Positions 1-64,000 are shown, counted from the stretch's first letter. The stretch: 64,000 nt of DNA from a virus (IMGVR_UViG_3300033994_001756:1-64000); one strand, 5' to 3'. A program made the numbers and translations. Notes: a model not told the origin generated them from the letters alone.

Positions 1-44
1 ACAGACGCACTTGGAGAAGTGCTTTTGATTGTTGGTATATTCTA

Positions 45-188
45 ATGTTCCCTGAAAGATATTATACAAAATGGGTGTGTCAGCATAGATTGATTGATGT
101 TGAAGAAGATGCTTGGTGGTTTTATCAAGTACTCAACAATTATGATAACTTATTTGATGGGGATTATTTTGACTGCGATGATGAATAA
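45..188 (+). CDS. small hypothetical protein (47 aa, not in ORF track)
   Basis: Manual translation MFPERYYTKW...FDCDDE; overlaps next ATG. Confidence 0.5.
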   Translation: MFPERYYTKWVCQHRLIDVEEDAWWFYQVLNNYDNLFDGDYFDCDDE

Positions 189-360
189 AGAAGTAAAAAC
201 TGCTGATGATTTGAGAGCACTTGGATGGACTGATTGGTATCATCCAAATTATTGGGTTCATCCTGATTTAACTGATAGTAGTGGTAAGATTGATTACACC
301 TATCTTGGAATGTCTTTGGAACAAGCAATCATTTATGAAAACTCTGGTAAAAGAAAATGA
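181..360 (+). CDS. hypothetical protein
   Basis: ORF 94..360 re-started at ATG 178/181, coupled to upstream ORF. Confidence 0.55.
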   Translation: MNKEVKTADDLRALGWTDWYHPNYWVHPDLTDSSGKIDYTYLGMSLEQAIIYENSGKRK

Positions 361-363
361 CAT

Positions 364-543
364 ATGAATGAAAATCTTACATATAAAGAAGTTGCTGATT
401 GGATTAGAAAGACACATCGCAAATGTAATAGATATTGCGATGTTGGTTTATGGCATCCCATTTACGGTGAAATGAATACTGTTTGGGATATTATTAGAGT
501 TCTTGAAAAAAAGCACAATGAAACTCACGAAATTGATTTTTGA
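364..543 (+). CDS. hypothetical protein (59 aa)
   Basis: Manual translation MNENLTYKEVADW...; fills the gap between neighbours. Confidence 0.55.
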   Translation: MNENLTYKEVADWIRKTHRKCNRYCDVGLWHPIYGEMNTVWDIIRVLEKKHNETHEIDF

Positions 544-754
544 TTATTGGAAAATCTGGATGAGAGTTCCAGAAGAAACTAATGTCTGGGGTTCTTATGA
601 TGAGGGTCTCGGATTTTATGATTGGTATTGTATGACCTTCTGGTATGCTCTCAATCACGATTGGTATAAGATGAACAATAAGATGTATGCTTATACTGGT
701 TGTGAAGACCCTTATGTAGAACCCAGAGATTTTGAGGATATGCTAAATGATTGA
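518..754 (+). CDS. Trp-rich hypothetical protein
   Basis: FWYALNHDW motif shared with 747..929 and 1230..1589. Confidence 0.65.
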   Translation: MKLTKLIFDYWKIWMRVPEETNVWGSYDEGLGFYDWYCMTFWYALNHDWYKMNNKMYAYTGCEDPYVEPRDFEDMLND

Positions 755-929
755 CACCTTCCGCAGATGGACTATTTGGACTTCTATTTCACTATTTGAG
801 TTTTGTGTGTGGTCTTGGAGAAATCATATGTGGAACCACCTTGACGAATACCCAGATGAAGATAGAATGAGGGAACTATTCTGGCATTACCTAAACTTCG
901 GAAACACTACAACTTATTATGACTTCTAA
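747..929 (+). CDS. Trp-rich hypothetical protein
   Basis: Coupled ORF with FWHYLNFG motif. Confidence 0.6.
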   Translation: MIDTFRRWTIWTSISLFEFCVWSWRNHMWNHLDEYPDEDRMRELFWHYLNFGNTTTYYDF

Positions 930-1221
930 TCCTCTTATAGCAAAATACGAAGAACTTTACAAACCAAAAAAAGAAGAACCTAAACCAGTTTCAAAACCTT
1001 ATACAAGACACGACGGCACAATCGCAACTTTTGAAGCACTACTTGAAGACCTCAAATCTGGTAGAGCAATTATGACTGATTGTAAGACAGAACTTAATTG
1101 CAATCATCTTAGTATAAATCATTTTGATTATTTCTCCTCACCTTCTTCATCGAATTTTATGCCCCTCCCAGTTGATAGAGGTGAAAGAATTACATTAGAA
1201 ATTTTTAGAAAATATGTCTAA
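919..1221 (+). CDS. hypothetical protein
   Basis: Coupled ORF in operon. Confidence 0.6.
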   Translation: MTSNPLIAKYEELYKPKKEEPKPVSKPYTRHDGTIATFEALLEDLKSGRAIMTDCKTELNCNHLSINHFDYFSSPSSSNFMPLPVDRGERITLEIFRKYV

Positions 1222-1229
1222 TTTACTCT

Positions 1230-1589
1230 ATGATTACTCTTATAAACAAATGGATAATCGGATTTAAACCGATTAAGTATAAACCTTTCTGGTATTGGTA
1301 TCGTCTATACTGTCATCAAGGTTATCGTCTTGATGACCGACATTTATATGCAGATTTTTGGTATGAATTAAACAATGGCTGGTGGACTATGGAGTATGAT
1401 GCTTTCATCAATGACCCAGGTACAGAAGAAGCTATGATGAGTATAAGTTCTCCTGATGACCTCCCAGAGACCATCTACTTGACAGAAGAAGCTTTTGACT
1501 CTATGATGGAGAAGATCAATAATCCAGATCCACCCACACCATTTCTACGACAATTACTCTCTCGACCTGCACCTTGGGACAATGACTGA
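1230..1589 (+). CDS. Trp-rich domain fused to DUF1778/TacA-antitoxin-like C-terminus
   Basis: C-terminal IYLTEEAFDSMMEKINNPDPPTPFLRQLLSRPAPWD resembles the DUF1778 tail. Confidence 0.55.
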   Translation: MITLINKWIIGFKPIKYKPFWYWYRLYCHQGYRLDDRHLYADFWYELNNGWWTMEYDAFINDPGTEEAMMSISSPDDLPETIYLTEEAFDSMMEKINNPDPPTPFLRQLLSRPAPWDND

Positions 1590-1779
1590 TCTTGAACGAC
1601 TCAAAGCTTATGATGATGAGCTTTCCAAAGTAATGCCACCTGACTTCAAAGATTGGTGGCAGAATAGCAAAGATGAGTGGCCTGAGATTGCTGCTGCTGT
1701 CATTACAAGTTTGCGTGAGCGTGAAGAGCTTGCATGGTTGCACTTTGAACAATGTCGGAGGGAATTCGATGAAAGTTAA
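1582..1779 (+). CDS. hypothetical phage protein
   Basis: Coupled ORF. Confidence 0.6.
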   Translation: MTDLERLKAYDDELSKVMPPDFKDWWQNSKDEWPEIAAAVITSLREREELAWLHFEQCRREFDES

Positions 1780-1954
1780 AACTCGTGTTATTCTAGAACA
1801 AGCAATTGAAGAAGGTGTCCTTCGTGGTTGGCGTCTTGCACACAAGCATGTAGAAAACCCTGAAGAACATGCAATCATTGAACGTATCAATGATGCTGTC
1901 ATGTCTCAAATCTACGAATACTTTACTTTTGATGATGAACTACACATTTCCTGA
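1769..1954 (+). CDS. hypothetical phage protein
   Basis: ATG 1769 (MKVKTRVILEQAIEEG...) within ORF 1673..1954. Confidence 0.65.
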   Translation: MKVKTRVILEQAIEEGVLRGWRLAHKHVENPEEHAIIERINDAVMSQIYEYFTFDDELHIS

Positions 1955-3098
1955 CATCAATCACATTGATGATGTGATTCCTCACATTGAGGATCGTCCA
2001 GAGTTTAAAGTGATGGACAAAGGTTGGTACACTGTTATCAACTATATGGTTGCATTTGAAGATACGTTCTCACTCATTCGTGAACGTTCTCATTACAACA
2101 TGAAGATGCGTCGTGAGTGTCGTGGTCTCATCTTTGATAATGATACTGGCAATATCATTTCTCGTCCATATCACAAATTCTTCAATGTAGGTGAACGTGA
2201 AGAAACTCAGATTGATAAACTCAACTTGAGTGCTTCACATGTAGTTCTGGAGAAGCTAGATGGTTCGATGATTCGTCCTATTCCAACTCCAGAAGGATTC
2301 CGTTTAGGTACGAAGGCTGGTATTACTGATGTTGCAATGAATGCAGAAGTGTTCATTGGTGATAAGCCACAGTACAATACTTTCATTCGTGCCATGATTG
2401 AAGGTGGAATGACACCTATCTTTGAATGGTGTTCTCGTAAAAATCGTATTGTAGTTGATTATCCTAAAGACCAACTCATTCTCACTGGTATTCGTAACCT
2501 TACCAAAGGTAACTATCTACCATATTTCAACATGGTAGAACTTGCATCACATTATGATATTCCTTATGTGATTGCATTCTCTGGAAGTGTTCCTATTGAT
2601 GAAGACTTAATCACTACTATTCGTAAATGGGATGATGGTGAGGGTGTAGTAATTCGCTTTGATGATGGTCACATGGTCAAAGTTAAAGCTGATGAATATA
2701 TTCTTCGCCATCGCTCAAAGGAACAAATCAACTCAGAAAAGAATATTATTCAAGTTATCATTAATGATGCAGTAGATGATATGATTCCACTGCTTACTGA
2801 AGATGATGCAACTCGACTACGAAAGTTCCAGTCTGACTTCTGGGGTGCAGTTGATGAAGTGGCACAAGACCTTACTACCATCTTTGAAGGTGGTGATAAG
2901 ATGTATCCAGACAAAAAGGAGTTCGCCGTTGAGTTTGTAAATCGAATGCTTCTTCCCATTCATCGCCCATTCATGTTCGGCATGAAACAAGGCAAAGAAT
3001 GTAAACAACTCTTGATTGATTCAATCGAGAAATCTCTCACTTCTCAAACCAAACTAAACGATTCCCGCTGGATGTTCGGAGGTATTTCATGGAACTGA
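1932..3098 (+). CDS. rnlA: RNA ligase 1 (T4 Rnl1/gp63 family)
   Basis: RECRGLIF, SRPYHKFFN, motif I EKLDGS, EGVV and KVK motifs; start moved to ATG 1932/1935. Confidence 0.9.
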   Translation: MMNYTFPDINHIDDVIPHIEDRPEFKVMDKGWYTVINYMVAFEDTFSLIRERSHYNMKMRRECRGLIFDNDTGNIISRPYHKFFNVGEREETQIDKLNLSASHVVLEKLDGSMIRPIPTPEGFRLGTKAGITDVAMNAEVFIGDKPQYNTFIRAMIEGGMTPIFEWCSRKNRIVVDYPKDQLILTGIRNLTKGNYLPYFNMVELASHYDIPYVIAFSGSVPIDEDLITTIRKWDDGEGVVIRFDDGHMVKVKADEYILRHRSKEQINSEKNIIQVIINDAVDDMIPLLTEDDATRLRKFQSDFWGAVDEVAQDLTTIFEGGDKMYPDKKEFAVEFVNRMLLPIHRPFMFGMKQGKECKQLLIDSIEKSLTSQTKLNDSRWMFGGISWN

Positions 3099-3589
3099 TT
3101 ATGATGTGTGGTATTCCTTGTGCAGGTAAATCATCCTACATTCGCAGAGGAATTGACAACACTGATGTGTTTGATGAATATGTAATCATTTCCACTGATG
3201 ATTACATTGAAAAAATTGCAAGAGAAAACAATTCAACTTACAATGAAGTCTTTGACGATGTTATCTCTGAGGCTACTGCTAAGATGTATGAAGAGCTAGA
3301 ACTTGCAATTCAACGAGGCAAGTCTATCATCTGGGATCAGACTAATGTTTCTAGAAAGTCTCGTAGACAGAAACTAAAGAAGATTCCAGATACTTATACC
3401 AAAACTGCAGTGGTTCTTCCTATCACTCTTGAAGAAGCTATCATTCGCAATTCGCAAAGAGCAAACAAATTCATTCCACGCTCTGTTATTACTCGCATGT
3501 ATCACCAATTTGAAATGCCAACTGAAGACGAAGGTTTTGATGTTATTATGACTCATGATGGGTCGCATCTGAAATTGCAGGTAGCCTGA
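3089..3589 (+). CDS. polynucleotide kinase (AAA_33 P-loop; Pnk kinase half)
   Basis: Walker A GIPCAGKS, STDD, WDQTN; directly follows RNA ligase. Confidence 0.8.
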   Translation: MELIMMCGIPCAGKSSYIRRGIDNTDVFDEYVIISTDDYIEKIARENNSTYNEVFDDVISEATAKMYEELELAIQRGKSIIWDQTNVSRKSRRQKLKKIPDTYTKTAVVLPITLEEAIIRNSQRANKFIPRSVITRMYHQFEMPTEDEGFDVIMTHDGSHLKLQVA

Positions 3590-3966
3590 TGATCTCTGAC
3601 TCGGTATTTGAACACGCAATCGCAACTGCAAAATCTTCTCCATCAAAGAAACAAGTTGGCGCTTTGCTACTCAATAAAAACAAAGTAATTGTCTCAGCTA
3701 CTAATTTAGAAACTAAGTCTCATCCAATTCAAGCTAAGTTTGCAGAACGAGTTGGATTGAAAGAAAAGATCTATCTCCATGCAGAGATCGCAGCCCTAGT
3801 TAAGTGTCGTGAAGATGTAGATACTATTATTGTTGCAAGGATCAATCCACAGGGTAAACTACGAATGGCTCGACCATGCCCCATTTGCCAGCTAGCACTC
3901 AAAGAAGCTGGCATCACTCATGTTCACTATACCACAAACCATGGATTCCTCTACGAATACTCCTAA
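3589..3966 (+). CDS. CMP/dCMP-type zinc deaminase
   Basis: HAE and PCPIC zinc-binding motifs. Confidence 0.8.
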   Translation: MISDSVFEHAIATAKSSPSKKQVGALLLNKNKVIVSATNLETKSHPIQAKFAERVGLKEKIYLHAEIAALVKCREDVDTIIVARINPQGKLRMARPCPICQLALKEAGITHVHYTTNHGFLYEYS

Positions 3967-4414
3967 ACTTAAGTGCATCATTTTTGACCTCGATGGTACT
4001 CTCTGTGATGTGACTCATCGCAGACAATTTGTTGCAACCAAGCCTCGTAACTGGGATGCATGGAATCGTGGAATCAGTAATGATAAACCTGTAGAGCAGG
4101 TACTTGAAATGTTTTGTGCATTGAAGTACCTATATCCTATTTTCTTTGTAAGTGGTCGCTCTGATGATTATCGTGATGTGACTGTAAAATGGCTTGAGAA
4201 ACATGGTATCACACCATATGATCATAATGGCTTATACATGAGAAAGTATCAAGACCATCGTGATGATGCTATTGTGAAGGCAGAGATTGCTGATCAGATC
4301 GAAGAGCAATATCAAATCTTTGCAGTGTTTGATGATCGCAAAAGGGTCTTGACAATGTGGCAGGATCGTGGTATATTTACCTTTGATGTCTCCCAAGGTA
4401 AAGGTGATTTCTAA
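3941..4414 (+). CDS. HAD 3'-phosphatase (T4 PseT C-terminal domain-like)
   Basis: DLDGT, SGR, YMR..DHR.D..VK, FDDR motifs. Confidence 0.85.
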   Translation: MDSSTNTPKLKCIIFDLDGTLCDVTHRRQFVATKPRNWDAWNRGISNDKPVEQVLEMFCALKYLYPIFFVSGRSDDYRDVTVKWLEKHGITPYDHNGLYMRKYQDHRDDAIVKAEIADQIEEQYQIFAVFDDRKRVLTMWQDRGIFTFDVSQGKGDF

Positions 4415-4779
4415 TGGGAATGTTTGATCGAGTTCGTTGTTCATATCCAATCAACGAACATTTCAATAATCATACATTACAAACCAAAGGACTCAAGTGT
4501 ATTATGACTGATTATTGGATCAGTCCTTCTGGTGAGTTGTATGAGATTGATGATTGCATGGCTGCAGACTTTGTAGAAGTCGATGATGAATCACTTCCAC
4601 CTTGGGCAAGATTTCAATGGATTCCAAATGGCAATCATGGTGTGATTCGTCCACAATATGTAACTGATTGCATTGAAGTATATCCAGAACAAAACCCAAA
4701 TGCAAAATGGGAATGCTGGCCAAGATGTAGTATATGTTTTAAACTAGGTAAGATTACCCACATTGAAATACTTAGATGA
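4414..4779 (+). CDS. hypothetical phage protein (MGMFD type)
   Basis: Coupled ORF, MGMFD...LQTK motif. Confidence 0.65.
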   Translation: MGMFDRVRCSYPINEHFNNHTLQTKGLKCIMTDYWISPSGELYEIDDCMAADFVEVDDESLPPWARFQWIPNGNHGVIRPQYVTDCIEVYPEQNPNAKWECWPRCSICFKLGKITHIEILR

Positions 4780-5057
4780 GTGATTTTCCATACGAAGGAT
4801 TTCCATACAGGCTAGAATACACTGATGGAAAGGATGAACGAGTTTGTTGGTTTATGTGTGAAGAGCATCTTCAGAAACATATTGAGAGATACAAACCAAC
4901 CAATGCAAGTATTCAAACAGTCAAACGAAAACCAAAAGAAAAGAAACCTGAACTGTTCTCAACACTAGACACATTCTTTACACCAGATGAAACACCTGTG
5001 GCACCTGTGGGCACTCGCACTAGGAGAAAAAGCACACAAAAAAGATCAAGTAGCTGA
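4776..5057 (+). CDS. hypothetical cyanophage protein
   Basis: ATGA coupling; FPYRLE...CWF.CEEHL.K motif. Confidence 0.65.
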   Translation: MSDFPYEGFPYRLEYTDGKDERVCWFMCEEHLQKHIERYKPTNASIQTVKRKPKEKKPELFSTLDTFFTPDETPVAPVGTRTRRKSTQKRSSS

Positions 5058-5307
5058 TAAGGTTGCTATTGTAAGGACAGTTATCTTTACTACGTATCTC
5101 ATTACAAACTGCTTTATTGTTGCTGGTGTTATTCGACACTGGAATGATAGAGAAATTAAAGTTGAAGTTGAAATCTATGAAAATTCAAACTATGCAGAAA
5201 AACTTTACTCAGAAGGACGGGACTATCTGGGAATGGATGGAGACTCCCGAATTGAGGGAGTATATCGCTCAGGCACAGTCAAAAACCGTACTGGAGAATT
5301 TGAATGA
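4987..5307 (+). CDS. membrane-associated hypothetical cyanophage protein
   Basis: WALALGEKA...ITNCFIVAGVIRHW; hydrophobic segment. Confidence 0.65.
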   Translation: MKHLWHLWALALGEKAHKKDQVADKVAIVRTVIFTTYLITNCFIVAGVIRHWNDREIKVEVEIYENSNYAEKLYSEGRDYLGMDGDSRIEGVYRSGTVKNRTGEFE

Positions 5308-5329
5308 CAAACCCAAACGAGCATCCTGA
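5177..5329 (+). CDS. possible small protein overlapping 4987..5307
   Basis: KDGTIWEWMETPE; alternative frame. Confidence 0.35.
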   Translation: MKIQTMQKNFTQKDGTIWEWMETPELREYIAQAQSKTVLENLNDKPKRAS

Positions 5330-5540
5330 AATTGCAGAGGTAGATTGGATTGATGATACATTCCGTGTTGAACAATCTCGTTGGAAAACTTGGAAGAGTT
5401 TTCATAAGAATGGGGACCCGCTTATTACTTCTCTCACACGGGAATCTTGCATCAATGCAACAAGATTCATCCTTAAAGGAAGACAAGAAGGTTTTCCCGA
5501 AAGTAAACTTTACGAAGGGGTGGTAGGTGGAAAACTCTAA
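5304..5540 (+). CDS. hypothetical cyanophage protein
   Basis: Coupled ORF ending GVVGGKL. Confidence 0.7.
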   Translation: MTNPNEHPEIAEVDWIDDTFRVEQSRWKTWKSFHKNGDPLITSLTRESCINATRFILKGRQEGFPESKLYEGVVGGKL

Positions 5541-5694
5541 TGATGTGCCAGTTCACGTACTGGACCCAACCACTCCCTGGTATGAGTTTTTATCCTATAC
5601 TGAATGCTGTTGGAGCCTAAATCCACCAGGACATCCATCACTCACCCGCTTCATGCGTTACCACGATTATCTCAAGGAGATTGGTCTCAAATGA
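5527..5694 (+). CDS. small hypothetical protein (55 aa, GTG start, not in ORF track)
   Basis: MENSNDVPVHVLDPTTPWYEFLSYTECCW...; ATGA coupling to next gene. Confidence 0.55.
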   Translation: MENSNDVPVHVLDPTTPWYEFLSYTECCWSLNPPGHPSLTRFMRYHDYLKEIGLK

Positions 5695-5879
5695 ATGATT
5701 TTTCAATTTCAGGCACAGCAAACAAATATACAGATGCAGAACTTGATGCAATGTGTCTGTATTCCGAAAATCTTGATCTGAAACGTAGGATTGGGATTCT
5801 TGAAGAAGAAAATCTAAAACTCAAGAATGAACTTCTTGAACTCTCTGCACAAATGGAAGGAATGATTTATGAAAACTAG
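5691..5879 (+). CDS. coiled-coil hypothetical protein
   Basis: ATG 5691 in ORF 5604..5879. Confidence 0.6.
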   Translation: MNDFSISGTANKYTDAELDAMCLYSENLDLKRRIGILEEENLKLKNELLELSAQMEGMIYEN

Positions 5880-6186
5880 TATTCTTGTTTTTGGTAGTTT
5901 TGTGGGTCTGGTTGCTTCTATTTGGGGGATTGCCTACCACGACCTTCTGTTCACCGCATTTTTTGCACCAAAGTACGAGAATGTTCGCAGGAACACCTTT
6001 GAACAATCAAAGTCCTTCCGAACTGGTGCTGTCCAAGAACTGCAGAATATGCAATTTGAGTATATCAAAGCAACACCTGAACATAAAGCAGCACTGGCAG
6101 ATGTAATTCGGCATCGTGCTGCTGAAGTTCCTGCTGATGCTATGCCTTCTGACCTCCAATCCTTCATCTCTAATCTTCCTAACTGA
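5869..6186 (+). CDS. membrane-anchored protein
   Basis: N-terminal transmembrane segment. Confidence 0.7.
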   Translation: MKTSILVFGSFVGLVASIWGIAYHDLLFTAFFAPKYENVRRNTFEQSKSFRTGAVQELQNMQFEYIKATPEHKAALADVIRHRAAEVPADAMPSDLQSFISNLPN

Positions 6187-6188
6187 TA

Positions 6189-6674
6189 ATGAAATCCATT
6201 GCTTCTGTTGCTGTCATCACACTTCTGGGTGTAACTCTTGTTGGTTGTGATGATTTCAGTAATTCTGACCAAAAACAACGTGATCAGCAAGAACGTATTC
6301 TTCAAGAAGGTACTGCTCAAACTGGTATGCCTGCCATCAAGAACTTCCGTGAACGCAAACTGATGAAACAAATCATTGAGATGCGTGACCAAGATGGTTT
6401 AGTGACTTATACTTACACTGTTCCTGAAACTACTGGTCGTCCAGTGTTCCTGTGTAATTCTATTGGTTATGGTTTGCCTGCTGCTACTCAATATACTAAT
6501 CCTGAAAAGTATGAGTACACTGGAACAACTCTACCACAAGCAGACCCTAATGGTCTTTTTTCTCCTGATAGTGCAGAAGGAACTTGGGTGATGTGTTCTG
6601 ATCCCAGTGGTAGTGGTAAGACCCGTCCTGTGTATGTTGAACCTCGTATTATTGTTTCTCCCTTTAAACTCTGA
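6189..6674 (+). CDS. putative lipoprotein
   Basis: Signal peptide with lipobox LVGC. Confidence 0.75.
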   Translation: MKSIASVAVITLLGVTLVGCDDFSNSDQKQRDQQERILQEGTAQTGMPAIKNFRERKLMKQIIEMRDQDGLVTYTYTVPETTGRPVFLCNSIGYGLPAATQYTNPEKYEYTGTTLPQADPNGLFSPDSAEGTWVMCSDPSGSGKTRPVYVEPRIIVSPFKL

Positions 6675-6676
6675 TT

Positions 6677-7099
6677 ATGACTAAAGTTGTTTATAATGCC
6701 TGCTACGGTGGGTTTGGTCTGTCTAAAGAAGCAGTCCAACGATACTGGGAACTCAAAGAACAACAAGTTTGGATTGAGGATGAACGATGGGGATATAATG
6801 TTTGGCTGGTTCCACCTGAAGAGCGAATCAAAGCAAAAAACACAGAAGAGTTTCAGGCTATGAGTTTTGATGAGCGTATGGCTTACAACAAAGCATATTC
6901 AGCACAAAATTGGTATCACCGTGATGTTGATCGTCATGACCCTATTCTGGTTCAAGTTGTAGAAGAACTGGGTGACAAAGCAAATGGTGAGTGTGCTAAA
7001 CTTGCTATTGTTGAAATCAGTGGTCCTTATCATATTGATGAATATGATGGATTTGAGAGTGTAGAAACTCCTAATAGTTATGATTGGATTACTCCCTGA
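6677..7099 (+). CDS. hypothetical phage protein
   Basis: KVVYNACYGGFGLS...RHDP.LVQVVEELG...EYDGFE. Confidence 0.7.
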   Translation: MTKVVYNACYGGFGLSKEAVQRYWELKEQQVWIEDERWGYNVWLVPPEERIKAKNTEEFQAMSFDERMAYNKAYSAQNWYHRDVDRHDPILVQVVEELGDKANGECAKLAIVEISGPYHIDEYDGFESVETPNSYDWITP

Positions 7100-7121
7100 A
7101 CTTTATTTGAGGTAAATTACT

Positions 7122-7529
7122 ATGACTAAACAAAACGGATTTATTGACCCTGTTATTGCTATTGGTGCTGTTGGTGCCATTGCTGTTCTTGGTCTCATCT
7201 TCATTGGTGGTCCACAGTATAATGTGTGGCAGCAATCACTTGCTGGTAAAGCGGAACTGCAAAAGGCAGAGTTTACTCGTCAGGTAGCAGTTCTGGAAGC
7301 ACAAGCAAAGAAAGATTCTGCTTCGCAACTTGCTGATGCTGAAATCATCCGTGCTCAAGGTGTTGCCAAGGCAAACCAAATCATTGGTGATTCGCTGAAA
7401 GATAATCGTGAGTATCTTCAGTATCTGTACATTACTGGTATTGAAGATGGTGCCAAAAATGGTAATGTAACCATCTATGTGCCCACTGAAGGTGGGATGC
7501 CTGTTCCTACACTCCAAATGAACAAATGA
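7122..7529 (+). CDS. membrane protein, SPFH/band-7-like C-terminal region
   Basis: TM segment, AEIIRAQGVAKANQIIG..L...YLQY; SD GAGG upstream. Confidence 0.6.
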   Translation: MTKQNGFIDPVIAIGAVGAIAVLGLIFIGGPQYNVWQQSLAGKAELQKAEFTRQVAVLEAQAKKDSASQLADAEIIRAQGVAKANQIIGDSLKDNREYLQYLYITGIEDGAKNGNVTIYVPTEGGMPVPTLQMNK

Positions 7530-8128
7530 TTGAAAAGCAAATCCAGTCTGAAGTTTATGGTGTTCCAAGTGTATTCACACTAAGGTTTTACACTGAGGAT
7601 GATACTCCATGGCTCAAGAATACTTTTGAAGCCTGGAAACTATTGCATGAATGCCTTCGTGAAGAAGCAGCTGGAGACCAGGGACTGTTTCATGATGAGA
7701 GAGCTACAAACATTCCAGAAGCAATCTCTGAAGTAACATATTGTATTTTGACTACAGCTGGTAGGTATCACAAATCATCAAATGAAAAGCTAAAAGATCG
7801 TTCGTTTGATGCATTTGATATTATTGACGGCAAGGCAGTACAGATCAAAGCTACACAAATGAAGTATGATTGTACATCATTTGGACCCAAGTCCAAGCAA
7901 GATAAAATTATCTTTATGGATTTCTACAATGGTGGCAACATTGATGGTACTGTAGATGTTTATGAGATTCCATATGATCTTGTATCAAATGTAATCGTCA
8001 AACAAAAAGAACAAGTCACATTTGAAGAACGCAAGAAAGAGGGAAAGCGTCCTAGGTTCTCTGTAAAGAAATACGTAATCGAACCCAACGATCTCCAGCC
8101 CCTTTACAAGGGAATCAAACTGTGGTAA
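7526..8128 (+). CDS. type II restriction endonuclease, Bsp6I family (predicted GCNGC)
   Basis: NIPEAISE, D...VQIKAT PD-(D/E)XK-like core, SFGPK, GKRPRFS as recalled for R.Bsp6I; adjacent C5 MTase. Confidence 0.75.
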   Translation: MIEKQIQSEVYGVPSVFTLRFYTEDDTPWLKNTFEAWKLLHECLREEAAGDQGLFHDERATNIPEAISEVTYCILTTAGRYHKSSNEKLKDRSFDAFDIIDGKAVQIKATQMKYDCTSFGPKSKQDKIIFMDFYNGGNIDGTVDVYEIPYDLVSNVIVKQKEQVTFEERKKEGKRPRFSVKKYVIEPNDLQPLYKGIKLW

Positions 8129-8152
8129 CATATCAGAACTTATACGAAGGCT

Positions 8153-9091
8153 ATGCTAAAAACTATTGATCTCTTTGCTGGAATTGGTGGGATGCGTATT
8201 GGATTTGAGAATGCTGGATTCCAAACAGTATTCTCAAATGACTTTGAACCCAAGTGCAAAGCAACTTATGATCTAAACTTCCAAGAGTCTAAACTTCACA
8301 TTCAGGATATTCGTGAGATCAATCCTGCAACACTCCCTGACTTTAACTTCCTATTAGGTGGTTTTCCTTGCCAGCCATTCTCTATTGCTGGCAACCGTCA
8401 GGGATTTGATGATCAAAAGGATCGTGGCAATCTATTCTTTTGCATTGCCAACATTATTAAACAGAAATCTCCCGATGGATTTCTTCTTGAGAATGTAAAG
8501 AATCTAGTTGGTCATGATGGTGGTAATACTATGAAAACCATCAGTGCAATTATTAATAGCCTTGGCTATAGTTTCAAGTATAAAGTTCTGAATACTATGG
8601 AATATGGTAATGTTCCGCAGAATCGTGAACGTATCTATATTGTAGGGTTCAAAGATCCAGTTCACAACTTTAAGTTTAGTTTCCCAGATCGAGTTGCACT
8701 TACCAAAACTGTACGTGAGTATCTTGAACCAGTTGTAGATCGTAAATATTATTATAATGGTAAGCCACTCTATGACAGAATCAAAGATGATGTCATAGAT
8801 GAGAATGAAGTATATCAGTGGAGGCGTAAGTATGTACGTCAAAACAAACGAGGTGTATGTCCTACACTAACTGCTAATATGGGATCAGGTGGACATAATG
8901 TTCCTATTATTAAAGTCTCAGATGGTATTCGTAAACTAACTCCTCTTGAATGTGTACGACTTCAAGGATTCCCTGATTGGTATCAACTACCAAAAGCATC
9001 TGATTCATCATTGTATATGCAAGCTGGTAACTCAGTGAGTGTTCCTGTTATTGAAGCCATAGCAAAACGAGTTGTATTTGCTATGCAATAA
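8153..9091 (+). CDS. DNA cytosine-5 methyltransferase, M.Bsp6I-like
   Basis: LFAGIGG, GFPCQ, ENVKNL, QNRERIY, GNSV; target-recognition region YQWRRKYVRQNK..VCPTLTANMG.GGHNVP. Confidence 0.92.
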   Translation: MLKTIDLFAGIGGMRIGFENAGFQTVFSNDFEPKCKATYDLNFQESKLHIQDIREINPATLPDFNFLLGGFPCQPFSIAGNRQGFDDQKDRGNLFFCIANIIKQKSPDGFLLENVKNLVGHDGGNTMKTISAIINSLGYSFKYKVLNTMEYGNVPQNRERIYIVGFKDPVHNFKFSFPDRVALTKTVREYLEPVVDRKYYYNGKPLYDRIKDDVIDENEVYQWRRKYVRQNKRGVCPTLTANMGSGGHNVPIIKVSDGIRKLTPLECVRLQGFPDWYQLPKASDSSLYMQAGNSVSVPVIEAIAKRVVFAMQ

Positions 9092-9096
9092 TAATC

Positions 9097-9120
9097 AGAG
9101 GGCTATATGCCCTCTTTTTT
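9097..9120 (+). terminator. rho-independent terminator
   Basis: AGAGGGC-tatat-GCCCTCT then T run. Confidence 0.8.
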
Positions 9121-9128
9121 GTGTCTGC

Positions 9129-9157
9129 TTGACATGGTTGTGGCTCCATGGTACGAT
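9129..9157 (+). promoter_or_regulatory. sigma70-type early promoter
   Basis: TTGACA-17bp-TACGAT upstream of helicase ATG 9179. Confidence 0.8.
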
Positions 9158-9178
9158 AGATCCATTCGTTCATCACCC

Positions 9179-10420
9179 ATGAAGCTCCGTCCCCACCAAG
9201 CCCGAAGCCTCACCAAGATGGAACTGGTTCGCCTTGGCCAAATTTATGTTCCGACTGGTGGTGGCAAAACTCTGATTATGATTCGTGATCTCATGCGTAG
9301 ATTAGAAGAATCAGACAAACCATTTACTGCACTGATTGTTGCTCCTCGCATCCTGCTTGCGAATCAATTGTGTGCAGAGTTTACACAAGAAATCAAGAAT
9401 GCTGTTGTCGCCCATGTTCACTCTGGCGAAACCAAACATTTCTCTACAACTAATCCTGATCATATTACCATGTTCCACAACATGGTTAAATCTAACAATG
9501 AACACCAATTACTTTTTACTACTTATCATTCTCTTCACCGTGTTATTGACAGTGGAATACACATTGATACAGTCTACTTCGATGAGGCTCACAATGCCTG
9601 TAAGCGAGACTTCTTTGTTTCTACTGCAATGATGTCTCAACATGCAGAGTCTGCATACTATTTTACTGCTACACCTAAACTGTCACAGAATCCAAAAGGT
9701 CGTGGCATGAATAACTCTATTGTGTTTGGTCAAATTATTGAGAATGTACCTGCACCTGAACTGATTGAGAACGGTAGCATCATTCCTCCCATGGTGCAAG
9801 TGTATGAGGTTGATGGTGAGCGTGATAAAGATAATGCAGCAAAACATGATGCTAAAACTCTATTAGCTATCCTTGATGGCCTAGATGCAAATAAAGCTCA
9901 AAAAGTGCTAGTTGCTGCACCTAGTACCAAGGTTTTATGTCAGATGCTGTTCCGAACTGATGTCATGAATCAATTCAAACAACGTGGCTATGAGATCCTA
10001 CATATTACATCTAAGGAAGGTGCATATGTCAATGACCAGAAGGTGAATCGTGAAGTATTCTTTGATACCATGACTAAATGGGGTCAAGACAAGCAAAAGA
10101 AGTTTGTATTGTTTCACTATTCGATTTTGAGTGAAGGGATCAACTGCCCAGGGCTTACGCACTCTGTGCTCTTGCGAAATCTCAACGTCATTGAAATGTG
10201 TCAAACTATTGGACGAGTTATTCGTGTTGATAGAGAAGATGCACAAGATATGGCTGATGGTGTGCTCACTCCTGGTGATTACATGTCTTATCGTAAATCT
10301 CATGGTTTTGTGACTGTACCAGTTCACAAGAACTATGGTAAGAATACTCAACAACGTCTGCAATCTGTTGTAGACTTTGTATTCAGGCAGGGAATCCCTC
10401 CAGAATACTATGTGGACTGA
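9179..10420 (+). CDS. SF2 (DExH, ResIII-like) helicase
   Basis: LRPHQ, PTGGGKT, DEAH, TAT, ILSEGIN, QTIGRVIR. Confidence 0.85.
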   Translation: MKLRPHQARSLTKMELVRLGQIYVPTGGGKTLIMIRDLMRRLEESDKPFTALIVAPRILLANQLCAEFTQEIKNAVVAHVHSGETKHFSTTNPDHITMFHNMVKSNNEHQLLFTTYHSLHRVIDSGIHIDTVYFDEAHNACKRDFFVSTAMMSQHAESAYYFTATPKLSQNPKGRGMNNSIVFGQIIENVPAPELIENGSIIPPMVQVYEVDGERDKDNAAKHDAKTLLAILDGLDANKAQKVLVAAPSTKVLCQMLFRTDVMNQFKQRGYEILHITSKEGAYVNDQKVNREVFFDTMTKWGQDKQKKFVLFHYSILSEGINCPGLTHSVLLRNLNVIEMCQTIGRVIRVDREDAQDMADGVLTPGDYMSYRKSHGFVTVPVHKNYGKNTQQRLQSVVDFVFRQGIPPEYYVD

Positions 10421-10476
10421 GCCAGTTCACGGGCTGTCACAGACCACTTGACAGCCCTGCCAATCTGCCCTATTGT
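10419..10476 (+). promoter_or_regulatory. Box A palindrome plus sigma70 promoter
   Basis: GAGCCAGT-N6-GCTGTCAC, then TTGACA(10448)-17-TATTGT. Confidence 0.75.
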
Positions 10477-10526
10477 GTCTTTGTTGACACGGAGGACTTC
10501 TGACCTACTCACCTCGACGCAAACGC

Positions 10527-10763
10527 ATGAACAACAAAGAATATACCTGGGCGGAAGCTCTAGGTGCTCTCACAGGACTTGCAATCATTGTAGTATTTGC
10601 ATTCATTCTGAGTGCTTTACTCATGATTCCTGTAGCATGGATTGTTCACTGGATTCTAGTGAATCTCTTTAGCTACACTGTTCTCACTTTTTGGCAAGTC
10701 TGGGGTATCATTCTTGGTATTCGACTTGTATTCTCTGGCCTCGTTACTGTAAACAAAAACTGA
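10527..10763 (+). CDS. small membrane protein
   Basis: Two to three hydrophobic helices. Confidence 0.7.
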   Translation: MNNKEYTWAEALGALTGLAIIVVFAFILSALLMIPVAWIVHWILVNLFSYTVLTFWQVWGIILGIRLVFSGLVTVNKN

Positions 10764-10769
10764 TTTATC

Positions 10770-11003
10770 ATGGAAACTGGTGACATCACGGTTACACTCA
10801 CTGAATCTCAGCATGAGATGATGATGGACATTATCTTGAATGCTCTCGATTCATTTCAGCTTGTAGCTCCCTATGATGATGGTATGCACGAGCTTCCGCT
10901 TGACAATGCCATCGTTCAACGGTATGATACGCTGGATACACTCCGACAGACATTCGCAAGTCTCTGGAGTGATCGCTTCAATCCTTATTCTGAGGAAAAC
11001 TGA
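10770..11003 (+). CDS. hypothetical protein
   Basis: ORF in operon. Confidence 0.65.
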   Translation: METGDITVTLTESQHEMMMDIILNALDSFQLVAPYDDGMHELPLDNAIVQRYDTLDTLRQTFASLWSDRFNPYSEEN

Positions 11004-11179
11004 TGCTTCCCTTTCTCTTGGCTACAATCGTTCAGTATGATTTCCTATCGACTCCTGTTCCTGAAAGTGTTGCAAGGCAATGTGCCTCTGATGTTGGCAT
11101 TCCTTATGCTAGCGACAATTTTAGTGATACTGAATGGCAAGAGTTCAAGCGTTGTATCATCTATCGCATGAGTCGCTGA
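11003..11179 (+). CDS. small hypothetical protein (58 aa)
   Basis: TGATG coupling; MLPFLLAT...IPYASDNFSD.EWQ.F. Confidence 0.6.
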   Translation: MLPFLLATIVQYDFLSTPVPESVARQCASDVGIPYASDNFSDTEWQEFKRCIIYRMSR

Positions 11180-11180
11180 C

Positions 11181-11510
11181 ATGACACAACGCTGGAGAGC
11201 AACAATCCGAACCCAATCCAATGTTCTACAGAATGTTGAGATTGAAACCCCTGGTATTGTACGACAAGATGCTATTGCACAAGTTAAATCAACCTATGGT
11301 GCAAAGGAGGTTATTACCTGCAATCCTATAAGTTCACCTTCTTCATCATCCAGTTCTGGATCCAGTTATTCTTCTGGCTCATCTGATGGTGGACTGTTCT
11401 GGATCTTGCTCTTCGGTGCAATGATGGCAGTTTATGTATTTCGATATGTAATTCTTGTTGCTGTCATTCTGTTTGCTATCTATTGTATCTACAAATGGCT
11501 TAAGAAATGA
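11181..11510 (+). CDS. membrane protein with Ser-rich linker
   Basis: Ser run followed by TM helices. Confidence 0.7.
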   Translation: MTQRWRATIRTQSNVLQNVEIETPGIVRQDAIAQVKSTYGAKEVITCNPISSPSSSSSSGSSYSSGSSDGGLFWILLFGAMMAVYVFRYVILVAVILFAIYCIYKWLKK

Positions 11511-12139
11511 AAACTATTCGCTTCATTGGTGATGTTCATGGTAAATGGAAACGATACAAGAAGATCATCAATGAATGCGATGTTTCTATTCAAGTTGGTG
11601 ATTTCGGTGTAGGCTTTATCAGTAAAATTACTGAGCAAGTACATTCCAATCCTCCATATGATTCCATGAAGAAAGGTGATCACCGATTCATTCGTGGCAA
11701 CCATGATAATCCAAATGTATGCAAAAAGCATCCATTCTGGATACCAGATGGCACACTGATTCATGATAAGATCTTTTGTGTTGGTGGTGCAAAGTCTATT
11801 GACCAAGCATACCGAACAGAAGGATACAACTGGTGGCCTGATGAAGAATTATCATATTCAAAATTATTAAATGTGTATGATGAGTATGAAAAGCTCAAGC
11901 CATCTGTCATTGTTGCACATGAAATGCCAGAAAGCCTAACATACATAGTCTGTGCGAAACATAATATGACAAAACTTAACGATGTATCAGTAACTCGTCA
12001 GTTTTTTGATAATATAATAGACATACACAAACCAGACTTGTTTATTCATGGCCATTGGCATGTCAACCATCATACTATACACAATGGTGTTGAATACATT
12101 GGTCTGGGTGAGTTAGACTACGTAGACCTGGAACTATGA
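11507..12139 (+). CDS. calcineurin-like metallophosphoesterase
   Basis: GDVHG, GDFG, GNHD, HGHWH. Confidence 0.85.
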   Translation: MKTIRFIGDVHGKWKRYKKIINECDVSIQVGDFGVGFISKITEQVHSNPPYDSMKKGDHRFIRGNHDNPNVCKKHPFWIPDGTLIHDKIFCVGGAKSIDQAYRTEGYNWWPDEELSYSKLLNVYDEYEKLKPSVIVAHEMPESLTYIVCAKHNMTKLNDVSVTRQFFDNIIDIHKPDLFIHGHWHVNHHTIHNGVEYIGLGELDYVDLEL

Positions 12140-12294
12140 ACGATGAAGACTGGACCAATCTCAGCAACATGCACAAGGAGTTGACAAAAAACCATCTAGC
12201 AGCCTATGATACAGCATATCTTGAAAAGTATGCTGAATTACTTGCCAAATCACTTGAAGGAAAAGGAGATCCATCACACAATGGACGAAGCTGA
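12136..12294 (+). CDS. small hypothetical protein (52 aa)
   Basis: ATGA coupling; manual translation. Confidence 0.5.
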   Translation: MNDEDWTNLSNMHKELTKNHLAAYDTAYLEKYAELLAKSLEGKGDPSHNGRS

Positions 12295-12502
12295 TTATTC
12301 AATCTATCTCTCACATACTAATGCTATGGAGAGAATGGAGAAGTTCAACAATCGTGCAGTAAATGCTAAAACCTACAAAACAATGCACAAGAACTTCCGA
12401 ATTGCTGATGCTCTCTATGCAGAGTATCGTGAACTGATCGAAGAAGATCAAAACTATGTTACACTCTGTCTCGACCACCTTGAAGGTATTCTCAATGATT
12501 GA
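12281..12502 (+). CDS. hypothetical protein
   Basis: ATG 12281 in ORF 12206..12502. Confidence 0.6.
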   Translation: MDEADYSIYLSHTNAMERMEKFNNRAVNAKTYKTMHKNFRIADALYAEYRELIEEDQNYVTLCLDHLEGILND

Positions 12503-12680
12503 AACCACTACTTTCCCAACTGAAGTTAATGCTATCGCTGCAGTTGCAGGATTAGCTGGAGCACTTGTTGTGATTCTTTACGCATTCACACGGAACCATC
12601 AGTATGAAATGCGGAAACGTTCCGCACGCATCAGCAAAGCTAATCAATCAGAGGTTGACATGCCTCCACAGATCGGTTAA
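12495..12680 (+). CDS. small membrane protein
   Basis: One TM helix. Confidence 0.55.
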   Translation: MIETTTFPTEVNAIAAVAGLAGALVVILYAFTRNHQYEMRKRSARISKANQSEVDMPPQIG

Positions 12681-12683
12681 TCT
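12629..12683 (+). promoter_or_regulatory. degenerate Box B plus sigma70 promoter
   Basis: CATCAG-N5-CTAATC, then TTGACA(12655)-17-TAATCT. Confidence 0.65.
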
Positions 12684-12706
12684 GTAAAGGTAGTCAAGGG
12701 ACTTCA

Positions 12707-12883
12707 ATGAAACCCTATCCACTCGGCATCGACAATCCTTACAAGATTATGCAAGAGATTGGTTCTACCAAATGGTCTATTTACAGAATGGAACCATTCC
12801 AAAAGGTAGCAACATTCAGATCACAGTTTGATGCCTATGATGCTCGCCGTATCCTACTCCAAGTAGAAGGCTACAACGCATGA
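12707..12883 (+). CDS. small hypothetical protein (58 aa)
   Basis: MKPYPLGIDNPY...; follows promoter. Confidence 0.6.
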   Translation: MKPYPLGIDNPYKIMQEIGSTKWSIYRMEPFQKVATFRSQFDAYDARRILLQVEGYNA

Positions 12884-13038
12884 GATATGTACCAGCAATC
12901 ATCTGTGGTTTTAGTATTATCATTGGTTGGAATGTTCTCATGGCCCTCCGTGATAATGGTAAACTCATTGATGTAGAATACCGAGCAGTACATCAAATGT
13001 ATTGCATCAAATACCCCAATCATCATCACTGCAAATGA
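12880..13038 (+). CDS. small membrane protein (52 aa)
   Basis: ATGA coupling on both sides. Confidence 0.55.
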   Translation: MRYVPAIICGFSIIIGWNVLMALRDNGKLIDVEYRAVHQMYCIKYPNHHHCK

Positions 13039-13301
13039 ACTTCACTGAACTGAACTTTGAGCAACACAAGATTCAAGATGGCATTCAAGCCAAACATTTC
13101 TTCCCTAATGGTTATGGTGTATCTGTAGTTCGCTTTCCTGGTAGTTATGGTTTTGAAGATGATTTGTATGAAGTAGCTATTCTCAAAGGCACCCAAGATA
13201 ATTGGGAAATCACCTATGATACACCAATCACTGATGATGTATTAGGTCATCGTGATGAACAAGACATTAACAACATTCTAGAAGAGGTACAAGCACTATG
13301 A
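13035..13301 (+). CDS. hypothetical phage protein
   Basis: FPNGYGVSVV...SYG...LYEVAIL...YDTPITDDV.G. Confidence 0.75.
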   Translation: MNFTELNFEQHKIQDGIQAKHFFPNGYGVSVVRFPGSYGFEDDLYEVAILKGTQDNWEITYDTPITDDVLGHRDEQDINNILEEVQAL

Positions 13302-13372
13302 GCAAGAAACCCTACAACAAACAACCCAAGCCTAAGACTGTAAAGATCTTTGGCACCTATCATACCTATACC

Positions 13373-13432
13373 AAGCCAGTTCAATAACTGTCACACTCAT
13401 GCCCCACTCCTGGGGCATTTTCGGTCTATACT
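13373..13432 (+). promoter_or_regulatory. Box A, hairpin and -10
   Basis: AAGCCAGT-N6-ACTGTCAC; ATGCCCCA-ctcc-TGGGGCAT; TATACT 13427. Confidence 0.65.
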
Positions 13433-13457
13433 GATTCCAGTTCAACCACACCACACC

Positions 13458-13739
13458 ATGGTCACCGAACAGTTCTCCGCAGTCTTCCCTACCTGCTTCC
13501 GCATTCAGAATGATGATGAGTTGTTCTGGGTATATCCTGACCGCCTCATGGCCAACCTCCCACTGCCAGAAACTGAAGAAGATGCCATCCTAGATGGTTT
13601 CCCCACCATCACGTCATACGGTGCCCTCACTCCTACCTATTATCTGCAAGTAGAAAACCAAGAGTATATCAGCACATCACTTCAAGAACTGGAGCAAATC
13701 CTGTATACCTGGACATCTGAAGAAGGCTATGTGTGGTAG
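13458..13739 (+). CDS. hypothetical protein
   Basis: ATG 13458 after C/A-rich leader. Confidence 0.65.
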   Translation: MVTEQFSAVFPTCFRIQNDDELFWVYPDRLMANLPLPETEEDAILDGFPTITSYGALTPTYYLQVENQEYISTSLQELEQILYTWTSEEGYVW

Positions 13740-13843
13740 TATTCACGTCAGAAAAACACCACATATTCACCCTAAAACACACCACGCCACCCAACTCAAC
13801 CTTCAACTCAAAATAAATAGAATTAACCATGTTTAGATCAATC

Positions 13844-14191
13844 ATGATTACTTTCAAACAGTTCCTAGAAGAAGCAAAGAAGAAGGATAAGAAACCAAAG
13901 CCACTGTACTCTGAAAAGCATATCAAGGATCTTATAAAGAAACAAGGAGGGCATGGTCGTGAAGCAATCGAAAGGTATAATAGAGAGAATCCAAACCAAG
14001 GCCCAAGAGAATATAAACTAGGTGAAGATATACAACAAAAACAACAACAATTAAATCAAACACAAAGAGAAAGACTACAAGCAGAAAGAGATAGAGTAGA
14101 GAATTATAAAAAGAAAAGAAGAGAAGATGCAGATAGAGAGGATGAACAAGCAGAAATCATCCGAAGAATCGAAAAGATGAACAAAAACTGA
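13844..14191 (+). CDS. putative capsid internal protein (CTS-like N-terminus)
   Basis: MITFKQFLEEA; late promoter AATAAATA 13812-13819; start could be 13829. Confidence 0.55.
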   Translation: MITFKQFLEEAKKKDKKPKPLYSEKHIKDLIKKQGGHGREAIERYNRENPNQGPREYKLGEDIQQKQQQLNQTQRERLQAERDRVENYKKKRREDADREDEQAEIIRRIEKMNKN

Positions 14192-14200
14192 TTGATTATT

Positions 14201-14815
14201 ATGACTAAACTAGTTTATGGTGTAGGAATTAATGATGCAGGTTACATCGTTATTCCTAAAGTTAATGGAAAGAACAAACACTGTAAAGTGTATGCTAATT
14301 GGAATGGAATGCTTAGACGTTGTTATTGTGAAAAATATCACTTAAGGTATCCCACATATAAAGGTTGTACTGTAGCACCAGTATGGCATAGATTCTCTAA
14401 CTTCAAAGCCTGGCATGATCAACAAGCATACACTCAAGGAATGCACTTAGATAAAGACATTATCTATCCAGGTAATAAAGTCTATGGACCAGAAACATGT
14501 GTGTATGTAAGTTCTAACTTGAATAAACTCTTGAATAAGGGAAGTGCTAGAAGAGGGAAGTATCCTATTGGAGTAGTTAAACAAGCTGATATAAGTGATA
14601 AAGGTAGACCTTTCATATCACGTATCAAAATCAATAGTAAATACATTCTTGTAGGTTGTTATCATACACAAGAAGAAGCACATGAAGCATATGTACAAGC
14701 AAAGATAAAATATATTCAAGATTATTATCTAATAAAAGAAGAAGATCAAAGGATTATAGATGGATTGAATAGGTGGATTGATGTGTTGCGGAATGGTATG
14801 TATGATTTAGTGTAA
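14201..14815 (+). CDS. HNH-family homing endonuclease with AP2-like C-terminus
   Basis: VYGVGIND, W..ML.RCY, Y.GCTV...W..FSNF, LDKDI...GNKVYGPETC. Confidence 0.75.
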   Translation: MTKLVYGVGINDAGYIVIPKVNGKNKHCKVYANWNGMLRRCYCEKYHLRYPTYKGCTVAPVWHRFSNFKAWHDQQAYTQGMHLDKDIIYPGNKVYGPETCVYVSSNLNKLLNKGSARRGKYPIGVVKQADISDKGRPFISRIKINSKYILVGCYHTQEEAHEAYVQAKIKYIQDYYLIKEEDQRIIDGLNRWIDVLRNGMYDLV

Positions 14816-14871
14816 ATTATTAAGGTTATATTAAATGTAATAAAAAACATATATGAGTGATGTGTGTAGAG

Positions 14872-14930
14872 AGAATTATTAACCATATACTGTATACCTC
14901 TAGAATTATTAACCATATACTGTATACCTC
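14872..14930. repeat. tandem 29-bp direct repeat x2
   Basis: AGAATTATTAACCATATACTGTATACCTC at 14872 and 14902. Confidence 0.95.
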
Positions 14931-14984
14931 CGAGTGTGTTTGTTTGTCTCAGAAACCTTCGGAGGTTCAGCAGTCTTGGCCCGC

Positions 14985-15013
14985 AGTATATCACAACTCG
15001 CCGAATTTGTCAA
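14985..15013 (-). promoter_or_regulatory. near-consensus sigma70 promoter, antisense
   Basis: Minus strand TTGACA-17-TATACT with TG extension. Confidence 0.8.
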
Positions 15014-15110
15014 GCCCCCAGCCCCAAAAAACTCATAGGAATTCCAAATCATTCCGAGGCCACCGATAAGTATTACTAATATAAGCATTCCGAATCACTC
15101 CGAGCCCATC

Positions 15111-15165
15111 CATTAGTATTACTAATCACCTACCACTTGACAGGCCACCCAGGATGGTGTATATT
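15111..15165 (+). promoter_or_regulatory. Box B palindrome plus promoter
   Basis: ATTAGTATTACTAAT; TTGACA(15137)-17-TATATT. Confidence 0.8.
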
Positions 15166-15191
15166 ACATATGTCACTGAGACACCCCACCC

Positions 15192-15389
15192 ATGAACTAC
15201 ACAGACGTGGTACAGTTCTTCCAGACTAAATCCATGAAACAGGACGAGATGATTGAAGCTCTCAAAGAACAGCTGTATAGCAACGAATATGTATTCATGG
15301 AACAAATCATTGAGGAATATGTGCTAGGCTTGAATGAAACTGAATTAGAGACATTAGAACATTCTATCAATGCTAATCTTATTGATTAG
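15192..15389 (+). CDS. small acidic early protein
   Basis: Cassette gene between promoter modules. Confidence 0.7.
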   Translation: MNYTDVVQFFQTKSMKQDEMIEALKEQLYSNEYVFMEQIIEEYVLGLNETELETLEHSINANLID

Positions 15390-15439
15390 TAATACTAATC
15401 ACCCAGGGGGTTGACTTCCCACCACATCTCTGTCATACT
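15384..15439 (+). promoter_or_regulatory. Box B plus promoter
   Basis: GATTAGTAATACTAATC; TTGACT(15411)-17-CATACT. Confidence 0.8.
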
Positions 15440-15461
15440 GAACTCGTTCACTACTGAACCC

Positions 15462-15638
15462 ATGAAGTTCTCACTTGATTCCAAACTCTTCTATATTGGT
15501 GCTAACACCAAGGCTAAGCAAGGTGACGAACAGTTTGGTATTAGTATTGGCAAGTATTATTTTGGATTTTATGACAACAAGCCTTGTGCAGGCAAACTCA
15601 ACAAGTATGGTGCCCTGATCACCGATAAGAAACTCTAA
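15462..15638 (+). CDS. small early protein
   Basis: ATG 15462 downstream of promoter. Confidence 0.65.
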   Translation: MKFSLDSKLFYIGANTKAKQGDEQFGISIGKYYFGFYDNKPCAGKLNKYGALITDKKL

Positions 15639-15680
15639 TCAGTCAGGGGGTTGACACCAGCCCCCAACCCATGCCATACT
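15624..15680 (+). promoter_or_regulatory. degenerate Box B plus promoter
   Basis: GATAAG-N5-CTAATC; TTGACA(15651)-18-CATACT. Confidence 0.75.
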
Positions 15681-15702
15681 GAACTCGTTCACTACTAAAC
15701 CA

Positions 15703-15981
15703 ATGGACATCACCACTCAACAAGTTTCTGAACTCCTGCAGGCTCACTGCTATCGAGTTATTGATAACATGAGTTCAGATGATTTGTTTAGCTATGCTAT
15801 GCAAATGATGATTCAATCCTTTGATCAGAATCCTGGCCAAGGTGACACAGATGTTGACATGTTAATTGAAGACATCTGGGTTGCAGAAGGTGAAGACGAA
15901 GACTCTGTGCAAGAGTTCATTGCTGGTGTTTTTGGTGATGCACTGCTCGCAGAAGAGATTGTAAAGTCTACCCAATTCTGA
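15703..15981 (+). CDS. acidic early protein
   Basis: Cassette gene. Confidence 0.7.
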   Translation: MDITTQQVSELLQAHCYRVIDNMSSDDLFSYAMQMMIQSFDQNPGQGDTDVDMLIEDIWVAEGEDEDSVQEFIAGVFGDALLAEEIVKSTQF

Positions 15982-15990
15982 TTATTAACA

Positions 15991-16119
15991 ATGGAAACCA
16001 CCTACGACTTTGTTGATCTTGAAACTGAGTGGCAGGATGATTTACTAATCCCTGCAGCTGATGATGATGAAAGTGAAACAAACTTTCGTCATTTTATTAA
16101 CTCTAACATTGATTACTGA
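15991..16119 (+). CDS. small acidic protein (42 aa)
   Basis: Manual translation METTYDFVDLE... Confidence 0.5.
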   Translation: METTYDFVDLETEWQDDLLIPAADDDESETNFRHFINSNIDY

Positions 16120-16127
16120 GAATTATT

Positions 16128-16262
16128 ATGTCTAAAGAACTGCTAATTTCAATGCTTCGCAAGGGTCAAACGGGCAATGAGATTCTTAGTATTCTCAACA
16201 TGCTCACAGATGAGTCTGATGATACTATGTCAGAACCCACACCAGACGAGATTAAGTTCTGA
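16128..16262 (+). CDS. small protein (44 aa)
   Basis: MSKELLISMLRKGQTGNEILSIL...; stop overlaps Box B. Confidence 0.6.
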   Translation: MSKELLISMLRKGQTGNEILSILNMLTDESDDTMSEPTPDEIKF

Positions 16263-16316
16263 TTAGTATTACTAATCAATCAGGGGGTTGACATCCCAGC
16301 CCCCACCTGTTAAATT
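16261..16316 (+). promoter_or_regulatory. Box B plus promoter
   Basis: GATTAGTATTACTAATC; TTGACA(16288)-17-TAAATT. Confidence 0.8.
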
Positions 16317-16345
16317 ATTAACTGTACACCCACCACACAAACATC

Positions 16346-16603
16346 ATGGCAACTGTAATCGCTCCTGTGCATCGTTCATTTACCAAAGAACAGTCCAGTG
16401 CTATTAACTCTATCACTGTAGACAACACTGATGTTATTATTACATATCACAGCAATGTAGACAAAGCATATACCTTTACTGCAAGTGAGTCTTATGCTCA
16501 GTTCCTGAGTGATCTTATGACTAATGATGAGATCCTGAAGAATGTAAGCATTGGTTCTACTATTGCTGATGCACGTAAGACTGAAGAACTGAAGGCGGTG
16601 TGA
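16346..16603 (+). CDS. small early protein (possibly KTSC-like)
   Basis: SSAINSI...ITY.S...Y.F...SIG pattern. Confidence 0.6.
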   Translation: MATVIAPVHRSFTKEQSSAINSITVDNTDVIITYHSNVDKAYTFTASESYAQFLSDLMTNDEILKNVSIGSTIADARKTEELKAV

Positions 16604-16724
16604 TAGGATTCTGGGGGGTGCGATTCCCCCCTCCCACTACATTATTACACATTGTGACAGCTGAACTCCTTGCACTGCTGGTTATTGTTAAACTGTTGAA
16701 CGTAGCCAATCGCAAACTAACGTC

Positions 16725-16916
16725 ATGGCTCCGATGATCACTGTCAAACCTATCTCAAAGAAGGCAAAGAACAGGTTCGCTAATCTAATGGATTCTTGCG
16801 AGCATTGTGTTGTTGAACAACACAAAGGTGATAAAGTATTCTTGCGTTCACTAAATTGCAAGAACTTCTTCTGGGTTAATGTACACCACGATCAGGATTG
16901 GGAGCTGGAAATGTAA
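16725..16916 (+). CDS. hypothetical cyanophage protein
   Basis: VKPISKKAKNRFANLM...FFWV...D.DW. Confidence 0.7.
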   Translation: MAPMITVKPISKKAKNRFANLMDSCEHCVVEQHKGDKVFLRSLNCKNFFWVNVHHDQDWELEM

Positions 16917-16993
16917 TTATTTCGATTTGTAACGCCAGCCCACACCAAGGCTCGGCTGGCGTGCTACTATTACTTCAGTCGCAACCCAATCCA

Positions 16994-17752
16994 GTGACCG
17001 ACCTTCTGACCTTCTCTCACGGTAACGCCAAGCTTGGCAAGGGCACGCTGATTTTCTCTTTACCAGCTGGCAAGACTTGTCCCGGTGCTCTATTCTGTCT
17101 CTCGTTTGCTGTTGTTAATGAAGACGGCAAGCGTAAGGTTCAGGATGGCCCACATACTGAGTTTCGTTGCTTTGCTGCAACTAGCGAGGCACAATACGAT
17201 GGCCCATTCTTTGCTCGTGCTCGCAATCTCCAGCTGATTGCTGATGCTATTAAAGAGAGCACTGCAGTGGAATTGTTGAACACTAGCCTGCAGAATGCTC
17301 GCAAGAAGAATAGCAAGCTGGTGAGAATTCACGAGTCTGGAGACTTCTTCAGTGGAGCATATTTGGATGCTTGGATTGAAGTAGCCAAGCTGAACCCTGA
17401 TCTTAAGTTCTACTGCTACAGCAAAAACCTGCCACTGTTTGTAGGTTTGGAACTACCTGCTAATTTCTACATGACGGCAAGCTATGGTGGCAAATTCGAT
17501 CACTACATCGACGCAGGTGTGTTCCCTCGCTATAGTAAAGTCGTCCACAATGACGAGGAAGCTGAGGCTATGGGTCTGGAAGTAGATCACGATGATAGCC
17601 ACTGTTTTGGTGACAAGCCTTTCGCTTTGCTGGTGCATTCAACCCAGCCTAAAGGTTCAACCTACGGCAAAGCTGTTCATGCTCGCCGTCGTGCTGGTAA
17701 GTTTAGCGGTTACAAAAAGGAACGGCAAGCTATTCTGGCCAGCAAAGTGTAA
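16994..17752 (+). CDS. Gp88-like (Fe-S/radical-SAM-like) protein
   Basis: GNAKL, FSLPAG.TCPGA..C, CFAA, RIHESGDF, FYCYSK; GTG start after promoter. Confidence 0.7.
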   Translation: MTDLLTFSHGNAKLGKGTLIFSLPAGKTCPGALFCLSFAVVNEDGKRKVQDGPHTEFRCFAATSEAQYDGPFFARARNLQLIADAIKESTAVELLNTSLQNARKKNSKLVRIHESGDFFSGAYLDAWIEVAKLNPDLKFYCYSKNLPLFVGLELPANFYMTASYGGKFDHYIDAGVFPRYSKVVHNDEEAEAMGLEVDHDDSHCFGDKPFALLVHSTQPKGSTYGKAVHARRRAGKFSGYKKERQAILASKV

Positions 17753-17857
17753 TTATTTCACTTTGTAACAATCAGGGTCTGACCCATAGCCAGGGTCCCC
17801 CTGATACCCTATACTTAGATCACGGGGACAGAGATCCCCCACACACCCCACAAGACA

Positions 17858-18172
17858 ATGACCCGCAACGATCGTCTTACCAGCACCAGCATTCCCAAGG
17901 TCGTGGCTGTTGCCCTTGCTAAGGTTACCGTGGCACGGCCCCACGTTATCGGTCGCCATCGTGCCCAATGGCTGTTCGATCTGGCCACTAGCGACACAGC
18001 ACTACAGGCCGAGCGCAAGCTAGCACGTAAGGCCCTGCAGGCCGCAGCAGACTCTGCAGGGCGTAACATCAGCGCCAAGGCTGATGGCACCCCTATCACC
18101 AACCGTGTCTACTCTAAGGCCAGCAACAAAAGGCTAGTTCGCTGGAGCCAGGATCGTCCTAGCCCAGTCTGA
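17858..18172 (+). CDS. basic hypothetical protein
   Basis: Follows hairpin and TATACT (17810); C/A-rich leader. Confidence 0.6.
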   Translation: MTRNDRLTSTSIPKVVAVALAKVTVARPHVIGRHRAQWLFDLATSDTALQAERKLARKALQAAADSAGRNISAKADGTPITNRVYSKASNKRLVRWSQDRPSPV

Positions 18173-18186
18173 CAAGTGGCACACCG

Positions 18187-18210
18187 GGGCTTGACAGCAA
18201 GCCCTTTTTT
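18187..18210 (+). terminator. rho-independent terminator containing TTGACA
   Basis: GGGCTTG-acag-CAAGCCC-TTTTTT. Confidence 0.7.
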
Positions 18211-18300
18211 GTGCTGTTTTTTCTAGATTATTTCATGGCAGGCGGCGTGGCGACCATTTCATCAGCAGGCTTACCCCAGCCCTCGTTCGCTTGTGAACAT

Positions 18301-18413
18301 AGTCTAGCACACCGCCAGCCCCAAACCGAGCCCAGCTGTGACCAGTTCACAAATCGTCACACAGAAAAAGAGAGTCTACCTTCAGTCTAGCACACCGTCC
18401 GAGCACCCGTCAA
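18301..18413 (-). promoter_or_regulatory. two tandem antisense promoters
   Basis: Minus TTGACG-18-TAGACT (18413-18384); second TGcTAGACT at 18301; shared 14-mer AGTCTAGCACACCG. Confidence 0.65.
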
Positions 18414-18503
18414 GTCCTAAAACCAGTTCAACCACTGGCACAAGACCCCCTAGACTCTGGCCAGGATCTGTGCGATTCTATGGGGGTCAAACAAAGGCAC
18501 CCC

Positions 18504-18653
18504 ATGAATCCCTTCCTCACTGATTCTCAAGTAGAAGAACTGAACACTATGGGTTATATTGAATTGACTGAAGAATTATTAAGCGTTATATTTAATACTA
18601 CCAATGTAGTTTGGGAGAATGATATTCTGGTAGACAAGAATTATTATCAGTAA
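18504..18653 (+). CDS. small hypothetical protein (49 aa)
   Basis: MNPFLTDSQVEELNTMGY...; follows Box A 18420. Confidence 0.5.
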   Translation: MNPFLTDSQVEELNTMGYIELTEELLSVIFNTTNVVWENDILVDKNYYQ

Positions 18654-18840
18654 TATAAAATTATTAACAGTATTACAAATTATTAACCGTAATAGGTAAT
18701 ACTTAACCATACATCCCCCCCACACACGTGGGGGCACAATGTATATACATTTTACATTGTGACAATCCAAGGGCTGGCCACCAACTGGCCCACACCACGC
18801 CAGCCCACCTGCTATACTGATCTCAGTTCAGCCAAAGGCT

Positions 18841-19050
18841 ATGATCGCCAACCACGCCACCGCACAAGACTTCGCCAACTGGGAGGCCAAAGCCAAGGCC
18901 ATGACTATGGCTGGGCTGGTATGGTCAGCACAAGATGCTCGCAAGGCCCAACAGGCGATGCGAGGCTGGAACCCCATCGCTGAGGGTCGCTACAGCGATG
19001 AGGCGAGCACCTATGAGGATGAGATCAGGCGTCGCAGGGCCAGGGCCTGA
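18841..19050 (+). CDS. small early protein
   Basis: TGcTATACT at 18810-18818 upstream. Confidence 0.7.
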   Translation: MIANHATAQDFANWEAKAKAMTMAGLVWSAQDARKAQQAMRGWNPIAEGRYSDEASTYEDEIRRRRARA

Positions 19051-19208
19051 GCTGGCACAAGGCCAGCTGGCCTGCTGGCACACGCTAAACCCCAGTGGGC
19101 CAGTTCTAGAACTGCCACAGCTGTGCCACTTCTAAAGGCTGCACAAGCCCCTGTTGCCAGCTGCCGCTTGGGCCTGCTAGTGTTCCTTACGTACACCGCA
19201 CTACAGCG

Positions 19209-19463
19209 ATGACCACCACTGAAACCCGCCTCACCGTTGAACAGGCCACCTACGCTGTGGAGAGGTTGCTGAGCTGGGCTGACAGCGAGGATGATCGCAA
19301 GCCGAGCACGTTTGCCCTGTGGCTGAGCCTTACCGGAAACGGCGGCACACTATGGGCTTTCGACAGAGGCTACCTAGAGTGCTCGATGCTCGCCGATGCC
19401 CTGCAGGCATGGGCCACCTACCCGAACGAGATCCGAGATTGGCTGGCTGACAACTGCATCTGA
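19209..19463 (+). CDS. cassette gene, hypothetical
   Basis: TTGCCA(19154)-18-TAGTGT promoter; stop inside repeat head. Confidence 0.7.
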   Translation: MTTTETRLTVEQATYAVERLLSWADSEDDRKPSTFALWLSLTGNGGTLWAFDRGYLECSMLADALQAWATYPNEIRDWLADNCI

Positions 19464-19530
19464 GCCCAGCCGGGGACCCTACGGGGTCCCCCCATCTGCT
19501 AAGATTCTCAAGTCCAACCGACACAGACCA

Positions 19531-19761
19531 ATGTCCCGCACCATCTCCACCGATTGCATCCGTTACACTGTTAGTGGCTATGAGTACGATTACGAGCCCA
19601 AAAACTACATGGGCACCCTTGACTGGTTCAACGTCGCCCGTTGTGCCCGTGAGCGCATGACTGAGAATTGCGGCGAAATTAACCGCTGGCGGGGTGAGCG
19701 TCGCTCTTTCTATACGTCCATTGTCAAGATGGACGCCGACACCAAGCATTTGATGGACTGA
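19531..19761 (+). CDS. cassette gene, hypothetical (76 aa)
   Basis: ATG 19531 after TGcTAAGAT. Confidence 0.7.
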   Translation: MSRTISTDCIRYTVSGYEYDYEPKNYMGTLDWFNVARCARERMTENCGEINRWRGERRSFYTSIVKMDADTKHLMD

Positions 19762-19835
19762 CAGCGAGCCCAGCCGGGGACCCTACGGGGTCCCCCTTCC
19801 GTGGTACACTTTACGAGTCCAACCGACACAGACCA

Positions 19836-20021
19836 ATGGCCACGATCAGCCCCATTGAAGCCGACTTTCTGACCCATTGCATTGACGTATGGTGCAATGA
19901 GACTCCCCAGGTCGCCGGCAGGCCCGTGATGTTTACCACGCAAGAGGGTGGAACTGAAAGGGTCCTGCTGACCCACGATCAAATCGAATCCCTGTTCCTG
20001 CGCCTGCAGGCATTGAAGTGA
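19836..20021 (+). CDS. cassette gene, hypothetical
   Basis: After TGgTACACT; stop inside repeat. Confidence 0.7.
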   Translation: MATISPIEADFLTHCIDVWCNETPQVAGRPVMFTTQEGGTERVLLTHDQIESLFLRLQALK

Positions 20022-20080
20022 GCCCAGCTGGGGAGCCTACGGGCTCCCCTTCCTACCCACAAACCAACCCACCTAAGGCC

Positions 20081-20281
20081 ATGGTCAGCACTATCAGCAC
20101 TCACACGGCTTACGATCGCCCGGAAGGGCTGCCCCTTTCCACCGGTAGGTGGGAGATGTGGTGGTGTCTTGCCTGTAACGCTGGCTACCGGGGCGACCGG
20201 CAAGCCAAGCGGCTGGCGCTCGCCCAATACAGGCGAGCAGTCGAGCTGGAGATCGGCTCCCAACTCCTATTCGACGCCTGA
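20081..20281 (+). CDS. cassette gene, hypothetical (66 aa)
   Basis: ATG 20081; stop inside repeat. Confidence 0.65.
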   Translation: MVSTISTHTAYDRPEGLPLSTGRWEMWWCLACNAGYRGDRQAKRLALAQYRRAVELEIGSQLLFDA

Positions 20282-20350
20282 GGCCAGCCGGGGCCAGCTA
20301 CTGGCCCCATCCTGTGGTAGAGTTTGCAAGCAAACCAAGGGAGAACCCCC

Positions 20351-20548
20351 ATGGCTTTCTATCTGCAGGCACCCTCCGGCACCATCGCCACCTTTGAACA
20401 GCTGGCGGCTGATCGGATGGTGTTCGCTTGCGGCCCTGACGTTGTGGAGCTGTCCCTAGAGGATGCTCGCAAGGTCTGGCAGGCCCTGCTGATCTGCCAG
20501 TATCAGCCCACTGATAGGGAGGCTGCACTCCTACATCAGGGCTGGTGA
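20351..20548 (+). CDS. cassette gene, hypothetical (65 aa)
   Basis: ATG 20351 after TGgTAGAGT and GGAG. Confidence 0.7.
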   Translation: MAFYLQAPSGTIATFEQLAADRMVFACGPDVVELSLEDARKVWQALLICQYQPTDREAALLHQGW

Positions 20549-20639
20549 GCCCAGCCGGGGCAAGCTTGACGGCTTGCCCCTTCATCCTCTATACTTAATC
20601 TCAAGCGGGCCGATCGGTGCCCGCACCGCTTCTCAGACC

Positions 20640-20924
20640 ATGGAATACAGCGACCTTTTCACCCCCTGCTCGGTAGGCGACCTGCGCCTACCGCCTAAGT
20701 TCCAGACGATACTTCACGTGCTGTACGTAGATACAGCAGCAAACCAGCCCACACGTGGCTGGCTGTATTTGCCAGCTGGGTTGGTTCTGAGCTGGGCTTG
20801 TGAGCCCGAGCACGGCGAGGAAGTGGAACTGTGGGCATGTGGCCCGCTCAGCCTCACCCGGCCCATGACAGATGAGGAGCGTGAGGATTGGCGCTGCGAT
20901 CAGTACGATCCCGCCGACTGGTGA
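20640..20924 (+). CDS. cassette gene, hypothetical (94 aa)
   Basis: TTGACG(20566)-18-TATACT; ATG 20640. Confidence 0.7.
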   Translation: MEYSDLFTPCSVGDLRLPPKFQTILHVLYVDTAANQPTRGWLYLPAGLVLSWACEPEHGEEVELWACGPLSLTRPMTDEEREDWRCDQYDPADW

Positions 20925-20984
20925 GCCCAGCCGGGGACCCTACTGGGTCCCCCTTCCTACCTACACCCCACAAGCACAAGCACC

Positions 20985-21173
20985 ATGTACGAAACCCTTA
21001 GGGAAGCCACCGAAGCCCGCATGAACGAGCAGGGCTGCATCCCCTATCAGGATGCTTTCAGTGAATCGATCAGCCACGGTGTCGGGCAAGAGTTTTTGGC
21101 CCTGTATGGCTCAGCCATAGGCTGGCCCAATGGGGTTGACGCCGGGGAGTGGCTGGTCTGGCTAGGTTACTGA
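20985..21173 (+). CDS. cassette gene, hypothetical
   Basis: ORF between repeats, ends WLGY. Confidence 0.7.
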   Translation: MYETLREATEARMNEQGCIPYQDAFSESISHGVGQEFLALYGSAIGWPNGVDAGEWLVWLGY

Positions 21174-21268
21174 ATATGAACTTTAGGGCCAGCTCAGCCA
21201 CGGCTGGCCCGCCCATCCTGTAGGATTATCTCAAGCGGGCCGATCGGTGCCCGCACTGCCTGAAGACC

Positions 21269-21562
21269 ATGAATCGCCAACTGCTGACCATCGCCGACGC
21301 CTACATCTCGAACATGTTCGAGTGGGCACGCCGTGCCGACTGCGAGTTTGGCACCGCTTGTGCCGAGCTCGAAACCTACGTCTGCTCGATCACCACGTAC
21401 CGGGAGGATGGCCACGCTTTTGAGAATTGCCCCCACGATCTCTACCAGACCGTGGCGATGCCTGACGGGTTCGCTGAGCTGGAGGATGACGAGGCAGATC
21501 TGGTGATCGAATACCTCGGCGACGTGTGGCCCAGCCTCTGGCGGGACGCCATGGCCTGGTGA
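21269..21562 (+). CDS. cassette gene, acidic hypothetical
   Basis: TAGGAT(21221) -10; stop inside repeat. Confidence 0.7.
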   Translation: MNRQLLTIADAYISNMFEWARRADCEFGTACAELETYVCSITTYREDGHAFENCPHDLYQTVAMPDGFAELEDDEADLVIEYLGDVWPSLWRDAMAW

Positions 21563-21952
21563 GCCCAGCCGGGAGCCCTACGGGGCTCCCCCATTGATCA
21601 GCAATCCTAATCGATCAGCAGTCCTTATCAGTGGGCAGGGGCAGTATAAACGGCCCTTATCGGTCGCCGCCCGCCGTACCCGTGAAAAACCTCTAACTAC
21701 CCTAAGCTATAACGTACCCAGAAAGCCAGAGAGATACTCAACCAACTCAAAAATTTTCCACCAACCTCCAAGCCCATCCAAGGTTTCCCCATATGCCCCT
21801 CCCAACCCGCACAACATATTCCGAGCAATTCACATATATCGCCCTTTGTCTTACCGAGTGTATCAAAATAATCTCGGAAAAAATTTTCAACAAAAAAAAT
21901 TCCGAGAACCGTTTAGATCCTCGGAAAAAATAATTTATTTGAGTTTGTAGAT

Positions 21953-22558
21953 TTAATGATTAGGATCAATAAATGTCCCAGTATGTTTCACTGGATCTAA
22001 AGGCTTTGCACCTCTCGCCTTTTGTTTTGGTGAACGATTTCTTGTAATTCCTGCTTGTACTCCCTTTTCATTTGGTTCACTCATTCCCTGGGATCTTGTA
22101 TTCAATGATGCCCTACGATCTCCTACTGGTTGTGATACTAATGTAGTTCCAGGTCTTGCTGAAGATGATACTTTCTTTTTAATATCCTGCATTGCTTTAC
22201 CTGCACCAATTCTATCAGTTGTTTCTCCAGTTTTAGTTGTATTCTGAATAAATGTATTTGGTTTATCTCCTGGGGTATAGGTTACTTGAATTGGATGTTT
22301 TTTGTGTGTGAATGTATGAGTTCCTGTCTTATCATCCTTTTTATAATCAATATCAGGATGCCTTGGATTGTTGATTGGTTCTGCGAATTTTCCAACTGAT
22401 GCTCTTACTTTATTAACATCCGTTCCCTTCTTTCTTGCAAGACTTAATGGACTTTCTGTTCCAGCTCTCAATTTCTTTGATGCAGGTGGAATCCAAGCAT
22501 CATCTAAAAGTTGAGTATGTTGCTTTGCTTCTTCTAGGAACTGAGCAAATGTTTTCAT
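21953..22558 (-). CDS. putative capsid internal protein
   Basis: MKTFAQFLEEA, resembling T4 CTS; basic. Confidence 0.65.
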   Translation of the reverse strand: MKTFAQFLEEAKQHTQLLDDAWIPPASKKLRAGTESPLSLARKKGTDVNKVRASVGKFAEPINNPRHPDIDYKKDDKTGTHTFTHKKHPIQVTYTPGDKPNTFIQNTTKTGETTDRIGAGKAMQDIKKKVSSSARPGTTLVSQPVGDRRASLNTRSQGMSEPNEKGVQAGITRNRSPKQKARGAKPLDPVKHTGTFIDPNH

Positions 22559-22560
22559 GC

Positions 22561-23196
22561 TTAACCTCTTTTGAATTGATATCGAGTAGTTTTATCTTGT
22601 CTAGTCATTTTAAGTTTATCACGATATAACTTCTCACGACTTGGAGAGTGTCTTCCAGTATTCATATCTGTTGGAACTCCACCAAAAGATTTTCCACCTA
22701 CAGACCTAACATCCTTTGGAACATTTTTCACTGCCTTCATAAACTTTCTACCACTTGTCATCTTAGAGTCATCTTTGTTTGTATTGTAGATATCAACATC
22801 AGAAAATGGTTTTCTGTGGTTTCTTCCTAAGTGTTTTGTAATACTCTTAACAACTTGATGTTGATCTTTCTTTGGTGACTTAAACATTTGCATAGTACGA
22901 AGTCTTTCGTTTGCAAAGTGTCCAGAGTTTTTATGGGTTGTAACTTTCGTTTCCATTCCATCATTTTTGATGGATTTGGTTTCGGGAGTTTTTAAGTTTG
23001 CAGATCCTTTTGGAAGTCCATGCCTTCTGAGCATAGCTCTTCGTTGAGTTCTTTGTTGTGTTGGAGGAGTATTATCATATTCACCATAAGTTCTATTACG
23101 AGCCATAAACCCTCTGGTCGAAGAGGGTCCTCTAGGGCTTAATGCTCTTCCGATTCTTCTTTCAGACTCTAATAGAAATTCAGAATATGTCTTCAT
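22561..23196 (-). CDS. putative capsid internal protein
   Basis: MKTYSEFLLE; very basic. Confidence 0.65.
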   Translation of the reverse strand: MKTYSEFLLESERRIGRALSPRGPSSTRGFMARNRTYGEYDNTPPTQQRTQRRAMLRRHGLPKGSANLKTPETKSIKNDGMETKVTTHKNSGHFANERLRTMQMFKSPKKDQHQVVKSITKHLGRNHRKPFSDVDIYNTNKDDSKMTSGRKFMKAVKNVPKDVRSVGGKSFGGVPTDMNTGRHSPSREKLYRDKLKMTRQDKTTRYQFKRG

Positions 23197-23807
23197 GCCT
23201 GACCTCTTTGCTTTGATGCAACTTGTGATCTTCTGGAAGATTCTACAATAACTTCACCTAAGATTGAATCCACCCAAGCATCAGACATAGACTCACAAAT
23301 TCCTACAGCACTTTCATAGGAGTTTGCATATCCTTCATTTACAAGATAATCTAGAATATACTCAATATCTTCTCTACGGAATCTCTTGATTGTATTTGAT
23401 GCATTCACCTTTTTATTTGATGGCCTATTCCAATTCCTTGGACCAGGAGCAATGACACTTTGTGGTTTATTGAGATTGTGAATCCTAACTCCTAGTTCAT
23501 GTGCTTTTTGTCTGATATGATCAATTTTACTATCATGTACTTTTTTTCTAGCTTCTATATCACCTTGCTTCATTCTAAGTGAATGAGTAATATTTCTAAG
23601 TTGATTATTCTTATTCTTTACGTCTTTTCTAATACCAGGACGAAATCTTGCTAATGGTCTTGCTTTTTGGGTTTTAATATCTGACTGTAGCTGTTTAGCT
23701 TTCTTTGCAACCTTAGGAATACTTTTATCTGGCATTGATCTAAAATTTCTTTCCTTCCAATCTTGATCTTCATACATAGATTGGTAGGCTTCTAATAGAT
23801 TAGTCAT
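23193..23807 (-). CDS. putative head-associated protein
   Basis: LLEAYQSMYE N-terminus; ILDYLVNEGYA...MSDAW..SI domain. Confidence 0.6.
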   Translation of the reverse strand: MTNLLEAYQSMYEDQDWKERNFRSMPDKSIPKVAKKAKQLQSDIKTQKARPLARFRPGIRKDVKNKNNQLRNITHSLRMKQGDIEARKKVHDSKIDHIRQKAHELGVRIHNLNKPQSVIAPGPRNWNRPSNKKVNASNTIKRFRREDIEYILDYLVNEGYANSYESAVGICESMSDAWVDSILGEVIVESSRRSQVASKQRGQA

Positions 23808-23827
23808 TAGGTTAAAAAATTTTTAAT

Positions 23828-23835
23828 TATTTATT
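23828..23835 (-). promoter_or_regulatory. T4-type late promoter
   Basis: AATAAATA on minus strand, 21 bp upstream of ATG 23807. Confidence 0.7.
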
Positions 23836-23869
23836 TCGGCTATATACTGTAGTTTTTAATACACACTAC

Positions 23870-24052
23870 ATGTCAACATTTTCTTCGTTTACAACAGAAG
23901 TGCAGTATGATGATAAGTCTGGCGAATACTTTATTACATTTCCAGATGAGATCGTTGATGAGATGCAATGGCAAGAGGGCGATACTTTAGAGTTTGAATA
24001 CTTTGATCACCATGATACTCCAGGTATTCGCATACATAAAGTAGGAGACTGA
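23870..24052 (+). CDS. AbrB/SpoVT-like DNA-binding protein
   Basis: YFITFPDEIVDEMQWQEGDTLEF swapped-hairpin pattern. Confidence 0.65.
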   Translation: MSTFSSFTTEVQYDDKSGEYFITFPDEIVDEMQWQEGDTLEFEYFDHHDTPGIRIHKVGD

Positions 24053-24062
24053 TTTAAATAAT

Positions 24063-27000
24063 ATGTCTAATTGTAGTCCAAAGAAAGATCCAGTAGATGC
24101 TAAGTTAACGTTTACATACCCACAGTGCCCTGCACCACAAGAAGGTCCAGCAGCTCAGATTACCATAGAATTTCCTTATATTGAGAAATATTGGTATGAA
24201 GTAAGACCTCCTAGCTTAGCAAATAAAACCATACGGAATGGAAGCAAACAGGAAAAACTTCGTCGCACTGTAATTCAAGTACCTGCTGTTGATGCAGAGA
24301 ATTCAGATGGTGACAATGTAAACTTTGTTGATCAAGTATTTTATCAGCCAGAGTATGAGATTACTGGTTCTGGTGATAATATCAAAAGTAAGCCAGTCTA
24401 TGAAAGATTCTGCAAGGCAGATAAAGTATATGATGAGCAATACTTCTATCATATCTTTGAGTGGCCACTAACACATACTCTCCCTGCACGTCCAGTGGGA
24501 GGTATTACTGTAACTACTCCCCCACCACCTCCACCAGGATCTGAAGGGGGAGCTGAAAGTTGCCCAATCTATGCAGTATCCAGTACAAGTGTTAGCGGTA
24601 CATTTACACTTAATAGAGTAGACAGTCAAGTAATTGGCCTACCTGAGGGTAGCGTTGCTTACCATGGAGGTACACTCGATAATAAGATATTCTTCTACTA
24701 TGAGAATACCTCCAATAAAGATATGATTGCTGTTGGTGATGTCATCAATGGATGGACAGTCAACAAAGTAGTCAACTATAACTCTGAGCACCTTAACGAA
24801 AAATCTTTGAGGACTACAGAATCTGTTAGAAGAAGAGTTTCTAAGTTTTCTGAGAGAAACAAGACTCCTGGGTTTATCTTCATCAACAAGAATGATGGAG
24901 CAGAGGATAGAATTATCAACCTTGGGGACTTAGTGACTGGCTACGGTATTCAGAAGGATACTTATGTAGATAGTATCCAGGGGCTTAAGATCTTTCTTAC
25001 TAAACCCTTAAAGTACAAGAGCAAGCAAAAAGTTAGAAACGTTAAATTCACCAATACTGGTCTAGCAAACAACATCTCAAACCAGATTCTTTGCTATGCT
25101 GAGATTAGTGGCGGTAGTGCTCCCTTTGTGAAGGACCAGTACTATTCAAAAGCAACCCCCTCAACTCCCCAGTATACAAGCACTGTTTACCATGTTTTTG
25201 ACAATAAAAAGAACAAAGACATACAATTGACCACAACTAAAGATATTAAAGTACAAGTTATTAATAAAAACGATGAAGGTGGTTCAAATGACAGTGAAAG
25301 TAGAAAATATTACCTAGTTACCTTTTTAGATAATACCACAATTACTTCTAAAAATGATATTCAAATTTCTATTACAGATGATCAAAGTGCATCTGGAGCA
25401 GAAAACTCATTTGTGTTTGTATCCAAAGTTGAAGTTGTAAACACTAAAAGCTTTAAAGTATGGTTTAAAACTAACGATAATAAAATCAATACATATGTTC
25501 GTGGGTGGTCTGTCACCAGAGTTCAAGGTCAAGCACTGATTCCAGTCAACAGAATTCAAGTTATTGCTGGTAGAGGTATCACAGACAGGTCTGCAGTCTG
25601 TGGTGTTTATGTTAGTAACGATAAAAAGTTCTATACTTATACTCCTCTATTCTATTCTAGAGATGGATTCTGCGAATCTACTTACCTAGAAGATGATTTA
25701 GGCAAGTTTGCACTTGGCAATGTCATTCTAAATGATGGGTCTACCTACATTCAACAGCAGTTTTTATGTGCTTCACCTGCAACTGACACTGCATATCAAA
25801 TAAACAACGTATTTTGGACATATTTCAACAGACCTGCAGAGATTAATGAGTTAAAAACTTGGATAGATCGTCTAGCTTCCTCTGATTTTCTTACTATTCA
25901 AACCAAAATTGTTGAATCTGAAAAACTTAACCTTGGTGGAAAGACTGTATTGGCAGTCAAAGACTCTGAATGTGATAGTAATATCACACCAGACTACTCA
26001 AAAGTCTATTATCCACATAGTGAATTCAATACTTTTAATGAATATATTGCCCCAATACAGAATGATACTGCATATGACCCATGTATTGATACAAAAACAC
26101 CTAAAAGTTACAGCAAAGAAGAGTTAGATAGTATCGTCACTACAAATCTAGGAGGCAGTTTTAACTTCTCTAGCATTAATTTGCCTGAAGAGATGTATAA
26201 ACAAGTGATTTCAAATGAAAATTCTCTTCAAAATACACTTTTGAAAGCTATTTCTGCTATTGGTGCTTCAGTTCCCAAGCAAACTACCATTCCAAATCTA
26301 CCTCCATTGATTGAAGGTGAGAATAAATCCAGTCAAGTGTTTAAAACTGAGGGTGCTTATCGTATTCCACCAAGATTTAAGTCACTTGAATACATCATTG
26401 AAGACTTTAGTTTCGTCAGTGATTCAAGTTTGTTGCCAGATTCAGATGAAAACAATATTGAAATTCAAATTAAGTCTATTCCAAGATGGACTGGAACTGT
26501 AAGTCCAGCAAGTGGAGCTGGATGGCAAGCAAATGTCAATACTACAAATGGATTCATTTCTACAGTAACTATTTCTGCAGTACCTTTCCCCGCTCCACCA
26601 TTAGGTGGAAGTACTACATCATGGGCAACTGGACCCGCACCTACCACATTCTGGCATGGGGATGATACTAACTATCAAGTTACATTTAAAAAGATCTTAA
26701 ACTTCCGAGTTAATGAGGTCAGCGAAAATATTTCCAATGCAGTAAAGAATAAAGGTAATCCATATATGGATGAACCTCCATATGCAAAACTAACCCAGGA
26801 ACTAAAAACAACTGATACTACCATTATAGTTGATAGCACAAGTCAATTTATTTCTGCAGGCTATTTAATTATTCCAAAATTTATTGTCAAAAAAGAAATA
26901 AACCCAGAAACTAGAAATGAGACCTTACATCATTACTACCTAGGTGAAGAGATTATCTACTATAAAGATAAAACTGAAACAGAGTTCTTACAATGCACAC

Positions 27001-27314
27001 GAGAAATGTTCGATACCACATCTTCTTTTGTGAAAACTGCAAACTCTGGAGATATTGAAACTGATGTAACCTATATAATTAAGACACTTGGATCTGTGAA
27101 TTGGAAAGATTATGGTGCTCCAGATGGCTATAAAGTTGGAACTATTTTTACTGCCACATCTGATGGTTCTGGAGCTGTAGAAAGTGGTGAAGTGTACTTG
27201 TTTGAAAGTACAATGACCCCATTTGAAAATAGTAACTATTCTTACCATAGTTACGAAAAGAATAATTATCTGTCTCAATTCTGGCCAATCTCAATTCAAA
27301 ATAAAAACGTATGA
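24063..27314 (+). CDS. large virion structural protein (baseplate/tail associated)
   Basis: 1083 aa before PAAR gene; EEIIYY..KT...F..CTR repeat also in gp7. Confidence 0.65.
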   Translation: MSNCSPKKDPVDAKLTFTYPQCPAPQEGPAAQITIEFPYIEKYWYEVRPPSLANKTIRNGSKQEKLRRTVIQVPAVDAENSDGDNVNFVDQVFYQPEYEITGSGDNIKSKPVYERFCKADKVYDEQYFYHIFEWPLTHTLPARPVGGITVTTPPPPPPGSEGGAESCPIYAVSSTSVSGTFTLNRVDSQVIGLPEGSVAYHGGTLDNKIFFYYENTSNKDMIAVGDVINGWTVNKVVNYNSEHLNEKSLRTTESVRRRVSKFSERNKTPGFIFINKNDGAEDRIINLGDLVTGYGIQKDTYVDSIQGLKIFLTKPLKYKSKQKVRNVKFTNTGLANNISNQILCYAEISGGSAPFVKDQYYSKATPSTPQYTSTVYHVFDNKKNKDIQLTTTKDIKVQVINKNDEGGSNDSESRKYYLVTFLDNTTITSKNDIQISITDDQSASGAENSFVFVSKVEVVNTKSFKVWFKTNDNKINTYVRGWSVTRVQGQALIPVNRIQVIAGRGITDRSAVCGVYVSNDKKFYTYTPLFYSRDGFCESTYLEDDLGKFALGNVILNDGSTYIQQQFLCASPATDTAYQINNVFWTYFNRPAEINELKTWIDRLASSDFLTIQTKIVESEKLNLGGKTVLAVKDSECDSNITPDYSKVYYPHSEFNTFNEYIAPIQNDTAYDPCIDTKTPKSYSKEELDSIVTTNLGGSFNFSSINLPEEMYKQVISNENSLQNTLLKAISAIGASVPKQTTIPNLPPLIEGENKSSQVFKTEGAYRIPPRFKSLEYIIEDFSFVSDSSLLPDSDENNIEIQIKSIPRWTGTVSPASGAGWQANVNTTNGFISTVTISAVPFPAPPLGGSTTSWATGPAPTTFWHGDDTNYQVTFKKILNFRVNEVSENISNAVKNKGNPYMDEPPYAKLTQELKTTDTTIIVDSTSQFISAGYLIIPKFIVKKEINPETRNETLHHYYLGEEIIYYKDKTETEFLQCTREMFDTTSSFVKTANSGDIETDVTYIIKTLGSVNWKDYGAPDGYKVGTIFTATSDGSGAVESGEVYLFESTMTPFENSNYSYHSYEKNNYLSQFWPISIQNKNV

Positions 27315-27634
27315 CAAGACCCATAGCAGGACTTGGAAATCCAGATTCTATTTCATTTAGACCCTGTTGCGTTTACCCTCCCAATGCAGTGATACCTACT
27401 GTATCAACTGTATTTGCAAATGGTCGCCCCAGAAGCACAGGAGGGGACGTTCTGACTCCTGCACCAGGCTTCCCAGTATGCCCTGATACTACATGCACAC
27501 CTATTGCTAGGGTTATCATTGCTCCTAGTAAGGTTTTTGTGAATGGTCGGCCATCCGCACATGTGGGGGACTTGACAAATACCGTTTCTCCACGTACAAT
27601 ACTACCTGTACCCACCAACGTTTTCGTGAACTAA
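27311..27634 (+). CDS. PAAR spike-tip protein (gp5.4-like)
   Basis: STVFANGRP, SKVFVNGRPSAHVGD, NVFVN. Confidence 0.85.
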   Translation: MTRPIAGLGNPDSISFRPCCVYPPNAVIPTVSTVFANGRPRSTGGDVLTPAPGFPVCPDTTCTPIARVIIAPSKVFVNGRPSAHVGDLTNTVSPRTILPVPTNVFVN

Positions 27635-27635
27635 C

Positions 27636-27779
27636 ATGGCAAAAGCACCTAGTTTCAATAAGTCTGGTTATACTCCAGGAAAACCTAAAATGACCCGTCA
27701 GGGACAATCAAAAAATACTCGCCTTTCTGCTTCAAGTCGCAATGGACGCAAGAAAGCCTACCGAGGACAAGGACGATAA
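27636..27779 (+). CDS. small basic protein (47 aa)
   Basis: MAKAPSFNK...PKMTRQG...KAYRGQGR; not in ORF track. Confidence 0.7.
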   Translation: MAKAPSFNKSGYTPGKPKMTRQGQSKNTRLSASSRNGRKKAYRGQGR

Positions 27780-27785
27780 TAGTTT

Positions 27786-27811
27786 AGGGGGTCATTTGAC
27801 CCCCTTTTTTT
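27786..27811 (+). terminator. rho-independent terminator
   Basis: GGGGGTCA-tt-TGACCCC stem then T run. Confidence 0.8.
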
Positions 27812-27814
27812 ATT

Positions 27815-27822
27815 CATAAATA
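27815..27822 (+). promoter_or_regulatory. late promoter
   Basis: CATAAATA. Confidence 0.65.
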
Positions 27823-27883
27823 TTACCGAAGGGATAGCAACCCCTTTAAAAGTTCTGTTAGACCCATTTTTTGGAGAAGACAG

Positions 27884-28039
27884 ATGGCGATCCACCCAAA
27901 TCCCGATAGGGATACCACATATATGAAGCAAATGTGGGGAACTACAAAATTAATTACAGATTATGCTTCGTTACCAATAAAAAAGAAGAAAATCTATTCC
28001 GTAGATTACTGTGAATACTTTGAAGATGCATCTAAATAG
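27884..28039 (+). CDS. small hypothetical protein (51 aa)
   Basis: MAIHPNPDRD...MWGTTKLITDY; SD GGAG. Confidence 0.6.
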   Translation: MAIHPNPDRDTTYMKQMWGTTKLITDYASLPIKKKKIYSVDYCEYFEDASK

Positions 28040-28064
28040 TTTATAATTACAGTATTTTATTTAA

Positions 28065-28481
28065 ATGTCAACTGTTTCGCAAGAATTAGGCAAAATTTCT
28101 AGGTCATTTAAGGACATTAGTTTAAATTTTGGACTAAATCCTGTGACTAAGGACATCGTAGTATTAAAAAATGAAGAAGCAATTAAACAGTCTGTTAAAA
28201 ATTTAGTTTTAACTAAATTAGGTGAAAGACTATTCAACCCTCTGATTGGAACTGATACTACAAGTTATTTGTTTGAATTAACTAGTACATTTTCAGCTAA
28301 TTCATTAATTGAAGAAATTGAAAATGTTCTTAATATCTATGAATCTAGAATTACATTAAACAATATTACAGTTAATGTTGAAGACGATTCTAATGAATTT
28401 GAAGTAATAATAGATTATTTTATTGTTGGATTACCTCCTATAGTACAAACCGTAGATTTTATCCTCGTAAGAGAAAGTTAA
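28065..28481 (+). CDS. gp25: baseplate wedge subunit gp25
   Basis: FKDISL.F..NP...D, AIKQSVKNLVLT..GERLFNP..G. Confidence 0.9.
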   Translation: MSTVSQELGKISRSFKDISLNFGLNPVTKDIVVLKNEEAIKQSVKNLVLTKLGERLFNPLIGTDTTSYLFELTSTFSANSLIEEIENVLNIYESRITLNNITVNVEDDSNEFEVIIDYFIVGLPPIVQTVDFILVRES

Positions 28482-28484
28482 TAA

Positions 28485-30653
28485 ATGGAACTACCTACTA
28501 TCTCTGCTTTAGAGTTTAATCAAATCAGAGAATCCATTAAAAATTTCATCAAAAGTAAAACTGATTTCCAGGATTACGATTTTGAAGGATCTAACTTATC
28601 CATGCTAGTGGATATTTTAGCATACAATACCATGTATTCGTCATATAACATCAATATGGCGGCCAATGAACTTAACCTGGATACTGCAGTTCTTCGTGAC
28701 AATGTAGTTTCACATGCAAAAAGACTAGGATATACTCCAACTTCATATACTTCAGCAAAAGTAAATTATAATATCACTGTAAATAATGTAGGCAACTATC
28801 AATCCGTAAATATTGGCGTTGGTCCTATATTTTCTACTACTCAAAATAACAAAGTATATACATTTTTGCTTAGAAATGCACTTAGTGTAAATACTCAAGG
28901 AAATTCTTCAGTAACTTTTGAAAATGTAGAGTTAGTTGAAGGATCAGAATTCAGTATTAGGTATACTGTAAACGATGCCAATGAAAATCAAAGATTTTTT
29001 GTTCCAAATAATTTTGTAGATGCAGATTCTATTAAAGTTTTTATAATTTCAGATCCTTCAACCAATTTAGAAGTTGAGTATGAAAGAAAACTTGGTGTTG
29101 TAGGTGTAACTGCATCGGATAGAGTATTTTTTGTCGAAGAGGTTCAAGATCAAAAATATGAAATTATCTTTGGAGATAATATAATTGGTAGAAAACTACA
29201 GAATGGAGAAATAGTTATAATAAGGTATATTGTATCAAGTGGGTCAGATGCAAATCAAATTGCAACATCACAGTTAAAGTTTATTGGTACTGTAACTGGA
29301 GATTCAACAAATATTTCAGGAACAAATGTTTCCACTACTCCGTTAAGTGCAAAAACTGATGGTGGTTCTGAATTTGAATCAATCAAGTCAATAAAATATA
29401 GAGCCCCTAGGTACTATGCATCTCAGCAAAGGGCAGTAGTAAATAGTGACTATGAAAGTATTTTACAAAATATTTACACTAATGCAGATTTAATTCGAGT
29501 TGTTGGTGGAGAAACTAAATCTCCTCCCGAATTTGGTAAAGTTTTTATTTCAATAAAGCCAAAAATTGGATCTACAATTTCAGTAGTAGAAAAAACTAAA
29601 ATTACTAATGAATTAAAGAAATATGCAGTAGGATCTATAACTCCAGTCATAGAAGATGCTATTCCATTTTTTATTGATTTATACATCGATGTTATTTACA
29701 ACCAAAGTAAAACTAATAAAGATAAATTAACTCTAATAAATTTAACTAGACAAATTATATCAGACTATAATTTGGATGATGAGTTTAAAAATTTCAACGG
29801 GCTATTTTCATCATCTAAATTAATTTGTCTGATCAGAGATATTGAACCCGCTGTGAAATTTGTTGTTGTAAAATCAATATTTAAAAGAATTGTTCAATTA
29901 TTCGAGAATGTACGCTATAAGTACAAATTAAATTTTTATACTAAACTAAAGAATAATATTGAAACTAAGTATACTTTAATTAGTGAGCCATTTTGTATTA
30001 AGGGGTATAATGCTCCACTATTTTTAGTGGCATTTTCCAATAACTTTGCTGGGTGTGAAAGAGACGGAACAATTTACTTAATGACTGAAAATGAAAGAGT
30101 TATAGCATCTGTAGGATTTATAAATTATGAAACTGGAATGGTAGAATTTACTTTAACTGCATGTCAGACCTCTCCGATAAATATCTATGTTATTCCAGAC
30201 AATCCAGATATAACAACAGGAGCTGACACATATCCAGTAATTACTCCAATTGAAGTAGACTATATTGATATCGGATCTTCTAGTGGATCTCAAACTACAA
30301 ATATCCAGCCATTACCGACTCCAGGTACATTAGTTCCAGCTCCAAAACCAATTGGAGATCCATTAGGAATTCCTCCAGTTTCTAACATTCCAGGAACTAC
30401 AGTAGGTAACCCAGATGGTAGTGTTACCACAGTTAATCCTGATGGAACTGCAATAACATCAAATCCAGATGGTAGCCAAACTATAGAACAGCCAACAAAT
30501 CCAGTAGATCCTTGCATTGCTCTATATGATAAAATTAAGGCTCAAAACTATATGGACAATGATACTAAGCAAAAGCTAAATGAATATGGTTGTCCCCCAC
30601 CAGATGAAACTATTGAAGACTTCAAACCAGTTACCCCAGATATCTGCTCATGA
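28485..30653 (+). CDS. gp6: baseplate wedge subunit gp6
   Basis: FQDYDFEGSNLS.L.DILAYNT, RAV...DY, PPEFGKVFI. Confidence 0.92.
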   Translation: MELPTISALEFNQIRESIKNFIKSKTDFQDYDFEGSNLSMLVDILAYNTMYSSYNINMAANELNLDTAVLRDNVVSHAKRLGYTPTSYTSAKVNYNITVNNVGNYQSVNIGVGPIFSTTQNNKVYTFLLRNALSVNTQGNSSVTFENVELVEGSEFSIRYTVNDANENQRFFVPNNFVDADSIKVFIISDPSTNLEVEYERKLGVVGVTASDRVFFVEEVQDQKYEIIFGDNIIGRKLQNGEIVIIRYIVSSGSDANQIATSQLKFIGTVTGDSTNISGTNVSTTPLSAKTDGGSEFESIKSIKYRAPRYYASQQRAVVNSDYESILQNIYTNADLIRVVGGETKSPPEFGKVFISIKPKIGSTISVVEKTKITNELKKYAVGSITPVIEDAIPFFIDLYIDVIYNQSKTNKDKLTLINLTRQIISDYNLDDEFKNFNGLFSSSKLICLIRDIEPAVKFVVVKSIFKRIVQLFENVRYKYKLNFYTKLKNNIETKYTLISEPFCIKGYNAPLFLVAFSNNFAGCERDGTIYLMTENERVIASVGFINYETGMVEFTLTACQTSPINIYVIPDNPDITTGADTYPVITPIEVDYIDIGSSSGSQTTNIQPLPTPGTLVPAPKPIGDPLGIPPVSNIPGTTVGNPDGSVTTVNPDGTAITSNPDGSQTIEQPTNPVDPCIALYDKIKAQNYMDNDTKQKLNEYGCPPPDETIEDFKPVTPDICS

Positions 30654-33600
30654 ACAATCTAAAGGAAAAGATTATCAATATTTCTTCACTGATTGAAAAG
30701 CAGTTACCGAACTTTGTTTCTGAAAGCAACCCAAAGTTTATTTCATTTTTAAATTCATATTATGAATCTCAGGAAACTAAGTATAGCTCATTAGATTTAG
30801 TTAATAACTTAATTGATTATTATAATATCGGTAGTTATACTATTAATAGTTTAGTACAACATACCAATTTACAGTCTTCTATAACAAATAATTCTAACAC
30901 TATTACTGTAGTATCAACTAATGGATTTCCAGATAAAAATGGATATGTTAGCATTGATGGGGAGATAATTTTCTACAGAGAAAAAACCCCAACACAATTT
31001 TTAAATTGTGTTCGTGGGACTTCTGCGTTTGTATTTGAAAGTATTCCATATAGTCAAGTAGTATATAAACAGGGTGCAGTAGCATCTTCTCATGAAACAT
31101 CTTCTCAAGTTGTTAATATTGCATATTACTTTACTCAAGAATTCTTAAAGAGAATAAAGTCTGAAATTTCTCCTAACTTACCAGAAGTATTATCAAAAGA
31201 CTTAAATTTAATTACGTTTTTAAAAAATATTAAATCATTCTACTCATCAAAGGGTAGCGAAGAATCTCATAAAATTTTATTCCGAATTTTATTTAATGAT
31301 AAAAAGGTAAAAGTCCGTTTGACTCCTGGAGGTTCAGGTGCAGTTATTAATATCTTAAATTATACCGGAAAAATTGATACATTTAATCTAGTTTCAGGTG
31401 GAAGTAATTATTACTATGAACTGAACAATGGAACTCTAGTATCTGAACCATTAATTGAAATTATTGGTTCTGGTACAGGCAAAAAACTTCCAGGAGAGGT
31501 AGTTGTTCCAACTTCAGCACAAATGAAAGTAACTCAGATGTCAGCTGGGGGTGTCATCCAACAAGTTTCAGTTGTTAATGAAGGAGCAAATTATGTTGGT
31601 CCAATTACAGCAAAAGTAAGACCTAGAACCTTTATTCAAGACCAAAAAATTTATAGTGTAGATGCTAATGGTGTAACTAATGGAACTGCAAAGGTAGATA
31701 CGTGGGATTCAGGAACAAGTGAATTAATTTTATATGATGTAGTTGGATACTTTAGAGTTGATGATAAAATTATTGGTGAAGGAGGAGAATCTCCAAGAGG
31801 AATTATTTCAAAGGCATATCCAGTAACTGATATCAATAGAGAGGGAAACCCTGCAATTGAAATTATTTCCACTGATCCAACTATAGAATACCCAAAAAAT
31901 TATGTATTTAGACCATCTTCTGCAGTATTCTATGAAAAAATAGCTATACGCTGTGAATTGTTACCTAGTTATAGTTCGGTATCAAATTTAGACAACGTAA
32001 AGTTAATTGAATTAGTGCAAGCTAAAGATTCTGCTAATAATATCCCAGGAACATCTTTAGTTGTATCCGAAATTTCAAAGGTAAGTAATACACTATATGA
32101 GTTTGAACTACAAAAATCATTAAACTATAAAGATTTATACATTCCATCTTCCACTATAGTTACATCTACAGTATCTAATATTACATCATCATCAAATTCT
32201 ACTATTACAGTAGCATCAACTTTTAACTTCCCCACAACAAATGGAAAGTTATTTGTAAATAATGCAGTCATAAATTATCAATCTAAAACTAATACTCAAT
32301 TTTTAAATTGTACTCTAGTTGGAACTGGATCTGTTAATGTTACTACGAATAATGTTGTTCATCTATATGGAAGAAACTGTTTAACATCTGGAAATCTTAC
32401 ATATTTTATAAAAGGTTATATTGATGGGGATAGAAATTCTACTCCCATTCTATTCCGACTACATGCATTGCCATCAGCTCCAATAATTGAAAACGGAGGA
32501 GCATTATACACTAAAAATGTTTTTGAACTAGAATCGCCTACATTAAAATTAAATAAAACTATATTAAATGCAAAACAATATAGTGGCGGTGAAATTGATG
32601 AAGTAATTATAGAAAATCCTGGAAATAACTATAAAGTAAATGATAAACTAATTGTAAATAATGCAGGAAATCTAGGAAGTGGCTTTTCTGCACAAATATC
32701 TAGTATAGTAGGTAAGCAATTAACTGCTATTAATTTTGATGTAATTGATGAGCAAAAGTGCATCATATTTACAACTAATCAGGATCATGATTTAGAAGTT
32801 GGTAATAAATTAAAATTTAGTAATATCTTAGGTAATCAAGTAATTTTTAATGTACTATCTCGTACTAAATTTGCAATAGAAAATACTTTAAATTTAACTA
32901 CTTTAAATTTGACTAATCTAACTTATATTACAAACTCACTTACTGCATCTGGCCCTATTAGTGCTATCAATATTTCAAATTATGGGAAAAATTATTCCAA
33001 ATTACCAGAGGTGATTGGATTTAACTCCCAAAATGGTGCGGGAGCACTCATTCAATTAAATTCATCAAAAGTAGGTAAGCTTACAAAATTTACATATGAT
33101 TCAGTTGGAGATGAATTAATTGGCAATCGAAATACTGAATATAAAATAAAAATTCCTAATAGTGCAAAAATTGTTAATAATTTTGAAGTAAATTCAATTC
33201 AAGTTTTAACTGGAGGAAATAATTATAATTCTACACTAGATAAAATACTAGTGAATGGTGTGGTAGATCCTGGATATGAATTTCGTATAGTAGCTGAATC
33301 TGGCATTATAAAGGAAATCATTGTACTAAAAAGTAAATATAATTTAAATTCTATCCCTGCGATTACCATTCAAAGTCAGTTTGGTTCGGGTGCGACTTTT
33401 CGTGCGGTGTTAAAAAGAAAGCAAATTAAACAAGGCGATATTTTAACATTCGGAACTTCCACTTCTTCTGTAAAATGTGAGGTTGTAAGTTTTGATCCTT
33501 TAACATCTACTCTAGAATATTATGTAATATCTGGAAATATTTTATCCGGAGACGTAATTTATGATTCTCTTGGTTTTGCATATGGAAAAATTCAAAATAT

Positions 33601-36600
33601 AAACAAAGCATCAGTTTACTGCAAGAGATCTCCTTATATTAGATATTCTCCAAAATTTTTAGATAATCTTGGATTTATTAGTGATGCAAGTCAAAAAATT
33701 ATCAATAGTGACTATATTCAAGATTGGTCATATACTATAGCATCTACTAGAAATACATCAGAGTGGAAAAATCAAGTACTCAATAATACCCATGTATCTG
33801 GGTACAAAGTATTTGGCAGACATAAAATTGAAAATAAAAAGGAATTTTTTGAAGCCAAAGAAGAAGTATTTAATAGCTCAGTTATTTTTAAGTCTACATT
33901 AAGTAACTTAGCTAAATTAAATTTAGATTTATCAAAGTCAATTTTACAAAAAATTGCTATAACAGATGTATCTACATTTGCAGTATCTGATGTCATTTAC
34001 GGTAGCTTTAGTGAGTCATATGGAATTATTACAGCAATAAATGAAAATTACATTACAATCAATACAGTAAGTGATACTCAATTTCAATTTGGTGAATATG
34101 TATTCAAGGTGCCTGTTGAGTTCATTCTTGAAAATAGTAATACTACCAAATATGGTATGTCTTTTTATAATGGAATTTTTCAAGAACCATTCCAATCATA
34201 TTATTTAACTCAAACTGATTACATCCCAAGATTTTTGGTATCGTCTGCTGATGCTATAGTATTGCAACAACTACAAACCCCATTTGAAGTTGTAGATACT
34301 ACTTTAATTGGAAATCAAGTAACACTTACTAAAAATTTAACCCCAATAGTTCCTACATCTAAAGAACAACTTATAGTTTCAATTGACGGTGTTGTTCAAT
34401 CACAATCATCATATACGCTTTCCCAAAATATTTTAAACTTTAATTCAGTCACAATAACACCAGAAGATAATTTGATTGTACTATATCATCCAAAATTAAA
34501 ATCACTAACATTTACTGGTTCTGGTGTAAATTATACAATTAATTACACTCCCACATCTACATCTAATTTGATGATATTTGCCAATGGCGTATATCAAACT
34601 CACTTAGCACCAATCTCAAACTATTCATCAAATACTAATCAATTAACATTTAGTAGTTCAATTGTTGACCCAACAACAAATTTAGTAGGTTGGTATATTG
34701 ATGAAACTGTAACCTGTTCTATTGTAGATATTGGAAATATTAATAGTAGAAGAATTATTGATCTCAAAGCAGTAGACCTTCAAAAATTAACTGAATATCT
34801 TGAAACTAATTCAGTTAAGTCTCCTAAGTCTTCATATGAAATAACTAAAGATTTACTTGAAGGTACTGTATACACTGACAATATAGACACAGTATATGGA
34901 TTTGATACTAAATTTATGTATTCTAGTCCACAATACTCATCAAGCTATGTTGAAGTTTTAGATCCAATTATATTTAATGGCACTTCATATACATACACAT
35001 TGAAGTATATGGATGGAAATACTTATACCCCATTCAATGGAAAAAGTAATCTAATAGTTAACATAGGTGGAAATGTTTTAGATCCTAAAAAATATACTAT
35101 TACTGGCTCAAATATAACATTTGAAAATTTATACATCGGAACAAGTAGTTGCACAATAATTGATTTTCGTAGTAATTTTGTTGCAAATACACCCTCCAAC
35201 AGCAAAGGTTTAATTCTAGATGATCTAAATGTAGTTCAAAATGGAAGTAGAAAAACTTTTAATTTATCTGATAGAGGTGTGCCTCAATATGTTAGACATA
35301 CTGCAGATATATTTGCAGTAAAAAATCAAACGTTGTTGGTTCCTAATTCGCAGTCACAAACAGTATCCGCAAATAAAATTACATTACAACAAGCACCAGT
35401 TGCATCTGATATTACACAGTTATTCTATTTTAATAGGCAATTAAGTCCAGCAAAAACAAAGAATGTGGTTTTGGATACATGGCAATGCATGAATGGGGTA
35501 CAAAAAACTTGGCCATTAACACGAAATGGAATTTTATTTGCACCGATAAATGTCAATAATTTACTTGTCTGCAGAAACGGAGTATTTCAACTTCCTGGTG
35601 TAGATTATACTGTTTCGGGTGCTTATGTAACCTTTGATGAAGCTCCTGAAATTATAGAAGATATTGTAATCATATATTCATATAATAATATAAATCAAAA
35701 CAGTTATATCACTAGTTTTACTGCAATTGCTCAAGTAAGTACTGTAAACTTAGGTTTGACTCCTCCAAATGTATATGATTTACTAGTTTCCAGAAATGGA
35801 GTTATTCAAAATCCTACTGAAGATTTTACTGTATCTGGAAGTACTTTAACATTTACTTCACCTGTTCAAGCACTTGAAAGTGTGTTTATAGTATATGCTC
35901 ATGCATCTGAAGAGATTGGCATTTCTAGTATTACTAATTCTACAATAATTCTATCAACTGCAATAACTTCTGGGCAAGAAGATGGTTTGGTGATTTATGT
36001 CAATGGTACTCCAAAATTTAATAATAAAGATTATACAATTTCCAATGGAAATACAGTAACTCTTCTTAATGGAGTTACTGTAGATCCTGGAACATTTCCG
36101 TTTGCTATAAAATATGTTACATCATTTATTGTAGATGAACTTGGAGATTGTCAAAATGGAACTAATCAAAAATTTAGATTATTCTATAATCAACAAAATT
36201 TAGTAGCTGCCGATGTAGCAAGTAATGCAGACATTTTAGTTTCAAAGAATGGAGTTATTTTATATCCTGGAGTTCAATATACAATAAACTCTGAAAGAGG
36301 TATGATAATATTTTCTACACCATTGAATTCTACAGATGTAGTGTTTATGATTAGAATGTATAATAATCAACTGATTACTTTATCTGGAACTGGGACACAA
36401 TATAATTTAAGTGATTCTATATTACCATCAGAAGAAAACCAGTTAGTTATCTTTGCAGCTAAGCAATGGTGTACTAAAGAAGCTAATGATTTTACATTAC
36501 AAACCATAAATACTATAAATTTAAGTAGTACTACTGCAGGTTCAAATTTATTTGCTATAAAATTTGATATATCATTTAAACTATTAGATCAAATTCATAC

Positions 36601-38116
36601 TCCATTTAATGGAGTAAATTCTAGATTTACTTTATTTGCATCCCAAGAAAATTTCTTGCCTACAGGAACTATTGAAAATAACCAATATCCAAGTGAATCA
36701 AGTTTAATTGTAATTAAAGATGGAAAATTATTAGATCCTGGAGTAGATTACACTTTGCAAGGTGATATCAAGAATCAGATTGAATTTGCAGTTGCTCCTC
36801 TTTCAACTAGTGAAATTTCAGTTAGATCAGTTGGTGCTTTCTTGAAATTAAAAACTATTAATTCTGCTATTGGAACTTCATTTAACCTCCAAAAAGTTGA
36901 CAATACAGATTATTATCCAAACAAAGACATTGATAGACCTAGAAAATTTGAGAACCAAATCTTAGTCTTTAGAGATGGAACAATTCAAAGTCCTCTTTAT
37001 AACTATTATATTGATAATAACAAATTAATTTTTACGTCCAGTATTTCATCAAGCAAATTAGTTATACTAGATTTTAGAGGAGCTTCTTCTGATGTTAGCA
37101 TAGATGATATTGCATATCAAGTTTCGGTAGGTGACAAAATATTACTAGGTGGAGATCCTGATTTAAAAGTTGTCTCTTCTATATTGTCCCCAACTGTATT
37201 GACCGTGACTGCTTATATTGAAGCTGGTAAAACATATACTATTACCAAAGCAGGAACTAACTTTACTACATTTGGAGCTTCAAACAACAATGTAGGAACT
37301 ACATTTACTGCTACTGCTTCTGGAACTTCTAACGGAAATGCATATACTGTAAATACTAAAAGAGCATCTGGACTTGCGGTTACTAGTACTACGTCAAATG
37401 GAAAAGTTACTAATTTTTCCATTACAAATGGCGGAAGTAATTATGAAGATCCAGTTATCATCCGAACTAAAGGAATTGGTTATAATGCAACAGGAAGTGC
37501 TACGGTTGATATTACTGCTGGAAGCAAAGTAGTTGGTCCAGTAGAAATTGAATCTCAGGGATATAATCAATATTCCGCTCCTGTAGTAATACCTACTTCA
37601 TACTCATATTTGTATAAGCAAGTTCCGTTTAGTAACTCTGGAATTATGATAGCTACTAAACTAAATTCTGCAATAAATTCTGTTGATGAAATTATTACTA
37701 TTTCAAATTCAAATAGATTTGCATCTAGTGATATTCAAGTTGTTGCAACTTCTTCTACTGGTTCTGGAGCTTCATTTAGACCTTTCGTTAGCAACGGAAA
37801 GATAACTAAAGTAGAATTACTAAGTGGTGGTAGTAATTACAATGAATTAGATATATCTATTGATGTGATTAATGGAGGGGGATCGGGTTGTGTAATTGAA
37901 CCTGTACTAAACTCTTCTGGAAATATTATCTCAATAAATTTAAAAAATACAGGTGAAGGATATGATAGCTATAAAGTTATTATAAATTCTGAAATAATAG
38001 AATATACAACTGTTGACAATACTCAAACATACCCACGTTTATTGGGATGTACTAGAGGACCAAATTCAACATCACATGTTCAAAATTCCCTAGTATATTT
38101 TGATTCTGTTATCTAA
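30650..38116 (+). CDS. gp7: large baseplate wedge protein (cyanophage gp7-like)
   Basis: QLP.FV....P.F..FL..YY, IKSFYSSKGS; between gp6 and gp8; internal beta repeats. Confidence 0.75.
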   Translation: MNNLKEKIINISSLIEKQLPNFVSESNPKFISFLNSYYESQETKYSSLDLVNNLIDYYNIGSYTINSLVQHTNLQSSITNNSNTITVVSTNGFPDKNGYVSIDGEIIFYREKTPTQFLNCVRGTSAFVFESIPYSQVVYKQGAVASSHETSSQVVNIAYYFTQEFLKRIKSEISPNLPEVLSKDLNLITFLKNIKSFYSSKGSEESHKILFRILFNDKKVKVRLTPGGSGAVINILNYTGKIDTFNLVSGGSNYYYELNNGTLVSEPLIEIIGSGTGKKLPGEVVVPTSAQMKVTQMSAGGVIQQVSVVNEGANYVGPITAKVRPRTFIQDQKIYSVDANGVTNGTAKVDTWDSGTSELILYDVVGYFRVDDKIIGEGGESPRGIISKAYPVTDINREGNPAIEIISTDPTIEYPKNYVFRPSSAVFYEKIAIRCELLPSYSSVSNLDNVKLIELVQAKDSANNIPGTSLVVSEISKVSNTLYEFELQKSLNYKDLYIPSSTIVTSTVSNITSSSNSTITVASTFNFPTTNGKLFVNNAVINYQSKTNTQFLNCTLVGTGSVNVTTNNVVHLYGRNCLTSGNLTYFIKGYIDGDRNSTPILFRLHALPSAPIIENGGALYTKNVFELESPTLKLNKTILNAKQYSGGEIDEVIIENPGNNYKVNDKLIVNNAGNLGSGFSAQISSIVGKQLTAINFDVIDEQKCIIFTTNQDHDLEVGNKLKFSNILGNQVIFNVLSRTKFAIENTLNLTTLNLTNLTYITNSLTASGPISAINISNYGKNYSKLPEVIGFNSQNGAGALIQLNSSKVGKLTKFTYDSVGDELIGNRNTEYKIKIPNSAKIVNNFEVNSIQVLTGGNNYNSTLDKILVNGVVDPGYEFRIVAESGIIKEIIVLKSKYNLNSIPAITIQSQFGSGATFRAVLKRKQIKQGDILTFGTSTSSVKCEVVSFDPLTSTLEYYVISGNILSGDVIYDSLGFAYGKIQNINKASVYCKRSPYIRYSPKFLDNLGFISDASQKIINSDYIQDWSYTIASTRNTSEWKNQVLNNTHVSGYKVFGRHKIENKKEFFEAKEEVFNSSVIFKSTLSNLAKLNLDLSKSILQKIAITDVSTFAVSDVIYGSFSESYGIITAINENYITINTVSDTQFQFGEYVFKVPVEFILENSNTTKYGMSFYNGIFQEPFQSYYLTQTDYIPRFLVSSADAIVLQQLQTPFEVVDTTLIGNQVTLTKNLTPIVPTSKEQLIVSIDGVVQSQSSYTLSQNILNFNSVTITPEDNLIVLYHPKLKSLTFTGSGVNYTINYTPTSTSNLMIFANGVYQTHLAPISNYSSNTNQLTFSSSIVDPTTNLVGWYIDETVTCSIVDIGNINSRRIIDLKAVDLQKLTEYLETNSVKSPKSSYEITKDLLEGTVYTDNIDTVYGFDTKFMYSSPQYSSSYVEVLDPIIFNGTSYTYTLKYMDGNTYTPFNGKSNLIVNIGGNVLDPKKYTITGSNITFENLYIGTSSCTIIDFRSNFVANTPSNSKGLILDDLNVVQNGSRKTFNLSDRGVPQYVRHTADIFAVKNQTLLVPNSQSQTVSANKITLQQAPVASDITQLFYFNRQLSPAKTKNVVLDTWQCMNGVQKTWPLTRNGILFAPINVNNLLVCRNGVFQLPGVDYTVSGAYVTFDEAPEIIEDIVIIYSYNNINQNSYITSFTAIAQVSTVNLGLTPPNVYDLLVSRNGVIQNPTEDFTVSGSTLTFTSPVQALESVFIVYAHASEEIGISSITNSTIILSTAITSGQEDGLVIYVNGTPKFNNKDYTISNGNTVTLLNGVTVDPGTFPFAIKYVTSFIVDELGDCQNGTNQKFRLFYNQQNLVAADVASNADILVSKNGVILYPGVQYTINSERGMIIFSTPLNSTDVVFMIRMYNNQLITLSGTGTQYNLSDSILPSEENQLVIFAAKQWCTKEANDFTLQTINTINLSSTTAGSNLFAIKFDISFKLLDQIHTPFNGVNSRFTLFASQENFLPTGTIENNQYPSESSLIVIKDGKLLDPGVDYTLQGDIKNQIEFAVAPLSTSEISVRSVGAFLKLKTINSAIGTSFNLQKVDNTDYYPNKDIDRPRKFENQILVFRDGTIQSPLYNYYIDNNKLIFTSSISSSKLVILDFRGASSDVSIDDIAYQVSVGDKILLGGDPDLKVVSSILSPTVLTVTAYIEAGKTYTITKAGTNFTTFGASNNNVGTTFTATASGTSNGNAYTVNTKRASGLAVTSTTSNGKVTNFSITNGGSNYEDPVIIRTKGIGYNATGSATVDITAGSKVVGPVEIESQGYNQYSAPVVIPTSYSYLYKQVPFSNSGIMIATKLNSAINSVDEIITISNSNRFASSDIQVVATSSTGSGASFRPFVSNGKITKVELLSGGSNYNELDISIDVINGGGSGCVIEPVLNSSGNIISINLKNTGEGYDSYKVIINSEIIEYTTVDNTQTYPRLLGCTRGPNSTSHVQNSLVYFDSVI

Positions 38117-38157
38117 ATAAATAATCATACAAAAGACTAACTACAAGGATAAAACTA

Positions 38158-39759
38158 ATGCCTTCTTTAGTAACTGATAATTTTAGAGTGTTCGCAGCAC
38201 AGCAGTTCATAGAATCTCTTGATGAGCCTTACACTGGTGCATCTAAAGATGTAGATTCGTCTGCTAGTGCTCAAGCATATAGAAGTAAAATATATTTGTT
38301 TATTGGAAGATCTTATAACTGGAATGATGTAAACGGTACGATAAAAGAAAGGTATGGATTAGTTCCATCAGTAAGTGATCAAACACCACCAAATCCAGTT
38401 GATAATTTGGATGAATTGAATGAAATTTACGATGACATGATTGCAATTAAAAGAATTGAACGAGGTGATGTATCTGAAGTAATTCGTAAGCGAATTTGGC
38501 AATCTGGAATTGTATATGACATGTATAGGCATGATTATAGTCCTGCAAATCCAGCAAAAGCTTCATTGCAATCAAAATTATATGATTCAAATTTTTACGT
38601 GATGACCGATGATTTTCGTGTATATAAGTGCATTTATAATGGTCAAACTGCGCCTGGAGGAGCATATCCAAATGGAAAGCCATCAACGACAAAACCAACC
38701 GCAACTACTCCCACTATACAAACCACTAGTGATGGATATAGATGGAAGTACATGTATACTATAACTATCACAGATTATATTAAATTTGTTTCTACCGATT
38801 TTATTCCAGTCAAAATAGAGTCTGCTGTCACAAACGCTGCGGTCAATGGATCAATAGATCAAGTACTTGTTCAAAATGCAGGTTCAGGATTAACTATAAA
38901 TGGTAGTACCACTTCAGGAACTGTATATGCTAGCATTGATGGTAATGGTACTGGAGGAATTCTTGCAATTACTATTTCTGGTGGAGCGGTGACTTCAGCA
39001 GAAATTTCTGCAGTTGGTTCTGGGTATACATTTGGATATGTCGATCTATCAAAGTGTTACTCACAAAGTAATTTAAGTGGTTCTATAGTTGGACTAGGTG
39101 TAAATTCAAGTAGTGCTAAGATTCTTCCAATTATTTCACCTGCAGGTGGCCATGGTAAAAATGCAATATATGAATTAGGTGGATATAGAGTGATGATTAA
39201 TAAAAATATTGAATTTTTAGATGGCAATGGTGATATTCCAGTTAACATGGAATTTAGAAGATTTGGATTGATTGAAGATCCTCAAATTAGCAATTTAGAT
39301 TTTATTGAAACTACCGGAACAGTTTGCAAAGCAGTTAAATTTTTAAATACTACTCCTGAAACAACTACATTTTTAAACGGTCAAATTATAACTCAAACTA
39401 GAACAGTTGGAGGAATTACATATGAAGCAAAGGGAAGAGTTATTCATTGGGATCCAATAAATAAAGTTCTTAGATATTATCAAAATGAATATATTTCAGA
39501 AACTCAATCCACAACAAGTAAAAATAAATTAATTCAATTTACTGGAAATTCTATTATTTCTAGTGCGACTGCATCAGCTACTCCAGATTCTACATATACG
39601 GGATCCATCGCAGGACTCCCAGCTGTGCAATTTACAGATGGATATTTTACTTCTGAAATAACTCCATATAGTGGTAATATTCTGTATGTTGAAAATAGAA
39701 AACCAGTGTTTAGATCCAATGATCAAATTGAAGATGTAAAATTAGTTATTGAATTTTAA
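38158..39759 (+). CDS. gp8: baseplate wedge subunit gp8
   Basis: YDMYRHDY, VYKCIYN, DGYRWKYMY, EDVKLVIEF. Confidence 0.88.
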   Translation: MPSLVTDNFRVFAAQQFIESLDEPYTGASKDVDSSASAQAYRSKIYLFIGRSYNWNDVNGTIKERYGLVPSVSDQTPPNPVDNLDELNEIYDDMIAIKRIERGDVSEVIRKRIWQSGIVYDMYRHDYSPANPAKASLQSKLYDSNFYVMTDDFRVYKCIYNGQTAPGGAYPNGKPSTTKPTATTPTIQTTSDGYRWKYMYTITITDYIKFVSTDFIPVKIESAVTNAAVNGSIDQVLVQNAGSGLTINGSTTSGTVYASIDGNGTGGILAITISGGAVTSAEISAVGSGYTFGYVDLSKCYSQSNLSGSIVGLGVNSSSAKILPIISPAGGHGKNAIYELGGYRVMINKNIEFLDGNGDIPVNMEFRRFGLIEDPQISNLDFIETTGTVCKAVKFLNTTPETTTFLNGQIITQTRTVGGITYEAKGRVIHWDPINKVLRYYQNEYISETQSTTSKNKLIQFTGNSIISSATASATPDSTYTGSIAGLPAVQFTDGYFTSEITPYSGNILYVENRKPVFRSNDQIEDVKLVIEF

Positions 39760-39801
39760 AATAAATAATAAGAAGCACAAAAAAACTTGAAGGTTAAATA
39801 G

Positions 39802-42800
39802 ATGCAAAATACAGATCTTAGTTTGCAACCATACTTTGATGATTTTACTGAAGATAAAAAATTTTATAAGGTATTATTTAAGCCAAACTATCCTGTACAG
39901 GCTAGAGAGTTAACCACACTCCAGTCAATGCTACAATACCAAATTGAGAAATTTGGTCAGCATGTTTTTAAAGAAGGTTCAGTAGTTATTCCTGGTCAAA
40001 CAGGTTATAACACTCAATATAATGCAGTTTTAGTACAGCCAACTGTAAACTCTATTAGCTTTGAAACTATCAGGCAAAATTTAACTGAAAAAACTATTAG
40101 AGGATTGACTAGTAATGTAGTTGCTACAGTAGTTAATAGTATTAGTGCTCAGCAATCTGAAAAATTAACTCCTACATTATACATTAAATATATTTCTTCT
40201 GGAAATATTGTAAATGGAACACAGTTCACTAAATTTGCAAATGGTGAAACTTTAGTTGATGAATTTAATAACCCAGTGGCAGTTACAGTATCCCAAAATG
40301 CAACTGATTATGTTGGAAGTGCTGCGTATATCACCGAAGGAGTATATTTCATTAGGGGATTTTTTGTAACTGTTCCACAACAAACTATAATATTAGATCA
40401 GTATTCAAATTTTCCGTCATATAAAATTGGGTTATCAGTACAAGAATCTATTGTAACTGCAGAAACAGATTCTAGCTTATATGATAATGCTGTTGGATCT
40501 TCAAATTATACTGCACCGGGAGCAGATAGACTTAAAATTGATGCAGTATTAACAAAACAAGATATTAATTTTGGATCTGATTCATCATTCATTGAACTTC
40601 TTAGATTAGATAAGGGGAAATTAGTTGAACAAGTTCAAGCTTCAGTTTATGATGAATTAGAAAAGAATTTAGCCAGAAGAACTTATGATGAATCTGGAAA
40701 CTATACTATTAACGATATTAATCTAAAAATTCGTGAAACTTATAATGATGGAAAAAACAATGGGGTATATAAGTTAAATGATACTCTTTCAGATGGAAGA
40801 AAAGTATTAAACAGGCAACCAACTGCAGAAGACGGTAATGCAATCAATGGCTTAGACTATTATACAATTGAATTAGATCCATTAAAAGCATATGTAAAGG
40901 GATATGAGATTAATAATACTAGCAAAAAATATCTGACCGTAGAAAAACCTAGATCATCACTATCTTTAAATAATCAAGGTATTTCTTCAATTTTTGGTAA
41001 CTATTTTACATTAAAAGTTAGTACAATTACCGGTGGAGTAATTCCAACTGGGACTACAATTCAGTTATTAAATTCTGGAACTCAAATTGGGCAATGTAGA
41101 TCATTGTCATTAATTTCTGGAGGAAGGTTATTTGTATGTGATGTCAGTATGTTTTCTGTCATCACTACATCTGAAGCTACCCCAAACGTAATAGTAGGAG
41201 ACTTTATCTTTGGCTCAAATGGAAGTCAAGGAGTAGTTCATGGAGTAAATGGTAATGTTATTACTGTAAGGCAAACTACTGGAGATTTTTCAGCAGGGGT
41301 ATCTTTTACCAATAGTAATAATTCTAGCACCCATATTGTAGCTACTGCAGTAAATAATAAGATTGAAAACATAACTTCAATTCTTGCTTCCGGTGGTGCT
41401 ACTGCACAATTAGAACTTGAACAAGTTTCAATTTCTGGATCTTCATTTGTAGTAACAACTAATGTATTAACTGGAACTTCTACTCAATTTTCTAGAGATT
41501 TGAAAGCTGGAATGAAGCTTCAGATCGGAACTAATATTGCAACAATTCAATCAATTTCAGGAGAAAGCGTAACTTTATCCACTGGAAGTATTGCAAACGG
41601 AACTTACTATTCAGTAAAAAAATTAGTTCCAAAATTAAATACATTTGGAGCTAATTTTTTCTCTAGATTTCCAAACACAGTTAAATCAACTTCAGATTTA
41701 TCATATTATAAAACTATAAACGAAACTAAAACTGTTTCTAACGGAGCTGGTGGTTTAGGTAGCGTGACTATCTCAACTACATCCGATTATGCTATTTCCA
41801 CTGCAGATATAAGTGTATCAAATTCATCTGGAAGTGTTAGTTATACAATAAGTTCTTCATCTCAACCAAGTAGTATAAATTTAGTTGTAAGCAGTTCTTT
41901 AATTAACACTTCTGTTTTAGTTACATATAAAGTAAAAGTAAATAATCCAACATTAAAAACTAAAACCTCAAATAAATTTAGTTGTTTACTTGTAGATAAA
42001 CAACAAAATAGTACTAATACCAAATATGGTACTAGAATTTCAGATAAAGAAATTTCATTAAAATTTTCTGATGTTTATCAAATTCATGCCATTCATGAAG
42101 CAATATCATCATCTGATGCCAATACTAATTTATTTGATAGTGTAGTTGTAAATGATTCAAGCCTACTTCAACTTGGTGATATTATATACTATGAGTCGGT
42201 CAGTGCTAGAATTATTTCTATCAGTGGAAATACATTATACATTAAATACTTGTCTTCTGATAAATTCCCAACTACATTCTCCCAGGCACTTCAAATTGTA
42301 ATTGCAGGAGATTCTAATATACAAGGTAAATTTATTACTTCGGTTTCGAATGGAACCTACAGAGATATTACAAATAACTTTAACTTAGTAAAAAATGATT
42401 CTACTGAATTTTATAATATTTCTAAGTTAGTTAGAAATGAAGGAAGACCAGTACCTACAAATAAATTTATTGTAATATTTGATTATTATATTCATTCTAA
42501 CACTTCAAATGATTTCTATACTGCAAATTCATATAATTTTAGTGAGGAGCCATTTGCTACTATTCCGACAACTTATGACGGAATTCCATATACAGATATT
42601 GTAGATTTTAGATATGAAACTACAGCCTCTTCAGTTGCTGGAACTTCTGGCACATTAACATCTCCATTTGTGGAAACTAATTCTGCGTTTGATTTATTCA
42701 GTTCTACTTCTCTTGCAAATAGAGTAGTTTCTACCTTTACATATCCAGGAGAACTTATTAGTGCTGATTATGATTACTACCTTGGAAGGATTGATAAAAT

Positions 42801-45800
42801 TTTTATAGATGAAAACAATAATTTACTAGCACTAAAAGGATCTGAATCAAACTCACCACAAGAGCCTCAGGAAATTCAAAATTCGCTGTTATTGGCTACA
42901 GTGACAATTCCCCCATATATGAAAGATGTTTCCTTGGCTGGCATTAAAATTAGTCAGCAGAAACGTTATACGATGAAAGATATTTCGTCAATTGACAGGA
43001 GACTGGAGACTGTAGAAAATTTAACTTCATTAAATTTATTAGAAGTTGGAACTAACAGTTTACTAATACTTGATGAGTTCGGTAATAATAGATTTAAAAC
43101 AGGATTTGTTGCTGATAATTTTAAAACTACTGATTTCGCAGACTTAAACAACGTCAGATATACTGCTTCTATTGATACTGAAAATGCAATATTGAGACCT
43201 TATCCATATGCAACCAAACTTGGAGTAAACTACGATAGTACTTCAACTACAACTAAGACCGGATCAATTGTAACTTTACCATATACAGAAACTGAGTATA
43301 TTAAACAGCAGTATGCAAGTAGAGTAGAAAATTTACAGCCATTTGAAGTCATTTCTTGGAATGGAGAAATTACTCTTCAACCAAATAAAGATGTGTGGTT
43401 TGATACGGTTAGAACCGAAACAAATACTCAACAAATAGATTTAACTACTCCATTTAGAGCATTATTTGATCGTACCACTGCATTAGCTGATCAATGGAAC
43501 ACTTGGAATACAACTATTGCCCCAAGACTTCAAGTTGCTGGTGGAACTTTAGCTGCGAGTAATACTGGATCTGTAGATAACACATTTACAACATTTACCC
43601 AAGATATTGAAGTCGGAGATAGTATTAATAGTATTGAAGTTAATAGATTTGTTCGTTCTAGATTGGTTTATTTAAAAGCTTCTAAGCTAAAAGCCAATAC
43701 TGTAATGCATTTCTTTGTAGATGAAGTATTGCATGATGAGATGATATTCCCACTTGATATGACTGGCATGACTGAAAGAACGGGTGCCTTTGTGGTTGGC
43801 GAAAAAGTATTTTTATCAAATACTAGTACTGTAACTTCACCTCCTGCATCATCTACTATAGAAGCTACCGTAGTTGAATCTTCACTTGGAAATTATACTT
43901 CATCCAGTACATATTTGTCAATAGATCCGCCAACTACTTCAGATAGAACTCAACTAAATCCCACTCTATTAAATTCTACGTATTATGTGATTGGAGAAAC
44001 CTCCAAAGCTGTTGGCAAAGTAACTTTAGTTAATTCAGCTAGAGTTAAAACTGATGCTTTTGGAAATTTACTCACATTTTTAATTATCAAACCAGACACA
44101 TTTGAAACTGGCAATTTATCATTTAAAGTTTGCGATCAAATTACAGGAACTTCAATTTATGGTATCTCTGAAACTAGTGCGGTAACTACATATGATACTC
44201 TTGGAACTACTGTAAATCTAACAAGCAACGTTATGTCGCTTGATTTACCAAACATTTCTTCTGGACCGATTAGAGGAACTACAGTAACATTTATTCCATT
44301 CCCACCACCACCACCTCCAGCTGGAGGAGGAGATCCAGTAGCTCAATCATTTTATGTAGATTCTCAAGGTGGAGTATTCCTGTCTTCAATTGATCTATAT
44401 TTCCAGTCAAAAGATTCCACAACTCCAGTTTCAATCGAAATTAGAACTATGGAAAATGGAACTCTCACCAGCACAGTAGTTCCAAATTCAGTTGCTGTAG
44501 TTCAAGCATCAGATGTTAAGATTTCTTCTGATGCATCACTAGCTACAAAATTTACTTTCCCATCTTTAGTATATTTAAATCAAGATACTTATTATGCATT
44601 CATGGTAAGAAGTGATTCAAAATTATATAAAATTTGGATTTCTAGGTTGAATGGTACTGATGTTACTACTTCTTATGCTATTGATAAGCAACCATATTCT
44701 GGATCACTATTCAAGTCACAGAATATGTCCACTTGGACTCCAGATCAATTTGAAGATGTCAAGTTTACCATTAATCGAGCAAAATTTGCCACCAATTCAA
44801 CATATACCTGTGTATTAAATAATGATCCAATTTCAGATGCATATTTAATTCAAAGTCCATTGAAACTGACTTCAAACTCAAGTGTAATTGAGGTATTCCA
44901 ACCAAACCACTGTATGAATACTAATCAAAATTATGTTAAACTTTCTGGAATAACTTCAGATGCACCACCAACAGTATTAACTAGTTCTGGAGGAATTACA
45001 ATAACATATATTGGAAATATTTCAGTAGGAAATGCATCTTCAGCTACTTGGCAAACAATTAATGGATCTCCAGTTAGCGAATCTAATCCTGGATATGTAA
45101 TGATAGATAATGAAATTATGAAATATACTTTGGTATCAGGAAATACGTTACGTATATCAGAAAGAGGTCTTGCAGGAACTACTGCAACTGCACATTCATC
45201 AAATTCACCAGTAATGTGTTATAATTTAAATGGCATTCCACTCATTGAAATAAACAGAGTTCATAAAATAACAGAAGTAATTGATTTCGATAATTATAAA
45301 ATTTCTACTGCAAGTAAAGCATCCTCAAACTTAAGGAGTGGTGGCGATACTGCAAAAGCATCTAGAAATATTCAATATGAGGAATTGTATCCAAATTTAA
45401 ATAATTTGGTTCTTCCTTCTACAGATATGACAGTAACATTTTCTAGTATAAGTGGAAGTTCATTATATGGACCTGCAAATTCATTTGCTCAATTAAATGA
45501 AGAGTCTATAGAAAATAAACAATATTCTAAAATGAATTCTTCTAGATTGATTGCATCTGCACAAAATACTGCAGTATATTATCCTGGATATCCATATACT
45601 TTAAAATTAAATGTTAAAATGTCTTCTGAATTGGATAATGTAAGTCCACTATTAGAATTATATGGCTCCTCATTGACTACCGTATCAAATAGATTGAGCA
45701 AAAAAGTTATAGATAATGTTATTGATGTATCTGCAGAGTTAACTCCATCTTCTGGTTTCTATTCATCATATATAACTAAAAAAGTGACATTACAAGGAGT

Positions 45801-46113
45801 ATCTACTTCAATCAAAGTATTTTTTGATGCAGTCAGAACTCAAGGTTTAAATGGAACTTATTCTGATATAAAGGTATTTGTTAGAACAGTAGGGGATGGA
45901 AATTTAGGGTCATTTAATGAAGCTGGTTATGTAGAGGTTCCCGCAGTATCATATCCAACATCCTCAAATTTTAATGACTATAAAGCATTTGAATTTGAGT
46001 TAAAGAATCTCTCAGAATTTAAACAATATGCTATAAAAGTTTGCATGATTGGTGACGATCAAACTAATAATATTAAAATCAGAAACCTTAGAGCTATTTC
46101 TCTCGCAGTTTAA
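39802..46113 (+). CDS. VrlC-like/DUF4815 virion structural protein
   Basis: PYFDDF...FYKVLFKP.YPVQARELT, APGADR, RRTYDESG.Y, DPVAQSF. Confidence 0.8.
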   Translation: MQNTDLSLQPYFDDFTEDKKFYKVLFKPNYPVQARELTTLQSMLQYQIEKFGQHVFKEGSVVIPGQTGYNTQYNAVLVQPTVNSISFETIRQNLTEKTIRGLTSNVVATVVNSISAQQSEKLTPTLYIKYISSGNIVNGTQFTKFANGETLVDEFNNPVAVTVSQNATDYVGSAAYITEGVYFIRGFFVTVPQQTIILDQYSNFPSYKIGLSVQESIVTAETDSSLYDNAVGSSNYTAPGADRLKIDAVLTKQDINFGSDSSFIELLRLDKGKLVEQVQASVYDELEKNLARRTYDESGNYTINDINLKIRETYNDGKNNGVYKLNDTLSDGRKVLNRQPTAEDGNAINGLDYYTIELDPLKAYVKGYEINNTSKKYLTVEKPRSSLSLNNQGISSIFGNYFTLKVSTITGGVIPTGTTIQLLNSGTQIGQCRSLSLISGGRLFVCDVSMFSVITTSEATPNVIVGDFIFGSNGSQGVVHGVNGNVITVRQTTGDFSAGVSFTNSNNSSTHIVATAVNNKIENITSILASGGATAQLELEQVSISGSSFVVTTNVLTGTSTQFSRDLKAGMKLQIGTNIATIQSISGESVTLSTGSIANGTYYSVKKLVPKLNTFGANFFSRFPNTVKSTSDLSYYKTINETKTVSNGAGGLGSVTISTTSDYAISTADISVSNSSGSVSYTISSSSQPSSINLVVSSSLINTSVLVTYKVKVNNPTLKTKTSNKFSCLLVDKQQNSTNTKYGTRISDKEISLKFSDVYQIHAIHEAISSSDANTNLFDSVVVNDSSLLQLGDIIYYESVSARIISISGNTLYIKYLSSDKFPTTFSQALQIVIAGDSNIQGKFITSVSNGTYRDITNNFNLVKNDSTEFYNISKLVRNEGRPVPTNKFIVIFDYYIHSNTSNDFYTANSYNFSEEPFATIPTTYDGIPYTDIVDFRYETTASSVAGTSGTLTSPFVETNSAFDLFSSTSLANRVVSTFTYPGELISADYDYYLGRIDKIFIDENNNLLALKGSESNSPQEPQEIQNSLLLATVTIPPYMKDVSLAGIKISQQKRYTMKDISSIDRRLETVENLTSLNLLEVGTNSLLILDEFGNNRFKTGFVADNFKTTDFADLNNVRYTASIDTENAILRPYPYATKLGVNYDSTSTTTKTGSIVTLPYTETEYIKQQYASRVENLQPFEVISWNGEITLQPNKDVWFDTVRTETNTQQIDLTTPFRALFDRTTALADQWNTWNTTIAPRLQVAGGTLAASNTGSVDNTFTTFTQDIEVGDSINSIEVNRFVRSRLVYLKASKLKANTVMHFFVDEVLHDEMIFPLDMTGMTERTGAFVVGEKVFLSNTSTVTSPPASSTIEATVVESSLGNYTSSSTYLSIDPPTTSDRTQLNPTLLNSTYYVIGETSKAVGKVTLVNSARVKTDAFGNLLTFLIIKPDTFETGNLSFKVCDQITGTSIYGISETSAVTTYDTLGTTVNLTSNVMSLDLPNISSGPIRGTTVTFIPFPPPPPPAGGGDPVAQSFYVDSQGGVFLSSIDLYFQSKDSTTPVSIEIRTMENGTLTSTVVPNSVAVVQASDVKISSDASLATKFTFPSLVYLNQDTYYAFMVRSDSKLYKIWISRLNGTDVTTSYAIDKQPYSGSLFKSQNMSTWTPDQFEDVKFTINRAKFATNSTYTCVLNNDPISDAYLIQSPLKLTSNSSVIEVFQPNHCMNTNQNYVKLSGITSDAPPTVLTSSGGITITYIGNISVGNASSATWQTINGSPVSESNPGYVMIDNEIMKYTLVSGNTLRISERGLAGTTATAHSSNSPVMCYNLNGIPLIEINRVHKITEVIDFDNYKISTASKASSNLRSGGDTAKASRNIQYEELYPNLNNLVLPSTDMTVTFSSISGSSLYGPANSFAQLNEESIENKQYSKMNSSRLIASAQNTAVYYPGYPYTLKLNVKMSSELDNVSPLLELYGSSLTTVSNRLSKKVIDNVIDVSAELTPSSGFYSSYITKKVTLQGVSTSIKVFFDAVRTQGLNGTYSDIKVFVRTVGDGNLGSFNEAGYVEVPAVSYPTSSNFNDYKAFEFELKNLSEFKQYAIKVCMIGDDQTNNIKIRNLRAISLAV

Positions 46114-46117
46114 AATT

Positions 46118-46351
46118 ATGAAAAAATTAATGGTAGATGGGCATCCAGGTCTTTATAGAGATACCGAAAGTGGTGCTATAATAAATGATAACTTATATGA
46201 ATATGAATCATATATGAAAAGTTATGAAAATCGAAAAAATAAATTCGATAAAATTAATCAAATTGAGAATGATCTACATGATTTAAAATCTGAAATGACT
46301 CAAATTAAAAATTTACTATTAGAATTAAATGAACGATCTACCATTAACTAA
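46118..46351 (+). CDS. hypothetical coiled-coil protein
   Basis: VDGHPGLYRD..SGAIIN; ATG 46118. Confidence 0.7.
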   Translation: MKKLMVDGHPGLYRDTESGAIINDNLYEYESYMKSYENRKNKFDKINQIENDLHDLKSEMTQIKNLLLELNERSTIN

Positions 46352-46487
46352 ACAGTTTACTCTTCAAAAAATTTATAATGATATAGATACTTTGAATGAA
46401 GAAGAAGCCAAAAAAATAGCGAAGGAATTTGCTAAATTATATCATATGCAACAGCATGTAGTGGCAAATTTATTAATTAAGAAATAG
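46329..46487 (+). CDS. NblA-like small helical protein (52 aa, not in ORF track)
   Basis: MNDLPLTKQFTLQKIYNDIDTLNEEEAKKIAKEFAKLYHMQQHVVANLLIKK. Confidence 0.55.
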   Translation: MNDLPLTKQFTLQKIYNDIDTLNEEEAKKIAKEFAKLYHMQQHVVANLLIKK

Positions 46488-46495
46488 TCTATTAT

Positions 46496-46503
46496 TATAA
46501 ATA
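46496..46503 (+). promoter_or_regulatory. late promoter
   Basis: TATAAATA, T4 consensus. Confidence 0.8.
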
Positions 46504-46534
46504 ATATTGAAATCTATATTCTAGTGGCTTTTTC

Positions 46535-46867
46535 ATGGCAGCGGTAAAAAATTTATCGGTTGATCAGGGAACTGATTTCAATGCACAGCTCACGGTATAT
46601 GATGATAACAATGCGCCCTGGAATTTAACTGGGTACACGGCTTCTGCTAAAATAAAAAAATCATATTATAGTTCTACTTCTGTTGCATTTAATGTAACTT
46701 TTAACTCGAATAGAACTACTGGTATTATTATCATTGCTCTTACTTCTGCACAAACTTCTTCTATGGAGCAAGGAAGATATTTATATGATATAGTAATCGA
46801 AGATTCTTCCGGAAAAAAAGTTAGAGTAATAGAAGGAATCATTACCATTAATCCAGGAGTAACATGA
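46535..46867 (+). CDS. virion structural protein (BppU-N-like)
   Basis: NL.VDQG.DF, NLTGYT, GRYLYD, RVIEG...PGVT. Confidence 0.7.
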   Translation: MAAVKNLSVDQGTDFNAQLTVYDDNNAPWNLTGYTASAKIKKSYYSSTSVAFNVTFNSNRTTGIIIIALTSAQTSSMEQGRYLYDIVIEDSSGKKVRVIEGIITINPGVT

Positions 46868-47070
46868 GAGCCCAAATAGAAGTTTTAAATCAACCACAAG
46901 TTATCACTATTGCAACTAATACCACTCAAAGATTGTATTTTTTGGGTGATGTTAATGCAAGTAATGCTCAAAGTGGAGCGTTACTACAATATGATGCAAC
47001 TACTCAAACTTGGAATGCAACTAATAAACTAGATGCATCTGGTCTTACTATTGATGCAGGAAACTATTAA
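46864..47070 (+). CDS. small virion/fibre-associated protein
   Basis: L.DV......GALLQYD....W..IDAGNY. Confidence 0.6.
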   Translation: MRAQIEVLNQPQVITIATNTTQRLYFLGDVNASNAQSGALLQYDATTQTWNATNKLDASGLTIDAGNY

Positions 47071-47089
47071 TTTACCATAGGTACAAACC

Positions 47090-48877
47090 ATGTCAACTCT
47101 CATCAAAATAAAAAGATCCAGTACTTCAAATGTTCCAAATTTGGGGCAAGGAGAATTAGGATATTCTTGGGGAACTTCTACTTATACTGATGCACAGAGC
47201 GCATCAGTGACATCCTATGGAAAATTGTTTCTTGGAACTGGAACAGAAACTGGAGGATTAGCAGCAAATATTGAAGCTATTGGAGGAAAATATTTTACTG
47301 ATTTACTAGATCATGGTCATGGAACACTAACTGCAAATTCTGCTGTGATTGTAGATTCCGCAAATAAAATTAATGTTTGGAATGTTGATAATCTTAGACT
47401 AGACGGAAATATTATATCATCTACTAATTCAGATGGAGATATTACAATTTCTCCAAATGGAAATGGGGAAATTGTAATACCAGATAATACATTTTTAACT
47501 TTTGGTACAAGTAAAGATACCAAAATTACATATGATGAATCTACTGATGATAGATTGGAAATTACAGGTGCAGATTGGAATTTTGCAAATGGTGTTGCAA
47601 TTAAAGTCACAGATACCACAACATCAACATCATCTACTACAGGTGCATTAACTGTAACTGGAGGAGTTGGAATTGCAGAAAATTTACATGTAGGTGGAAC
47701 TGCAACTGTTAATACTTTAAGTGTTCTTAATACATTTTCGGTTTCAGATTTAACTGTAACTGCAGATTTAACTGTTCAAGGTGGAGATATTACAGTCTCC
47801 AACTCTGCAACTAATGTAAATATAAGAGATAATACTTCAAATTCATTTTCAATTAAAGAAGGTAATAATAGATACCTTAATATTATCACAACTGATAATT
47901 CAGAACTTATTCAGTTTTCCACTGGAAATGTGGATATCGATAATAATTTAAATGTTGATGGAGGAAGTTTAACTACCGGATCCAATTCATTTAATCTATT
48001 AAATACCACTGCAACTACTATTAATGCATTTGGTGCAGCCACAACAGTAAATTTAGGTACATCATCAACTACTGTAGATTTTGGTGACCTTAGAATAAGA
48101 GGAGCTACTATTTCTGGAGATGCGAATGGACAAACTATTGTAATTGATCCATTTCCGGCTGGAGGTGCATCTGGAGGAGATGTTGTAGTACGAGGAAATT
48201 TAAAAATTAGTGGAACTACAACTACAGTAAATTCAAATTCAATTACTATAAATGATCCAACTATTACATTAGGAGATTCAGTTAGTGACAAAGTACTCGT
48301 AAGTGATGCTTCAAATGGGGCTACAACTTTAACTTTAGATAATACAACTGGATTAAATACTGGTGATTTAATTAGTGGAAATTCAAATATTGTAAATGGA
48401 ACCACTATTACAGTAAATTCAGCAACACAAATTACATTAAGTTCAGCAATTACTGGAGCTATTTCAAGCGGAACTGAGTTTACATTTACTCAGGCAACAG
48501 ATGATAATATGGATCGTGGTATTGAATTCAAATACTACAATCAAAGTTTAAAAACTGGATTTTTTGGATACGATGAATCCGGAGAATCTGAAGACGTTAC
48601 TACATATTATTTTACATACATTCCAGACGCTACAAATAATAGCAGTGTGTTTACTGGAACAAAAGGAAGTGCATATTTCAAGACAGTCAAATTAGATGAT
48701 GGAGTAAATAAAGGAATTCCATTTTTCGATTCATACAAACGACTGACCTCAACTGCAGCCGCAAATATGGCAAGTCCAGGTACTGGGTCTGATGCTACTA
48801 CATCATATCAACTTTTAACCGTAAATAGTTCTGGAGTTCCAGTTTGGACTACAGCTATTGATGGGGGAAGCTACTAG
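47090..48877 (+). CDS. tail fibre-like structural protein
   Basis: IKIKRS...GELGY, TGALTVTGGVGI, GTTTTVNS, IDGGSY. Confidence 0.7.
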   Translation: MSTLIKIKRSSTSNVPNLGQGELGYSWGTSTYTDAQSASVTSYGKLFLGTGTETGGLAANIEAIGGKYFTDLLDHGHGTLTANSAVIVDSANKINVWNVDNLRLDGNIISSTNSDGDITISPNGNGEIVIPDNTFLTFGTSKDTKITYDESTDDRLEITGADWNFANGVAIKVTDTTTSTSSTTGALTVTGGVGIAENLHVGGTATVNTLSVLNTFSVSDLTVTADLTVQGGDITVSNSATNVNIRDNTSNSFSIKEGNNRYLNIITTDNSELIQFSTGNVDIDNNLNVDGGSLTTGSNSFNLLNTTATTINAFGAATTVNLGTSSTTVDFGDLRIRGATISGDANGQTIVIDPFPAGGASGGDVVVRGNLKISGTTTTVNSNSITINDPTITLGDSVSDKVLVSDASNGATTLTLDNTTGLNTGDLISGNSNIVNGTTITVNSATQITLSSAITGAISSGTEFTFTQATDDNMDRGIEFKYYNQSLKTGFFGYDESGESEDVTTYYFTYIPDATNNSSVFTGTKGSAYFKTVKLDDGVNKGIPFFDSYKRLTSTAAANMASPGTGSDATTSYQLLTVNSSGVPVWTTAIDGGSY

Positions 48878-48887
48878 GAGATAAATC

Positions 48888-49100
48888 ATGAATCAAGATG
48901 AATTAAACAATTTATTATCAGTGATGCAAAAGAAAATTAATGAACTGACATCACAAAATATTATGTTTGAGGCTAAAATAATTTACCTCACTAATGTGAT
49001 TAGTAATATGTCTAAACAATCTAACGTTTCAGATGGGGGTTCATTTGATGAACCTTCAGAAACTCAAAAAGAACCAACTAAATCTAGAAGGTCAGCATAA
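48888..49100 (+). CDS. small coiled-coil protein
   Basis: SD GGAG; precedes gp13. Confidence 0.65.
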   Translation: MNQDELNNLLSVMQKKINELTSQNIMFEAKIIYLTNVISNMSKQSNVSDGGSFDEPSETQKEPTKSRRSA

Positions 49101-49921
49101 TGGCAAAACCAAGTAGTAGAGTGCAATTAAAAGAATATTGTCTTCGTAAACTTGGCAAGCCAGTTGTTGAAATCAATGTAGATGATGATCAAGTTGAAGA
49201 TTTAATTGATGATGCCATTCAAATGTTCAATAACAGAGCATTTGATGGTATGGAAAGAATGTACTTAAAGTACAAACTCACTCAAGAAGATATTGATAAT
49301 GGAAAAAAGAGAAATCTTACTACCACTCAAACTGATACCAACGACTCAGATAATTCAAGGACTTTAAGTTTTGAAGAAGGTAGAGGATATTTAACAGTTC
49401 CCGATCACGTTATTGGTGTTCAGGGAATTTTTAAAGTATCTAATGCCTTTGTCAATAACATGTTTGGCTTTAGGTATCAGTTCTTCCTAAATGACTTTTA
49501 TAATTTTTATTCATATGATATTATGAATTATTATATGGTTTTGACATATCTTGAGACATTAGATTTTATGTTAGAAGGAAACAAAGATATTAGATATACT
49601 AAAGTTCAAAATAGACTATATATTGATCTAGATTGGGGTATGCAAACCAAAGATGATTTTATTGTAATAGATTGCTATCGTGCATTAAATCCAAATGATT
49701 TTACTAAAATGTATGATGATATTTGGGTTAAGAAATATACAACTGCATTGATAAAGAAACAGTGGGGACAAAATTTATCAAAGTTTGAAGGCATTCAAAT
49801 GCCAGGTGGAGTAACATTCAATGGTCGCCAGTTATATGATGATGCAGTGCAAGAAATAGATAAATTAGAAGAGAGTTTGATGACGACTTATTCATTACCA
49901 CCACTTGATATGATAGGATAA
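49100..49921 (+). CDS. gp13: neck protein gp13
   Basis: LKEYCLRKLG.PV.EINV, KQWGQNL.KF.G..MPGG. Confidence 0.92.
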   Translation: MAKPSSRVQLKEYCLRKLGKPVVEINVDDDQVEDLIDDAIQMFNNRAFDGMERMYLKYKLTQEDIDNGKKRNLTTTQTDTNDSDNSRTLSFEEGRGYLTVPDHVIGVQGIFKVSNAFVNNMFGFRYQFFLNDFYNFYSYDIMNYYMVLTYLETLDFMLEGNKDIRYTKVQNRLYIDLDWGMQTKDDFIVIDCYRALNPNDFTKMYDDIWVKKYTTALIKKQWGQNLSKFEGIQMPGGVTFNGRQLYDDAVQEIDKLEESLMTTYSLPPLDMIG

Positions 49922-51018
49922 TGAAAAACGTTTACTTTTCCCACGGAACTTCTTCAGAACAAAGACTCTATGAGGATTTGATCATAGAGTCTTTGAAAAT
50001 ATATGGATTTGATGTTTACTATTTGCCAAGAGAGGTTGAAATATCAGATCACTTATTTGGAGAAGATACTTTAGTTAAATTTGATGAAAATTATATGATT
50101 GAAATGTATCTATCAAATTATGAAGGGTTTGCTGGGGAAGGAACATTATTAACTAGATTTGGAGTTAGAATTGCAGAAGAAGCTACATTTATAATCTCAA
50201 AAAGAAGATGGGAAGATTTGACAGATAATTCAAATAATTTAATTACTAATAAAAGACCTAATGAAGGCGATGTAATTTATTTTCCATTGACTAATCAATT
50301 ATTTCAGATTAAATTTGTAGAACACAATAAACCATTTAGGCAATTAGGACAAATTGCAACATATCAGTTGGTTTGTGAAGTCATGGAAGATTCTAGCGAA
50401 AGGCTAGATACTGGAGTATCTGAAATAGATAAAATTAGAAGGTCGGAAGGATACTCAATTACATTCCAGCTTAGCGATGGAATTAAACAGATTAATGTTA
50501 CAAATCAAGGAAATAATTATATTCCAGCGTCCACTATAGTAGCTTTCGGCTCAGTAGGACAAACTGTTATCGCTACTGCATCTGCGACTGTATCTGCTGG
50601 AAAAGTTGTTGCTATAACTGTTACCAATCCTGGACTGGGATATACTACAGTGCCGGGAGTTGCAATTAATGGAGCAGGAACTGGGGCAACTGCACAAGCA
50701 ATATTGGTATCAAAGGGAAATTATTTATATAAAGAAACCGTAATTGGTTCGGTTAGTGGTGCAACTGCAGAAGTAGTACGTTATGATGTTAGTACTAAAC
50801 AACTTGAGCTTATAGATATAATAGGAACATTTGTTGATAATGATTTGTTAATTGGACAATCCAGTGGAGCTGAATGGGCAATTTATTCATTCAGTTCTAT
50901 AGAAAATCAAAATGATGATTTTAATGAAAACAAATGGTTTGAAGACGAAGCAAATGAAATTATTGATTGGTCTGAAAAAAATCCATTCGGTGAATATTCA
51001 AATATGGGAGACTTTTAA
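49921..51018 (+). CDS. gp14: neck/head closure protein gp14
   Basis: EQRL.EDL..ES..IYG.DVYYLPR, RPNEGD.IY.P, E.NPFG. Confidence 0.9.
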   Translation: MKNVYFSHGTSSEQRLYEDLIIESLKIYGFDVYYLPREVEISDHLFGEDTLVKFDENYMIEMYLSNYEGFAGEGTLLTRFGVRIAEEATFIISKRRWEDLTDNSNNLITNKRPNEGDVIYFPLTNQLFQIKFVEHNKPFRQLGQIATYQLVCEVMEDSSERLDTGVSEIDKIRRSEGYSITFQLSDGIKQINVTNQGNNYIPASTIVAFGSVGQTVIATASATVSAGKVVAITVTNPGLGYTTVPGVAINGAGTGATAQAILVSKGNYLYKETVIGSVSGATAEVVRYDVSTKQLELIDIIGTFVDNDLLIGQSSGAEWAIYSFSSIENQNDDFNENKWFEDEANEIIDWSEKNPFGEYSNMGDF

Positions 51019-51815
51019 TGTTAGGCACACATTTTTATAACGAATCTATTCGTAAAACTATTGTTGGATTTGGCACATTATTCAATAATATAGAACTTCG
51101 TCGCAAAGATAAAGATGGAGTTGTTAAACAAACAATTAAGGTTCCTCTTGCATACGGACCCTCAGAAAAATTTATTGCTAGGGTAGAAGCAGAACCAGAT
51201 CTAGACAAAAGAAGACCAACTCAAATTCAATTGCCTAGAATTTCTTTTGAAATGAGATCAATTTCATATGATGCAGGAAGAAAACTCGGTCCAACTCAAA
51301 TATGCAGAACTCCAAAATCTGGAGATACAGAGAAAACATATTCCCATTATTTACCAGTACCATATAATTTAGATTTTGAAGTTGCAATCATCAGCAAAAA
51401 TAATGATGATGCGGTTCAAATTTTAGAACAAATTTTACCATTCTTTCAGCCATATTTTTCAATCACTATCAATATGGTGGCTGAGACAAATGAAAAAAGA
51501 GATATTCCAATTTTATTGAATAATGTTTCTATTCAAGATGACTATGAAGGAGATTTTACACAAAGAAGAACAATCATTTATACTTTAACATTTACTGCTA
51601 AAAGTTATATTTACGGTCCTGTTACTACTTCTGAAGTTATTAAAAAAGTTAACGTTGATATTGGAACTGCCATTGAAGCTAATAGATACGTTACTTATAG
51701 TGTATCGCCAAAAGCTCTTGAAGATTTAAATGATGATGGTCAAATTAATTCTGCAGACGATTTGTTAGTTGAAGCAGATGACAATTTTGGATTTAATGAA
51801 ATTTGGACTCAATAA
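51018..51815 (+). CDS. gp15: tail sheath stabiliser gp15
   Basis: FGTLFN, VPLAYGP..KF, LPRISF, QILEQILPFFQP. Confidence 0.92.
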   Translation: MLGTHFYNESIRKTIVGFGTLFNNIELRRKDKDGVVKQTIKVPLAYGPSEKFIARVEAEPDLDKRRPTQIQLPRISFEMRSISYDAGRKLGPTQICRTPKSGDTEKTYSHYLPVPYNLDFEVAIISKNNDDAVQILEQILPFFQPYFSITINMVAETNEKRDIPILLNNVSIQDDYEGDFTQRRTIIYTLTFTAKSYIYGPVTTSEVIKKVNVDIGTAIEANRYVTYSVSPKALEDLNDDGQINSADDLLVEADDNFGFNEIWTQ

Positions 51816-51817
51816 TT

Positions 51818-52231
51818 ATGCCAACATACGATAACTTAGACGATACTTTTAATATTATTCCTAAAAATTTTGAGGAATCAACTGAAATAGTTGAAGTAGA
51901 TTCTGATTTGGATCATATTGAAGCTGACTATCAGTATAGTAGAAATCAATTATACAAATTAATCCAAAAAGGTCAAAAGGCTATTGATGGCATTATAGAT
52001 GTAGCTTCAGGCAGTGATCATCCAAGAGCCTATGAAGTTGCTTTCCAGGGCATGAAGCATGTCTCAGATATGACTGATAAATTGATTGACCTACAAAAGA
52101 AAATGAAAGCAATTGAAGAAGATGCTCCGCAAAGAGGTCCATCTACGATTAATAATACCATGTTTGTTGGATCTACTGCAGAATTGCAAAAGTTTCTAAA
52201 ACAATCAAAAATAAATAATACAGAAGAATAG
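51818..52231 (+). CDS. gp16: terminase small subunit gp16
   Basis: DY.YSR, HPRAYEV, FVGSTAELQK. Confidence 0.9.
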   Translation: MPTYDNLDDTFNIIPKNFEESTEIVEVDSDLDHIEADYQYSRNQLYKLIQKGQKAIDGIIDVASGSDHPRAYEVAFQGMKHVSDMTDKLIDLQKKMKAIEEDAPQRGPSTINNTMFVGSTAELQKFLKQSKINNTEE

Positions 52232-52241
52232 GAGTATTTTA

Positions 52242-52793
52242 ATGTCTGTACTTAAGGTTGTCCAAAATATTGCTGCGGTGGCGTGTACTGGTGGTAACGC
52301 TACACAGTCCGCTGCAGTAATTGTACGAAGTGGAATTTATCGTTTTACTGCTGATGCTAGTGATGCAATTCATGTAGCATGGGGTGGCAATCCAACTGCG
52401 GTAGATGGGAATGATTTTCATATTCCAAAAGAAAGTTCTGAAATCGTAAAGTGTGCTACTCCAAAAAGAGTAAGAATTACTTCAATCACTAAAGGTGCAA
52501 CCAACACAGTGATGAATATTCCTCTTGATACTGGTACTCCTGGACATCCTTTTGCAGTTGGTGATTATGTAACTCTTACTGGATCTTCCGTTGCTGCATA
52601 CAATACTGGCATTGCACACTTAGCAGTTACAGCAGTTACTGATACTTCAATCACTGTTGCATTAAATTCATCTTCATATGCAGATTTTACTGGAACTGCG
52701 ACTCTTTCAAATTCAATTAAATTTTCCGTAAAGCCTGATGGTAATGGCGCTGCTACAGGACATATCACTGAAGTTCAGATTGTAGGTGGATAA
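52242..52793 (+). CDS. virion-associated hypothetical protein
   Basis: Late promoter AATAAATA 52210; SD GGAG. Confidence 0.65.
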   Translation: MSVLKVVQNIAAVACTGGNATQSAAVIVRSGIYRFTADASDAIHVAWGGNPTAVDGNDFHIPKESSEIVKCATPKRVRITSITKGATNTVMNIPLDTGTPGHPFAVGDYVTLTGSSVAAYNTGIAHLAVTAVTDTSITVALNSSSYADFTGTATLSNSIKFSVKPDGNGAATGHITEVQIVGG

Positions 52794-53551
52794 TGGCACA
52801 CAAAAAAGTTCCAACTGAAAAAGAAATTGCCAAAAAACATGGTGTATCAGTAGATTACGTTATCCGACAAGCTGAAGTCGGATCTACTGTAGAAAGAGAA
52901 CATGTCACAAAGCATGACGAAGCTTACAATATTGCACTTCAGCACATTGCAGAATTTCCAGATTACTACAAGCACTTACTCAAAATGGAAAAGAAACTAA
53001 AAGGGGAATGGAGAAACGGCAAAAAAGCTGTTAAGGAAGAAAAGGAAGAGGTACGTTATTGCCATCTTTGTGAAAAAGAAGAAACTAAATCTCAGTGTTC
53101 ATATGGTCCAAGTGCATGGGAAATGAATTCCAGAAGGATTCTTACCATGAAGGAGGATCATAAAGAAATTGCTTCTGGAAAAATCAAAGATCATGAAGGT
53201 TATATGGCAAAACTTGAGCTAGATCAAATGGAAAGATCTATCGCTATGCTTCGTAAAGTTATTCGTAAATCAGATCAGCAACTACCTGCATGGGTTCAGT
53301 CCAAAATTACCAGAGCTGCCGACTTTGTAGATACTGCTGCAGAGTATCTTGCATCAGATGAAAAAATTAGTGAGGGAAAATCATTTTCACAGTTCATGAA
53401 AGAGGCAAGCTTTGAGATTGGTGTTGGACACAAATCTGCTCAGAAGCAAGCAAAAATTGGAAAACTTGCAGATAAAACTGATAATCCTAACGAAAGGAAG
53501 GTGGCAAACACAATGAGAAAAGGTCCAGAATGGAAAAAACCAACGTTATAA
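52793..53551 (+). CDS. mosaic hypothetical protein (DUF5661-like N-domain)
   Basis: VEREH...IALQH..EFPDYY; LPAWVQSKIT.A.D; internal KSFSQFMKE. Confidence 0.6.
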   Translation: MAHKKVPTEKEIAKKHGVSVDYVIRQAEVGSTVEREHVTKHDEAYNIALQHIAEFPDYYKHLLKMEKKLKGEWRNGKKAVKEEKEEVRYCHLCEKEETKSQCSYGPSAWEMNSRRILTMKEDHKEIASGKIKDHEGYMAKLELDQMERSIAMLRKVIRKSDQQLPAWVQSKITRAADFVDTAAEYLASDEKISEGKSFSQFMKEASFEIGVGHKSAQKQAKIGKLADKTDNPNERKVANTMRKGPEWKKPTL

Positions 53552-53560
53552 TAACATATT

Positions 53561-55237
53561 ATGAGTGAAAGATCTAGTTATAAAGGTAATCCTAACCTAA
53601 AACCTTCTAACGTACAAATACAATTTACTTCTGAACAATTAGAAGAGTATTTAAAGTGTCAAGAGGATCCAATTTATTTTGCTAAAAAATATATCAAAAT
53701 TGTTTCTCTTGACGAAGGTTTGGTCCCATTTAAAATGTGGGACTTTCAGGAAAAATTAATTGATAATTTCCATAAGCATAGATTCAATATTGCGAAGCTT
53801 CCTAGACAAACTGGTAAGTCAACAACTGTTGTATCTTACCTGCTTCACTATGCTCTTTTTAACCCAAACGTAAAAATAGCGATTCTTGCAAACAAAGCGG
53901 AGACCTCAAGGGAACTTCTATCCAGATTGCAGTTATCATATGAAAATCTACCTAAATGGCTACAGCAGGGCGTGGGTTCTTGGAACCGTGGCTCACTGGA
54001 GCTAGAGAACGGATCTAAGATTATTGCTGCCTCTACCTCCTCATCTGCTGTCCGAGGGAACTCATTTAACATCATTTTCTTGGACGAATTTGCGTTCATT
54101 CCAAACCACATTGCAGAGCAGTTCTTCAGTTCTGTATACCCAACCATTTCATCTGGTAAGACAACCAAAGTTATTATCATTTCCACTCCAAATGGAATGA
54201 ACATGTTCTACAAATTCTGGCATGATGCAGAACGAGGAAAGAACAGTTACACCCCTCTTGAAGTTAACTGGTGGGATGTCCCAGGTAGAGATCAGAAGTG
54301 GAAAGAAGAAACTATTGCAAACACTTCTCAAAGACAGTTTGAGCAGGAGTTTGAATGTACCTTCCTAGGATCTGTTGACACTCTTATCAATCCAAATAAA
54401 CTTCGTTCCATGGTGTACGAAGATCCACTAAAGAGAAGTGGAGGATTGGATATCTATGAAGAAGTTATTGAAGGTCATGATTATGTAATGACTGTTGACG
54501 TTGCCAGAGGAGTTGGCAATGATTACTCTGCGTTTGCTGTTGTAGATGTTACTACTATCCCATATAAATTAGTAGCCAAATATAAGAACAATGAGATTAA
54601 ACCAATCTTATTCCCAAACATTATTGATACTGTAGGACGTAATTATAACAACGCTAATGTGTTAGTGGAAGTGAATGATATTGGTGGACAAGTAGCAGAT
54701 ATTCTACAGTTTGATTTGGAATATGATAACTTATTAATGTGTGCAATGAAAGGTCGTGCTGGCCAGATAGTTGGGACTGGATTTTCAAATAAAGCACAGC
54801 TGGGAGTCAAGATGACTAAAGCTGTTAAAAAATATGGCTGTGCTAACCTAAAAGCATTAATTGAAGATGATAAATTATTAATCCCAGATTATGATATTAT
54901 TAGTGAGTTGACCACGTTTATTCAAAAAAGTGATACATTCAATGCAGAAGAAGGTTGCAATGATGACCTTGCGATGTGCTTGGTTATTTTTTCTTGGTTA
55001 GCAACTCAACCTTACTTTAGGGAGCTTACTTCAAATGACGTTAGGAAAAGAATTTTTGAAGATCAAAGAGAGGCTATTGAACAGGATATGGCTCCATTTG
55101 GTTTTATACTGGATGGCTTAACTGATAATGAAACAACTTTTGTAGATACAAAGGGAGACTACTGGACTTCAGCTACAGATAACAAGTGGAATGTAGATGA
55201 ATATGGTGATATGGCTTATATGTGGGAATACAAGTAA
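53561..55237 (+). CDS. gp17: terminase large subunit gp17
   Basis: PRQTGKST, FLDEFAF, ISTPNG, DVARG, DDLAM. Confidence 0.96.
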   Translation: MSERSSYKGNPNLKPSNVQIQFTSEQLEEYLKCQEDPIYFAKKYIKIVSLDEGLVPFKMWDFQEKLIDNFHKHRFNIAKLPRQTGKSTTVVSYLLHYALFNPNVKIAILANKAETSRELLSRLQLSYENLPKWLQQGVGSWNRGSLELENGSKIIAASTSSSAVRGNSFNIIFLDEFAFIPNHIAEQFFSSVYPTISSGKTTKVIIISTPNGMNMFYKFWHDAERGKNSYTPLEVNWWDVPGRDQKWKEETIANTSQRQFEQEFECTFLGSVDTLINPNKLRSMVYEDPLKRSGGLDIYEEVIEGHDYVMTVDVARGVGNDYSAFAVVDVTTIPYKLVAKYKNNEIKPILFPNIIDTVGRNYNNANVLVEVNDIGGQVADILQFDLEYDNLLMCAMKGRAGQIVGTGFSNKAQLGVKMTKAVKKYGCANLKALIEDDKLLIPDYDIISELTTFIQKSDTFNAEEGCNDDLAMCLVIFSWLATQPYFRELTSNDVRKRIFEDQREAIEQDMAPFGFILDGLTDNETTFVDTKGDYWTSATDNKWNVDEYGDMAYMWEYK

Positions 55238-55298
55238 GCTCAAAATGCAAAGATAAATAAATAGTTTTGAGAAAAAAAATCTCATAGAGGTAATAAAC

Positions 55299-57314
55299 AT
55301 GGCGTTTGCTTCACCTGGAGTATCTATCAAGGAAGTTGACTTAACTCCTACAATTAATGTATCCGACCAAAATGTTGGAGCAGTTGTAATTGCTGCTGAA
55401 ACTGGTCCTGTAGATACTGTAACTTTTGTTTCTAGTGAAAAAGAATTAATAGACACATTTGGCAAGCCAAATGACAACAATTATGAGTCTTGGTATGCTG
55501 CATCAACCATTATTCAGTATGGTGGCATTGTAGCAGTAGTAAGACCAACAAGTTCAAATATTGTACTAAGATCTGCATCTGATGCTGGTCTATCTAACTT
55601 TATCATCAAGAGTAAATTTGATTTCGATAATTATACTGGAACTGCATTCAAGTTTGCAGGAAGAAGTGCAGGTTCACTATTCAATTCAATCAAAGTAGTT
55701 GCAGTTGATCACGGTGCAGATCAGATAATTACTTACACTGGTACAGACCCTTCAGTAGTTGCTGGTGATGCAATTAGAATTCTAAATGGTGGAACTCTAC
55801 TTGGCACTGGATGGATTTATAAAGTAGATACTACTGCAAATACTCTTCACATTATCCTAAACGATAGCACTAAGAGAATTCCATCTTCTGGAATTACTAC
55901 TTATAGCATTACAGATAACGCTGGAACTCCTGTAGTATTAGTTGCAGCTGGCGAAATTGGATCTGTAAGCAATACTTACTACGATACTCTAGAATACGCT
56001 TCTGGATTAAAGTGGAGAGATGTAGCACCTCAACCAGGAACATCTTCATCAGTAGCTTCAAAGGGTGGTAGGTTTGATGAAATGCATATTCTTGTTCTCG
56101 ATGAGGACGGAATTATTACAGGTACTCCAAATACAATTCTAGAAAAATATCTATTTGTTTCAAAAGCAAAAGATGCAAGCACTCTAGATGGATCACTAGT
56201 GTACTTCCACACTGCAATTGCAGAAAGATCCAAGTATATATTCCCAGGTTATTCAACTGGTTTAGATTTTATTGGCACTTCTAAAATTGCCCTTGAAGGA
56301 GTAACCAATACAACAATTGGAGAAGCTAATAGTGCAAATAAAGTATTTTCACCAATTCTAAATTCAGGAGTTTCAGTTCTAGGTTTTAGCCTAACAGGTG
56401 GAACTGATTATGATTTTACAACTGATTCAGCTGATATTTCAGCTGCAGTAACTAACGGTTATGAACTCTTTAGAGATTCTGAAACTTTCAATGATATAGA
56501 TTTCTTAATTCCAGGAACCATTAGTGCTGATAGAGCAGCTAAAGTAATTGATATTGCAGAATCAAGAAGAGATTGCGTAGCAGTAATTTCTCCAAGAAGA
56601 TCAGATGTAATTAACAGTTCACCAAGTTCAGTTAAAACTGAAAACATTGTAGATTTCTTTAGTGGAATTGCAAGTAGTTCATTTGCGATGTTTGATTCTG
56701 GATACAAGTACATCTATGATAAGTTTAATGATACTTATCGTTATGTTCCTTGTGCAGCAGATGTTGCAGGTCTTTGTATTAACACCACTATCAACTCAGA
56801 AACTTGGTTCTCTCCAGCAGGTTACAACAGAGGTAACTTAAGAAATGCAACTAAACTTGCATACTCACCAAAGCAAAATGAAAGAGATAGACTTTACACA
56901 AATAGAATTAATCCTATCGTTTCTTTCCCAGGACAAGGAATCGTTTTATTCGGTGATAAGACTGCAATATCTTCTCCTAGTGCTTTTAACAGAATCAATG
57001 TTCGTAGACTCTTCATTGAACTTGAAAGAAACGTTGCTGGATTCTCTAAATTCCAACTGTTTGAAATGAATGATGAAGTAACTAGAAGTTCATTTAAGGC
57101 TGCAGTTGAACCTTACCTAAGAGGTGTCCAAGGTAGAAGAGGAATCTATGACTTCCTTGTAGTTTGTGATGAGACAAATAACACCGCAGATGTTATTGAC
57201 AGAAATGAATTTAATGCTGAAATTTATATTAAGCCTGCAAGAAGTATTAACTTTATCACAATCACCTTTGTTGCTACACGAACTGGCATTTCCTTTGGCG
57301 AACTAACTCAGTAA
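55299..57314 (+). CDS. gp18: tail sheath protein gp18
   Basis: SPGV...EVD, WFSPAG..RG, RINVRRLF. Confidence 0.95.
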   Translation: MAFASPGVSIKEVDLTPTINVSDQNVGAVVIAAETGPVDTVTFVSSEKELIDTFGKPNDNNYESWYAASTIIQYGGIVAVVRPTSSNIVLRSASDAGLSNFIIKSKFDFDNYTGTAFKFAGRSAGSLFNSIKVVAVDHGADQIITYTGTDPSVVAGDAIRILNGGTLLGTGWIYKVDTTANTLHIILNDSTKRIPSSGITTYSITDNAGTPVVLVAAGEIGSVSNTYYDTLEYASGLKWRDVAPQPGTSSSVASKGGRFDEMHILVLDEDGIITGTPNTILEKYLFVSKAKDASTLDGSLVYFHTAIAERSKYIFPGYSTGLDFIGTSKIALEGVTNTTIGEANSANKVFSPILNSGVSVLGFSLTGGTDYDFTTDSADISAAVTNGYELFRDSETFNDIDFLIPGTISADRAAKVIDIAESRRDCVAVISPRRSDVINSSPSSVKTENIVDFFSGIASSSFAMFDSGYKYIYDKFNDTYRYVPCAADVAGLCINTTINSETWFSPAGYNRGNLRNATKLAYSPKQNERDRLYTNRINPIVSFPGQGIVLFGDKTAISSPSAFNRINVRRLFIELERNVAGFSKFQLFEMNDEVTRSSFKAAVEPYLRGVQGRRGIYDFLVVCDETNNTADVIDRNEFNAEIYIKPARSINFITITFVATRTGISFGELTQ

Positions 57315-57346
57315 TTATTCTTTCGTAAACCATCTAGGAGAAAACA

Positions 57347-57979
57347 ATGGCTAAGAGTATTTCAGATTTCAAATCATATTTAAAGAAGGGTGGTGCAAGA
57401 CCTAATCTATTTTTGGTTAGATTAAATTTTCCATCTGACTTAGGGCAAGTTATAGATGTTGGTAACACTGGATCTTCATCTCCAAACTTAACCGCCCAAG
57501 CTGAATTTCTTGTAAAAACTGCACAAATTCCAGCATCAAATATTGGAACTATTGAAGTTCCTTTCCGTGGACGAATGTTGAAAGTTGCTGGAGACAGAAC
57601 TTTTGAACCATGGTCAGTTACAGTAGTAAATGATGGAAATTTTGAAATTCGTAAAGCATTTGAAACATGGTCAAGAGGAATTAATGCCCTAACTGAAAAC
57701 GTATCTCAGCTAGGATATGGTGCAAATGGTGGCGCATCTTACTGTGTTGATATGACAGTATATCAACTAAGCAGAGATGGCATAACACCAACTAGAGGAC
57801 CAGATTCAACTACAGCAGGAACAGATAATCTAGACACAGTTCGTGCGTATAGATTCTATGATGCATGGCCATCTGCAATTTCTTCAATCGATCTATCCTT
57901 TGAAGCAAATGACCAAATTGAAGAGTTCACTGTAGAATTCCAGTATAACTTCTTTGAAGTAACTAAGGATAGAATTTGA
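57347..57979 (+). CDS. gp19: tail tube protein gp19
   Basis: GGARPNLF, VPFRGR..KVAGDRTF, IEEFTVEF. Confidence 0.95.
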   Translation: MAKSISDFKSYLKKGGARPNLFLVRLNFPSDLGQVIDVGNTGSSSPNLTAQAEFLVKTAQIPASNIGTIEVPFRGRMLKVAGDRTFEPWSVTVVNDGNFEIRKAFETWSRGINALTENVSQLGYGANGGASYCVDMTVYQLSRDGITPTRGPDSTTAGTDNLDTVRAYRFYDAWPSAISSIDLSFEANDQIEEFTVEFQYNFFEVTKDRI

Positions 57980-58011
57980 TACTAAATACATAAAAGAGTT
58001 TTAGGATTATT

Positions 58012-59697
58012 ATGACGCAACTATTTGGTTTCTCTATTGAAGACAGAAGGAAGAAACCAGCAAAGGCGTTTTCACCAGCGCCTCCTAATGATGATGATGG
58101 CACCTCAGTTGTAGCTGCAGGTGCCTATTTTGGTCAGTACCTAGACCTAGATGGTGTCGGTCAGCATAATAATGAATTTGAGCTGGTTAGAAAATATAGA
58201 GAAATTGCACTTCACCCAGAAATTGATAGCGCCATTGATGATATTATCAATGAAGCTATTAGTAGTGATTTGGATTATGCTCCGGTAGCAGTAGAGTTAT
58301 CTACTTTAGAGGCAAGTGATAAAATTAAAAAATCAATCAAAGAAGAATTTAGTAATATTTTAAGACTACTAAGCTTTGATAAAAAGTGTCATAATATTTT
58401 CCGTCGTTGGTATATTGATGGAAGATTATATTACCATAAAATTATTGACTTTGATAAGCCAAAGGAAGGCATCAAGGAATTAAGATATATTGATTCGCTT
58501 AAAATTAAAAGAGTTAGAGAAATTAAAAGGCAGAAGAATGTAGATTCTCTAACCACCATGGAAGGTCAAAAATATGACTATGGTGAGTTTATTGAATACT
58601 ACATTTATTTCCCACGAGGATATAAAGGTTCAGATGCTAATGGTATCAAAATTTCAAACGATGCCGTTACATACGTAACATCTGGACTGTTTGACCATAA
58701 CAGAAATATGGTTCTTAGCTATCTCTACAAAGCTATTAAGTCTGTAAACCAGCTAAGAATGATTGAAGATAGTCTCGTTATCTACAGACTATCTCGTGCT
58801 CCAGAACGTCGTATTTTCTATATTGATGTAGGCAATCTCCCAAAGATTAAAGCTGAGCAATACCTACGTGAAGTTATGGGTAGATATAGAAATAAAGTTG
58901 TATATGATTCTGCGACTGGTGAAATCAGAGATGATAGAAAGCATATGAGTATGCTTGAAGATTTCTGGCTACCTCGTCGTGAAGGTGGTCGTGGTACAGA
59001 AATTACCACACTTCCAGGTGGACAGAATCTCGGAGAACTTGAAGATGTCAAGTATTTCCAGAAGAAACTTTATAAGTCCCTAAATATTCCCCTCTCAAGA
59101 CTAGAGCAAGAAAGTTCATTTACCATTGGTAGAACTAACGAAATCACTAGAGATGAACTTAAGTTTGCTAAGTTTGTTGGTAGACTTCGTAAACGTTTCA
59201 GTGAACTATTCCATGATCTACTCAGAACTCAGTTAATTCTAAAAGGAATTATTACTACAGATGACTGGGAAGAAATGAAAGAATATATTCAGTATGATTA
59301 TATCTTTGATAATCATTTTACTGAACTTAAAAATACTGAACTTCTCAATGATCGCCTTAACATTGTCAATCAAGTAGAACCATACCTTGGTAAATATTTT
59401 TCTGTTGAATATGTTCGCAGACAAATTCTCAAGCAAACTGATGATGAGATTGAAGAAATTGATATGCAGATTGAGAAAGAAAAAGAACTTGGAATTATTC
59501 AAGATCCCAATGCAATGATGATGGATCAAGGCATGGGAGGTGGAGCACTACCTCCAGGCCAAGAGCAACCTATGCCAACTGATCAAGCAGCATCTGGTGA
59601 AGCTGGTCCTGCTGGAGGCGGAGCATCAGCTGGAGGACTTGATGCAGAATTTAAAAATTACATCTCTCCTTCGGATTACGGAAAAGGTAAATTTTAA
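58012..59697 (+). CDS. gp20: portal protein gp20
   Basis: RAPERRIFYIDVGN, EDFWLPRREGGRGTE. Confidence 0.97.
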   Translation: MTQLFGFSIEDRRKKPAKAFSPAPPNDDDGTSVVAAGAYFGQYLDLDGVGQHNNEFELVRKYREIALHPEIDSAIDDIINEAISSDLDYAPVAVELSTLEASDKIKKSIKEEFSNILRLLSFDKKCHNIFRRWYIDGRLYYHKIIDFDKPKEGIKELRYIDSLKIKRVREIKRQKNVDSLTTMEGQKYDYGEFIEYYIYFPRGYKGSDANGIKISNDAVTYVTSGLFDHNRNMVLSYLYKAIKSVNQLRMIEDSLVIYRLSRAPERRIFYIDVGNLPKIKAEQYLREVMGRYRNKVVYDSATGEIRDDRKHMSMLEDFWLPRREGGRGTEITTLPGGQNLGELEDVKYFQKKLYKSLNIPLSRLEQESSFTIGRTNEITRDELKFAKFVGRLRKRFSELFHDLLRTQLILKGIITTDDWEEMKEYIQYDYIFDNHFTELKNTELLNDRLNIVNQVEPYLGKYFSVEYVRRQILKQTDDEIEEIDMQIEKEKELGIIQDPNAMMMDQGMGGGALPPGQEQPMPTDQAASGEAGPAGGGASAGGLDAEFKNYISPSDYGKGKF

Positions 59698-59737
59698 TAA
59701 ATAGTTATTGTAATTTTTATACATTATTGAGGTTTTT

Positions 59738-59992
59738 ATGTCTTTGTCACAAGAAATTGTAGATAGCATTATTGCTAGAAACAATCTAAATGCAAATGAA
59801 AAAATTTACGATGCTCTATATGGAATAGCTTCTGAGAAAATCGGCATGAGACAAGTTGAGCTTGCTCAGAATATGTTTGCATCAGGAAACTATGAGGATG
59901 AAGATGATTATTATGAAGAAGGTGAATCTGTAGACGAATATGACGATGAGGATGACGACGACCAAGTACCAGAAGACGAGTACGAACAATGA
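59738..59992 (+). CDS. acidic prohead core protein (gp67/68 position)
   Basis: Between gp20 and gp21; late promoter AATAAATA 59696. Confidence 0.55.
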   Translation: MSLSQEIVDSIIARNNLNANEKIYDALYGIASEKIGMRQVELAQNMFASGNYEDEDDYYEEGESVDEYDDEDDDDQVPEDEYEQ

Positions 59993-60642
59993 AACTAATC
60001 ACAGAAACTATCGAAGATATTAGAGTTATCACCGAAGAACGAGGTGGTAAAAAGAACCTATATATTGAAGGAGTATTTCTTCAAGCGGAATTAAAAAACC
60101 GCAATGGCCGTATGTATCCAATGGAAACTCTCAATAGAGAAGTGGGTGCATATAATGAGAATTATGTTGCCAAGGGTCGTGCTCTCGGTGAACTTGGTCA
60201 TCCAGATAGTCCAACCATCAATCTAGATAGAGTATCTCATAAGATTGTTTCTCTTTGTGCAGAAGGGACTAATTTTATTGGTAAAGCTCAAATTCTAGAA
60301 ACCCCTATGGGTAAAATTGCTAAGTCTCTTCTTGAGTCTGGCGTTACACTCGGAGTTTCCTCAAGAGGCATTGGATCGATTGAGGAAAGAAACGGTGTTA
60401 ATGTAGTTAAAGATGACTTCATGTTATCTACTGCTGCCGATATCGTTGCAGATCCTTCTGCCCCAGATGCTTTCGTGCAAGGCATTATGGAAGGTAGAGA
60501 ATGGATTTGGAACAATGGAATGCTAGAAGAAAAAGTAATCAATAGCTATAGACGAGCAATTAATAACGCTTCTTCTAATAGTTTAACCGAAAGAAAACTA
60601 CAAGTTTTTGAAAGTTTTCTTCGTAATATCAAAATTTCATAA
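59989..60642 (+). CDS. gp21: prohead protease gp21
   Basis: NRNGRMY, ALGELGHP, GVSSRG.GS, DPSAPDA. Confidence 0.95.
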   Translation: MKLITETIEDIRVITEERGGKKNLYIEGVFLQAELKNRNGRMYPMETLNREVGAYNENYVAKGRALGELGHPDSPTINLDRVSHKIVSLCAEGTNFIGKAQILETPMGKIAKSLLESGVTLGVSSRGIGSIEERNGVNVVKDDFMLSTAADIVADPSAPDAFVQGIMEGREWIWNNGMLEEKVINSYRRAINNASSNSLTERKLQVFESFLRNIKIS

Positions 60643-60684
60643 ATAATAGTAGAAAATATCACATATTTCTAGAGGGTTTTTTCG

Positions 60685-61815
60685 ATGTCCAATGTATTAA
60701 ATACAGAATTTGACGAATTTCTAGAAGAAGGAAACGTTGTCACTGCTCACGCCAAACCAGGAGACCGTATGGAAAGATTACAACACAGCACTCCTGGCCA
60801 GGGTGCATCACCAGAAGAACTAGGTGGATCATCCACCACTAAACCAGAAGGTGATGAAATTGGTAAAAAGGCTTCTTCAAGAATGAGTAAGTCATCTTCT
60901 AAAGTAAATGCTGGTGCAAAGTCACCAGATGGTATGGCTCGTCTTCAAGGCTCAGCTCCTGGCCAATCAGGAATGAGAGAAGAAGAGGATCTAGATGATG
61001 AAGATCTACTTGCCGAAGGTGAGTGTGAGGATGATGAGTATAACAATAAAGAAGATGGGGAAAAGTCTTCTAAGAAGTCAAAGACTAAAATGAAGGCAGA
61101 AGAGATCGACATCGATGTAACCGATGATCTCAATGCTCTCTTCCACGGAGAAGAACTCTCCGAACACTTCATGCAAAAGGCTGCAACAATTTTTGAAGCT
61201 GCAGTCAAAGCTAAAGTAGTTGAAGAAGTTCAAAAGTTTGAGGCACTATACGAACAGCGTCTAATCGAGGAAATCGAAGAGATCGCTGAGTCCCTAGAGA
61301 CTCGTGTAGACGCTCACCTTGATTATGTTGCTGAGCAATGGATTGCCGAGAATCAGCTTTCCGTTGACAATGGCATCAAGACCGAGATTGCTGAAAATCT
61401 AATGCAAGGTCTTGCAAATCTCTTCCTAGAGAACAATATTGATCTCCCAGAAGAGCAACAAGATGTAGTTGCCGAAATGGCAGCTAGACTAGATGAGATG
61501 GAGGAAAAACTCAACGAACAGATTGAAGTCAATGTTGAGCTAAACCAAGAAATCGGATCCTATATTAAACATGGAATTATTGCAGAAGTATCCGAAGGTC
61601 TAGCAGAAACACAGAAAGAAAAACTGTTCAACCTTTCAGAAGGTGTTGAGTTTATTAGTGAAGAATCTTTCCGTGACAAGATTGAAACTATTAAGGAAAA
61701 CTATTTCCCAAGAGTTCAGTCCAATTATGTGGAAGACCTCGTTGAAAAGAATCAAGACTTCTATGAGGGACCAATGGCAGCATATGTAAATGCTGTTTCC
61801 AGATGGGCTCAGTGA
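60685..61815 (+). CDS. gp22: prohead scaffold gp22
   Basis: KAATIFEAAV, LDYVAEQW; acidic; late promoter CATAAATA 60638. Confidence 0.9.
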   Translation: MSNVLNTEFDEFLEEGNVVTAHAKPGDRMERLQHSTPGQGASPEELGGSSTTKPEGDEIGKKASSRMSKSSSKVNAGAKSPDGMARLQGSAPGQSGMREEEDLDDEDLLAEGECEDDEYNNKEDGEKSSKKSKTKMKAEEIDIDVTDDLNALFHGEELSEHFMQKAATIFEAAVKAKVVEEVQKFEALYEQRLIEEIEEIAESLETRVDAHLDYVAEQWIAENQLSVDNGIKTEIAENLMQGLANLFLENNIDLPEEQQDVVAEMAARLDEMEEKLNEQIEVNVELNQEIGSYIKHGIIAEVSEGLAETQKEKLFNLSEGVEFISEESFRDKIETIKENYFPRVQSNYVEDLVEKNQDFYEGPMAAYVNAVSRWAQ

Positions 61816-61828
61816 TAGTCTAGATTTT

Positions 61829-61836
61829 TATAAATA
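61829..61836 (+). promoter_or_regulatory. late promoter for gp23
   Basis: TATAAATA. Confidence 0.85.
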
Positions 61837-61884
61837 TTAATAGATTCCTAACAATAAATTTAACAACCAAGGAGTTTAACCCCG

Positions 61885-63276
61885 ATGTTTAATTCAGAAC
61901 AGCTACAAAGAAAATGGGCTCCTATCCTGGAGCATAACGATCTAAATCCAATTACAGATAGATATCGTAAGGCAGTAACCGCAGTTCTCCTTGAGAACCA
62001 AGAATCATTTCTCCGTGAAGAGCGTGGAGTTCTTTCAGAAGTTGCTGTTAACAGCACTGGTTCATTCACTGCAGGTGGTGCTGGTACAGGCGCACATGGC
62101 TTCTCAGGTGGCGCAGCCGCTGGCGGTCCTGTTGCTGGTTTCGATCCAGTTCTAATCAGCCTCATTCGCCGTTCAATGCCTAAGCTAATTGCTTATGACA
62201 TTTGCGGTGTTCAGCCAATGAGCGGTCCTACTGGACTAATCTTCGCAATGCGTGCTCATCGTGGTACTGACCGTAACGGTAACGGTGCTACTCCAAACGT
62301 ATTCGACAACGAGACCTTCTTCAACGAAGTTCCTTCTGGTTTCTCTGCTGCTGGTGGTGCATACTCTGCTGCAACTGGCGAAACTGCAACCAACCCAGGC
62401 GTACTAAACGCTGCTTCTCCTGGTGATTATGGTTACGTTGGTGGTATGAACACCAACGCTGCTGAAGCTCTAGGTGAGTCTGGTTCAGAGTTCCGTGAAA
62501 TGAGCTTCTCAATCGAGAAGGTAACTGTAACAGCAAAGAGCCGTGCTCTAAAAGCTGAGTACACCCTAGAACTAGCACAAGACCTCAAGGCTATTCATGG
62601 TCTTGATGCTGAGACTGAGCTTGCTAACATCCTAAGCTCAGAGATTCTAACTGAAATCAACCGTGAAGTTGTACGTACCATCTACGTAACCGCTAAGCCT
62701 GGTGCTCAGAACAACGTAGCTAACGCTGGTACTTTTGACCTCGACGTTGACTCCAATGGTCGTTGGTCAGTTGAGAAGTTCAAGGGTCTACTATTCCAGA
62801 TCGAGCGTGATGCAAACGCAATCGGTCATGAGACTCGTCGTGGAAAGGGCAACTTCATCGTCTGTTCAGCAGACGTTGCAAGTGCTCTAGCTGCAGCTAA
62901 GGTAATGGATTACACCCCACTACTCAATCCTAACGATACCCCAGACGACACCGTATCAACTCTAGCTGGTACAATCAATGGTCGTATCAAGGTTTATGTT
63001 GATCCTTATTCAGCAAACATCTCTAACGATCACTACTATGTGATGGGTTATAAGGGAACCAATGCATACGATGCAGGTCTCTTCTACTGCCCATACGTTC
63101 CTCTCCAAATGGTTCGTTCCATCGGTCAGGACACCTTCCAGCCTAAGATTGGCTTCAAGACCCGTTACGGCATGGTTGCAAACCCATTCGCAGGTGGTCT
63201 TACCCAGCGTTCTGGCGCTCTCCAAGCAAACGATAACGTTTACTACAGAAGAACCAGAGTTATCAACCTAATGTGA
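61885..63276 (+). CDS. gp23: major capsid protein gp23
   Basis: GVQPMSGPTGLIFAMR, SRALKAEYTLELAQDL, FQPKIGFKTRYG. Confidence 0.98.
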   Translation: MFNSEQLQRKWAPILEHNDLNPITDRYRKAVTAVLLENQESFLREERGVLSEVAVNSTGSFTAGGAGTGAHGFSGGAAAGGPVAGFDPVLISLIRRSMPKLIAYDICGVQPMSGPTGLIFAMRAHRGTDRNGNGATPNVFDNETFFNEVPSGFSAAGGAYSAATGETATNPGVLNAASPGDYGYVGGMNTNAAEALGESGSEFREMSFSIEKVTVTAKSRALKAEYTLELAQDLKAIHGLDAETELANILSSEILTEINREVVRTIYVTAKPGAQNNVANAGTFDLDVDSNGRWSVEKFKGLLFQIERDANAIGHETRRGKGNFIVCSADVASALAAAKVMDYTPLLNPNDTPDDTVSTLAGTINGRIKVYVDPYSANISNDHYYVMGYKGTNAYDAGLFYCPYVPLQMVRSIGQDTFQPKIGFKTRYGMVANPFAGGLTQRSGALQANDNVYYRRTRVINLM

Positions 63277-63297
63277 GTTATAGTTCACATACTTCAG

Positions 63298-63322
63298 GAG
63301 CCCCGAAAGGGGCTCTTTTTTT
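63298..63322 (+). terminator. rho-independent terminator
   Basis: GAGCCCC-gaaa-GGGGCTC-TTTTTTT. Confidence 0.9.
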
Positions 63323-63344
63323 ATCTAAATAAAAATAAAAAGAT

Positions 63345-63881
63345 ATGTCAGCTAATTTTATAGCCAATTCTGCATGTCCAGCTAATTTTTTAACAGGTAT
63401 TGGTTTTCAATTTCAACTAATTAAATATCCAAAAGTATCTTTCTTTTGTCAGTCTGCAACTGTTCCTGGAATATCACTTTCTGTTGCAACCCAATCAACT
63501 AGATTTAATGCTATTCCTCATCCTGGAGATGAAATATCTTTTGATGATTTAAATATTCAATTTATAGTTGATGAAAATATGACCAACTATATTACTATGC
63601 ATAATTGGGTTAGAAAATTAGGTCATCCTTATTCTGGTGGAGATATTGCAGAACTTCCAGGAGACGATTTAGAAGATAAAACTTATAGTGATGGGGTATT
63701 GTTTGTTTTAGATTCTAACTTCAGAAAGAAATTTAAAATTGTATTTAAAGATTTGTTTCCAACTAACATTGGGGGATTGACATTCCAATCTACCGCTACT
63801 GATGTCCAATATTTTACAGTTGATGTCGGGTTCAAGTATACTATATACGATATCTACAACATTAATGACAAGAAACTATGA
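63345..63881 (+). CDS. gp3: tail tube terminator/completion protein gp3
   Basis: NFL...GF.F...P...FFCQ....PG, FIVDE...NY, F.DLFP. Confidence 0.85.
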   Translation: MSANFIANSACPANFLTGIGFQFQLIKYPKVSFFCQSATVPGISLSVATQSTRFNAIPHPGDEISFDDLNIQFIVDENMTNYITMHNWVRKLGHPYSGGDIAELPGDDLEDKTYSDGVLFVLDSNFRKKFKIVFKDLFPTNIGGLTFQSTATDVQYFTVDVGFKYTIYDIYNINDKKL

Positions 63882-64000
63882 TTGATATTGACTTTATTAA
63901 AGATCACTGGGCTCAAGATTCCAAGATGGATGAAGACCTACTTGATCATGAATCTATTAAAATTCCACAACTTCATAGCAAGTATTTAAACTGGCTGTCT
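63878..64000 (+). CDS. uvsY: recombination mediator UvsY (partial)
   Basis: W..DS..D...L..ES.KIPQLHSKY; synteny after gp3. Confidence 0.8.
   Translation, partial: MIDIDFIKDHWAQDSKMDEDLLDHESIKIPQLHSKYLNWLS

Follow-up and report, generated by a model that had tools for sequence, protein, structure and literature searches.

Genes of the array

The window, as we call the whole 64,000-nucleotide stretch of viral DNA analysed (IMGVR_UViG_3300033994_001756:1-64000), derives from a T4-like cyanomyovirus of freshwater (lake water) and of the Kyanoviridae type; the nearest isolates are Kyanoviridae. Eight ATG-started ORFs, coding for proteins of 61 to 97 residues, are found between positions 19209 and 21562, all on the plus strand. 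The ORFs fall into separate BLASTP clusters and are hence mutually unrelated, as stated in an earlier note on this DNA, which had set their number at seven rather than eight. At least two additional GC-rich cassettes lie upstream on the same strand. Gene A (17858-18172; 104 aa, GC 0.59) is conserved in all close relatives and anchors the variable array on its left side. Family A was found in 10 haplotypes, and differences between its members are mainly at third codon positions. A canonical intrinsic terminator (GGGGCTT-gacagc-AAGCCC plus a T run; 18186-18215, plus strand) follows gene A and is kept in five haplotypes. Cassette G (18841-19050; 69 aa, GC3 0.71) has homologues in the siphovirus S-2L (69% at the amino acid level) and in S-SRM01.

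Within the array, cassette 1 (19209-19463; 84 aa, family F) ends at the TGA of the first repeat. Cassette 2 (19531-19761; 76 aa) is missing from L220, L221, L224 and an X18 contig, and a homologue of it occurs in the T7-like phage DSL-LC07. Cassette 3 (19836-20021; 61 aa, family H) is present in some haplotypes and absent from others, and cassette 4 (20081-20281; 66 aa, family C) is kept in six. Cassette 5 (20351-20548; 65 aa) is private to the window haplotype, and its slot holds families J or N elsewhere. Homologues of cassette 6 (20640-20924; 94 aa, family B) form 15 metagenomic clusters, and the neighbours of the gene differ between phages. The last two genes are cassette 7 (20985-21173; 62 aa, family D) and cassette 8 (21269-21562; 97 aa, family I). 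In the relative G001, cassette 8 is replaced, between the ATG and the terminal hairpin, by an unrelated gene of 58 aa. The distal border of the array is marked in all relatives, including the isolate DSL-LC03, by a conserved non-coding element (21591-21790, plus strand).

Base composition changes sharply at the array, as GC steps from approximately 0.35-0.40 to 0.59-0.61. GC3 values range from 0.61 to 0.80 in the cassettes versus 0.14 to 0.35 in core genes, and the GC content of the genome is 36.7%. In the cassettes, differences between relatives are found mainly at third codon positions, which marks them as real genes.

Searches of nine cassette proteins against Pfam and PHROG gave no significant match, and tblastn searches with cassettes 1, 4 and 8 gave none in isolate phages. 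An AlphaFold model of the cassette-6 family (pLDDT 65) had no Foldseek match in the PDB at E<=0.001, and no usable match to cassette 8 was obtained in the ESM Atlas. In a T7-like cyanophage, the homologue of one cassette protein is encoded next to a gene annotated as antirestriction. That the cassettes might be early host-takeover or anti-defence genes is a guess.

Box and hairpin repeats at the gene junctions

The box TGAGCCCAGCC, allowing up to one mismatch, has 7 matches in the window versus 0.42 expected, and 7 or more matches occurred in none of 100 shuffled sequences. The copies start at 19461, 19765, 20019, 20279, 20546, 20922 and 21560, all on the plus strand, and every copy in the whole 172,253-bp genome is confined to the array locus. 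All 7 boxes in the window are of the GCCCAGCC type, and 5 of these are exact. Directly 3' of each box lies a perfect GC-rich hairpin. The box and hairpin repeat that bounds the small ORFs is thus confirmed as first described. The TGA of the box is the stop codon of the upstream gene in 6 of the 7 copies, the number originally reported; the exception is the box at 19765, where the stop of the upstream gene occurs 6 nt earlier, at 19759-19761. Equally correct was the observation that three genes end with a Trp codon and a stop (TGG-TGA at 20543, 20919 and 21557). Folding predictions suggest that CUGG and CCAG can pair at these ends to give another small hairpin, the loop of which holds the stop codon. 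In contrast, the supposed partial copy near 21186 is a hairpin of another type (21186-21210) that occupies the same slot.

Predicted folding energies of the box and hairpin copies range from -19 to -31 kcal/mol. Since the sequences are short and GC-rich, z-scores of single hairpins are modest (-0.8 to -4.2), and the argument for the hairpins is therefore drawn from position, covariation and controls. Stems differ in sequence (GGGGACCC, GGGGAGCC, GGGAGCCC, GGGGCCAG and GGGGCAAGC), yet all are perfectly paired. Changes across hairpins are compensatory, and loops are mostly C(UACG)G. For instance, the arms of the third hairpin, GGGGAGCC and GGCTCCCC, are a compensatory variant, and in the orthologous hairpin 3' of family D, a C-G pair is changed to T-A in L223 and L224. 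No match to Rfam families was found in the 16000-24500 region at E<=1.

Organization of the composite units

Box and hairpin are part of larger units, of which the array contains eight, all on the plus strand. From 5' to 3', a unit consists of the stop codon with about 8 nt of C-rich spacer, a very stable GC hairpin of 8-10 bp, a -10 box, a leader of 20-45 nt and the ATG of the next gene. The -10 box is of the host type (TAnnnT), is often preceded by TGn, and is separated from the hairpin by a pyrimidine-rich gap of 8-10 nt. The hairpin occupies the -35 position. One hairpin type carries TTGACR in the loop, 17-18 nt from the -10 box. A -10 box is found in the conserved register in 5 of the 7 units that precede a gene; 2 of the 8 units have no -10 box, and the terminal unit precedes no gene.

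Unit 1 (19461-19530) comprises the box TGAGCCCAGCC (19461-19471), a hairpin with a C(UACG)G loop (19472-19491), a TGn-extended -10 box (TAAGAT, 19500-19505) and a leader. This leader is duplicated in unit 2 (19765-19835), which features the box CGAGCCCAGCC, a hairpin at 19776-19795 and a TGn-extended TACACT (19805-19810). Unit 3 (20019-20080) has a box, a hairpin (20030-20049) and a 31-nt leader, with no -10 box. In unit 4 (20279-20350), the box TGAGGCCAGCC and the hairpin (20290-20308) are followed by a TGn-extended TAGAGT (20318-20323) and a leader with a Shine-Dalgarno-like site, GGGAGA. In unit 5 (20546-20639), the box is followed by a hairpin of 9 bp (20557-20580), with the -35 hexamer TTGACG (20566-20571) as its loop; the -10 box TATACT (20590-20595) is located 18 nt further on, so that a full -35/-10 combination (20566-20595) is present in this one unit of the window. 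A 5'-UTR hairpin (20605-20624) comes next, and the predicted folding energy of the unit is -31 kcal/mol (z -4.2). Unit 6 (20922-20984) has a box and a hairpin with a UACU loop (20933-20952), and again no -10 box. Unit 7 (21174-21268) has no box; its hairpin, mentioned above, precedes the -10 box TAGGAT (21221-21226), after which the 5'-UTR hairpin of unit 5 occurs in a second copy (21235-21254). The terminal unit (21560-21590) is formed by a box and a hairpin (21571-21590) with the arms GGGAGCCC and GGGCTCCC.

The same organization was surveyed in 211 cassette 3' flanks from related viral contigs, using ORF interiors and shuffled flanks as controls. A perfect GC-rich stem of at least 7 bp is present in 85 of the 211 flanks, versus approximately 1% in either control. 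The hairpin starts 7-8 nt past the stop codon in 39 of these 85 flanks, and TAnnnT lies 6-11 nt past the hairpin in 51. Among 30 tetraloops, 11 are UNCG and 6 GNRA; 8 hairpins have TTGAC within the loop. The -10 consensus of the clade is TACAAT; among 49 units, 18 have TGn before the -10 box and 28 have the ATG 20-29 nt past it.

Predicted role of the units in expression

In RNA, the hairpin would end or attenuate transcription of the upstream gene and protect the 3' end, and the -10 box would restart transcription through the host RNA polymerase; each cassette would therefore be insulated and self-expressed. At the two units with no -10 box, transcription would read through. Hairpins in the window are followed by CTTCC or CCATC tails with no T runs, and efficient intrinsic termination is therefore doubtful; equivalent hairpins in the S-SRM01 isolate have T-rich tails. 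An AT-rich upstream tract is absent from the window units, and most leaders have no Shine-Dalgarno site. Contigs assembled from the X18 RNA library cover much of the array, and as contigs they cannot show transcription, strand or ends; stretches left uncovered are equally uninformative, and the contigs are not taken as evidence of expression. One of them, 777 nt long and 100% identical, spans three cassettes, which is compatible with read-through. Promoter activity, terminator activity and circle formation are what we infer for the units.

Turnover of cassettes among relatives

At least 10 array haplotypes were identified at this locus across lakes, with 0 to approximately 10 cassettes each. 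No cassette is present in L065, one is found in L060, L066 and DSL-LC03, two in L063, and four to five in L064; further relatives carry approximately 10. The cultured phages DSL-LC03 and S-SRM01 share the organization of the locus. Alignments thus substantiate the initial proposal of an array of single-gene cassettes with variable content and order, in that close relatives differ in both, and breakpoints and indels map to the stop/hairpin/promoter units or to the ATG.

The window and G001 differ by four replacements or insertions, and all 8 breakpoints are in units or at the ATG. Across the haplotypes, breakpoints are found where the spacer meets the hairpin, within leaders, or at the ATG. After family C, G001 has the box TGAGGCCAGCC joined to a hairpin type other than that in the window. 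The left junction of the insertion found before gene 1 in this comparison shares the ATG only. Gene 2 is flanked on both sides by a directly repeated unit, whereas L220 and L224 hold one hybrid unit at this position. Independent lake-metagenome contigs feature joints from 20025 to 20557 (repeat to repeat, in X13), from 19520 to 19832 (leader to leader) and from 19822 to 20081, as well as 277 additional nt at 19211. No circular junction was seen, although contigs are a kind of data that could not reveal one. Next to the same flanking genes, relatives have different combinations of hairpin type, -10 box and leader, and the same slot always holds some hairpin in relatives, even where the sequence is unrelated.

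Sequence identity is mosaic: family A is 97% identical to L223, and families C, B and D are 97-100% identical to G001. Each genome has a predominant box/hairpin allele, for instance the GCCCAGCC type in the window and GCCCTAT plus GGGGAGCC-uccg in L220, which points to frequent exchange between units. A 15-mer scan of viral contigs returned mostly single chance matches in high-GC contigs and only two true relatives; in a 21-mer metagenome scan, G001-type arrays were the only ones found.

Exchange mechanism and alternative explanations

Promoter-early stem-loops (PeSLs), known from the T4-type phages RB49/phi1, T4/PST and KVP40/nt-1, are units of a stem-loop and a sigma-70 promoter located in hyperplastic regions, for which promoter and terminator activity, crossovers and mini-circles have been demonstrated (Arbiol et al. 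2010, PMC2839356; Comeau et al. 2014, PMC4122927). We read the array as a hyperplastic early-gene region of GC-rich single-gene cassettes with composite regulatory units between them, probably a cyanophage variant of the PeSL cassettes with their composite of terminator and promoter, in which cassettes are shuffled through homologous recombination; the probability of this reading is about 0.75. UvsX-like RecA and UvsY, to which exchange had been tentatively attributed at the outset, are both encoded in the complete 172-kb genome. The repeated units, with near-identical stretches of 31-75 nt, would provide the UvsX/UvsY system with portable homology. A crossover between units within one genome would delete or duplicate a cassette, possibly with a circular by-product, and a crossover between co-infecting phages would insert or replace cassettes, leaving the gene and its expression intact. 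On this analysis, the exchange mechanism would be the one proposed for PeSLs, and not site-specific integron recombination.

A broader and tentative reading, which we consider possible but improbable, is that the GC-rich cassettes are a common mobile pool of freshwater Synechococcus phages (myo-, podo- and siphoviruses) that enter genomes at hairpin units, the preferred recombination targets. A cassette would travel between unrelated phage families as a small circle or fragment with its own terminator and promoter, and may integrate at hairpin units by, for example, cruciform-directed cutting. If true, the pool would be an integrase-free functional analogue of integrons that supplies early host-takeover or anti-defence genes.

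Alternatively, the units may serve only as regulatory signals, a terminator or stabiliser together with a promoter, and turnover may result from ordinary homologous recombination in flanking conserved genes together with rare illegitimate events. Selection would leave only intergenic breakpoints visible, and the repeats would have arisen by descent or duplication and would not themselves drive exchange. Indeed, selection against gene-disrupting recombinants also yields breakpoints that are solely intergenic, so location alone does not prove that the units cause exchange. Many replacements occupy fixed slots between the conserved cassettes F, C, B and D, and crossovers inside these cassettes could be their source; the block-by-block shifts in identity and the ATG-only left junction before gene 1 fit the same explanation. 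Against it, some junctions fall inside the repeated box or hairpin (G001 after family C, and the 20025 to 20557 joint in X13), direct repeats of the unit bracket gene 2 where relatives have a single hybrid unit, and the genome-specific alleles suggest frequent inter-unit exchange. We therefore judge a purely regulatory role unlikely.

It is very unlikely that box and hairpin form a small selfish repeat of the REP/MITE kind, spread next to stop codons and placed beside promoters by chance. Copies are nearly identical within a genome and box alleles are lineage-specific, as would be expected of such an element, but the repeats all point the same way, keep a constant distance to both the stop codon and the -10 box, lack terminal inverted repeats and target duplications, and are replaced in relatives by hairpins of unrelated sequence. 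Moreover, a scan of 185,579 species genomes for the box combined with a hairpin of 8-4-8 geometry returned 61 single chance matches, in Actinobacteria and other unrelated high-GC bacteria, but no cyanobacterial one; an origin of the repeat in the host is thus unsupported.

The layout superficially matches that of an integron, as one-gene cassettes of variable content are arranged in a single orientation and joined by structured repeats of similar length (60-95 nt) that overlap the stop codon. A true integron-like platform would require attC-like hairpins folded in single-stranded DNA and a site-specific recombinase supplied by the phage, the host or a helper. As the earlier note had found for the window, no integrase is present: the complete genome has no match to tyrosine (PF00589) or serine (PF00239) recombinases, and all control genomes were matched in the PF00589 search. 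IntI is accordingly missing, the GTTRRRY core of attC is absent from every unit, as are R/L cores, and stems are perfect, with no extrahelical bases. Loops are of the RNA types UNCG or GNRA or contain a -35 hexamer, most cassettes have their own predicted promoter, unlike integron cassettes, which are promoterless and expressed from a common Pc, and breakpoints keep to no single position but occur where box and hairpin meet, in the leader and at the ATG. The mechanism suggested here is homologous, not site-specific. The integron reading, and with it the term integron-like in its mechanistic sense, is largely refuted by the missing recombinase and attC cores, the perfect stems and the unfixed junctions, and is highly improbable. 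Misjoining of a GC-rich foreign segment into an AT-rich phage contig, which the abrupt GC jump might suggest, is refuted by independent assemblies that span both borders (L061-L066, L144-L153, L220-L224, and runs X7, X10 and X13), and the isolates DSL-LC03 and S-SRM01 share the locus organization.

Comparison with known systems

The resemblance to PeSLs that was noticed at the start holds in several respects. Both systems belong to T4-like myoviruses, where they occupy a hyperplastic region made up of small ORFans, and feature, in one orientation, a repeated intergenic GGGG...CCCC stem-loop and a host sigma-70-type promoter between the upstream stop and the downstream ATG. In both, close relatives differ by insertions, deletions and replacements that coincide with the units, tandem units bracket single genes in a mini-circle geometry, and a dedicated recombinase is found in neither. 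In contrast to PeSLs, in which the stem-loop lies upstream of a full -35/-10 promoter, the stem-loop here is at the -35 position or carries the -35 hexamer in its loop. Loops are UNCG or GNRA, a stop-codon box in a fixed register of 7-8 nt is part of the repeat, and the AT-rich upstream region and, mostly, the Shine-Dalgarno site are missing. The cassettes have approximately 60% GC in a genome of 37% GC, and some cassette genes are shared with sipho- and podoviruses. Activity and circles have been demonstrated for PeSLs and are predictions for the cyanophage array. Given the differences in layout, the array is classified as a PeSL variant.

The acquisition and turnover of the numerous small phage genes is a long-standing problem, for which PeSLs are among the few concrete mechanisms proposed. 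In the literature searched, reports of PeSLs are limited to T4 relatives that infect enterobacteria and vibrios. The array would extend the PeSL logic to cyanophages in a more compact form, with the hairpin inside the promoter and with a base composition that sets the cassettes apart unusually clearly. As at least 10 lake haplotypes and the cultured DSL-LC03 and S-SRM01 are available, the exchange of cassettes, the coupling of promoter and terminator, and early-gene function are directly testable. The unit pattern also provides a simple annotation rule by which the limits of genes and the hot spots of accessory genes can be located in cyanomyoviruses of freshwater.

In promoter-coupled terminators, the stem-loop acts as the -35 region and a -10 box lies just downstream (Fletcher et al. 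2026 preprint, bioRxiv 10.64898/2026.08.19.745784). As would be the case in the array, the DNA of a terminator stem-loop between tandem genes is the -35 region of the next promoter, and the -10 box follows immediately. Those elements come from bacterial chromosomes and have a T-tract between the stem and the -10 box, with transcript 3' ends about 10 nt ahead of the next start, whereas the units described here have a C/T-rich linker with no proper T run, are repeated and would act as recombination seams.

C(UUCG)G intercistronic hairpins were reportedly described in phage T4 mRNA by Tuerk and colleagues in 1988. These are extra-stable C(UNCG)G tetraloops between genes of a T4-type phage, as here, and hairpins of either system may stabilise transcripts or end them. 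The hairpins of the array differ in lying within a repeated, promoter-bearing unit and in marking cassette boundaries.

The S-PM2 'ORFanage' is likewise a block of small ORFans that can be lost from a T4-like cyanophage. An involvement of PeSLs was judged unlikely in S-PM2, where stem-loops and promoters are few, and exchange with freshwater phages was suggested for the variable region (PMC4503421). In contrast to S-PM2, the array has one unit per gene.

Genomic context and repeat structure

The window comprises the first 64 kb of a viral genome (172,253 bp, with direct terminal repeats, estimated to be complete). Among isolates, this genome is most closely related to the freshwater Synechococcus myoviruses S-SRM01, DSL-LC03 and B3/B23 (Kyanoviridae). 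Small genes form a single plus-strand block from base 1 to approximately 21,600. GC content is 50-61% in an island at 17-21.9 kb versus 36.7% genome-wide, and 13 of the 25 strong GC hairpins of the genome lie at 15-25 kb. A second local GC peak (0.49 amid 0.36-0.39) occurs at 62001-63000, immediately upstream of uvsY. The GP88-family gene (PF17338; 16994-17752), which has a GTG start and an intermediate GC content (0.48), is conserved clade-wide and provides a useful left anchor when looking for these arrays; 80 related viral loci were fetched with this anchor. Among 70 related loci that were profiled, many have a GC-rich island of 0.5-4 kb behind this gene.

The array is genuine and has solid statistical support. 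The box TGAGCCCAGCC (at most one mismatch) occurs seven times versus 0.42 expected; all copies in the genome are on the plus strand within the array locus, and a perfect GC hairpin of 8-10 bp lies directly 3' of each. The conserved stop-codon/hairpin repeat described in the earlier note is thus confirmed, as are two of its details: six of the seven boxes supply the stop codon of the preceding ORF through their TGA (the exception is the copy at 19765, with the stop 6 nt upstream), and three ORFs terminate in TGG-TGA.

Each repeat unit consists of five parts: a stop codon with a C-rich spacer (~8 nt); a hairpin; a pyrimidine-rich stretch of 8-10 nt; a -10-like hexamer (TAAGAT, TACACT, TAGAGT, TATACT or TAGGAT, with TGn on three), absent from units 3 and 6; and a leader of 20-45 nt followed by ATG. 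The hairpin is GGGGACCC-uacg-GGGUCCCC in three units and has the variant stems GGGGAGCC/GGCUCCCC, GGGAGCCC/GGGCUCCC, GGGGCCAG/CUGGCCCC and GGGGCAAGC/GCUUGCCCC in others, and the two arms covary, with perfect pairing in all. Unit 5 contains a complete predicted sigma-70-type promoter: its -35 element, TTGACG, forms the hairpin loop and lies 18 nt from TATACT.

The leaders of units 5 and 7 contain one and the same hairpin, GCGGGC-N8-GCCCGC (20605-20624 and 21235-21254), just 3' of the -10 box. This hairpin, with varying loops, is found in several phages ahead of a range of genes (J, B, I, q and others) and may be a 5'-end stabiliser or a site for a regulator. A 158-nt spacer at 19051-19208 carries several palindromic half-sites (TGGCACA/TGCCACA). 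One of its motifs, CTGGCACA(C), occupies the stretch between stop and hairpin in L077 and L082, which are more distant relatives. The extra cassette o of the relative G001 is inserted at the end of the 158-nt spacer.

Conservation of the units in relatives

Perfect GC-rich stems of at least 7 bp were found within 55 nt in 85 of 211 GC-rich cassette 3' flanks of related loci, versus 3 of 200 ORF interiors and 2 of 211 shuffled flanks. The geometry is conserved, the stop-to-hairpin distance being 7-8 nt in 39 of the 85 stems and the hairpin-to-TAnnnT distance 6-11 nt in 51. A TAnnnT -10 element on its own is the typical cyanobacterial promoter signature. In 49 non-identical units aligned on the -10, the consensus is TACAAT, preceded by TGn in 18; an A/G-rich start region follows ~6 nt 3' of the -10, and ATG lies at 20-29 nt in 28.

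Tetraloops (n = 30) include 11 UNCG and 6 GNRA loops; since these are RNA-stability features, the hairpin most likely acts as RNA. TTGAC in eight hairpin loops and the fixed -10 register indicate that the hairpin DNA also serves the predicted promoter of the next gene. Equivalent hairpins in S-SRM01 are followed by T-rich tails; window hairpins have none, so attenuation or 3'-end protection is expected rather than full termination. An alternative order, in which the -10 box (TACACT or TGCTAAGAT) precedes the hairpin, was observed in S-SRM01 (3298-3870), L078 and L082; in such units, a single stem-loop could terminate the upstream gene and also form the 5' stem-loop of the following transcript.

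Cassette genes

Eight mutually unrelated ORFs of 61-97 aa occupy 19209-21562; the earlier note had their size range and unrelatedness right but counted seven. In every shared family but ORF E, haplotype differences are 2-5 times more common at third codon positions, showing that the cassettes are genes. With GC3 values of 0.61-0.80, versus 0.14-0.35 in core genes, they are compositionally foreign to the genome. Scans of nine cassette proteins against Pfam and PHROGs gave no significant match. Cassette G, left of cassette 1, has a homologue (69% identity) in siphovirus S-2L (70% GC), and cassette 2 has one (64%) in the T7-like DSL-LC07, adjoining an annotated antirestriction gene. No homologues of cassettes 1, 4 and 8 were found among isolate phages, and relatives of cassettes 6 and 8 are metagenomic only. 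The cassettes are presumably expressed early and may have host-takeover or anti-defence functions.

The doubtful ORF E (51 aa; differences 28/54/71) is probably non-coding because it has no third-position bias. Within the GC-rich island, it is adjoined by a 57-aa ORF of 35% GC and by AT-rich AATTATTAA repeats (18574-18703); together these features occupy 18235-18390 and 18480-18703.

Cassette turnover and breakpoints

The locus is bordered by gene A (17858-18172) and a conserved non-coding element (21591 to ~21790). Cassette content and order, which the earlier note proposed to compare, vary among relatives: between the borders lie no cassettes in L065, one in L060, L066 and isolate DSL-LC03, two in L063, four to five in L064 and approximately ten in the window and G001. 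Closely related arrays follow the order A-E-(G/M)-[o]-F-(2/p/y/none)-(H/none)-C-(5/J/N)-B-D-(I/q). Identity is mosaic: the window shares 97% identity with L223/L224 in family A, 97-100% with G001 in families C, B and D, and 97% with L220 in family H.

The right-hand element, which contains the stretch GGCAGTATAAACGGCCCTTATCGG as well as repeats of GATCAGCA and CTTATCAG, is the distal border in every relative, DSL-LC03 included; L063/L064 have it in duplicate. No Rfam family matched it, and an assembled contig from an RNA library covers it; it could be a small RNA or bind a regulator.

Comparison of the window with G001 (flanks 84-98% identical) revealed four events, and all eight breakpoints fall within units or at ATG. 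After family C, G001 has the box TGAGGCCAGCC fused to the GGGGCAAGC hairpin, and the GGGGCAAGC-hairpin-promoter-leader unit is duplicated, flanking cassette J on both sides. Cassette 2 is bracketed by direct unit copies (19461-19535 and 19765-19840) sharing 31 identical nt of box and hairpin, and L220 and L224 have one hybrid unit at its position. Independent lake-metagenome contigs feature the joints 20025->20557 (repeat-to-repeat), 19520->19832 (leader-to-leader) and 19822->20081. They also have 277 nt inserted at 19211, and loose contig ends start at 19491, 20071, 20081 and 21271, corresponding to hairpin end, leader or ATG. Haplotypes differ in the hairpin type, -10 box and leader that follow the same upstream gene, indicating that unit parts are re-assorted. 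Together with the predominant box/hairpin allele, which differs from genome to genome, this suggests that units exchange frequently.

Comparison with known systems

The resemblance to integrons raised in the earlier note holds for array architecture only, and an integron mechanism is very unlikely: neither the tyrosine-recombinase domain PF00589 nor the serine-recombinase domain PF00239 had a match in the complete genome (control genomes matched), the GTTRRRY core is absent from all units, the stems are free of extrahelical bases, and most cassettes carry a predicted promoter of their own.

A mechanism of the promoter-early stem-loop (PeSL) type is most likely. PeSLs are composite repeats of a stem-loop, often GGGG...CCCC, and a sigma-70 promoter. 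They occur in RB49/phi1, T4/PST and KVP40/nt-1, within hyperplastic regions; their promoter and terminator activities have been measured, crossovers mapped within units and mini-circles detected (PMC2839356, PMC4122927). As the earlier note suggested, the array matches PeSLs in location, composition, repetition and breakpoints, but the layout differs. Unlike in PeSLs, the hairpin occupies the -35 slot, a stop-codon box is part of the repeat, units lack the AT-rich upstream region and mostly a Shine-Dalgarno site, and cassettes are GC-rich. The hairpin-as--35 layout is shared with promoter-coupled terminators (2026 preprint, bioRxiv 10.64898/2026.08.19.745784). In a full-text literature search, no cyanophage was described as carrying PeSL-type arrays; the only cyanophage paper found to mention PeSLs judged them an unlikely explanation for the S-PM2 variable region (PMC4503421).

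Under the PeSL-type mechanism, single-gene cassettes would be insulated and self-expressed through the putative terminator and promoter activities of the composite units between them. The units may also cause recombination, supplying homology for shuffling dependent on UvsX/UvsY; the genome encodes UvsY and a UvsX-like RecA, the recombination functions suggested in the earlier note. The direct unit copies around cassette 2 have the geometry that gives rise to PeSL mini-circles, and cassettes might likewise form circles.

Variable genes beside the array

Three genes of ~200 aa lie on the minus strand at 21953-23807 and have no counterpart in L060 by DNA comparison, indicating that this locus is also variable. 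The T4 internal-protein capsid-targeting sequence is MKTYQEFIAE, which the N-termini of two of these genes (MKTFAQFLEE and MKTYSEFLLE) resemble. The third gene encodes a 391-aa AAA_33-domain protein in G001 as the result of 561 nt inserted at 23207/23208.
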